A stretch of DNA of 64,000 nucleotides. Origin: Zygnema circumcarinatum SAG 698-1b (lineage: Eukaryota > Plantae > Zygnematophyceae). Shown in pieces: positions 1-64,000 of this stretch. Both the position numbers and the translations under genes were made by a program. A model generated the notes under the pieces. The model saw only the letters and a program-made list of their open reading frames with translations. It did not search any database and was not told the origin of the DNA. Numbering within the stretch: position 1 is the stretch's first letter; every line of letters starts with the position of its first letter. The stretch lies in NCBI GenBank assembly GCA_037447605.1, contig CM074815.1:620001-684000 (forward strand). The letters are read 5' to 3'.

Positions 1-194
1 GCCATGCCATGCCATGCCGCCCGCCAGCCATGCTCTGCCACGCGGCCCACACCATGCCATGCCGCCCGCCGGTCATGCCACGCGCCATGCCGCCCGCCGG
101 CCATGCCATGCCGCCGCCGAGCCTCCCGCTGCGCGCTTGCGTTTCGGGTCGTTACGTCATCACGTCACGTCACGTCACGTCATATGACGACCCG
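1..194. repeat. (GCCAT)n-like pentamer array followed by a short hairpin enclosing (CACGT)n
   Basis: gccatgccatgccatg-type repeats run from 1 to ~112. CGGGTCGT (145-152) and ACGACCCG (187-194) are reverse complements and enclose about four CACGT units. Confidence 0.8.
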
Positions 195-1368
195 TCACTT
201 CGCGATGCCGCGGATGGCAATCTTGACCTTTGCGGCGGCGCCAAGCGACACGTGGCGATGAACGCGCACGCGATCCGGGCCGCTGTGCCCCCGCTCCATC
301 GGACGGCGGTGGACACGTGGCAGGTCGACGGAAGATGCTGGCGGAAGGGGGGACCCGGGGGAGGGCTCAATTAGAGGGGTGAATTCGCCGACCCGAATAA
401 ATTGCACCTGTGAAAAACCTGTTCAACACGACGGATTTCAAACATGGATCACGCTATTCCGCTGGTACAAGTGAATACAATCTACATTTGTACATTTGTA
501 CATTTGTTTGCGTGGGGACATTTGTACGATTGTCATGCACAGTAAAGCCTGCTGAACGTATGAGATGCGAAACAGTACGGTATACGTACGGTACCAATAA
601 GAGCTCGTGTGGTCAAATGTACGGTACCAATAGGAGCTCGCGACAGGAATTGCCGGGCGGCCATGAGCCTCCGTACAGAGCGGAACAGTACGGCCACAGG
701 CCAGTCTCGAGAAACCACGACCGCCCCGAAATAAGACAAAACCATACGGCTTTGTCCTCTGATTATTTGTGGTGGACGGCAGCTCCCGACTCCGTGACGC
801 GTCCGTACGCTGCCGACACGCATTAACGGCGCTTGGACGGACATGGCTTGACGGGCGGGTCGAAGGAAACGTTTTAGAGTATCGTGAAGCTCTCCGATTG
901 GCTGCAGTCGCTGTTTGCAGCTAGATGTCAGAAGCCGGGCTGCCCGAAAAAAAAGAAGCTGCTCCGAACCACCACGTTGACCAGGGCGGACTGAAATCGA
1001 TGACGCCATCCCACCGACACTTTGGACAGACCTGCCGACAGGACTCTCCTGCTTGCCGTACCCCGAATGCCGGGAACGGTAACGGAAACTGTGCGGCATA
1101 GGTCGTTTTGAATCTGCCCGAAGAAGCATCTCGAGAACCAACTATAGCTCATAGCCAATACATACCCGCCACGTCGGACACAAGTTTCATTCCTGACGGC
1201 CTGAGTCTTCGGGGCAACCGGAAAAAGCGGGCCGTGGCGACATATGGCAGGGCGGCACGTGTGAGTGTCGGTTCAGCTCGGTCGTTCGCACGTGCGAGAC
1301 GCCGAGCGCGCCAGGTGGGGCGGGCAGGAGGACGGTTCGCTACGTGGCGGCTGGAGGACGAAAGAGGG

Positions 1369-2120
1369 TGGGAGAGGGAGAGGGAGAGGGAGAGGGAGAG
1401 GGAGAGGGAGAGAGAGGGAGTGGGAGAGAGGGAGAGGGAGAGGAAGGAGAGGGAGGCGGTAGCTGAAGGAGCGAGAGGGTGGCCATGACGGAGGCGGATA
1501 GAGGTATGAAGGTGGGGGGTGAAGAGAGGGAGAAGAGTGGGAGAGAGAGGGGGAGAGGGAGGGAGAAAGGGATGTGGGAGAGATGAATGGAAGGGGAGCC
1601 AGGAGATGAGAGGTATGGGAAGGGTGGGAGATAGGAGAGGGAAGCGTTTAGAAGAGGGAGAAGAAATGGAAATTAGCGGGAGATGAGGGAGGAGAGTGGA
1701 GTGAAGCGGGAGGTTAAAGTGGGATTAGAGTCGAGGCAGAGGGGTGGAGGGGAGGCGAGAGGATGAGGGAGATTGTGGGGGAAAGGAGAGCGAGAGAAGA
1801 GAGTGCAGGTGGAGGGAGGGAGAGAGTGAGAGAGGTGGTAGAGAGGGAGAGGAGAGGGAGAGAGGGAGTGAGAGAGGGGGGTAGGAGGCGCTGAAATGGG
1901 ACGACCGTTGAGGATGAGTTCGGAGAGAGAGTGGGATGGACAGGGGAAAGGGAAGCAGAGAGAGGTTGAAGACAGAGAGAGAGCGAGGGAGAGAAGAGAG
2001 TGAGAAGGTAGAGAAGGTAGAGAAGGGGCGGGTGATGTAGCGAGTGGGAGAGAGAGTGGATAGGGAAGGACAGATAGCCTTAAAGGAGTGTGGGGAAAGG
2101 AGGAGGGAGGTAGATGGAGG
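1369..2120. repeat. Polypurine GA-rich low-complexity tract upstream of the U-box gene
   Basis: Almost entirely G/A on the + strand, including (GAGAGG)n at the 5' end. Confidence 0.85.
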
Positions 2121-2477
2121 TGGAAGCAGTGGTAGGAGTGTTGAAGGCAACACTCCGGAGTTCCGGAGGCATTTCTTTTTACTCTCTGTATCCTTTCTTA
2201 CCTTGAAGATTCTTCAAAACATTTTTCTGATAAGCTTTGGGATGTGGATGTGAGGTGGCAGCTTCGTGCGTTCAGAAGGGGGAAGACGATCCCTAACCCT
2301 TGAATCTTATCCCTCATTTCTCTCTCCCAGCCTCTCTCAAAGCTTCTGCACATCCTCTCCCACACCATCTCCCCCACCCTTTTCCTTCCCTCCCAAACCA
2401 CCCAAAACTCCTCTCCTCTCTTCTCCCCTCCTCCCTCCCCTTCCCCCCCCCCCTCTCCTCTCTCTCTCTCTCCCTCC

Positions 2478-4059
2478 ATGGAGTCCCTCGACCTCCTCAC
2501 TTCCGCCTCCTTCCTCGCCCGCGAGGCCGCACGTGTGGGCGAGGCAGCGGAGAACCACAAGGAGAGCTGCCGGCGGCTGGCGGAGGGTCTGAGGGCGCTG
2601 CCCCCCCTCCTGGACGCGGCCAAAGGGGAGGGAGAGAGGGAGAGGGAGGGAGGAGAGGGAGGGGAGGGAGGGGGGGGCGGGCGGGCGGCGGGCAGGGCGG
2701 CGCTGGAGAGGCTGCAGGGGGCGATCAGGAAGGCGAGGGACCTGCTCGGGAGGTGTGGGCAGCCCTGCAGCAAAGTGTATATGGTGAGGGAGGGAGGGAG
2801 AGGAGGGAGGGAGGGAGGGAGGGAGGNNNNNNNNNNGGGGATATGGGGAGGGAGGGGGTGGAGGGAGGGAGGGGAGTATGGGGAGGGAGGGGCGGAGGGA
2901 GAGAGGTGTATAGTGAGGGAGGTCGGATGGAGAGAGGGGAGTATGGTGAGGGAGGGGATAGGAGGGAGAGATGGGGGGAAGAGGCGAGGTGTGGGGAAGG
3001 GGGAGATAGAGAGTGAGAGACTGTGGGAGAGAATAACAGATATGGGTTAGAAAGGAAGGTGGATGGACAGAGAGGGCCTTGATCTCCACAGAGAGTGAAT
3101 GGGAGACGTGGAGAGAGAGAGGGGGACAGAGACAGGGACCGTTGAGGGAGTGAGACTTTGCGTGTGCTTGAGAGAGAAGACACAGCAAGAGCGAGAGACG
3201 GAGATAAGGGAAGGCAGGGAGAGAGGCTAGAGAGCGAGTGAGTGAAAGAATGAATGAGACCTAGAGAGAGAAGGGAGAGATAGAGAGAGGGAGAAAGAGA
3301 GAGAGAGAGAGCCAGGGAGGGAGACGTTGAGGGTGAGGGGTCATGTCTTGAGTCAAACTACAGACTTCCGATGGGTTCAGGCAATGCCTATTTCTGTAAA
3401 TCGTGTTCATTCTGAAAAATCAAAAGGAAGTTTGGGTTGTTGGGGATGCAAAAGGGAGTACCGTAAACTGAAAACAAAGTGGCAGTTCTGCTTTAGACTG
3501 AAAATGGAGCTGCAGGCTCTGAACGAATGGGAAGCTGACAGCTGTCCCTCGTGGTTTCCGCAGGCGGTCCGTGCAGTGATAGTTGTGTCTCAGTTTCAGG
3601 AAGTCACAACGGAACTGTTACGGTGCATATGTGCTCTTCCCCTTGTGTGCGTTAAAGCTTCTGACAGTATTCGTTCGCAGGTGAGGGGGGGACTCTGCCC
3701 TTTGCCAAATGTATGGGTCTAAGTTTGAAGTTTTTTTCTTTCTGAATGTTTCCTTTGGGAATGCACCCACTTTGTTTTTATTGTTTTGATTCAGTTCTGT
3801 TTGTTTCGCTTTTAATATTTTCAGATGCAGCGTGTAATGCATGATGCTGGCATGCAGGGGTTGGTTCTCTTTGTGCCCCTCCCTTCGTCTCCTTCTCCCT
3901 CTTCTTCTGCTTCTCTCATCCTCCCTCTCTCTCCCGCCACCTTCTGCCTCTTGCTCTCTCGCCCTTCTTCTCCTCTCCTCCCTTTTACTCGCCTCCCCCT
4001 CCCCCTTCTCTCCTTCCTCCTCTCTCTCCCTCTCCTCCTCTCTCTCCTCTCTCCTCTCT

Positions 4060-4097
<38 letters not shown>

Positions 4098-7003
4098 TTT
4101 TTGCCATTTCCTTTACTCCTTCCATCCTCTGCCTGTCTGCAGGTGGCCCGTCTAAGTGCAGATTTCCGTCTGCTCCGTTACTCCGTTGATTCCCGCACAA
4201 AGCGAATTGCCAGCGAACTGGAACTGCTCAACATGGAACATAGAAAGGGGGTGAAATGCAACCAAGATGTGGTTTCAAAACTAGCATCCCAATTGGGCAT
4301 TCTCTCGGACGAAGTCTTCAAAGGCGAAATTTCGACCTTAGAAAGGGCAAGAAACTCAGCTTCAGCGGAAAACAAGCTTGCAGAAGCAGACTATCTCTCA
4401 CAGATCATATCTCTCTTACTATCTCTCGAACCGGAGCTTACTTATAATGGACTACTTGCCAAAAAGGAGCTGAAAAAGAAGATTCCAAAAGAGTATTGCT
4501 GCCCTCTCTCTCTGGAGATAATGGGTGATCCGGTGATTACTTCCACAGGCCAAACCTTTGAAAGAGCTTTTATAGAAAAGTGGATGAAGCAGGGAAGCCG
4601 AATTTGTCCTATTACTAAGCAGAGATTGGAGCACACCTCTCTTATTCCGAATTCCGGACTCAAATCTTCAATCACAAACTGGTGTGTGAGTAACGGAATT
4701 TCGATCCCACAAGCTCGGAAACTTCCAGAAAATGCATACATTAAGGGTCCGGGAATTGTCCGGTTTATGCTAATTCCTCAGGCACAGTTTAGCATTGACA
4801 ATGGGGGTAAGAATCGGTACCCAAATGGAGTAAATGGGGTAGATGGGAGTAATGGAGATATGAGCAGAAAATCGAGCATGGTAAAGGGAGCTTCTCGGAG
4901 AACGGTGAGGGCTAAACAGGGGGTTCGATTTGACTCTAAATTAGACAAAATTGACTTAAGGGAGGAAGCAGAAGAGGAGATGAAAATGGTGGAAGATTCG
5001 GAATCGAATTCAGTAAAAAAGTCGGAGTCTCCATGTGTTGTGTTGGACGGAAACGGAGAAGCGAGAAACGGAAAGGAGGGGTCTCTGGGCGAGCATGGAA
5101 ACGTCAGTTTTGTGTCCAGTTTCGTTCCAGAAACTGGGTTTTCCGTTTCATCTAACGGAGGGTCGGAAAACGGAGACAAAGATGGAGGAGATTTCAGCTT
5201 TCCTGCAAGTATAAGTGGAGATAGTTCAAGTCCCGAAACTTCCGGAGAACATGAATTCAGTTTTTCGACCGGTTCTCAGTCTCCAGATTCTTCCACCTTT
5301 TCTTTTACTTCAAGTGATAACATCAACAACAATAGTGGTAATAATACTAACAATGGAAATAACAACAACGGAACCAAGGCTGATTGGTTCAACGGATTCA
5401 AACTCAGAGATCCAATTTCCAAAACGGGAGAGAAGAGCGGAGAGAGAGAGAGAGGAGAGGAGAGTGGTAGTGGTAGAAGTGGTAGTAGAGAAAGGAGAGA
5501 AGTGGAGGGATTGGCAGAGGGGGTGAGAGAAGCCATGGCTCCCCTCGGACACTCGATAAAGTCAACCGAGTCTCCCGATTCTAGTAACTCAGGAAGACGG
5601 CGTCCGTTAACTTTACCGAGGAGGGACCCTGCAGCTTTAGAATATGGAAATTTTAGCCCTTCTTCAACGGCAGCTTCATCTCCAAGAAGTCCAGGAATGC
5701 GATTCATGGGAAGTCCAAGCCCCTTTTTCTTTGAAGGGGACCAAAATTCGGTTAATTTTAAGGGTTTATCTGATCGCCAATTGGCATCTCCCAAAGGTCC
5801 ACTTGAAAGGACTTCTTCTTCTTCATCTTCGATCGATGAAGACTTTAAAAAAGCTCTATTGGAAACTCCGAGAAGATCAAGTAGTAGTGGGACTCTTCTA
5901 GAAGTTTCCACTCCCTATTCTTCCTCTCCCGCTCGTGATCGCTCTCCCTCTCCATCTCCGTCTCCTTCATCTGCTCCCTTTCGTTCCTCTCCCTCTCCCT
6001 CTCCTTCTCCTTCGTCTACCTCTCCCTCTCCTTCACCTCATCCCTCTTGTTCCTCTACCTCTCTTTTCCCTTCTTCTCCCACTCCCTCCCCTTCTTCTGT
6101 GCTTTCTCCTCCTCCCTCTCCTCCCTCTCCTCCCACTCCTCCCTCTCCTACCTCTCCGCTGGATATGGAGGATGTGAGGCAAACTGTGAATCACTTAATT
6201 TCGGGAACGAGCGGTGAGAAGAGAAATGCAGCCCTTATCGTTCGAGAAAAAACCAAGTTGTCGGAGGAATATCGGAAAGCTTTTGGGGAAAACGGAGCCA
6301 TTAAACCCTTAATAGACATGTTGGTGGGTCCGAGGGGTTCAGAGCTTGTTCAAAGTGCAGTTTTTGCCCTTCTAAACCTCTCAATTTTCGACAGAAACAA
6401 GCCAGAAATCGTGACTAACGGAGCTATACCCCTCCTAGTAAGCCTCATGAAAACTGGAAACGAGATATGCAGGGAAGGAGCAGCCGGAACGATATTCAGT
6501 TTGTCAGTTTTGGATGAAAGTAAAGTGAGTATTGGGAGCACTCCGGGAGCAATTCCCCTCCTTATCGATGTGCTGGTTATGGGTACAAAGAGGGCAAAGC
6601 AGGACAGTGTTTTGGCCCTATATAACCTCTCCCTCATGCGATGCAACAAGCTACCCATAGTTCAAGCAGGAGCAATAAAACCCCTCGTTTACATATCCCG
6701 AAAGGGGCCCTCCGTTTTTGGGGTTCACATGGTTGAAAAATCCGTTGCAACGCTGTCGAATTTGTCGACTACAACGGAGGGAAGGAACGGCATTGTGGCT
6801 GCGAAGGGGATCCCCGTTCTATGCTCCGTTGTGGAGGACGGAGGCGAGAAGGCGAAGGAGGGGGCCGCCGCGTGTCTGTTGCGGCTGTGCGTGGGGAGTT
6901 TGGCGCACAAGGCACTCATATGGAACGAGGATGTCATCGCACCACTCATGATGTTGGCGCACAGCGGAACACCAAGGGCAAAGGTCAAGGTGAGGGCTTT
7001 CTC

Positions 7004-7057
<54 letters not shown>

Positions 7058-7314
7058 GCGCTAGTTTCTGTCCCTTGCTGCCTATCGTCCCTCCCGCCCG
7101 TCCCGTTCCTCGGCCTCCGTTTCTCCTCCTCCCCATTTCTTCTATCTATTGNNNNNNNNNNCCTCCCCTTCCCCTTCCCCACCAGTTGGAGCTGACAGAG
7201 GTGGAGGTGTGTTCGCAGGCGAAGGGTCTGTTGGCGGAATTCAACGCCTTCTCCTCAGCGGAGCACGCGAAGCCCCCCCAAGAGCAGCGGGAGAGTCTGA
7301 ATTCTTTATTTTGA
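2478..7314 (+). CDS. Plant U-box/armadillo-repeat E3 ubiquitin ligase (UND + U-box + long linker + ARM), 4 exons
   Basis: Exons ~2478-2783, 3564-3680, 4143-6989 and ~7219-7314, all GT-AG. U-box IPKEYCCPLSLEIMGDPVITSTGQTFERAFIEKWMKQGSRICPIT. ARM repeats include ENGAIKPLIDML, NGAIPLLVSLMKTG, CREGAAGTIFSLS and AKQDSVLALYNLS. Confidence 0.93.
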
Positions 7315-8880
7315 GAAGCGCACCATATAAGGGAGGGCGGAGACTCACGATTGTGAGGCACTGCTGCTTCATTGGAAAACCGAATAAACCATCTCCTTTA
7401 ATTCATTTGAGAATGGAGATAGTGTTTGATGTGTTAGAGGAAGGAGGTTGGGGCATCTCCAAGAGGGTTGATGGTTTGGAGTTGAGGCTCCCACCCACCC
7501 ATTAGCCCTCTCTCTCTCGTCTCTTCCTTTTCCCTTTGTTATTTTTTCTTTTTTTGTGGTAGTTTGTGGGCTATAGGAGGAAGGTAGGCAGGCGTAGGAT
7601 TAGAGTGCTGCTTTGCTTAGGCTTTCGAGTAGCACAAAAAAATAAGTCATTAATAACGTCTGAAACGCTGGACTGGGTAAGGACGCCAGAATGGGAGAGT
7701 GGGGATGGGGGAGGGAGGAAGTGGGGGAGGGAGGGAGAAGGGATGTAGAGAGAATGGAGAGAGTGGGCAGTGTGAGAGAGTGAGGGGGGAGGTAGGTGTT
7801 AGGCTCTACATAGTTGAACAGGAAAGCCTGTAGGGAGCATAGTTTGGGAGATCGATCACATGAAGGACGCCTTCTTCATTTGAGAAATGAAGCACATGCA
7901 GTGAGTGGTGATTGGGTTGCATCCGTCTCTCCCCCTCCCACTGTCCCCTCCCTCCCTCCCTCCCTGCCTCCCCTCTCTATCTCCTACCAAAAGGCCCCGA
8001 AATTGGAAGTTCATAACGGTTTTTTTTTTCTTTTTCTTTTACTACTTGATGCTTCAGACTTAGAAAGCTTCAGTGTTGGAATTCGAATTCTTGTCTTGTT
8101 TCTCGGGAAACGAGTTGTAACAGCGAATTAACACATCCCTTATCAATCTTCTCGAGTCTGAAAACCCTACTAATCTGAAAGTGTTTTTTGCCGTGACGGA
8201 GTTTGAACGAAAGGGTTATGAACTATGACAGGCACGGTTACAAATTTCGATCTGCCAGTGCGATAGATTTTTATCCGGTTGATGTCTTTTAATATCTCTT
8301 ATGAATGAAACACGTCGAAGTCTGAAACCACCAACTGGTCATGAAATGTACTCTCCTCGTAAGCATATTATTTCATTCAAAAACAATTTCAACGAACCCC
8401 TAAAAAAGATGCACAGTCGAATTCCTCATGACATTGCCTCCATCATCACAGCACAGCTCAAGAGGATTGTGTGCAAAAATTGACTGTACCTTATTCATAA
8501 GTGAACCTGTCCGAGGCATGTGCAACTCAGGCTTCATCTCAACATCAGTATTACTCCAAGCTGCTCTTTATCTTGCTGCTATACAGCCACCATCCTTGTT
8601 TCCATCGCATTCCCAAATCTTGCAACAAGGGATATGGAGGAGAAAAAGGGTACAAGCAAAACTATGGCGTGATTAGGTTTGATTATATTGGGCCGAGCTT
8701 TTGCTGCTATAACCCATCGCCTGCTCGCAAAACTCACGGCGCTCCGCCGCTCAGGATTATCCGCTCAGCCCTCTCTTTGGGTCCCAGCCTACAGCCAGAT
8801 ACCTCCTCAACCTACGACCAATCGTTCGCTTGTTTCTTGTTTTTATTTCACGATTCTGGTCTCAACATCGAGCTCAAAAT

Positions 8881-11428
8881 TCACAGATTTTCAACTTCTG
8901 TTGAAGCCTGGTTGATTGCTGCAGCTCTCTGCGCGTGAGCTGCCACTCCTCCTCTGGCTGTGTGTCCTGAAGGGCTGCATTTGGCTTCCACGCTCTGAAC
9001 CGTTGCTGCATCTTCCATGCTGACAGGCCTATCGGCAGGCAGATCATTCAGATTCTGAAGCAAAGAACCAGCAGAAGCTTGTTGTGAGAGGCTTTCTTAC
9101 TAGTACCATATGTTTCAAGAAGGAGAGAACATTAGCAGGTGAACACAAAAAGTCTAGAAGATGTAAAACATGATTTGATTTCTGTTCAACAGTTCATAAG
9201 ATTCTGCTAAGTCCCATAAAGAAGCCAAAAGGTGGGAAACGTACTTCAAGCACATTAGAAATAGTAGCCGTTTCTCCTGGAACAAAATTGACGTTCCATC
9301 CGTCCTCCGCTTTTGTGATGACACCCGACTTCAAATTGAATCGTGCTGCAGCTTCTGCTTTGCGTGCTATGGGACCATCGATTTCATCTGTAGCTAAAGT
9401 TTCAACTGCACCAATCGCAACGGCGTCACTCGGGGTAACTGGCTCATTCCCTTTATCCTCCAAAACTTCCTGCACGAAACAGTACGAGAATGTCAAACGA
9501 GATTTAAACACCCAAAGGATTACGGCGGCGCACTTCCTGTAAGAAACAACGCAAGAAAATGAAAGCAACTTTCAGACATACTAGACAAAACATGGCAGAG
9601 AATATATTTATCAGTCTTGTAGAATCATGCAAGTAGAAAAAGCAAGGTTTTCCTCTACCCAAAAGAATGCATGCCAATCTTTATTGAGGGGGGAAAACCT
9701 ATCACTTGTATCTTCTGAAACCACACACTGTCACAATTAGCAAATCGCAATTCAAACATTAGCCACCAACTGCTGTCATGGCATATATCGAGGACTTCGA
9801 GGGAAAGACCATGCTATCGGGAAGAGCACCTGAAGAAAGTCACCATGAGTGACTTGTGGAGGTATAACCCCTGCAACCTCCAGGACTTCAACAGTATCAA
9901 CTACCTCCGTAGTTCCGTTGGTATTCACTTCATTGTATGCAGCAGCCATCTGCTCTGCTGTCCCCATTCCATGCCACTGTTCAACATAAGTTGGATTATG
10001 CTTTTTTTCCGTGTTACTGACTTTGATCGCGTCATGGAGGTCCACCGCCTTGTCTGCCAACAGCTTCTCCTTCGCATTCTGCAAAAAACAAACATGAGAA
10101 TAAGATTTAATAAACAGTTTAGCTGTAAGCCAGAGCTCGTTAAGGAAGACCTTGTACGTGAATAAAGAGGCTCTGTCGGTTTCCAAAGTCGTATACTAAC
10201 TATTAGAACACAAGTCAGTCCATTCCAACTAGATGCCATCAAATGCGCTCCAAGTGAAGAGAACATCTGCCACAACATGTGTAGCTCGAGATGTAAAAAT
10301 ATTTTTCCTTTTTCCCATCATCCATTTCAAAAAAAAGTGCTCCGCCAAAGCTAAGGACCAGTTTGTGGGCAAAAATACTAGGGCGATACCATTGCCATCA
10401 TAAACCCTTCTAAGTTCTACATGTTTTCAGCTGATAGCCAATGTAGAAGAAGTCAAAGAAAAAGCAGCACACAGCACGAAATAGCTTTACCTGCAATACA
10501 TCTCCCAGTGTCTGCAAATCCTCCCCTGGTTCGCCATCAGCAGCAGCAATTCTTCTCTCATTCTTCAGTGCTGCAGAATACGCTGCACTTCCTAAACCTC
10601 CCGCAGGTCCGCTTTCTCCCAATGCCATCGCTTCTGCACTCTGAATCGCAGCAGCCTCCGCCCTTGACACAGGAACATTTGCGCAAGTTTCTCCAACAGC
10701 CTGCAAGCCAAAAGAAGCAGCACTGGTAGAGTTCAATATGCCGATCAACTCCAATGTAAGATATTGGCAAGGAAAACCTTTCATGTGAACGACACAACGT
10801 CAGATAATTTGGTGAGAAAAGTGGCAGGAAACTATCGACAAGGCAAACTATCTTGAAACAACTCTAGTCGACAATACTGAAACCGATTTTTCTGAAAGGG
10901 GAAGAATATCCTAATCAACACCATCTAAAAAAAAAGACTGGCTTAACAGGGCATGTTCGACTCTCACCTCAAGAACGTCCCCATGAGTCACCTGCGGCTC
11001 ATCGCTGCCAAAAATAGCAGTGGACTGCAATACAAGCCTTTTCGCCTGCATTTTTTCTTCCTGCAAGACCTATTAAAAGACCTCTCAGCCTAAACCTCGC
11101 AGAAGAAGATCAAATCAAGTCTAACTTCCAAGTTTGCAGAAACGACTGCCTCTCCCTTCAGCCCTTGCAGCTGCTGTCCCTGACCGCAAACACGATTCAG
11201 TGTCAGTCTCTAGTTCCTTCTGCAGACCTTGCCAAGCACTCACCGCTGTACAACCGGCACCAAGCCATCTTGCAACAAATCCTTCTCTCCTTTTTCCCAG
11301 ACGCCATGTTGCCGCGCCACGCCATGGCTGCCGGAACGTGGCTGCGCTCGGTCCTTCCACCGCGGCAGCGGCGTGTCGGCCATGGCGGCGCGCAGCACCA
11401 AAAGCGACGCGAGGCTTCCTGCAGCCAT
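8881..11428 (-). CDS. Late embryogenesis abundant protein, SMP (D-34/RAB28) family, with several SMP repeats; 5' end unresolved
   Basis: Spliced exons give repeated SMP-like units: VTHGDVLE-AVGETCANVPVSRAEAAAIQSAEA, QTLGDVLQ-NAKEKLLADKAVDLHDA, VTHGDFLQ-EVLEDKGNEPVTPSDAVAIGAVE and NLNDLPADRPVSMEDAATVQSVEAK...GGVAAHAQRAAAIN. The start codon and first exon frame are uncertain. Confidence 0.82.
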
Positions 11429-11479
11429 GGCTGGCGCCGCTTCTGGAGGACACGTGGCAGGAATTCCAGGAGACCCAGC

Positions 11480-11662
11480 TCAGTCAGGCCAGACTAAAAG
11501 GGCATTTCATGACTCAAGTCAGGCTGGGTCAGGACAGGTTTAGTCAGATCAAGCCGAGTCATAGTCAGGTCATGAGTAAGTCATGGCCGAAGTCAAGCTG
11601 GGTCAGGACAGGCTTAGTCAGATCAACGAGAGTCATTAGTCAGGTCATTGAACTCAAGTCAC
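11480..11662. repeat. GTCA/TGAC-rich ~75-bp tandem duplication
   Basis: Units 11516-11576 and 11590-11650 are near-identical (aagtca(g/a)gctgggtcaggacagg(t/c)ttagtcagatcaa...). About 15 GTCA in 180 bp. Confidence 0.8.
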
Positions 11663-12282
11663 GACTTCGTACTTTCACACAACAAAAAAAATCGGAGGTT
11701 TAAAAACACGTGCCAAACGCAAACTTCCACACGGATAATCTACAAGAAACCAATCAGGGAGTTCCTTTGAAGTGTTAAATTCGTCGCCACGTCAGACATT
11801 ATGCGACTACTGTAGTCGCCGACTGAGCCGTGCCCCTAGTTAAAACTGCACCATACCGTACATAAAAGTACGAAATTACTGATGCCGTACTGTGCTGCAC
11901 TGTACTTGTGTACGGATAACCATTGTATGGTGTCATGAAGCCAAAGTAGCCCTCCCCCTCTGATGCCAATTGGCGATCATTTCCTCCCCTTTTTTTTCCC
12001 CTTCTTTGCGGATATTTGAGGTTTTGATTATGAGCAGGAAGCATAGGAAGCATCCACCAGTATTGTAATTTGAACCTGTTTCATGTCCCAAGCTCCTGGT
12101 TCTTGCATAGATCACATCACTTGAATCGTTTTTTCTTTGCATCTGGAGTGCAGACGAGAGCCTCCAATTTTAACTCTTAATCCGAGTCGCAAGCAGCAGC
12201 TAAAAGCTGAAGAACAAGTCATCGAATTTTAGGTTTCGCCGAATCAATTTAAGAAAATTACCATTTGGGTCTATCCTCGAGC

Positions 12283-31887: not shown

Positions 31888-32016
31888 ACGTGGACGAATG
31901 GGGTATCTCTTCCAGCCACGTGGACGAGAGGGGTATCCCTCTCAGCCACATGGACGAATGGGAGTATAACTTTAAACCACGTGGACGAATGGGTATCCCG
32001 TCCAGCCACGTGGACG
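31888..32016. repeat. 30-bp minisatellite (~4.3 copies) with a CCACGTGGAC G-box core in the RH17/DGK divergent intergenic region
   Basis: Units of consensus acgtggacgaatggggtatccc-tccagcc start at 31888, 31918, 31948, 31979 and 32008. Confidence 0.85.
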
Positions 32017-33340
32017 TACTGCCGGTGTCGGCGGGCTCCAAACCGGTTCTCCATACTGTACAGTACATTGGCCGGCTGTCCGTACCGCCGCCGGGCGGCT
32101 GGCAGGCCGCCGACTTTTCTGTCGGCCGCCCCGTCCGGCTCGCTTCGGCCGGCTGTCTCTCAGGAAAACGACAAACGTTTCCGATCCGTTGGATCATATG
32201 ACAGCTGTCATAGTGTACGAACCAACGGTTTTGGATATCTCCGTACATCGGCGGCTGACCTGCGTCCACGTTACGACAGCTGATTCGCGCACGTAGAATT
32301 TTTTGTACGGCTTCTACAAGCTTCATATGTGGCTCTAGTACGACAAGGCGACAGAAAAGTTTCAACTCTAATATGCCAACGTGGCGTACTCTCATTGGGT
32401 GAAAAATAGTAAACGCACAGCTAAAAGTACGGCCTAGTTAAAGACACATACAATGTATGTACGGTCTTTCTCATTTTGTGCGTTCGTACGACACCCGACG
32501 GAGGCAGCCGGCCGACCCACCGACCCCCTCCCCCCCGACAGATCCAATATCGTCAGCAAGCAAGATCCACCACCGAGTTCATCAAGTTGATCGCCTTTGC
32601 TGATTCGCTCCACGCCCGCAGGAACCGGAGAATCAATGGGTGGACGTCCAGCGGTAACCTCTGAGGTGGCCCCTCCCTCCTCAGCCCGCCAAATGGCGCC
32701 ATGGCTTCTGGAGAAGGGAGAGGCACGGCCGAAGGCTGACACTTGGCCCTTGTACCTGGGCTGGCAGCCCCCTTCCAGGCACCTTCTCCTTCCTTGAGTG
32801 GATCTGCCGCACGTGTGGTTATTAGGGTTTCGGTTTGTGAGAGGGAAGAGAGAGTGTGGTGGAGAGAGGAGGGAGGAGGGCCATAGGGAAAGGGCAAAGG
32901 GAGGAAGGAGCGGTACAGGAGGCCATGGCTGCGCGGATATGGGAGGGACGGAGGGAAGGGGAAGAGAGGAGAGCGGTGTAGGTAGCAGGGGTGCCGGGAT
33001 TTAGGGAGGTAGTGGAAAGGGAGGGAGAGGGAAAGAGGAGAGAGAGAGAGAGAAAGTGAGAGAGAGGGAAAGAAAGAGAGTGAGATTGCGAGGGAGCGGG
33101 AGCCGCACAACATAGACGGCTGGAAACTTTAGATCTGACGCAGGGTAAACAAGTAGAGTTTGCAGAGACAGACGGCTTGCAGGGAGAAAATTAGGGTCTG
33201 CCGAGAGAAAATTAGAATTGGCGAAAGCAAATCAAGCGACCAAGGGTAGGAGACAGAGGGAGAGAATGAAGGATCCCTCTCTCCCTCCCCCCTCCCCTTC
33301 TCTCTCTTCCTCCCCCTCCCCCTCCCCCTCCCCCTTCTCT

Positions 33341-36300
33341 ATGGCCTCCGCGCAGGCCCTTCCCCTCGCCACCACCTTCGCCGCCATGGTCGCCGTTCTC
33401 TTCCTGCACCGCCTCTTGCAGACATGGCGCCGCCGGTCATCGATAAAGTCACTCAAGGAGGCCGCCCTAAAGTTACGCCGCTCTGCCGAAAGCTCCCAGA
33501 ACCCTAAATCCCCCCCTGCGGCACACCAATGGTGCGCGGAGGTTTCTCGCCGCAACGCTCCCTATTCCTGCTGCGTCTGTTTGGAGACTCTGGAGCCGTC
33601 GGATTTATCGGATCATGGAATCGACGGTGGGATCGAGCGCTGTTGGGTGTGTGGAGTGGCGGCGCACGAAGACTGTGTGGGGAAGGCGAGGGGAGACTGC
33701 AAGAGGGTGGCTATGGGGGAGGGAGAGGGGGAGAGGGAGAGGGAGGGGGAGAGGGTGTTGCGGCACCATTGGGTGGAGGGGAGCGCGAATAAAGAGGATC
33801 ACGCGGAGGAGAGCTTGTTCTGCATGTATTGCGGGGATGAGGTGAGGGAGAGGGAGGAGATGTTGAGGGTGTCCACTGGCTCAATTCTTTAGTTGTCTTT
33901 CTACTTCCATTCCCACTGTTTACTTTCGAATTCTGGTTTTTGGGACGGTTTGGTTAGCGGTTAAGAGTGTAAAAAGTCCTTTTTTTCCATGACGTAGAAT
34001 AAAATTAAGTTTAAGGGCGTCAGAGATCGTGAGGGGAAGGAGAATTGCAGCTGAAAGATCTGTACGGCACATAATTTAAGCATCTTTCTCAAAATTGCCC
34101 TTTTGGGTTGCTTAAACTTCATCCCATTTTCCATTTTCGCACATCCACTAAAAGAATTCCGCATTTCTCTTTTCTTTCACTTGTTTTTTTGCGAGTTTGT
34201 GCCTGTTATTGCATGTATTTTTGGCATTTTAATTCTTGGAAAGGTCTGCTTTTTGTTGGAGGCTTCAGATCAGCATGAAATTTTTGGCGGCTGTGCCCGT
34301 CTGGCGCTGCGTCTGGTGCCAGCGATTGGTCCACGTGGCATGCCACGCAGGCGCCCGCAGCCAATCAGAAGCCGAGGATCCTTGTGACCTTGGGCCCATT
34401 AGACGCTCCATAATTTCTCCCCTCTGTGTGCGGGAAATTGGCACAAATAATTACAGTTCTGGGCCAATTCTGGGGCCGACTTCCTCGGGAATGAGCGGAC
34501 TTTTAAATTCTCTCACCCAGGGAGCCAATGAAATTGCGAATTCTATGCAGAAACGGATGGGAAAAAGGGGGAAAAAGAAGAAAAAGTCGGGAAGCATTGG
34601 AAATGGGTTAGCAAACGGTGGTCCGTTGGTGGCAACGGCAAACGGAACGCTAGGAGGGAGTGAGAGGAAGGAGGAGGGGAAGGTGGGCGAGGAGAGGGAG
34701 GGAGGAGTGGGAGTGGAGGGTTCAGAGGAGGGTTCAGAGGCGCCGTGTTCGGGGAGAAACTCATTAGATAACGGAGAAACTTTTTGGGAGGTCGAACACT
34801 ATGTGGTCGACCGCTTGGAGGGGTACGGAACGTCTGCAAAAGATGAGGTCGGAAAAACGAGGTCAAATGGAAAAGCTGGGAAAAAACGGTATGAGATTTA
34901 TGGGCTTTCAGCGGATGCTCGACCCCTGCTAGTTTTTATCAATAGGAAAAGCGGAGCTCGGAATGGAAACGATTTGAGAAGGCGGCTCAACATGCTTTTA
35001 AACCCACTTCAGGTGAGAACAGCAGAGGTTTGCCAGCATAGTGTTTCAGCATTTCTTGGCAAACTGCGGAAGATAGGAATCTTCATGTTTGTCTCTCGCT
35101 CCCACCCTCCTATTTATTGTCAAAATATTTTTTTGCAGGTTGTCGAATTGAGTCGAGACTGCCCCCCTGATGTGGGGCTCGATATTTTTGAAGGAGTGAA
35201 GCATTTCCGAGTGCTTGTGTGCGGGGGAGATGGAACGGTGGGGTGGGTGCTGGACGCCATTGAGAGGCGGACCTATGAGAGTCCGCCACCTGTCGCTGTG
35301 CTGCCAATCGGAACAGGGAACGACTTGGCGCGAGTCCTCTACTGGGGGGGAGGATTTGGAGCAGTTGAAAGACAGGTGAGTGTTGGGGGGGGGGGGAAGG
35401 AGGGAGGAGAGAGAGAGAGAGAGNNNNNNNNNNGGGAGAGGGGAGAGGGCAGAGGGGAGAGGGGAGAGGGGAGAGGGCAGAGGGGAGAGGGGAGAGCGGG
35501 GAGCACGAGGATTCATTTCGTGAGAGGAACGAGGAAGAGAAACTTCCTTCTCGATGATCAGACTGAACCAATCAGAACCATATTCTTCCCTTCCTCCTCT
35601 CATTCTTTTCCTCTGCAACCCACCAAGTTGTGTGAAGCGACCCCCCCCCCTGACTGCTGCCATTTCCCTCCTGCAGGGAGGGCTGAGTGTGGTGCTGCAG
35701 AGTGTGGAGAGAGCGGCTGTCACGCTGCTTGACAGGTGGCAGGTGCGAGTCAACGAGGGGGGGAAGAAGGAGGGGTATGCGACCAAGTACATGAACAATT
35801 ATTTGGGTAAGTGCCGACTATGCATGTGCATGTGAATGGCTTACGTGGGGGAGGAAAAAATGGAGAAAAACTGGAAGAAACATGGGAAAATGGAGGGACT
35901 GTATGCCTCTGTGAAGTGAGAAGCTGAGGGAATTGGTGATGTGGGCAGGGATCGGATGTGACGCAAAAGTGGCTTTGGAAATCCACTTGCTTCGAGAGGA
36001 GAATCCGGAGATGTTTTACAACCAGGTAACTGCGGAGTAATATATCCAGTCGCAGTTTTGGTCCTTCCAGTTTCAGTTTCAGTTTCAGTTTCAGTTTCAG
36101 TTTCAGTTTCAGTTCAAGTTTCATATTCTCTTATTCTTAGTCTTAAATTGTGGATCGTCTGTTTGCAACAGTTCATGAACAAAGTGTTGTATGCGAAAGA
36201 AGGGGCGAAAGATTTTGTGGACCGATCGTGCAGCGACTTGCCGTGGCATCTTCGCCTGGAGATAGATGGAGCGAAAATTGAAGTACCGGAGGTAAAATTT

Positions 36301-37448
36301 CAACAAACGTTAAGAACATAACTATGGAAGGGAGAATTTACGACTACTTGAATTACTGTTCTCTGGCCAACCTGCATTTCTTCTTGTCATCCTTCCCCCC
36401 CTCCCTCCGCTTTTCCCTTTCTCTCTCTCCCCACCCCCCTCCTCGTCCAGCTCTCCCTCTAAAACAGAAAGAAACTCCCCTTCTTGAAATCCAACCTAAT
36501 TCTCTACCCTATTCGCGCCCCAACAGTATTGTGAAGCACACAGAAGTCCGTACTGCCCCGTTCCGTTCCGTTCCGTTCCCGATAACTGAGCCCCAAACTG
36601 AGGCATGTGCAGGGCGTAGAGGGAGTCCTTGTCCTCAACATAGCGAGCTACATGGGGGGAGTGGACCTATGGCAGAACGAGGAGGACCATGGAGACACAT
36701 TCCGCCCACAAAGCATGCATGACAAAAGGGTGGAGGTGGTAGCAATATGTGGAGCATGGCATCTAGGGAAACTGCAGGTAAAGGTTGGAAACTAAAAAGT
36801 TCGTTTTGGGGCTAATTATTTACTTTGCTGGACCAAGTATAAGTAGTGTAGGTTGAAAAAAGTGAAATAAAAAATGGTGGGGTTTGGTGATTTTTGGGGC
36901 AGGTGGGGCTATCGCGAGCGTTGAGATTAGGGCAGGGCAGCTCTGTGAAGCTGAGGACAAGTTCTGCGTTTCCAGTTCAGATTGACGGCGAGCCCTGGGT
37001 GCAGCATTCGGGCAGCATTGAAATTTCGCATCACGGGCAGGTAGGGCTGAGCTGGCTTCTTGGGCAGGTCAAAGAATCTGCAAAGTGGGAGTGGCCGGAG
37101 AATCAGACATTGCAATAAGGAATTTTCCCAACTGTTCAAGAATTGGGTGGGAGTTTTTAGGGTTTTTAGGGTTTTTAGGGTTTATGGGTTTAGACGTTGA
37201 ATTATTAGGTCGTGTTGAACCGCGTTTTGATCAAGGTAAAGCACAGTTTACATGAATTTTTTTTAATCCGTCAGATCTGGACCGTTGATCTTTTGCAGGC
37301 CTTTATGCTGAAGAGGACGGCTGGTGAGCCAATGGGAAAGGCAGCTGCGATCATGGGGGAGGTTTTGGAGAGTGCAGAAAGTAACGGAGTGATCAACGCG
37401 CAGCAGCGCAGAGTGCTGCTGCAGGAGATGGTCATGCAGCTGCACTAG
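33341..37448 (+). CDS. DGK1: Diacylglycerol kinase, cluster I (DGK1-type: N-terminal TM, two C1 domains, catalytic and accessory domains)
   Basis: [17 protein letters not shown]1 domains [20 protein letters not shown] and [20 protein letters not shown]. Catalytic [25 protein letters not shown] and [12 protein letters not shown]. Accessory [32 protein letters not shown] and QAFMLKR. An upstream in-frame ATG exists at 33266. Confidence 0.95.
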
Positions 37449-37745
37449 TGGATCTACTGGATCCAAGTGGATCCAAGGATCACGGATCATGGATCATCAC
37501 GCCATTCTCCAGTGGATCGAAGGATCAACCCGGTGGATCCACTGGCACAGTGGATCCAGAGATCGACCGTGCGCATTCATTCCATTTGCTAGTGGATCCG
37601 GAGATCAACCGCGGGCACTACATGTGCTAGGGGATCCAGTGATTGGATGGGTGTAATTCCCATTGGCCGGTGGATTCGGGGATCAACCGGGTGCATTCCG
37701 TTTGCAAGTGGATCCAGGGATCAGTTGGTGGGAGATCCAGAGATC
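37449..37745. repeat. GATC-dense repeat (AGTGGATCC(A/G)GAGATCAACCG-like units) starting at the DGK stop codon
   Basis: 19 GATC counted in ~300 bp. Confidence 0.8.
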
Positions 37746-38932
37746 AACCGAGCGGTGGCTGGGAGCACAGTTGAAGTTTTGTCCTCTCCGCGATGCCCGC
37801 AATGGAGTTGATCAAAATCAGCTCTGGTTTTTTGTATATGAACTTCGTGGTGGATCTTTTTTTTCGGGGATTCCACCCCAGGAGATAACCGTCCGATTCC
37901 CGATATTAGAATATTAACATCCTGCGTTCACACTCATGTGAACAGGATTCCAAAGCTGTTCACGTCGAGGTCACAGAAGGGGGGGAACCATTTGAAAAGG
38001 ACGAGCAAGAATTGACCAGGTTCAATGTATATAGGTTTCCTGGCAGTGTCTATGCTGAGGAGGCAGCTCCTCGATGTTGTACCATGAATAAGTTTTGGCC
38101 ACTCGCAAAAGTTGTGTAACATTGGGCTGCCTTCCATTGCTGGCCATGTTGGTCCCATGCCCCGTGCAAGTTGCTGCAATTTTACTTGATTTAATTTCGG
38201 TTATTTTTTCTTTTTCCACATAAGCCTTAGGCTGCACCTATGGGCGTACCTTCATTGGAAAAAAAATGAGGCAAGTTTTCAAATAAGATTTGGTGGCGAT
38301 GACAAATGGAGGGAGGTGAAAAAGGCATGCCATTCCAAGCCATGCCATGCCATGCCATGCCGTAGATGTCCGTCACGAATCACGCCGTACCACATCTTTA
38401 CCTCACTAAAGTAACTAACTTTATCGAGACCTCGGCGATCTCACGCGGTAAAGGTACCCAACTGTACTTTCAACATAGAATTTCTGCTTCCATGCGCCAG
38501 TTTGCCGTAGAGGAACTGTTGAACAGCGCGTCTACATGGAACCGACTAACGACGGCTTCGAAGCTTTCTGGCAATTTCCACGAAAAACCGACGAAATCCC
38601 TTGTACAGAAAACAAGCCGCCCACATTTCAACTGATCGTACACTTTTTTGTCGTAACCGTACATCTGAATCTTTCATTCGTACAGTCAAGTCCGGTCAAT
38701 GCGCCTATTTCCCCGCATTGACTTTTGACTTCCCCCCCCCCCCCCCNNNNNNNNNNCCCCCCCCCCCCCCACCCTTCCCCTCCCCTCCCCTCCCCTCCCT
38801 CTCCATGGCTTCTTAAGCCGCCTTCAAACCCTAAAACTCTAAAATCCTAAAATCCTTCCATCTGCTGCATCCTGCGCGCTACCTGTCCCTTGGAAAAGCT
38901 GCCTCTCCCTCCTCCAGCCTTGCAGTGAGGCA

Positions 38933-41137
38933 ATGGGTGTGGCGGCGCCACGTGGCGTGTGCCTATTCGTCCTGGCGGCCCTGCTGGCGCGCGCGGGCGA
39001 GGCCGCGGAGGCTCTGGGCGTGTGCTGGGGCCGCGTGGCGTGGCAGGTGCTGCCGCCCGCGGTGGTGGTCAAGCAGCTGCAGGTGACCCACCTGCCGCTC
39101 GCTCCCTCTCTCTCTCTCTCTCTCCCGCTCTCGCTCCCTCCCTCTCTCTCCCTCCCTCTCTCTCGCTCCCTCTCTCTCTCCCTCTCTCTCTCTCTCGAAT
39201 TCCTCTCGAAGTTCCATTTCTTCTGCCATTTCCCCTCTCTCTCTCGCACACTCTCGTTCTCTTTCCCTCTTCCTCGCCCCTCCTTCAACTTGATAGAAAC
39301 GTGAACATAGACATCAAGTGTATGTATGGTTTCTTGAGGTTCGCAAGGTGCATTCTTCTCATCTCACATCTAATGTCGCTCGTCATTATCTGCTGAATTT
39401 TTAGTACTGAGTGTTTAAATAAGCCTCAAACTCGACCTTACATTCAAAGCAACTCCAGCCTTCGCATCCTTCGTCTCCCCTCTCATCCGCGTACCGTCCC
39501 CCGTCTTCCCCTTTTTATTTTTCAGGACAACAACATCACGCAAGTGAAGCTGTTCAACGCAGACCCTGCAGTTCTGGCAGCGTTCACTGGAACAGGCATA
39601 GAGCTGATGGTGATGGTGAACAACACGGAGGTTATAACTGTGGGAACTTCCATGACAGAAGCTCAAGCGTGGGTGGATAGGAATGTGCAGACATGGCTTC
39701 CTTCCGATGTCAACATCAAGTAGGAGGACTCCCTCCCCTCTCCCTCTCTCTCCCTCTCTCTCTGCCTCCCCTCCTTCCTCTGCCCATCTCTTTCTATTCG
39801 TTTGTTCTTCCTCAATGTTCGATTTATTCCAATCATTAGCAATGAATTTTATTTCTTTTCAGGTACATTTCTGTCGGTAATGAGCCATATTTGACAAAAT
39901 TACAGGACGTAGATGAGTATCTGCGGCCGGCTGTAGACAACATTTACCAAGCACTTGTGAATGACGAAATTGACGATAAAGTGAAGGTCACTGTTTCCTT
40001 CAATGCGGAAATTCTCGAAAATACGAGTCCTCCTACAGGAGCTCACTTCACTACCAACTGGACAACGGAATTGACCTACATAGCAAACCTCATAATGAAC
40101 ACATCGTCAATTTTTTCTGTCAACATTTATCCCTTTTACAACATGTATTCCTCGGCTGTTCCGCAACTGAATGCGAGTCAGATTTTCTTTGATCAAGCTA
40201 CAACCACCGACCCCTATGAGAACGTGTTCTATGGGACCTTTGATGCACTGTTATATGCGCTAGACAATGCAAGCATTCCTTCAGAAAATGTGAGAATTTC
40301 AAACATTTCAACCTAACCATTTCATCTATTTCGACCGGTCAACTCTCATCCGCAAATTAGGACAAAAATTTCATTTTCTTTACCTGATTTTCTATGCAGG
40401 TGACTGTTATTCTCGGCGAGATCGGTTGGCCTACCGACGGCGATCCGGTCGCAAACTTAAGCTGGGCTCAAAGCTATAACCAGCAAGTTATTCAGAAAAT
40501 GCTTTCCGGAACCGGTACTCCTAAGCGCCCTAACCAAGTCATCCGAGGGTACTTATTCTCATTATTCGATGAGGACGCCAAAAGCATCCTTCCAGGAGCC
40601 TTCGAGCGCCGTTGGGGAATTTACGACAACCGCGGAACTCCAAAATATAATTTAGACCTAACTGGGGGTGCAAATGCAAATGCTGTTCTTGCTTCCACTC
40701 CGGGAATCTATCTAGAAGATCAGAAATGGTGTGTGGCGAAATGGGGGGCAGATACAACGAACCTAACCCTCGCATTCAACAGCATATGTGTGGGAGGAAA
40801 CATATCAAACTATGGAGATAAGGCAGACTGTACTCCTGTCACCAGCAGCTTCCAGTCTCCCGGAGATGTATGTGGGGGGACTTCCTTTGCACTCGGTGCT
40901 TCCTATGCTCTCAACGCTTATTACCAAATTCAGGGACAAAATGAGAGTTTTTGCGATTGGGGAGGAGTGGCACAAGTGGTGACAACGGACCCCTCTTCTT
41001 CCTTCACCAGCTGCACTTTTAAGGTTGGGCTTAACCTCGTGGAAATATCGAACTTCACTTCGACTTCGAGCTCCTTCTCTTTCACCGTCGTTCTGTATTT
41101 GATCGCCCTCATGCTGCTGCTTTCAGCGTTTCTATAA
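38933..41137 (+). CDS. Glucan endo-1,3-beta-glucosidase (GH17) with X8/CBM43 domain and probable GPI-anchor signal, 4 exons
   Basis: Exons 38933-39082, 39526-39719, 39863-40289 and 40400-41137. Signal peptide, then LGVCWG, VKLFNAD, YISVGNEP (acid/base Glu), VILGEIGWPTDG (nucleophile Glu) and GYLFSLFDE. X8 reads WCVAK..ASYALNAYYQ..CDWGG, followed by a Ser-rich spacer and hydrophobic tail. Confidence 0.94.
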
Positions 41138-41579
41138 GCGGTCTCTGTATTGTAGTAGATTGTCTTTGGGGGTTTTTCTTTTACCTTCCTTTCCCCCCCC
41201 CTTTTTTTTTGGGAGATATAACTGTTGTATTATGGTGGCTTCACATGCTTACTCGAGAAATGCAAGATAAATGGTGCATTTGTGTATGTAAATTCTTTGG
41301 CTTGTGTTCGATTCATCCAGACGCTTCCTCATAGGACAGTACACTCAATCACATTACTACCCAAGAAAAAAAAAAATCGAGCTAACATTATTCACCAGAG
41401 ACTGCTACATCCAGGGTTTCTAGGGTTTTTACGGGTTTTAGGGTTTTTTTAAAATTTGCCTCGGTGGTAAACTCACGTCCATAAACAACAATCTCCTTAA
41501 AGTCATCAAAAAGTCGGACTGATGACTTTATTTAAACCCCATATATTACAACCTTCCCTCCTTCACTTGAAACTTGACT

Positions 41580-43527
41580 TTAGTCAAGCTCTGCGAGTGA
41601 CTCCGGCAGTACCGCCCCTCCCGGCCTCATCTCCCATTTCCTTTTCTTGCGATACAAATCGACCGCCGTCTGACGGAGCCTCTCTTTGGAAGTCGCTTTG
41701 TCTCCCATCGCCTCCGGCCAGTGATGAACTCCTCCCTCCTTTTTGGACTCCACACTTGACTTAAGGGCGGATTGAAGACCGTTCTTCACATTATCAAAAG
41801 GGTAGAACAGAAAGGGTTCAGAACGTAATCAAAGCATGGAGTTTTTCCGTTCGTTGAGCTTCTTTTTAGGTTTCGAGACTGTTATCTCTTCTGGGTTTGT
41901 GTTATTGGTGGTATGAAAAGGGGGTCGAGGGGAGAGAGATAGGAGAAGAGAGGGGGGTTGAGGGGATGGGAGGAAGGAAAGTCGGTCGGAGCTGAAAAGA
42001 GACGGGGGGTGATGCATAGATAGGAGGAAGTGAGAGAGAAGAGCGAGAGAGGGGAGAGGCGAGGAGAGAGGGAGAGGAAAATAGGAGGGGGGAGGAGGAG
42101 AGTGGAAACGGGGGACGTATGAGAAGCGGAGGGAGAGGGAGAAGGAGAGGGAGGAAAGGGAAAGTGGGAGAGAAAGAGGGCCACACCTTCTTTCGCAGAT
42201 TTGGGAGCATCTTGGGCGGCGCCAAAACCACATCTCCAAATATCACTTTCGGCCGAACGTCCTCAAAATCATCGTTTTGGACCCCTCCCTTGTTCTTGCT
42301 TTTCTTCTTCTTGGTTTCCAAGTATCTGAAGTAAAGCGAAAACATAAAAAGAGTGAGGGAACGAGAGAGGAGGTCAAAAGGGGAGAGAAACAGCTGAAGA
42401 AGGGGACAAAAAAAGGAAAACCTGCAAAAGAGTACAATCCCCAGAAAGCAAGAAAGCTCCCTCTCACCTTCTCTTCCTCTCACTCAGTCTGCTTTTCTTC
42501 GCCTTTGAATCGCCATCTCCCACTGCCAGGGCTGCCACCTCCCACCTCTCCATCCTTCTCCTCTTCTTCTTCTCCTTCTTCTCTTCTTTCTCCACTCCTT
42601 CCTCTTCTCCAACGCTGTCAGCTGCCCCTCCCTCACTACCTCCGATTTCAGAAACACCTTCTCCTCTCTCCCTCTTCCTTTTTTTCTCTACTCCATCCTT
42701 TCCTTCTACAGCACCACCCCCTCTGGACGTATCCACTCTGAAGGTTTCCGGTTCAGCGCCCTCATGAACATTTTCAGGGCTGCCCGAACCGACTGCAGCT
42801 TGTGCGTCTGCAGACGTGCTACTTAAGTTTTTCTTAATTTCTGCCCAAGTAGCAGCTTCCTGATCAACAAAATTTTCCTTTGTTGAACTTGAATCTTCCG
42901 CCTGCAAACATAGAATAGGTTTTCGGATGTTTGAGCAGGAAGAGAAAGACCTTCAACGCAATAAAAACTCAAAACCACAACAAACCATAGCATTAAAAAG
43001 CGTTAAGAAGTGTCAAAATTCTGCAAACCACAATCTCAAAAAGCCTTTACAGGTTCAGGACACCCTTCATACACTAGAGACTCCAAAGCACTCAATGCGC
43101 ACAGATTATTCCAAGAAATCCTCCTTCTCCCTCCCTCCCTCCCTCCCTCCCCCCCTCCTTCCTCATTCCTTTCCCCCTCCATCCTTCCTCTTCCCGCCCT
43201 CTCTCCCTCCACCCTTCCTCCTTCCTCTCTCCCTCCCTCCCACCCTCCTTCCTCCTGCCCCCTCCTCCCTCCTTCCTCCTCGTTCTTCCCTCTCTCCCTC
43301 CTCTCCTCCCTCCCTCCCCCTCTAAGTCCCTACGTCCTGATGAAGGGCTACCTGGTTCATGCGCGCTTTCTCTTCAAAGCGCTGGGCTGCAATTGCACTC
43401 TTCTGAGCCTTCATTTCCTTCTGCTCTGCACAATTTTCAGAAAAGGTTTCCTTTTTTCCATTCAAACTCTTTTATTTATGCCTTTGATTGATTTTCTTTC
43501 TCTTTAATGGAATGTTTTATAAAAGAA

Positions 43528-43564
<37 letters not shown>

Positions 43565-44928
43565 NNNNNNNNNNAAGAGGGCCACACCTTCTTTCGCAGA
43601 TTTGGGAGCATCTTGGGCGGCGCCAAAACCACATCTCCAAATATCACTTTCGGCCGAACGTCCTCAAAATCATCGTTTTGGACCCCTCCCTTGTTCTTGC
43701 TTTTCTTCTTCTTGGTTTCCAAGTATCTGAAGTAAAGCGAAAACATAAAAAGAGTGAGGGAACGAGAGAGGAGGTCAAAAGGGGAGAGAAACAGCTGAAG
43801 AAGGGGACAAAAAAAGGAAAACCTGCAAAAGAGTACAATCCCCAGAAAGCAAGAAAGCTCCCTCTCACCTTCTCTTCCTCTCACTCAGTCTGCTTTTCTT
43901 CGCCTTTGAATCGCCATCTCCCACTGCCAGGGCTGCCACCTCCCACCTCTCCATCCTTCTCCTCTTCTTCTTCTCCTTCTTCTCTTCTTTCTCCACTCCT
44001 TCCTCTTCTCCAACGCTGTCAGCTGCCCCTCCCTCACTACCTCCGATTTCAGAAACACCTTCTCCTCTCTCCCTCTTCCTTTTTTTCTCTACTCCATCCT
44101 TTCCTTCTACAGCACCACCCCCTCTGGACGTATCCACTCTGAAGGTTTCCGGTTCAGCGCCCTCATGAACATTTTCAGGGCTGCCCGAACCGACTGCAGC
44201 TTGTGCGTCTGCAGACGTGCTACTTAAGTTTTTCTTAATTTCTGCCCAAGTAGCAGCTTCCTGATCAACAAAATTTTCCTTTGTTGAACTTGAATCTTCC
44301 GCCTGCAAACATAGAATAGGTTTTCGGATGTTTGAGCAGGAAGAGAAAGACCTTCAACGCAATAAAAACTCAAAACCACAACAAACCATAGCATTAAAAA
44401 GCGTTAAGAAGTGTCAAAATTCTGCAAACCACAATCTCAAAAAGCCTTTACAGGTTCAGGACACCCTTCATACACTAGAGACTCCAAAGCACTCAATGCG
44501 CACAGATTATTCCAAGAAATCCTCCTTCTCCCTCCCTCCCTCCCTCCCTCCCCCCCTCCTTCCTCATTCCTTTCCCCCTCCATCCTTCCTCTTCCCGCCC
44601 TCTCTCCCTCCACCCTTCCTCCTTCCTCTCTCCCTCCCTCCCACCCTCCTTCCTCCTGCCCCCTCCTCCCTCCTTCCTCCTCGTTCTTCCCTCTCTCCCT
44701 CCTCTCCTCCCTCCCTCCCCCTCTAAGTCCCTACGTCCTGATGAAGGGCTACCTGGTTCATGCGCGCTTTCTCTTCAAAGCGCTGGGCTGCAATTGCACT
44801 CTTCTGAGCCTTCATTTCCTTCTGCTCTGCACAATTTTCAGAAAAGGTTTCCTTTTTTCCATTCAAACTCTTTTATTTATGCCTTTGATTGATTTTCTTT
44901 CTCTTTAATGGAATGTTTTATAAAAGAA

Positions 44929-44965
<37 letters not shown>

Positions 44966-45539
44966 NNNNNNNNNNAAAAAAAAAAAAAAAAAAAAAAAAA
45001 ACAAAGAACTCTGGCTGTGGCCTTTGGTCACTTCCCATGCAGATGCTCCAATGCCTATAGAATCTCAATGTTTTCGACAAGCATTTATTCTCCGAATGGT
45101 ATAAAAAGGAGAATGATTTCAGAGGTCAAAATTTAGGGTTCAGATGTGCGTGACCAATTCAGGATTCAAATCAACATTTGAGGGGCCAATTTCTCCTTTA
45201 GGATCAACAACAAGCCAGGATTCAAATTCAGGGTCCACCAAATTCAGAGTTTAACATTTGAGAGATTCATTCATAGGGATCAAATTTCGATTCAAAGCCA
45301 AATACTGAGGTTCCAATTTTAGGGTTTCCAGTGCAGAATTCATGCTTTAGGGTTTCCAATCCACAAGGCGGCCCTCCTGCACCTGCGTCAGCCTGACGGA
45401 AGGCCATGATTCTCCTAAGCTTGGCCGAGACAGCTGTCAAGTCCTTAGTGGCTGGCGGAGGCGGCAGAGACGACGAGGACGCGCCACGTGTCGCCGCGTG
45501 CGCTTCCCTCAGCTTCTTTTTCTTGCTCTTGGACGCCAT
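41580..45539 (-). CDS. CCDC137-like Lys-rich nuclear/nucleolar protein; the middle exons appear twice because of a probable assembly duplication
   Basis: N-terminus MASKSKKKKLREAHAA..LPPPP..LTAVSAKLRRIMAF. Conserved VIFGDVVLAPPKM motif. C-terminus SKERLRQTAVDLYRKKRKWEMRPG. These motifs fit my recollection of the CCDC137 family (FGEVVxxPP; ERLRxxAVxxYR). Confidence 0.75.
42174..44965. repeat. Identical 1.39-kb tandem duplication (offset 1401 bp) bounded by poly-A and N10 gaps; probable assembly artefact
   Basis: 42174-43564 equals 43575-44965. The ORF-track entries are duplicated exactly at +1401, and both copies end in poly-A then 10 N. Confidence 0.85.
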
Positions 45540-46025
45540 GGCTGCGGAGGGAGGAGGAGAGCCGCCTTCTAGCAAACCCTAACTGTCAAGAGCGCACATA
45601 AAACCAGTGCGTCAACGCGAACCCTTCAAATGTCGAACTGTCCTGCGAACGGTCCACATGGAACGTGTGACACTGCCACGTGGTTGGCTCGCATTGGCGT
45701 GAAGTTATTCTCGCACATGTTAACCGACCATCCATGAACCCTTGGGCCCTGAACCCTGATTCCTGGAAAAAAAAAAAATGTATCGCGAAACTAGTACCGC
45801 ACAACACATATTTCCCGGGGAACTTATGATAACAGTTGAGAACAAAAGTACTTTTTCTCAACTAAACGTCACATCGAAACGAGGGTTATGGCCATGGCGG
45901 ATGATGGCCATGCCATGGCCGGGCATGCATGCGCTCCACCATGGTGATGGCATGGCGGGGGAGCATAGGCATGCCATGGCCATGAGGACGGGCAGGAGAA
46001 GGAAGGAGGCAGAAGGCTCTCCACT
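45540..46025. promoter_or_regulatory. Short (~486 bp) bidirectional promoter region between the CCDC137-like gene and SNAPC4
   Basis: Divergent ATGs at 45539 and 46026. Contains a telo-box AAACCCTAA (~45574), a site II-like TGGGCC (~45744), a G-box GCCACGTGG (~45675) and CATG-rich repeats (45890-45985). Confidence 0.55.
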
Positions 46026-51871
<5,846 letters not shown>

Positions 51872-52779
51872 GGTGCAGCTGGAACTGTTTGGCATTCTGC
51901 CTTTGTAGGGTCTTGCTGGCACTTAGGTGAAGAAGGGTTTGGTAGGATGAGAATACCGATGGAATTCCGTTTTGATAGAAATTGAGTTTTGGTAAAATGG
52001 GGTTTTGTTAGAATTAGGATTTTGGTAGAATTAGGGTTAAGCGACTATGTTTATCTCCTTTAATTAGCACAGAAATTGCGTTTCTCTTTCGGAGGTGTTC
52101 CTCACTCGTCTGATTTTTCCAAAGGCTGTGTGTTCATGAAGCAAACGGTGAAGATCATGTCTTTAGAAAATTCTTAAGAAATATGCAAGAGTAATGCAAG
52201 TGTCTGAACATTGCAAATTATTTGAAAGCAAAATAATTCCAGTACCACAAAAGACTGGATAAATGTCGCACTTAAACTTTCTTGTTGTTGTGCGAACGAC
52301 GATTTATCTTGGTCTGTTTCGAGAGAGAGAGAGCGAGAGAATGCCGCTGCAAAACTATCCATAATGAAAAACGCAACATTGTCAAAGGTGCTCGAAAAAC
52401 ATCTCTACGACACTTCACTCGTGCTTTAGCCCTCATTATGCCTGAATTTTTCAAATCGTTTCAGGACCGAATTTAAGCCTGCTTCAAAAACCGCTAAATA
52501 AGCGAAAAAAACTAGTCTGACTGTCCTGCCAAAACTCGAACTACGCAAATTCAAACCCTAACTTCCCCTATCAAACTGAGCCCTAACTTATTTCACATTT
52601 CTTGAAATATAGGTCGCATAGTGTCCACAGTTTTTTGATCTTCCAACGGTGAAATTCAAAGAGTCCGAACTCCAACCTCCAGATCCGCACCTTTTAATGC
52701 ACACCAAGCCCCCTCACGAATTTCTTCGCCTCCCTGTCTGCCTGCCTGCCTGCCCTCAACCGTTCCCACCAAGGCACTA

Positions 52780-53230
52780 ACAGCTGCCTCTCCCTCCATC
52801 TCTCTCTCCCTCCCTCCCTCGTCTCTCGCTCTCACTCTCTCTCACACACCTCCCTTCACTCCCTCCCTCCCTTTCTCCCTCCCTCCCTCTCCCTCCATCT
52901 GTCTCTCCCTCCCTCCATCCCTCGCCTCTCACCCTCTCTCTCTCACACACCCCCTTCCCTTCACTCCCTCCCTTTCTCCCTCCCTCCCTCTCCCACCATC
53001 TGTCTCTCCCTCCCTCCCTCCCTCCCTCGTCTCTCGCCCTCTCTCTCTCTGACACACCCCCTCCCCTTCACTCCCTCCATAAATCCCTTTCACCCTCCCT
53101 CCCTCTCCCTCCCTCCCTCTCTCCCTCCCTCCCTCCCTCGTCTCTCGCCCTTTCTCTCTCACACACCCTCTCCCCTTCACTCCCTCCCTTTCTCCCTCCC
53201 TCCCTCTCCCTCCCTCTCTCTCTCTCCCCC
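52780..53230. repeat. CT-rich ~65-bp-unit minisatellite downstream of the bL32m stop
   Basis: Recurrent ccctccctccctcgtctctcgc..ctctctctcacacacc..cccttcactccctccc. Confidence 0.75.
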
Positions 53231-53243
53231 TCCAACAAGCGCG

Positions 53244-54110
53244 TCACATGGCGCCTTCCGGCGGAGTCCCCGGACAGCAAAAGAGCCCCTGCAGCCGCAC
53301 CCTCCCGCAGCTCCTGCACACGTGGCAGGCCGTCATTGGCCAGGACAGCTTAGATGACGTGGCAGCACCGTAACCCTTCCAGGGTTCAGAGCGACTTTCA
53401 GGACTGTTCGGTTTCGGCACTTTTCAAGCTTCGAAGCGTTTTTGAAACATTTTTTCCAAGAGCCTCCACATTCGGCCGTGAGCATTGCATGAAACCTAAA
53501 CCCTAAGCCCTAAACCCTGTCACCTGCAAAAAACAAGGAAACCGGAACCTGACTCCTAGATCTGAACCCGAACATCTACACCTAAATCCCTGAACCCCAG
53601 CCAAAAAAACTCTGCACACTAAACCCTAAACCCTAGACCCTTACCCTAAACCCGAAACCTAAACCTAAACCCTCCAGAAGCGGGTCCTCACCTGCACCGC
53701 ACCACCACAGGGACGGGCTTCAGCGCTTTCGGGCCGTTCCTTTTTCCTTTCCGAGAGGGCGTCACCTGCAGTCACGCCGCCAGCTATCGGGGTTCAGGAT
53801 CTAGAGTTCAGGGTTTATCAGAACGGCCTCAAGGACCGTACGCTTACCAAACTCTACATCCTTAAACCCCTTAGCTAAAGGTCAAGGGCTTAGGGCTAAA
53901 TATTTAGGGTTCAGGGATTAGTGATTAGGGTTTAAGGGTTTCTGAACCCTAGTTCACCTTCCGTTTGGGGACCGCCATTAGTTGCAGCCCCGCGCCGGGC
54001 GGCGGGGTTGGCGGCAAACTCGCCGTGACCAGTCGAGCTACAAGCTGCCACGAGGCGCCCAATAAGGGGGCCACGTAGCTGCCTCTGCGGGCAGCCGGCA
54101 CGCGCCACAT
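53244..54110 (-). CDS. Nuclear-encoded mitochondrial ribosomal protein bL32m (L32p family), 3 exons; only fragments appear in the ORF track
   Basis: Exons 54110-53958, 53765-53692 and 53313-53244 splice in frame (phases 0 and 2). The product is a presequence followed by MAVPKRKVTPSRKGKRNGPKALKPVPVVVRCRSCGRVRLQGLFCCPG, the plant mitochondrial L32 signature. Confidence 0.92.
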
Positions 54111-55338
54111 GGCAGTCAGAGAGGCCGACACGTGGCGCGGACGCGCAGGGGAGGGAGATATGGGCAAAGGAGAGGTGGTGTACGGACGAGGACTAGGTAG
54201 ACACGTGGCGGGCCCCCATTGGCTGCCGGACGACCGGGGTTTGGGACAGTGGCCGATTCTCTCAACATCTCGATACGTTACGATACGATACGATACTGTA
54301 TCGCAATGTCGCTGAGTATATCGTGTATCTTTTATATCGTGTGTATCGGCAGTGGCGGATGTTTTCAATGCAATGCCATGCCATGTCATGCCATGCAATG
54401 CCATGCAAGCCGTGCCTGCCTGCCTTCCGAGGACGGGCGGGCCGCGGCAAAGCGAAGAAGACACGCTGAGGCGCAGTTGTGGCCGGCTCCACGGCTCCAT
54501 GAATTTGAAAGGGAGTTCGTGCTTGTTGTTGACAATTTGAGCCCGGTATCTCCCACTACTCTCACTCTCTGACATGCTTGCAAGTCTGAATCAAGGCAAC
54601 CCTCAAGTGCACACACTGAAAAGCAGATGATTCAAACAAGCAAAACACGGAAAGAGAATAAGTGAGGAGAAAGCACTATAACTAACAGATTTTTCCTGAA
54701 ACACGCTACGTTATGTGCCCTATCTTTTTCTCTCAGTTTTAATTCCCGCTATTTCCAACTGCCGCGGACTCCACTTTTGTCGCGTCTCGTTTCGTCACGT
54801 CACGGTCCCAAACATACTTGCCACGTCATATGTTGCCGCGACCAAAAATGTCGCTCCACGTGTTGCGCCCTTATACCTTGTAGACGCGCGCGCTTCGTAC
54901 ATTTCAAATCACCATCCGTACATTCGTACGAAAAAAGGTCTGTATCTATTCTGAAAAAGTATGAAACAGCATTTTTCGCCAAAAAAAACCTTTTTTTGCT
55001 GCCCGGCGAAAACTTACACTATATTCAGAAAAAGGACACTGTAAATAGTCGCCCCCTTTCCAATAATACGGATGTTTGTCCGTACAGTCCATTCGGTAGT
55101 GAACTCGTAAACTGCTAAGTTGAGTCCCTCCCTGAACGGCCCTTCCGGTCCCCCGTGACGTCATGGCTTCCCACTCCGGCGCCATGGGACCATAGCGGCT
55201 GCCACGCGGCGCCCTGTGAGGGCCTCAGAGCGAACGACGAAACCTTAGAAACCCTTAAAACCCTATAAATCCTGAAAACCCCGAGAGCCCTGAAAACCCC
55301 GGAAACCTTAAAAACACTGAGACGGCAGGACAGGCGCC

Positions 55339-55650
55339 ATGGCGGCCAAGCTCAGTGTCGTCCACGTGACCGTATTATTCTTGCTGCTGAGCACGCTGGC
55401 GGTGGGGGGTGCCACGTGGCAGCAGCTCCGTGGAGACGCGGCGGCGGGCGGGCGAGCGCTTCTTTCGGCGAAAGCGCCGCCGGGATGGGTCTCGTGCAAG
55501 AACGGACTGCCCAAGAAGAGCCGTGAGACCCCCTGTGGACCCCTCCGTGGTGCAAAGGGGCGGGCCTTAATTTGACAAACTGAGAGGCAGTTTTTGTATG
55601 ATTATGAAAGAGGAACGGCATCTCATTCGACTTCCTTTCTGTTCTTTCCC

Positions 55651-55704
<54 letters not shown>

Positions 55705-56192
55705 CTATCTCTCTCTCTCGCCCTCTCTCTCTCTCCCCCCCTCTCTCCATCCGCTCCCCTATCTCTCCTCTCTCTCTCTCTCTCTCTTTTTCCCCCCACT
55801 ATCTCTTTCCCCCTCTTTCTCACTCTGCGCCCCCCTCTCTCCTCCCCCTCTCTCCCCCTCTCTCGCTCCCCCCCCTCACTCTCCGCCCCCCTCTCTCCCC
55901 CTTTCCCCCCTCTCACGCTCCGCCCCACTCTCCCCCCCTCTCTCGCTCCCTCCCCCTCACTCTCCACCCCCGTCTCTCCCCCTCTCTTGCTCCCCACCCC
56001 CCCCTCACTCTCCGCCTTCCTCTCTCCCCCCCCCCCACCCACTCTCTCTCTGTCTCTCTGTTTCTCCCTCTCGTTTTCCTCTCCTTCCCCGTCCTCCTCG
56101 CAGCGTGCAAGAAGTCGGAGAGGATGTGCTGCGGGCGGGTCGGCGTGGTCCTGTGCGTCCCAAAGAGCGTTTCGTGCGATGGAATCGATTAG
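55339..56192 (+). CDS. Small secreted cysteine-rich peptide precursor CRP-1 (90 aa; 6-Cys C-C-CC-C-C)
   Basis: Exon 1 55339-55522 (donor gtgaga, phase 1) and exon 2 56104-56192 (acceptor ctcgcag) give MAAKLSVVHVTVLFLLLSTLAVGG-ATWQQLRGDAAAGGRALL-SAKAPPGWVSCKNGLPKKSPCKKSERMCCGRVGVVLCVPKSVSCDGID*. Confidence 0.85.
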
Positions 56193-57052
56193 TTCGGCCG
56201 ACCGCAAACATGTCAACTTCAAACTTCAAAGCGTTTTAGGGTTTGGGTTGTTCATGGTTTTAAGTATCTTGGGTTTAAGGATTTAAGCATCTTGGGTTTA
56301 AGGGTTATGGCCTTTTGGGAGGTTATTTTCGAAGTTGTTGTGAAGGATCAAAACGGGGTTGAGTTGAGGACGTTCTCGGCTCTCAAAGACGAGTTATTCT
56401 TGTTATTATCACGTTCTTCAATTACAACAGTTTCTTTCTTTCCATATTTTAAGGATTGCACATTGTGTTGGGTCCGAATGAATGCGTGGTTGAGAGTGAT
56501 CGTGGTTCAAAACACTCATTTAAAAAAAAAAATTGAAAAAAGGGTGGGCGTTGGGGTCCGGATGGAATGGAAACGTAGGAAAAAAAAAAAAAAATGAATT
56601 TTCGTCCGTTTCGTTTGCTCTTGCCTCAGTGCTGTGCGTGTCCGTAAATTCGTAAAATGGGCCCTCCGGATTTCAGAATTTGCAAGAAATCAGAAACTCG
56701 TTAGAGTTTTCGCCTCCGCGGACATTCCGGGGGGGGCTGTTTTATCAGCAGCGTCTGAAGTTCGGCATCCTACTCGAGTTTTTCCGAATTTCAGAAATTC
56801 GGTACAAATGTTTGGGAACGTTTCAGCGTCCTCATTTATCCGAACAACCTCAACTTTAATAGGCCTAATTGGGCTAAAAGTGATGAGACTTCACCAAGAC
56901 CGTACCTCCAATGTTCCCTCTCTCCCTCTCTCTCTCTCTCCCTCCCTCCCTTTCTCTATCTCGTGAATTGACTATGCATGTGAGAAGATATGAAACATAT
57001 ACGTCCGATGGCCTCGCCATCGTAGATCAATCGGAGCATTCAAGTCAAATCT

Positions 57053-57248
57053 CATAGTGCGACACATGTACCACAGTGCGACATGCATGCGACGCCGCGC
57101 ATGTGATGCTAGGCGCCTCAAATAGTCAAATGTGCAGCGTTTTTGGCGACTCAATTTTGTTTGCGACCCATTTATGAGCGTCGCACTATGCGAAATACGT
57201 CGCACTATGGGATAATTCGTCGCACTATGGATAATGCGTCTCACTATG
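57053..57248. repeat. Head-to-head arrays of an 11-12-bp motif (GTCGCACTATG) with ~19-bp period; possible MITE/foldback remnant
   Basis: Reverse copies CATAGTGCGAC 57053-57063 and CACAGTGCGAC 57072-57082. Forward copies CGTCGCACTATG at 57179, 57198 and 57218, and a variant at 57237. Confidence 0.7.
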
Positions 57249-58016
57249 TGCTTTCCGCATATTTGAACAGTTCATTCCCGAACTCCACCCGACCGAAATC
57301 CAAATTCTTCTTTTTCTTTCAAATTCCGCGAATTGTGAATACGGAATTTGGTACTGAATTTTCAATACCTAATGCGCCACCGACGGCGTGGGACCCGCCG
57401 GGTTTTCCGGACACAACGGCTATAAGCTTTCAGGCTTCTACCGCACGACTGTCCGTACAACTGGCAGGAGCCGCGCCAAGCTGTCAATGTACGAACAGTA
57501 CGAACCATACGGAACTGAACGCCCTTGCTCTATGCTGCTTTCCCTGCTGACTAAACTGTGATTAACTGTATAGTCAGAGTCCCCTCCCTCGAAAATAACG
57601 CAGTCATGGTCAAATATGATGGCCACGACTAACCAGGAAAGATTTGTGGTCGGCGTGATGTACGAACACTTGTACGAACTGCTGACATGTCACGACCCGG
57701 CAATTATTACTGCTGCCAGAAGCTTGCCACGTGTCACTCCCTTGCTGACGAGGACCGAATCGGATCCTGCCGCTCGATGGTCGGCAAACCTCCACCGCCG
57801 TCAGCAGAGGCGACAAGGCGAGGGCGCACCACGTGGCACGTGCAGATTAACGCAGGACCAAATGGACAAGTATTTTCTGTCCTATGCGTAAGAAAATCCT
57901 TGACCATTCGTACGGTCACCTTTCGTACGGTCGGCCGGTCCCTCCCTGCTTCGTCCGCGCCCGCCACAAAGCGACGCGCGTTGGAGCGCTCCGAGGAGTC
58001 CCCGTAAGCCGCAGCC

Positions 58017-58585
58017 ATGGCCGCCCCACCGAACGCGCGCCACGTGGCAGCCCTCGCGCTCGTCTTCCTCGTCCTCGTCGCGGCGGCGCTGAACGTAGAG
58101 GCCGCCACGTGGCAGCTCCGCGGCGCGGGCGGCCAATTGGAGGGCCCGGAGGAGAGCCACGTGGCAGCGCACGGGCGAGCGCTGCTGACCGTGAAAAAGC
58201 CGCCGAAGGTGAAATGCGTGAAGGGGGGACCGCCAAAAAAAAATAAGCGTAAGACCCCATTTGCAACCCCATCTCAAGCGCAGGCGGTTTTAGTTCTTCA
58301 GGGGTTTTTTTTTTCCAGCTTTTTTTGAAATCAGAAACTTGGTTTTAGGAGGTTTTTGAAACCCGCGAGCTCCTTTCTGCTCCTCCGACGCTTCTTCTGA
58401 AAGCGCCGCGGATTGCCGAAGTTTTGCAGGCTCTAACTCTTTTTTTTTTTTTTTGCATTTGAATTTGCATTTGCGGTGTGCCCGCAGTGTGCCCCGACCC
58501 GAAGTACCCGCGAGTGTGTTGTGACAGCGCGGGCTACGTCGTATGCGTGGCCAAAGGCGTCATGTGCCTCAAGCCGCCCGCGTGA
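58017..58585 (+). CDS. Small secreted cysteine-rich peptide precursor CRP-2 (109 aa; paralog of CRP-1)
   Basis: Exon 1 58017-58248 (donor gtaaga, phase 1) and exon 2 58488-58585 (acceptor cccgcag) give MAAPPNARHVAALALVFLVLVAAALNVEA-ATWQLRGAGGQLEGPEESHVAAHGRALL-TVKKPPKVKCVKGGPPKKNKLCPDPKYPRVCCDSAGYVVCVAKGVMCLKPPA*. Confidence 0.87.
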
Positions 58586-60140
58586 GGGAGAGGGAGAGGG
58601 AGAGGGAGGGAGAGGGAGAGGGAGAGGGAGAGGGAGGGAGAGGGAGAGGGAGAGGGACAGGGAGGGAGAGGGTGAGGGAGCGGGTGAGGGAACAGGCGCC
58701 TTTCGTGTTTCCAGGGAATTGTGTTGAGATCCGTACAATCGGACATAGAGCCGTACGAAACCTTTGTACGGAAGTAATGTACGAAACTGTACGAATGGAG
58801 TCACACGTGTTGAGTTTAGGAAGTGATGTGAATCCCTAGACCCTTTGATCGAATGGTTCATGTTGTTCATCATGTTATGCTTTTGGCGGCGAGGTTTTAG
58901 GAAGGACAAGTATAAGACTACTGTTTTCTGTGTCTTTGTCAACCGGAGCTTTGAGGGAAAGCATAGAATGCTTGTGCTCCTGTTCAACTTTGGAATAAAG
59001 CTTTTGGGGATAAGTGTGTTGTGCACTGAATGATTAAGATTGCTGAAAATGTCTATGAGAGGAAAATCTTCTAGTAGATGAAATAGAAGAAACTGAGAGA
59101 GAAGTAAGGCCCAGTTTTACATTCTGAAGGCTCGCTTTGGACACATGGGGTTTGCATTAATGAATGGACACGCGGTGCATCGCCTCGTGTGTTTGATGTC
59201 CAGCTCTGTCCCTCCATGCGCCTGCCCGTGCATACATACATTCATGCATGCATGCATGCATGATGGCATGGAATGGCATGGCATGCATGCTCGCGGCGTG
59301 GCATGGCTTTGTCGCCCCAAAATGGAAAGGAGCAAAGATGGATGGATGGATGGTGGATGCATGCAGCCCTCTTTCAAAGAAATGTTTATTCAAATATGGC
59401 CACGGGTTTGCTTGGCTTCGCGTGCGCTGGTTGACTAGAATTGACCAGCTAATGACCCGTTTGCAAGCCCTGAACATCGGAAACCACTCGCCGATGGCCA
59501 ATGCCCACCACGCGTCCCTTAGGGTTTGACCGCCTTGGACCAGTACAAATGCAGAATCCGTATCGTACGGTAATCACTCCGATTCCGCAGCTGTGGCCTG
59601 TACGGAGACGCATTTCCAAGAGCTGCCGGGGTTGGGGGCACAGCGGCGGACTCTGGCAAGATGACCAGTACGGCATATTTTGTTTCCAGGCTGTTGACAT
59701 CAGTACTGATGTACGGCTAAGATTCGCATGATTGGAGCTTGTCGGTAGGACGTACGGCAAAGTACGGATTATTAGTGATACAGTACTGTAAAACCGAGCA
59801 GGCTGAGAATTTTTTCTGAAATTCTCAATCTTACTGAAAATAGGGTCGAACTTTGATTGGAGCAAGCACATGTCTTGTCGTTTTGTACTACAGTACATGT
59901 CACTTTCTGTACGGGCTTTCCACAAAATCAGCAGTCATCTGTACAATAACTGTACAAAAACGACAAAACCCCAATCATTGCTTTTCTAGAGTCGTACGGA
60001 CAGCACACAACCTTAAGTCCGGTCGGAGCGACCGCGACCGACGGTTACTGCCGCAGCCGGAAACTCGGCACGTGGCGAGCGGCTATTGGGTTTCAGGAGC
60101 TTCACCGACAGACCAGATCCGCTACCGTTATTATTCGATA

Positions 60141-60362
60141 CCAATGGTTGGCGCTCGGACGGAGCGGGCAGACCAATGGCTGGCACACGAACGGAGCGGG
60201 CAGACCAATTGGCGTCGGACGGAGCGGGCAGACCAATGGTTGGCGCACGGACGGAGTGGGCAGTCCAATAGTTGGCGGACGGATGGAGCGAGCAGACCAA
60301 TGGTTGGCGCTCGGACAGAGGGGACAGACCAATGGGCTCGCGCCAACCATTGGTCTGCTCGC
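60141..60362. repeat. ~32-bp minisatellite (6+ copies, consensus CCAATGGTTGGCGCTCGGACGGAGCGGGCAGA) ending in an inverted copy
   Basis: Units start at 60141, 60173, 60205, 60233, 60265, 60297 and 60329. The segment 60341-60362 is the reverse complement of the unit junction. Confidence 0.88.
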
Positions 60363-60591
60363 CTCCGCCTCCGCCACCGCCTCCGCCACCGCCTCCGGAT
60401 GTGGATGGCCACAACCTTAATCCTTCCATCTTCGATTGACTAAGATTGACCAACTAATGTGGACGTTAGGAAAGATATGCTCTGGCCACTTCCCAATCGC
60501 CAGAGGAAGATGGTTTAAGAGGACGAAAGAACGGCAAGTTTTGTGATTAGTGAAAGGACCCAACAAATGCTGACTACCCAAATTATCATTT

Positions 60592-63500
60592 TCAAGAAGG
60601 AACAATGTTGCCATCAACAGGGGTCTCGCTCTCTCGCGGAACTGGGCTTTGCGTTTCGACTGCTATTGGCCCAACTTCTGAAGGGCAGACGGCACTGAAG
60701 CTGCAAAACCTGCATTTCCATGCCTCCTCCACAGTCACAGTTTCCGCCCTCCGTTCTCCTCGCCAGAACTGCAGGGTCCATGTCAACTGCTCCATCGCCC
60801 AGTTCAGTTCGTGTTGGAACTTGTCCTCTCCGAGCAGAGAACCGTCCACTTGCCATTCGTATCTGTGAAGGTATAAAATGGTTGGGTTGGTTGGTTAGGG
60901 AACCTGTGTAAAGGACACTGTCTCCTTCACTCTCTCCCTCTTTTCTCTCCCTCTCTCGTCTCCCTCTCATTCTTCCCTTTGTCGTCTCCCTTGCCTAACT
61001 AATTAACCCTCATCTCTCGTCCCTCCCACTCTCCACTCTCACTCTTATTTAATGAGCGCAGGTTTTAGGGCGATTTTTTTGCAGTCCGATGCCACACCTG
61101 AGCAGCAGAAAATCATCAATCTGCTCCAAATTCGCAGCGGAGTCAAAAACGCATTGCAGAGCATCTGCAAGAGTCGAAATCTGTCCCATACAAAAGAAAA
61201 AAAAGAAAAAAAGAGAAAAACTACACAAAAAATTACGTGACGTCCTTCAACAGGGCACAAGAGAAAGCAGTGACTTTCAAAGCCATTTGATGACAAAAAA
61301 AATCAATTACTGTGACGTCACCAGAGCATTCTGGGACGTCAGCTAGTATGGAAGAACCTTGAAACGCAAACTCGGTTGGAAAAAACTTGAGAAAGAAAAT
61401 CACCTTCCGATTGATTCCGAGGCCTTTGATTTGCTGACAGAAAAGGTCCCCGAAAGGCTCATCATCCTTGAGATCAAAATATTTACAAAAGGGGCCAATG
61501 GGAAATCCGTCCACGATAAATCCATCCAGCAATACTTTGTACAGCATCAGCTGAAACCTGCAACCCGTCAATCACGTTAGGGAGGGGGNNNNNNNNNNGG
61601 GGATGGGGAGGGGGAGGGGGAGGGGGAGGGGGATGTGAGGGAGGGATGGGGAAGGGCGTTATGATAGAGTAGTCATTTTCCCGGTTATGCTACCAGCTCT
61701 CTCCTCTACGACACCTAGTGCAGTTCTTTCGTTCCTAGACATAAGGGTAAAAGTGGCTAGCCATAATGCTTACGGGGGAATTACAAGAAGGAAAAATTAA
61801 GATAACTTTTGACAGAGGTAATCTTTGACCCGGATTTCTTTCGACTTTAATAAAACAAAAAGAAACCGAAAAAAAATTGCTTTCATCTTTAAATAGGCGT
61901 GGTTCTACCTTGGGGCTTGCTCGATCAATTCGGTGAAGGTGAATTTCCAATTGTGAAATCTATAAGGGAGAATAAAGTTTCTAACGACTGTAAGAACAAG
62001 AAGTGATCAAAATGGCTAAGGGTTCTAGCCCTAGTTTTTACCTTGAGTTTCGTTTTTGAGCATTTGAGGGTGGAGTCGGCCTGGCCCGCGTCTTCGTGTC
62101 GACGAGCATTGTTTTTTTTTGAGCTCCATTTGTGGCAAGTCTTAATTCGTCGATAACGCCAACAACCCAAACTCCCTCGACCAATCCCACGCTGCCACGT
62201 CACCCCGCAATCGATAAGCCACCGAATCAACTTCTGGCACCTCCACAAGAAGTCAAATTTTTCCTTCAAATTGCTTTCTTCCCTCCCCCTTGAATCGCAT
62301 TGAGACTTACACAAAAAGCTCGCGTGTGACTCCTTCTTCTTGGAGCTGCTGAAGGCGAGTGCAGGCAGAGAGGAAGCGGAGGGCCCACGCCTCCTCCCGC
62401 GTGTGAACTTCCACTTCCACTTTCTCCACAACCTGCACATCAATCTCCTATTATGCACACAAATATCTTCTCATTTGCGACATTCTACAACAAGGAAGGA
62501 AAACGATGAGATTATCTCTGTTTTAAGGTTAAGCTGCCCACCTCGTCTTCCAGCTGAGCGTGCCGAGCAGTCCCGGCAGCCATGGCTTGAGTGGGTGGAG
62601 GAGCGCCGCGTGTCAGCTTGTACTCCACCTGCTTCTCGCACCACTCCTGGATACCTGCACACCTGAACTGCTTTAATTTCTTTCTTTACTTTCCCTTTCT
62701 GTTCTTGACTATTCTCTTGTCGTTTCCCCGTGTTTGGAAAGGCAAGGGCTGGTAGATATCTGGCTTGCGACGTATTGTAACTTTTGTGAAGCCCTAAGTT
62801 GTTCAGGGTTCATAACTCTACAATAATTTCAGCATTACGATTTCAGGTCGTCGTACAGTTTCGTTACCTCTAAATCTGTTCTGCCGCAAGAATGAATGAA
62901 ACCTTTTCAGCTTCCAGAAATTCAAATCTTTTAGCGTATTTGATGTTTTCAAGGCTAATAGTTGATGTCAACAATGTCAAAACGTGATGCGGAGCTTAGC
63001 TTCCATCGGCGACATACCGAGCCCGTGATGTCGGTCACTGCCAGTCCCCTTCTTCTGCGGAACCGAAGCAGAGGGGCGGCAGCTATGTCCCTATCCAACC
63101 CCTCTCCCACCCCCTCTCCCACTCCCTCTCGCTCAGGCCCCTCCCTCCTCCCCCCCCCTTCTGACTCTAATCCCACCCCCGTCCCTCCGTTCCCTCCATT
63201 ACTTCCGGAAGATTCCTCTCTTCCAGACCTCCATGACTGAACGCCATGACACACCTTCCCCCTTTCTAATCCGAACCCTAACCCTAACTCTAACCCTAAT
63301 CCTGACCCTAGCCCTATTTTTTCCACCTGCTTCGCGATGCCTGCGTGTTTCCTCAACCACACATGCGATTCTTCCTCTTTTCCAGATGCAACCCTGCCGA
63401 ATCTCATTTCGAGGTCCTCTATGTCTCCCGCCATGCCTGCCGGCCTTGCAGCTAGGGCTACCATGCTCGCGCTGCCGAGCATACGACTGCCACGTGTCGA

Positions 63501-63623
63501 CGCCCGAGCGCCTTTCAGAAGCATTCTTCTAGAAGCCTCCAGCAGCGCTTCCTCCACAGCAGCCATCTCCTCCTCCGAGACGAGCTCGAAGGGTACCTCC
63601 ACGGGGGCCATGGCCGGCGCCAT
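60592..63623 (-). CDS. EXO5: Exonuclease V (EXO5/Dem1 family, Fe-S cluster 5'-3' ssDNA exonuclease)
   Basis: MAPVEVPFELVSEEEMAAVEEAL, then PLLRFRRRRGLAVTDITGS, QEWCEKQVEYKL..AMAAGTARHAQLEDE, GCRFQLMLYKVL, and C-terminal LQFWRGERRA..EEAWKCRFCSFSAVC. The Fe-S cysteine pattern is complete. Confidence 0.92.
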
Positions 63624-64000
63624 GGCTGGCCCAGTAGCGCCGCGCCCTGCTTCCGAGAAACCCTAACAAACCCCGAGCGCAGGGAACGGCAGTTGCAGTT
63701 GAAATGGTTTATTCTGCCCTCCCAGCGAATCAATCGTCCGTGATTGGGCGAGCGACGGCCGGGCACCTGAAAATCTTTCTGATCCTCCGTCGCCGCGATT
63801 CCGATCAGGTGGAGCCCCGGTACGGCGTCACGTCGCGCGTACCGTACGGCAGCATTCCCCCGCCGCGGTGGCGCCACCTGTCCATCCTTACAGTCTTATC
63901 CACAGGGGAGATGAGGTAGGCGCATAGCCCGACATTTTGGGCCACACCTTTCTCTTGCGGGCAGCTCGCTGCCAAACTTAAGCTGCCCGGCCGGCGCTCG

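Follow-up and report, generated by a model that had tools for sequence, protein, structure and literature searches.

What do two small intron-split genes, here called A and B, encode that lie in tandem within a 64,000-nucleotide stretch of Zygnema circumcarinatum DNA (the window), and do their products belong to a known kind of secreted peptide? In plants, defence and cell-to-cell signalling depend centrally on small secreted cysteine-rich peptides, and lineage-specific cysteine-rich orphans are common among eukaryote genomes. To our knowledge, nearly all known families of such peptides were defined in land plants, and they are missed by ORF-based annotation. The account which best explains the evidence as a whole, and which we hold with about equal belief and doubt, is that A and B arose by an old tandem duplication and encode small, cysteine-rich, secreted pre-pro-peptides of no described family.

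Transcription and splicing were analyzed with contigs of four public RNA runs (X1, X2, X3, and X5), for which depth is given as contig word depth, a poor measure of expression. A contig containing the predicted junction 55522/56104 of gene A was found in each of the four runs (depth 744-2021), thereby skipping 581 nucleotides with GT..AG borders. For the predicted junction 58248/58488 of gene B, contigs ending at 58248 continue in three runs (X2, X3, and X5) with TGTGCCCCGACCCGA(A), which is exactly 58488-58503. The exon 1 contigs of gene B reach no further than 15-16 letters into exon 2, and intron-retaining contigs are 17-36 deep compared with thousands for the exons. Exon depths reached 500-2,000 for gene A and 3,400-77,800 for gene B, versus 0-33 in intergenic DNA, and on this crude measure gene B belongs to the very abundant transcripts of the runs examined. 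The 5'-UTR of gene A contains telobox-like AAACCCT/AAACCTT repeats (repeat family D10), and the loose end that closes the 3'-UTR of this gene at 56446 reads as consecutive A residues and then adapter sequence, while the 3'-UTR of gene B carries a (GAGGGA)n repeat and then a GTAC-rich stretch (58733-58795). Further RNA loose ends at 55218, 55411, 57998, and 58096 were considered as upstream exons or paralogues and rejected, as they are absent from the window with up to four errors allowed. Almost none of the words of these genes occur in the 2017 runs labelled as the same species.

The spliced products comprise 90 aa (gene A) and 109 aa (gene B). Both genes have a phase-1 intron one codon ahead of the second Cys codon, as proposed in an earlier reading of the sequence alone (the sequence-only reading) and now also seen in the RNA junctions, and five of the six Cys of each product are encoded in the second coding exon of 90-98 nt. 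The intron of gene A consists mostly of (CT)n and C-rich low-complexity sequence (repeat families D1 and D2). In blastp, the two proteins share 43% identity (E 8e-18), and in a tblastn search of the six-frame translation of the window, protein A found exon 1 (E 2e-7) and exon 2 (E 5e-6) of gene B and no third copy. Of the 43 residues conserved between A and B, 20 are specified by non-identical codons, among them the CC pair and both Leu of RALL, and conservation therefore acts at the protein level. Thus, A and B are genuine paralogues which are transcribed and spliced as predicted, and the tandem two-exon pair with a shared architecture described in the sequence-only reading is borne out by sequence, paralogy, and RNA. 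The features are listed in Table 1.

Table 1. Features of genes A and B and of the surrounding DNA, in coordinates of the window
Feature	Position	Strand	Remarks
Gene A 5'-UTR, minimum extent	55240..55338	+	X1 contig starts at 55240; X2, X3, X5 contigs extend upstream of 55200
Gene A exon 1, coding part	55339..55522	+	Signal-peptide-like residues 1-24, pro-region, Lys/Pro lead, Cys1; junction contigs in 4 runs
Gene A signal-peptide-like residues 1-24	55339-55410	+	
Gene A GRALL	55450-55464	+	Pro-region is ATWQQLRG...GRALL
Gene A intron	55523..56103	+	Phase 1, GT..AG, 581 nt, starts GTGAGACCCC; joint in X1, X2, X3, X5
Gene A exon 2, coding part	56104..56193	+	Cys2-Cys6, stop TAG
Gene A 3'-UTR to poly(A) site	56194..56446	+	Contigs end at 56442-56456
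Gene B exon 1, coding part	58017..58248	+	Signal-peptide-like residues 1-29, pro-region, Lys/Pro lead, Cys1; word depth 3,400-77,800
Gene B signal-peptide-like residues 1-29	58017-58103	+	
Gene B GRALL	58173-58187	+	Pro-region is ATWQLRG...GRALL
Gene B intron	58249..58487	+	Phase 1, GT..AG, 239 nt, starts GTAAGACCCC; loose ends in X2, X3, X5
Gene B exon 2, coding part	58488..58585	+	Cys2-Cys6, stop TGA; X2 contig begins exactly at 58488
Gene B 3'-UTR, minimum extent	58586..58800	+	Depth 5,300-12,800 at 58709-58800; contigs continue past 58800
G-box 13-mer GCCACGTGGCAGC	55411..55423		Gene A, read as ATWQ
G-box 13-mer GCCACGTGGCAGC	58039..58051		Gene B codons 8-12, read as (R)HVAA (D5, D9)
G-box 13-mer GCCACGTGGCAGC	58104..58116		Gene B, read as ATWQ
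G-box 13-mer GCCACGTGGCAGC	58156..58168		Gene B pro-region, read as (S)HVAA
Three more CACGTG boxes, gene B 5' flank	57728..57842		At 57728, 57830, 57837
Paired GTAC motifs (GTACGAA, GTACGG) upstream of gene B	57455..57931		Motif cluster

Signal peptides were judged by rule of thumb, without a trained predictor. The hydrophobic cores at the N-termini average 2.5 and 3.4 on the Kyte-Doolittle scale over 12 residues; in each case a basic residue lies ahead of the core and small residues (VGG, VEA) come after it. With all six Cys located C-terminal to GRALL, products of this length have the features of the generic class of secreted pre-pro cysteine-rich peptides, and the proposal that spliced, expressed paralogues encode six-Cys precursors with signal peptides held, the signal peptides by this rule. 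GRALL itself marks the exact boundary at which a variable stretch free of Cys gives way to a conserved basic Cys domain, and is kept in A and B although both of its Leu codons differ synonymously. Canonical plant S1P sites carry two basic residues (RRIL, RRLL), and RxxL is a short motif of frequent occurrence. The putative site of A and B has Ala at P3, unlike these canonical sites, and the pro-regions are not acidic, unlike the classic charge-neutralising pro-pieces of antimicrobial peptides. The RxxL/RxLx motif was reported for AtS1P/SBT6.1 and SBT3.5, and RALF23 is cut after RRIL (PMC13082318); R-A-L-L, conserved in both genes, fits this consensus. We infer that an S1P/SBT6.1-type subtilase may cleave after GRALL. 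In the proposed mechanism, the hydrophobic N-terminus would send the precursor into the ER, with a cut just before ATWQ, and a Golgi S1P/SBT6.1-type or similar subtilase would cut after GRALL as an RxLL site, thereby removing a pro-piece of 18-28 residues.

The ATWQ(Q)LRG motif at the predicted signal-peptide cleavage site, regarded as a peptide motif in the sequence-only reading, is present in both genes, but ATWQ is encoded by a perfect G-box 13-mer. Since the same 13-mer recurs in gene B in another frame, where it is read as HVAA, the ATWQ motif may be a DNA element, and a DNA-level cis-element may account for at least part of its conservation. Six CACGTG boxes occur in 57700-58200 versus 0.29 expected (P 6e-7), and thirteen GTAC motifs occur in 57400-58800 versus 3.4 expected (P 5e-5). 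The dense G-boxes in and upstream of exon 1, together with the GTAC clusters around gene B, would drive environment-dependent high transcription. The reuse of the 13-mer in another frame also favours an alternative without pro-peptide processing, in which the chain of 65-80 residues is mature after removal of the signal peptide, and GRALL and ATWQ are kept for folding, for sorting, or as a DNA element. It is further favoured by the Ala at P3, where proven plant S1P sites have Arg or Lys. We consider this alternative unlikely, though deserving serious weight, in view of the retention of GRALL despite synonymous changes in both Leu codons and of its position exactly at the domain border.

In both spliced products, the proposed six-Cys framework and shared core were confirmed. 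In A the Cys are arranged as C-x9-C-x6-CC-x7-C-x6-C, and in B as C-x11-C-x8-CC-x7-C-x6-C, with the common core CC-x3-G-x-V-x-C-V-x-K-x-V-x-C, which as a degenerate DNA pattern matched only these two sites in the window versus none in 100 shuffles. Apart from GRALL, the six Cys, GxPKK in loop 1, K-x2-R-x-CC, and the G-x-V-x-C-V-x-K-x-V-x-C end were kept between A and B despite many synonymous changes. The predicted tail after GRALL is a basic peptide of 48-52 aa with a net charge of about +5 and +9 and a pI of 9.3-9.7. For the exon 2 piece of gene B, which carries five of the six Cys, a structure with a pLDDT of 78 was predicted, comprising a beta-hairpin of residues 8-13 and 16-22; a Foldseek search of the PDB with this 31-residue model gave no fold match below E 6. 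By language-model features, which serve as a lead only, this piece is nearest to knottin-type mini-proteins including cyclotides and spider toxins (0.72-0.76), and exon 1 is nearest to streptophyte peptide and peptide-hormone precursors (0.70-0.78). The C-C-CC-C-C order and ring-sized loops (9/11, 6/8, 0, 7, 6) required of knottins are present, a necessary and not a sufficient property. Knottins further have disulfides 1-4, 2-5, and 3-6, of which the third threads the ring made by the other two. A cystine-knot (knottin-like) or hevein-like fold is putative for A and B; three disulfides would hold the released peptide of 48-52 residues as a small, beta-rich, possibly knottin-like mini-protein.

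Among known families, S1P-processed RALFs such as RALF23 resemble A and B in having a signal peptide, a pro-region, and an RxxL-type site before a basic disulfide peptide of about 50 residues, and in belonging to the green lineage. However, RALFs have four Cys, a YISY-type motif, and RR-x-L at the site, whereas A and B have six Cys with a CC pair, no YISY, and R-A-L-L; RALF (PF05498) matched none of the exon pieces at E up to 10. Plant knottins share the C-C-CC-C-C order, small basic beta-rich structure, and abundant defence-type expression (PMC4695807). Mj-AMP, PAFP-S, and the amaranth alpha-amylase inhibitor resemble A and B, for which a knotted topology is putative, but differ from the A/B loops of 9/11, 6/8, 0, 7, and 6 and have no sequence match to them. 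The 6C hevein-like peptides Ac-AMP1/2 have an identical Cys order, and the CC-x-S-x-G-Y stretch of gene B recalls their chitin-binding site. Nevertheless, gene A lacks aromatic residues after CC, and the hevein pattern C-x4-CC-x5-C-x6-C with its Ser/aromatic triad (PF00187) contrasts with x6/8-CC-x7-C-x6-C in A and B; Chitin_bind_1 gave no Pfam match on the exon pieces. EPF/EPFL peptides are likewise secreted C-terminal peptides of about 45-50 residues with six to eight Cys and are processed by subtilases, as is putative for A and B, but in place of a CC pair they have C-x-C elements, and their two Cys clusters are separated by a long variable loop. The EPF domain gave no Pfam match on the exon pieces, and we know of EPFs from land plants only. 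Defensins/gamma-thionins (eight Cys, CxxxC on a helix) and GASA/snakin peptides (twelve Cys) differ from the six Cys without CxxxC of A and B, and had no Pfam match on the exon pieces either.

Searches for relatives of the Cys domain used exon 2 alone, with five of the six Cys, instead of the whole spliced domain, and therefore had low power. Exon 1 of A and of B found no match in the protein collection, not even to itself; the collection thus lacks these products, and its blanks say little. Against Pfam and NCBIfam at E up to 10, the four exon pieces gave no accepted family: sub-threshold matches of Ldl_recept_a to A exon 2 (E 0.08) and of LpqS to B exon 1 (E 0.008, 16.5 bits versus a 35-bit cut-off) were rejected as noise from Cys composition or signal peptides. 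PDB sequences contained no match to B exon 2 or to the two-row exon 2 profile. Among 1.84 billion representative proteins, this profile found no relative, its single match (P0001) being rejected as a protein that carries four repeats of PDPKYPR and lacks a Cys pattern, and metagenome contigs contained no related locus. A scan of metagenome, prokaryote-genome, and viral contigs with the invariant core, written as a degenerate DNA pattern, likewise found no relative; one match (L001) lies antisense inside a bacterial ORF of 339 aa and was rejected as chance. Searches of the literature on algal cysteine-rich peptide families gave no description of this family. These Pfam, PDB, and large protein searches, of low power with exon-piece queries, agree with the earlier failure to assign the pair to RALF, EPF, defensin, GASA, or squash-inhibitor families, and gave no assignment to hevein families either. 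Given weak searches with exon pieces only, we regard A and B as a candidate new peptide family of a familiar kind.

Either a processed signal or an antimicrobial family had been proposed as the function. The very high transcript levels favour a defence or wall peptide acting stoichiometrically over a hormone-like signal. A peptide made in bulk would act stoichiometrically at the cell surface, either as an antimicrobial or defence peptide or as a polycation binding anionic wall or mucilage polymers, and would less likely be a trace hormone. A six-Cys hormone-like ligand, acting as a cell-to-cell or autocrine signal via a receptor kinase and thus as a functional analogue of RALF/EPF, seems improbable to us: signal peptide, pro-piece, RxLL, and a basic disulfide peptide of about 50 residues recall S1P-cut RALF23, and exon 1 resembles streptophyte peptide-hormone precursors (0.70-0.78, a language-model lead only), but such mRNA abundance is unusual for ligands, six Cys occur instead of four, neither YISY nor another RALF motif is present, no RALF or EPF Pfam match was obtained on either exon piece, and a nearby receptor gene is absent. 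Lower still we rate a knottin-type inhibitor of a hydrolase such as a protease or amylase, secreted against grazers or microbes and comparable to the squash or amaranth alpha-amylase inhibitors. The C-C-CC-C-C framework is common to plant knottins (PMC4695807) and by language-model features cyclotide and spider-toxin knottins are the closest (0.72-0.76), but the loop lengths are unlike those families, no Pfam match was found, and the conserved surface is rich in Lys instead of forming a canonical inhibitory loop. Very improbable is a metal-linked role as a copper-regulated secreted Cys-rich peptide under an SBP-type factor: SBP-domain factors bind copper-response elements with a GTAC core, and thirteen GTAC cores flank gene B (P 5e-5), but an even Cys number in a secreted protein indicates disulfides and not free thiols, and further GTAC-rich bins occur in the window.

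A more speculative reading, of which we expect little, would be an undescribed S1P-processed polycationic disulfide-knotted family in the algal sister lineage of land plants, with RALF-like wall action (pectin binding and/or receptor sensing) and coding G-boxes dictating part of the peptide. If this were true, pro-peptide-processed cysteine-rich wall signalling would have been present, in a family of its own, earlier than or alongside the families of land plants. As a conserved motif that is perhaps a G-box read in two frames, ATWQ calls for caution in motif-based peptide discovery. A and B are an RNA-supported, intron-split, highly expressed pair without detectable relatives in an alga close to land plants, and thereby provide concrete peptides for antimicrobial, wall-binding, and signalling assays, as well as a natural substrate for asking if S1P-type pro-peptide processing operates in streptophyte algae.

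For the 55200–58800 stretch, Logan contigs of the same organism, taken from four public runs, confirmed that genes A and B, a tandem pair coding for precursors of six-Cys peptides, are real. For gene A, the joint 55522/56104 (skipping 581 nt, GT..AG) was read directly in all four runs at contig depths of 744–2021, one 636-nt contig covers 55240–55522 and 56104–56456, and a loose end of A's plus adapter places the poly(A) site at 56446. The second predicted junction, 58248/58488 of gene B, was recovered via matching contig ends: contigs break at the splice junction, the letters following 58248 are TGTGCCCCGACCCGA(A) in three runs, identical to 58488–58503, and one contig begins exactly at 58488. 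Exon depth of gene B was 3,400–77,800 versus 17–36 for the retained intron and 0–33 for intergenic DNA, so that the runs behave as RNA libraries. By word depth, which is a crude measure, the gene B message is very abundant and exceeds that of gene A several-fold to about 40-fold.

Coordinates of genes A and B and of the associated sequence elements
Feature	Positions	Strand	Remarks
Gene A	55339-55522 + 56104-56193	+	joined exons give an ORF of 90 aa
Gene B	58017-58248 + 58488-58585	+	joined exons give an ORF of 109 aa
G-box 13-mer GCCACGTGGCAGC	55411-55423, 58039-58051, 58104-58116, 58156-58168		exon 1 of A (first) and of B (other three)
Paired GTACGAA/GTACGG clusters	57455-57931, 58733-58795		5′ flank of B; 3′ UTR of B

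Of the words sampled from the 55200–58800 stretch, only about 1% occurred in three runs from 2017 with the same species label, while B is hugely abundant in the runs from 2019–2024; either condition-dependent expression or a different strain accounts for this. Also, RNA contigs have loose ends at 55218, 55411, 57998 and 58096 with 30–255 further letters absent from the window. Two of these break points adjoin G-box 13-mers, and the contig that breaks at 55411 reads on in frame into several Cys codons in a row. The loose ends could be assembly chimeras or stem from paralogues elsewhere that have the signal-peptide part in common. Telobox-like AAACCCT/AAACCTT repeats (55240–55320) lie in the transcribed 5′ leader of gene A, and 55240 is also the exact start of one RNA contig. 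Low complexity was found in the gene A intron (55636–56100, almost wholly (CT)n and C-rich), at the beginning of the gene B 3′ UTR (58586–58690, (GAGGGA)n, complement-like to the intron tract), and in a third such tract at 56912–56963.

The products of A and B share 43% identity (blastp, E 8e-18), and when the whole window was searched in six frames, exon 1 of A found exon 1 of B (E 2e-7) and exon 2 of A found exon 2 of B (E 5e-6), with no third copy in the 64 kb. Both introns start with GT(G/A)AGACCCC, end with AG and lie in phase 1, one codon upstream of Cys2. All six Cys are located downstream of GRALL, the shared end of the pro-region, five of them in exon 2, with spacings of 9, 6, 0, 7, 6 in A and 11, 8, 0, 7, 6 in B. 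Written as a degenerate DNA pattern, the invariant core occurs at exactly two sites in the window, those of A and B, and in none of 100 shuffles. Joined ORFs, paralogy and RNA contigs thereby bear out the tandem two-exon six-Cys pair proposed by the sequence-only reading. A and B have 43 residues in common, and the codons differ at 20 of them, including both Leu of RALL (CTT vs CTG) and the CC pair (TGC vs TGT), at a GC3 of 0.81–0.83. The duplication is thus old, with the Cys scaffold, GRALL, the loop-1 GxPKK and K-x2-R-x-CC maintained at the protein level.

Relatives were searched with separate exon pieces as queries. Exon 1 of either gene had no match in a word-indexed search, self included, the four pieces gave nothing beyond sub-threshold noise in Pfam and NCBIfam, and PDB sequences gave no match. 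A profile of the two exon-2 pieces had a single match among 1.84 billion representatives, a PDPKYPR repeat protein that was rejected as it is without the Cys pattern. DNA-level scans covered metagenome, prokaryote-genome and viral contigs; algal and plant genomes, the likeliest holders of relatives, lie outside that set. A profile-based locus search of metagenome contigs found none, the degenerate core found none in prokaryote-genome and viral contigs, and its one metagenome match, antisense in a bacterial ORF, was rejected as chance. Close relatives in the searched collections are excluded by these blanks. Against billions of sequences, a 31-position profile is of little power.

AlphaFold2 modelled the exon-2 piece of B (A as second row) with a pLDDT of 78 as a beta-hairpin (residues 8–13 and 16–22) bearing the CC pair and Cys5; Foldseek returned nothing significant for this very short fragment. 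One rival reading is a RALF- or EPF-like ligand; by language-model features, exon 1 is nearest to streptophyte peptide-hormone precursors, at values (0.70–0.78) below the level for more than a lead. Another is a knottin-type inhibitor. Here, the exon-2 piece is nearest to cyclotide and spider-toxin knottins (0.72–0.76), likewise at lead level at most. A and B share their C-C-CC-C-C order with plant knottins and 6C heveins (PMC4695807). Their loop lengths match neither group, and the aromatic chitin-binding residues are missing from gene A.

Both N-termini consist of a basic residue, a hydrophobic core of 16–18 residues and small residues (VGG or VEA) abutting ATWQ, a layout which, judged by rule, is that of a predicted classic signal peptide. 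The next 18 (A) or 28 (B) residues contain no Cys and end in GRALL, and then comes a basic tail of 48 or 52 residues (pI 9.3 and 9.7; net charge about +5 and +9). The R-A-L-L of GRALL is compatible with the RxxL/RxLx motif reported for AtS1P/SBT6.1 and SBT3.5 (PMC13082318). RALF23 is cut after RRIL, and an RR-to-GG change abolishes cleavage (PMC13082318); proven plant S1P-type sites are dibasic, unlike the GRALL site of A and B. A precursor without pro-peptide cleavage is a further rival.

The ATWQ codons, GCC ACG TGG CAG in both genes, form a perfect G-box GCCACGTGGC. All four copies of the surrounding 13-mer in the window lie in exon 1 of A or B, with otherwise dissimilar flanks (also repeat families D5, D6 and D9), and two B copies are read in another frame as HVAA, one in the signal peptide and one in the pro-region. 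CACGTG also encodes codons 9–10 (H-V) of both genes and occurs three more times in the 5′ flank of B, which brings 57700–58200 to six CACGTG versus 0.29 expected (P 6e-7). Peptide function hardly accounts for one DNA word being used in two reading frames, while a transcription-factor site accounts for it readily. The ATWQ(Q)LRG motif, placed at the predicted cleavage site by the sequence-only reading, stands just after the small residues that follow the hydrophobic core and is thus, at least in part, a feature of the DNA. The shorter CACGTGGCAG, with 11 copies in the window versus about 0.1 expected, is probably a common cis-element of the Zygnema circumcarinatum genome.

GTAC cores are also enriched around B (13 in 1.4 kb vs 3.4 expected, P 5e-5), mostly paired as GTACGAA or GTACGG; further such motifs lie upstream of gene A (54894–54926) and at 59565–59994. 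GTAC is the core of SBP-factor and copper-response elements, and a copper-linked role is another rival reading.

Elsewhere in the window, an intron-less ORF of 1079 aa (3825–7064, + strand) with U-box, Arm repeats and plant PUB ARM region encodes a plant-type U-box E3 ligase, in keeping with a genome of the green lineage. ORFs flanking A and B had no Pfam domains, and 52–64 kb gave no Rfam match. Identical chance tblastn matches at 42659–43013 and 44060–44414, offset by 1401 nt, suggest that about 1.4 kb is duplicated in tandem. Between A and B, TCGCACTATG occurs four times at about 20-nt spacing (57049–57082 and 57180–57248), and an inverted arm lies about 100 nt upstream; the arrangement resembles a small inverted-repeat element or an array of factor sites. 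A tandem array of about six ~32-nt units with CCAAT (ACCAATGGTTGGCGC...GGGCAG) at 60140–60347 is followed by an inverted copy (60340–60376) with a perfect 23-nt inverted arm.

Beyond transcription, splicing and sequence conservation, which are shown, we infer that the precursor would enter the ER, lose its signal peptide before ATWQ and be cut by a subtilase after GRALL, releasing a basic three-disulfide mini-protein. Its abundance would suit a bulk role of this peptide at the cell surface, either antimicrobial or, as a polycation, through binding to anionic polymers of wall or mucilage, and the G-box, perhaps also GTAC, elements would set high, probably condition-dependent, transcription. The interpretation as a secreted, propeptide-processed family is partly supported, by expressed and spliced six-Cys paralogues, with the ATWQ motif reassigned at least in part to the DNA level. 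Interest is moderate until function or wider phylogenetic distribution is shown; secreted cysteine-rich pre-pro-peptides are a familiar class, in which A and B are candidates for a new family.

Follow-up and report, generated by a model that had tools for sequence, protein, structure and literature searches.

A predicted tandem gene pair for secreted cationic six-cysteine peptides in the streptophyte alga Zygnema circumcarinatum

The 64-kb window of Zygnema circumcarinatum DNA analysed here contains a two-exon reading on the forward strand, CRP-2 (58017-58585), that in all probability represents a genuine gene in the nucleus of this streptophyte (plant-lineage) alga. It is predicted to encode a secreted precursor that would release a small, strongly cationic peptide with six cysteines. 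Together with a tandem paralog, CRP-1, it forms an unannotated orphan gene pair whose kind is ordinary and whose sequence is new, and from their sequence and mode of divergence we are highly confident that the two genes are real. The claim that CRP-2 is a diverged hevein does not hold up, as judged from its sequence, in the defining tests that were run. All coordinates below refer to the forward strand of the window.

Gene model, tandem paralog and search for relatives

CRP-2 exon 1 (58017-58248) begins with an ATG at 58017 in the plant-like context gccgcagccATGgcc (gccATGgc), and an in-frame TAA lies four codons 5' of it. The phase 1 intron (58249-58487; 239 nt, GC 0.45) has canonical GT..AG borders. 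It runs from the donor agc/GTAAGA through a poly-T tract to a CGCAG end, the acceptor being CCCGCAG/tg at 58487/58488, and splits a Leu codon (C/TG). Exon 2 (58488-58585) supplies Cys II-VI with the spacing C-x8-CC-x7-C-x6-C, a 5-aa tail and a TGA stop at 58583-58585. An exon-by-exon count gives 109 codons, divided into a leader of 29, a pro-region of 28 and a mature part of 52.

A tblastn search of both exon translations against the window found one paralog, CRP-1, in tandem 2.7 kb upstream. Its exon 1 (55339-55522) encodes a signal peptide, an 18-aa pro-region running from ATWQ to GRALL, and Cys I, and is 51% identical to exon 1 of CRP-2. A phase 1 intron filled with CT repeats (55523-56103) is followed by exon 2 (56104-56192), which carries Cys II-VI (C-x6-CC-x7-C-x6-C) and a TAG stop and is 43% identical to its CRP-2 counterpart. 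The two introns interrupt a homologous codon, both in phase 1. All six cysteines align between the products, as do M-A-A, H-V, A-T-W-Q, G-R-A-L-L, P-P and P-K-K. A regular expression for the five cysteines of exon 2 gave three matches when the window was translated in six frames, CRP-2 and CRP-1 accounting for two of these, and gave 0-1 in shuffled sequences.

At the DNA level, blastn of the two loci gave an alignment over part of exon 1 (65% identity); in the promoters, introns and 3' flanks it found nothing beyond CT/GA microsatellites and a handful of weak, short matches. Third-position GC is 0.80-0.84 in all four exons, with a second-position GC of about 0.5. Between the paralogs synonymous differences are saturated (pS 0.65), pN is 0.37 and dN/dS is about 0.34, this conservation evidence being one paralog pair. 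CRP-2 is taken to be a real gene on the strength of DNA similarity that is restricted to the coding parts, a GC3 of 0.80-0.84 and a dN/dS of about 0.34. CRP-1 and CRP-2 are an old tandem pair.

The two loci might instead be chance or decaying pairs of open reading frames in GC-rich, repeat-rich DNA shaped by an iterated G-box palindrome. Such an origin would suit the finding of no transcript, annotation or homologue in the collections searched, the three palindrome copies within exon 1 of CRP-2, and the microsatellites that adjoin the CRP-2 stop and fill the CRP-1 intron. It is nevertheless very unlikely. In both copies the frames are open, the splice sites are canonical and agree in codon and phase, and the six cysteines are kept; third-position GC periodicity is strong and pN lies well below pS; and the flanks and introns have no more in common than CT/GA repeats and weak matches of short length.

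Several collections were searched for relatives. Pfam gave nothing for the four exon pieces of the pair except Ldl_recept_a at E 0.08, which was rejected as chance. A word search found no relatives of CRP-2 exon 1, and a HMMER profile of the two exon 1 sequences returned only 2 hits among 1.84 billion representatives. Both were rejected as relatives, since they are translated tandem repeats whose weak repeat matches sum up. Alignments of both exons found no match in the JGI metagenomes, an exact look-up of the unspliced CRP-2 ORF found it not on record, and the ESM Atlas returned a best score of 0.76 and no family for exon 2. A control is provided by a plant-type U-box + ARM (PUB) E3 ligase encoded by a single 1079-aa ORF at 3825-7061. 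This protein is itself not on record, and its best relative in 5.8 billion clusters, a Logan RNA-seq contig, is only 53% identical. The collections therefore lack this organism and its close kin, and the blank searches accordingly say little about whether CRP-2 truly has no kin. Missing relatives would be expected for a fast-evolving gene of 109 codons and are weak evidence that it is a true orphan. Judged by sequence, CRP-2 is a lineage-specific family. Neighbouring ORFs in the window have plant-type architectures (U-box + ARM_PUB, GH17 + X8 and DAG kinase). A Pfam search of six ORFs near CRP-2 yielded no context. A full-text literature search found general reviews only and no account of small cysteine-rich secreted peptides in streptophyte algae. 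If verified, a cationic knottin-type pair would be a data point on the age of plant-style peptide defence or wall-binding peptides.

Parts of the precursor and their proposed route

The predicted signal peptide of CRP-2 (58017-58103; 29 codons) has a basic n-region, a 16-residue hydrophobic core and V-E-A before the predicted cut; by the -3/-1 rule, signal peptidase would cleave after V-E-A. In the AF2 model of exon 1 the leader forms a helix (residues 7-35). No regular structure follows, either in the pro-region or in the Lys/Pro-rich beginning of the mature peptide (pLDDT about 50, and about 50-58 in the exon-1 part of the mature peptide).

The pro-region (58104-58187) comprises 28 codons from ATWQ to GRALL. 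An earlier reading made from the sequence alone (the sequence-only reading) had called it longer and acidic. It is indeed 10 aa longer than the 18-aa pro-region of CRP-1, but it is acidic only locally, at PEES; its 3 E are set against 2 R and 2 H, which leaves a net charge of about -1. The further suggestion that an acidic pro-piece neutralises the cationic peptide is unsupported, because a pro-region at -1 faces a mature peptide at +10. The R-A-L-L at its end fits an RxxL/RxLx subtilase/S1P site. Sites of the RxxL/RxLx type are those of S1P/SBT6.1 and SBT3.5, and RALF23 is cleaved after RRIL (PMC13082318). The pro-region of CRP-2 would thus probably be removed after RALL by an S1P/subtilase-type protease. 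GRALL contains one Arg, whereas the sites of RALF, GLV and PROSCOOP carry RR (listing in PMC13082318).

The mature peptide after RALL is 52 aa long and holds 11 K, 1 R, 2 D, 0 E and 9 Pro, for a net charge of +10. Its six cysteines follow the pattern C-x11-C-x8-CC-x7-C-x6-C (loops 11/8/0/7/6). The exon-1 part (58188-58248) is a 20-aa segment rich in Lys and Pro, followed by the base that opens the interrupted Leu codon. It holds Cys I and 8 of the 11 Lys and is unstructured in the AF2 model. The exon-by-exon count agrees with the coordinates, the mature peptide and the charge (11 K + 1 R against 2 D, about +10) given by the sequence-only reading, and its description of CRP-2 as a strongly cationic secreted 6-Cys paralog with a signal/pro/mature layout is borne out. 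The mature net charge is positive in both paralogs (+10 in CRP-2 and +6 in CRP-1).

From these parts a chain of events can be proposed. An ER signal peptide would direct the CRP-2 product into the secretory pathway. The near-neutral pro-region, with its conserved GRALL end, would be cut by an S1P/subtilase-type protease after RxxL/RxLx, and the freed 52-aa peptide would combine a flexible Lys/Pro-rich N-terminal part with a compact C-terminal core of three disulfides. Outside the cell it would, judging from its charge and class, most likely bind polyanions electrostatically; its targets could be the envelopes of microbes, in which case it would serve in antimicrobial defence, or else the pectic or sulfated wall and mucilage of the alga itself. 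The segment P-K-K-N-K-L presumably fits the XBBXBX polyanion-binding pattern. Taken as a whole, this chain from a pre-pro-peptide to a secreted, processed, cystine-knot polycation that binds polyanions is the account towards which we lean, by a modest degree.

The same layout could belong to a signalling ligand that is perceived by a receptor, bound to pectin, or both, like RALF or EPF of land plants. As in RALF23, an RxxL/RxLx-type site stands directly before a basic, Cys-containing mature peptide of about 50 aa; the site and the cysteine frame are kept between the paralogs while the loops have diverged; and the G-box cluster described below suggests regulated expression. In how they would work, RALF and CRP-2 are alike in being made as pre-pro-peptides with an RxxL-type site that precedes a polycationic, disulfide-bonded mature peptide of about 50 aa. 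RALF has four cysteines and a YISY motif. CRP-2 differs from it in having six cysteines with a CC pair and a single-Arg site, and it gave no Pfam RALF hit, no YISY and no di-basic RRxL site. Pfam and the word and profile searches of exon 1 found no sequence similarity to known ligand families, and most loop positions differ between the paralogs, which is commoner in defence peptides. A ligand role is unlikely on this evidence, and a polyanion-binding polycation is preferred.

The hevein frame and the knottin class

The sequence-only reading had compared CRP-2 with hevein on the basis of the string CC-DSA-GY-VV-C-x6-C, which is present as written. Its hevein-like cysteine register is also correct as a generic frame, since C-C-CC-C-C is common to hevein-like peptides and knottins (PMC5478723, PMC5743680). 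Hevein-like peptides are defined by two features, a cystine-knot core and a site for chitin in their loops 3 and 4, SxΦxΦCGx4Y (PMC5478723). The more specific identification of a hevein/CBM18 core in CRP-2 found no Pfam or PDB match, the chitin motif is absent, and loops 1-3 differ.

That identification amounts to a degenerate but true hevein/CBM18 homologue in which loop 3 has gained two residues and the aromatic triad has been lost in part, and whose remaining Tyr would still serve to bind chitin or some other polysaccharide. Likeness is found in the C-C-CC-C-C frame, in a CC followed by xxxG and an aromatic (Tyr), and in a loop 4 of six residues. The AF2 model of exon 2 alone, which holds five of the six cysteines and was built from a two-sequence alignment, has a pLDDT of 78 and places a beta-hairpin (residues 8-13/16-22) between CC and Cys V. 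The hevein sheet is also located at the CC...C loop.

Against this, hmmscan of the exon pieces against Pfam at E<=10 found no PF00187 in exon 2 of CRP-2 or CRP-1 (Cys I lies in exon 1), and neither phmmer nor a two-paralog profile found a PDB chain similar to exon 2 at E<=10 among all chains. Strict and relaxed regular expressions for SxΦxΦCGx4Y were both absent from CRP-2 and CRP-1. After CC, CRP-2 reads D-S-A-G-Y-V-V-C-V, so that the Ser is one place off the chitin motif and the first aromatic is Ala; Val replaces Gly after Cys V, and Met replaces Tyr before Cys VI. CRP-2 retains one Tyr (GY), which is Val (GV) in CRP-1, and exon 2 of CRP-1 has zero aromatic residues. The loops of CRP-2 (11/8/0/7/6) compare with 8/4/0/5/6 in vaccatide, an 8C hevein-like peptide (sequence in PMC5478723), and only loop 4 agrees; loop 3 is longer by two residues and loops 1 and 2 are longer as well. 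The C-C-CC-C-C frame is, moreover, found in unrelated knottins (PMC5743680). True hevein descent is thus most improbable. By sequence, the resemblance of CRP-2 to hevein is a generic frame plus one G-Y dipeptide, and for this reason CRP-2 is not filed under CBM18.

The frame itself points to a wider class. CXnCXnCCXnCXnC is common to chitin-binding and non-chitin-binding cystine-knot peptides, several of which are cationic and antimicrobial (PMC5743680). Peptides that have the frame and do not bind chitin include Mj-AMPs, PAFP-S, alpha-amylase inhibitors, roseltides and bleogens. Both CRP paralogs are small predicted-secreted peptides with CXnCXnCCXnCXnC, and by this motif CRP-2 fits the broad, motif-defined knottin or non-chitin-binding "6C-HLP" class only. 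From the frame alone, three disulfides in a cystine knot (I-IV, II-V, III-VI) are most likely.

Like Mj-AMP1/2, PAFP-S, bleogen pB1, the roseltides and the cystine-knot alpha-amylase inhibitors (PMC5743680), CRP-2 would be made as a small secreted precursor, for which a pro-domain is optional. It shares with the 6C-HLP class six cysteines, a central CC and variable loops (PMC5743680). Several members of the class are rich in Lys or Arg and are antimicrobial or bind polyanions, and CRP-2 is likewise Lys-rich. It differs in having no detectable sequence similarity to them, longer loops (11/8/0/7/6), a 9-residue Lys/Pro N-terminal tail and a length of 52 aa as against about 30-40. The 6C-HLP peptides are from seed plants, whereas CRP-2 is from an alga. 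Searches and folds of CRP-2 were carried out exon by exon, separately. Neither Foldseek (PDB) nor VIA-align (48,161 chains) matched the exon-2 model to a structure, a result that is uninformative for a fragment of 31 residues.

G-box palindromes, GTAC cores and repeats around the pair

CRP-2 lies in the densest CACGTG cluster of the window, with 6 copies in 450 nt (upstream plus three exonic) where 0.26 are expected (Poisson 3e-7). The upstream G-box elements (57726-57843) are GCCACGTGTCA at 57726-57736 and CCACGTGGCACGTG at 57829-57842, 290 to 175 nt before the CRP-2 ATG. Exon 1 contains three copies of GCCACGTGGCAGC in two reading frames. Copy 1 (58039-58051) is read as R-H-V-A-A in the signal peptide, copy 2 (58104-58116) as A-T-W-Q in the pro-region, and copy 3 (58156-58168), in a frame other than that of copy 2, as S-H-V-A-A, also in the pro-region. 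Copies 1 and 2 have counterparts at the same codons of CRP-1, and copy 3 sits in the pro-region extension found only in CRP-2. Part of the extra length of this pro-region is better read as a by-product of the iterated G-box palindrome than as a selected charge mask.

The palindrome is also widespread beyond the pair. The window has 10 copies of the decamer CCACGTGGCA (0.02 expected) and 14 of CCACGTGG, with G-box copies at 27573, 31231, 31916-32006, 34331, 38948, 45674, 50390, 55410 and 57829-58166. Some lie near 5' ends of open reading frames: 34331 before the DAG-kinase exon, 45674 before the ORF at 46026 and 50390 before the ORF at 50807. A CCAAT-N9-CCACG composite in CRP-2 exon 1 was considered and rejected, because the CCAAT at 58133 is 19 nt from the G-box.

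A still broader picture would have the closest algal relatives of land plants already making lineage-specific, subtilase-processed, polycationic cystine-knot peptides with a receptor, the pectic wall or the mucilage as their binding partner. Such peptides would be a functional forerunner or analogue of RALF-type wall signalling, and their expression would be driven by coding-exon G-box palindromes which also reshaped the pro-peptide. Taken together, all of this is quite unlikely.

A candidate cis-element is a tandem 15-mer, ACCWTTCGTACGGTC x2, with GTAC cores at 57903-57932, 114 to 85 nt before the CRP-2 ATG. GTAC is the core of SBP-domain (SPL/CRR1, copper-response) sites. The window contains 17 copies of the heptamer GTACGAA/TTCGTAC, against a mean of 7.6 after shuffling. 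Of the 17, 12 fall at 54894-58789, around CRP-1 and CRP-2, a segment whose proportional share would be about 1.1. Most are in close pairs, 9-15 nt apart, including the 15-mer of 57903-57932 upstream of CRP-2. This clustering could reflect shared regulation of CRP-1 and CRP-2.

Simple repeats surround both genes. Directly 5' of the CRP-1 ATG are about 8 copies of telomere-like, AAACCCT-type 9/18-mers (55240-55320), within which a CTATAAAT box lies about 70 nt before the ATG, and complementary GGGTTT-type units recur at 56238-56303, just past the CRP-1 stop. The CRP-1 intron holds a 400-nt CT-rich compound microsatellite (55661-56059). In the 3' flank of CRP-2 a (GAGGGA)n microsatellite (58584-58691) begins within the stop codon, and the strongest DNA matches between the CRP-1 and CRP-2 loci are those of the CT-rich intron array and this complementary-type (GAGGGA)n. 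Between the two genes, a 19-nt tandem repeat, CGTCGCACTATGGGATAATA, is present in 3.6 copies at 57179-57248.
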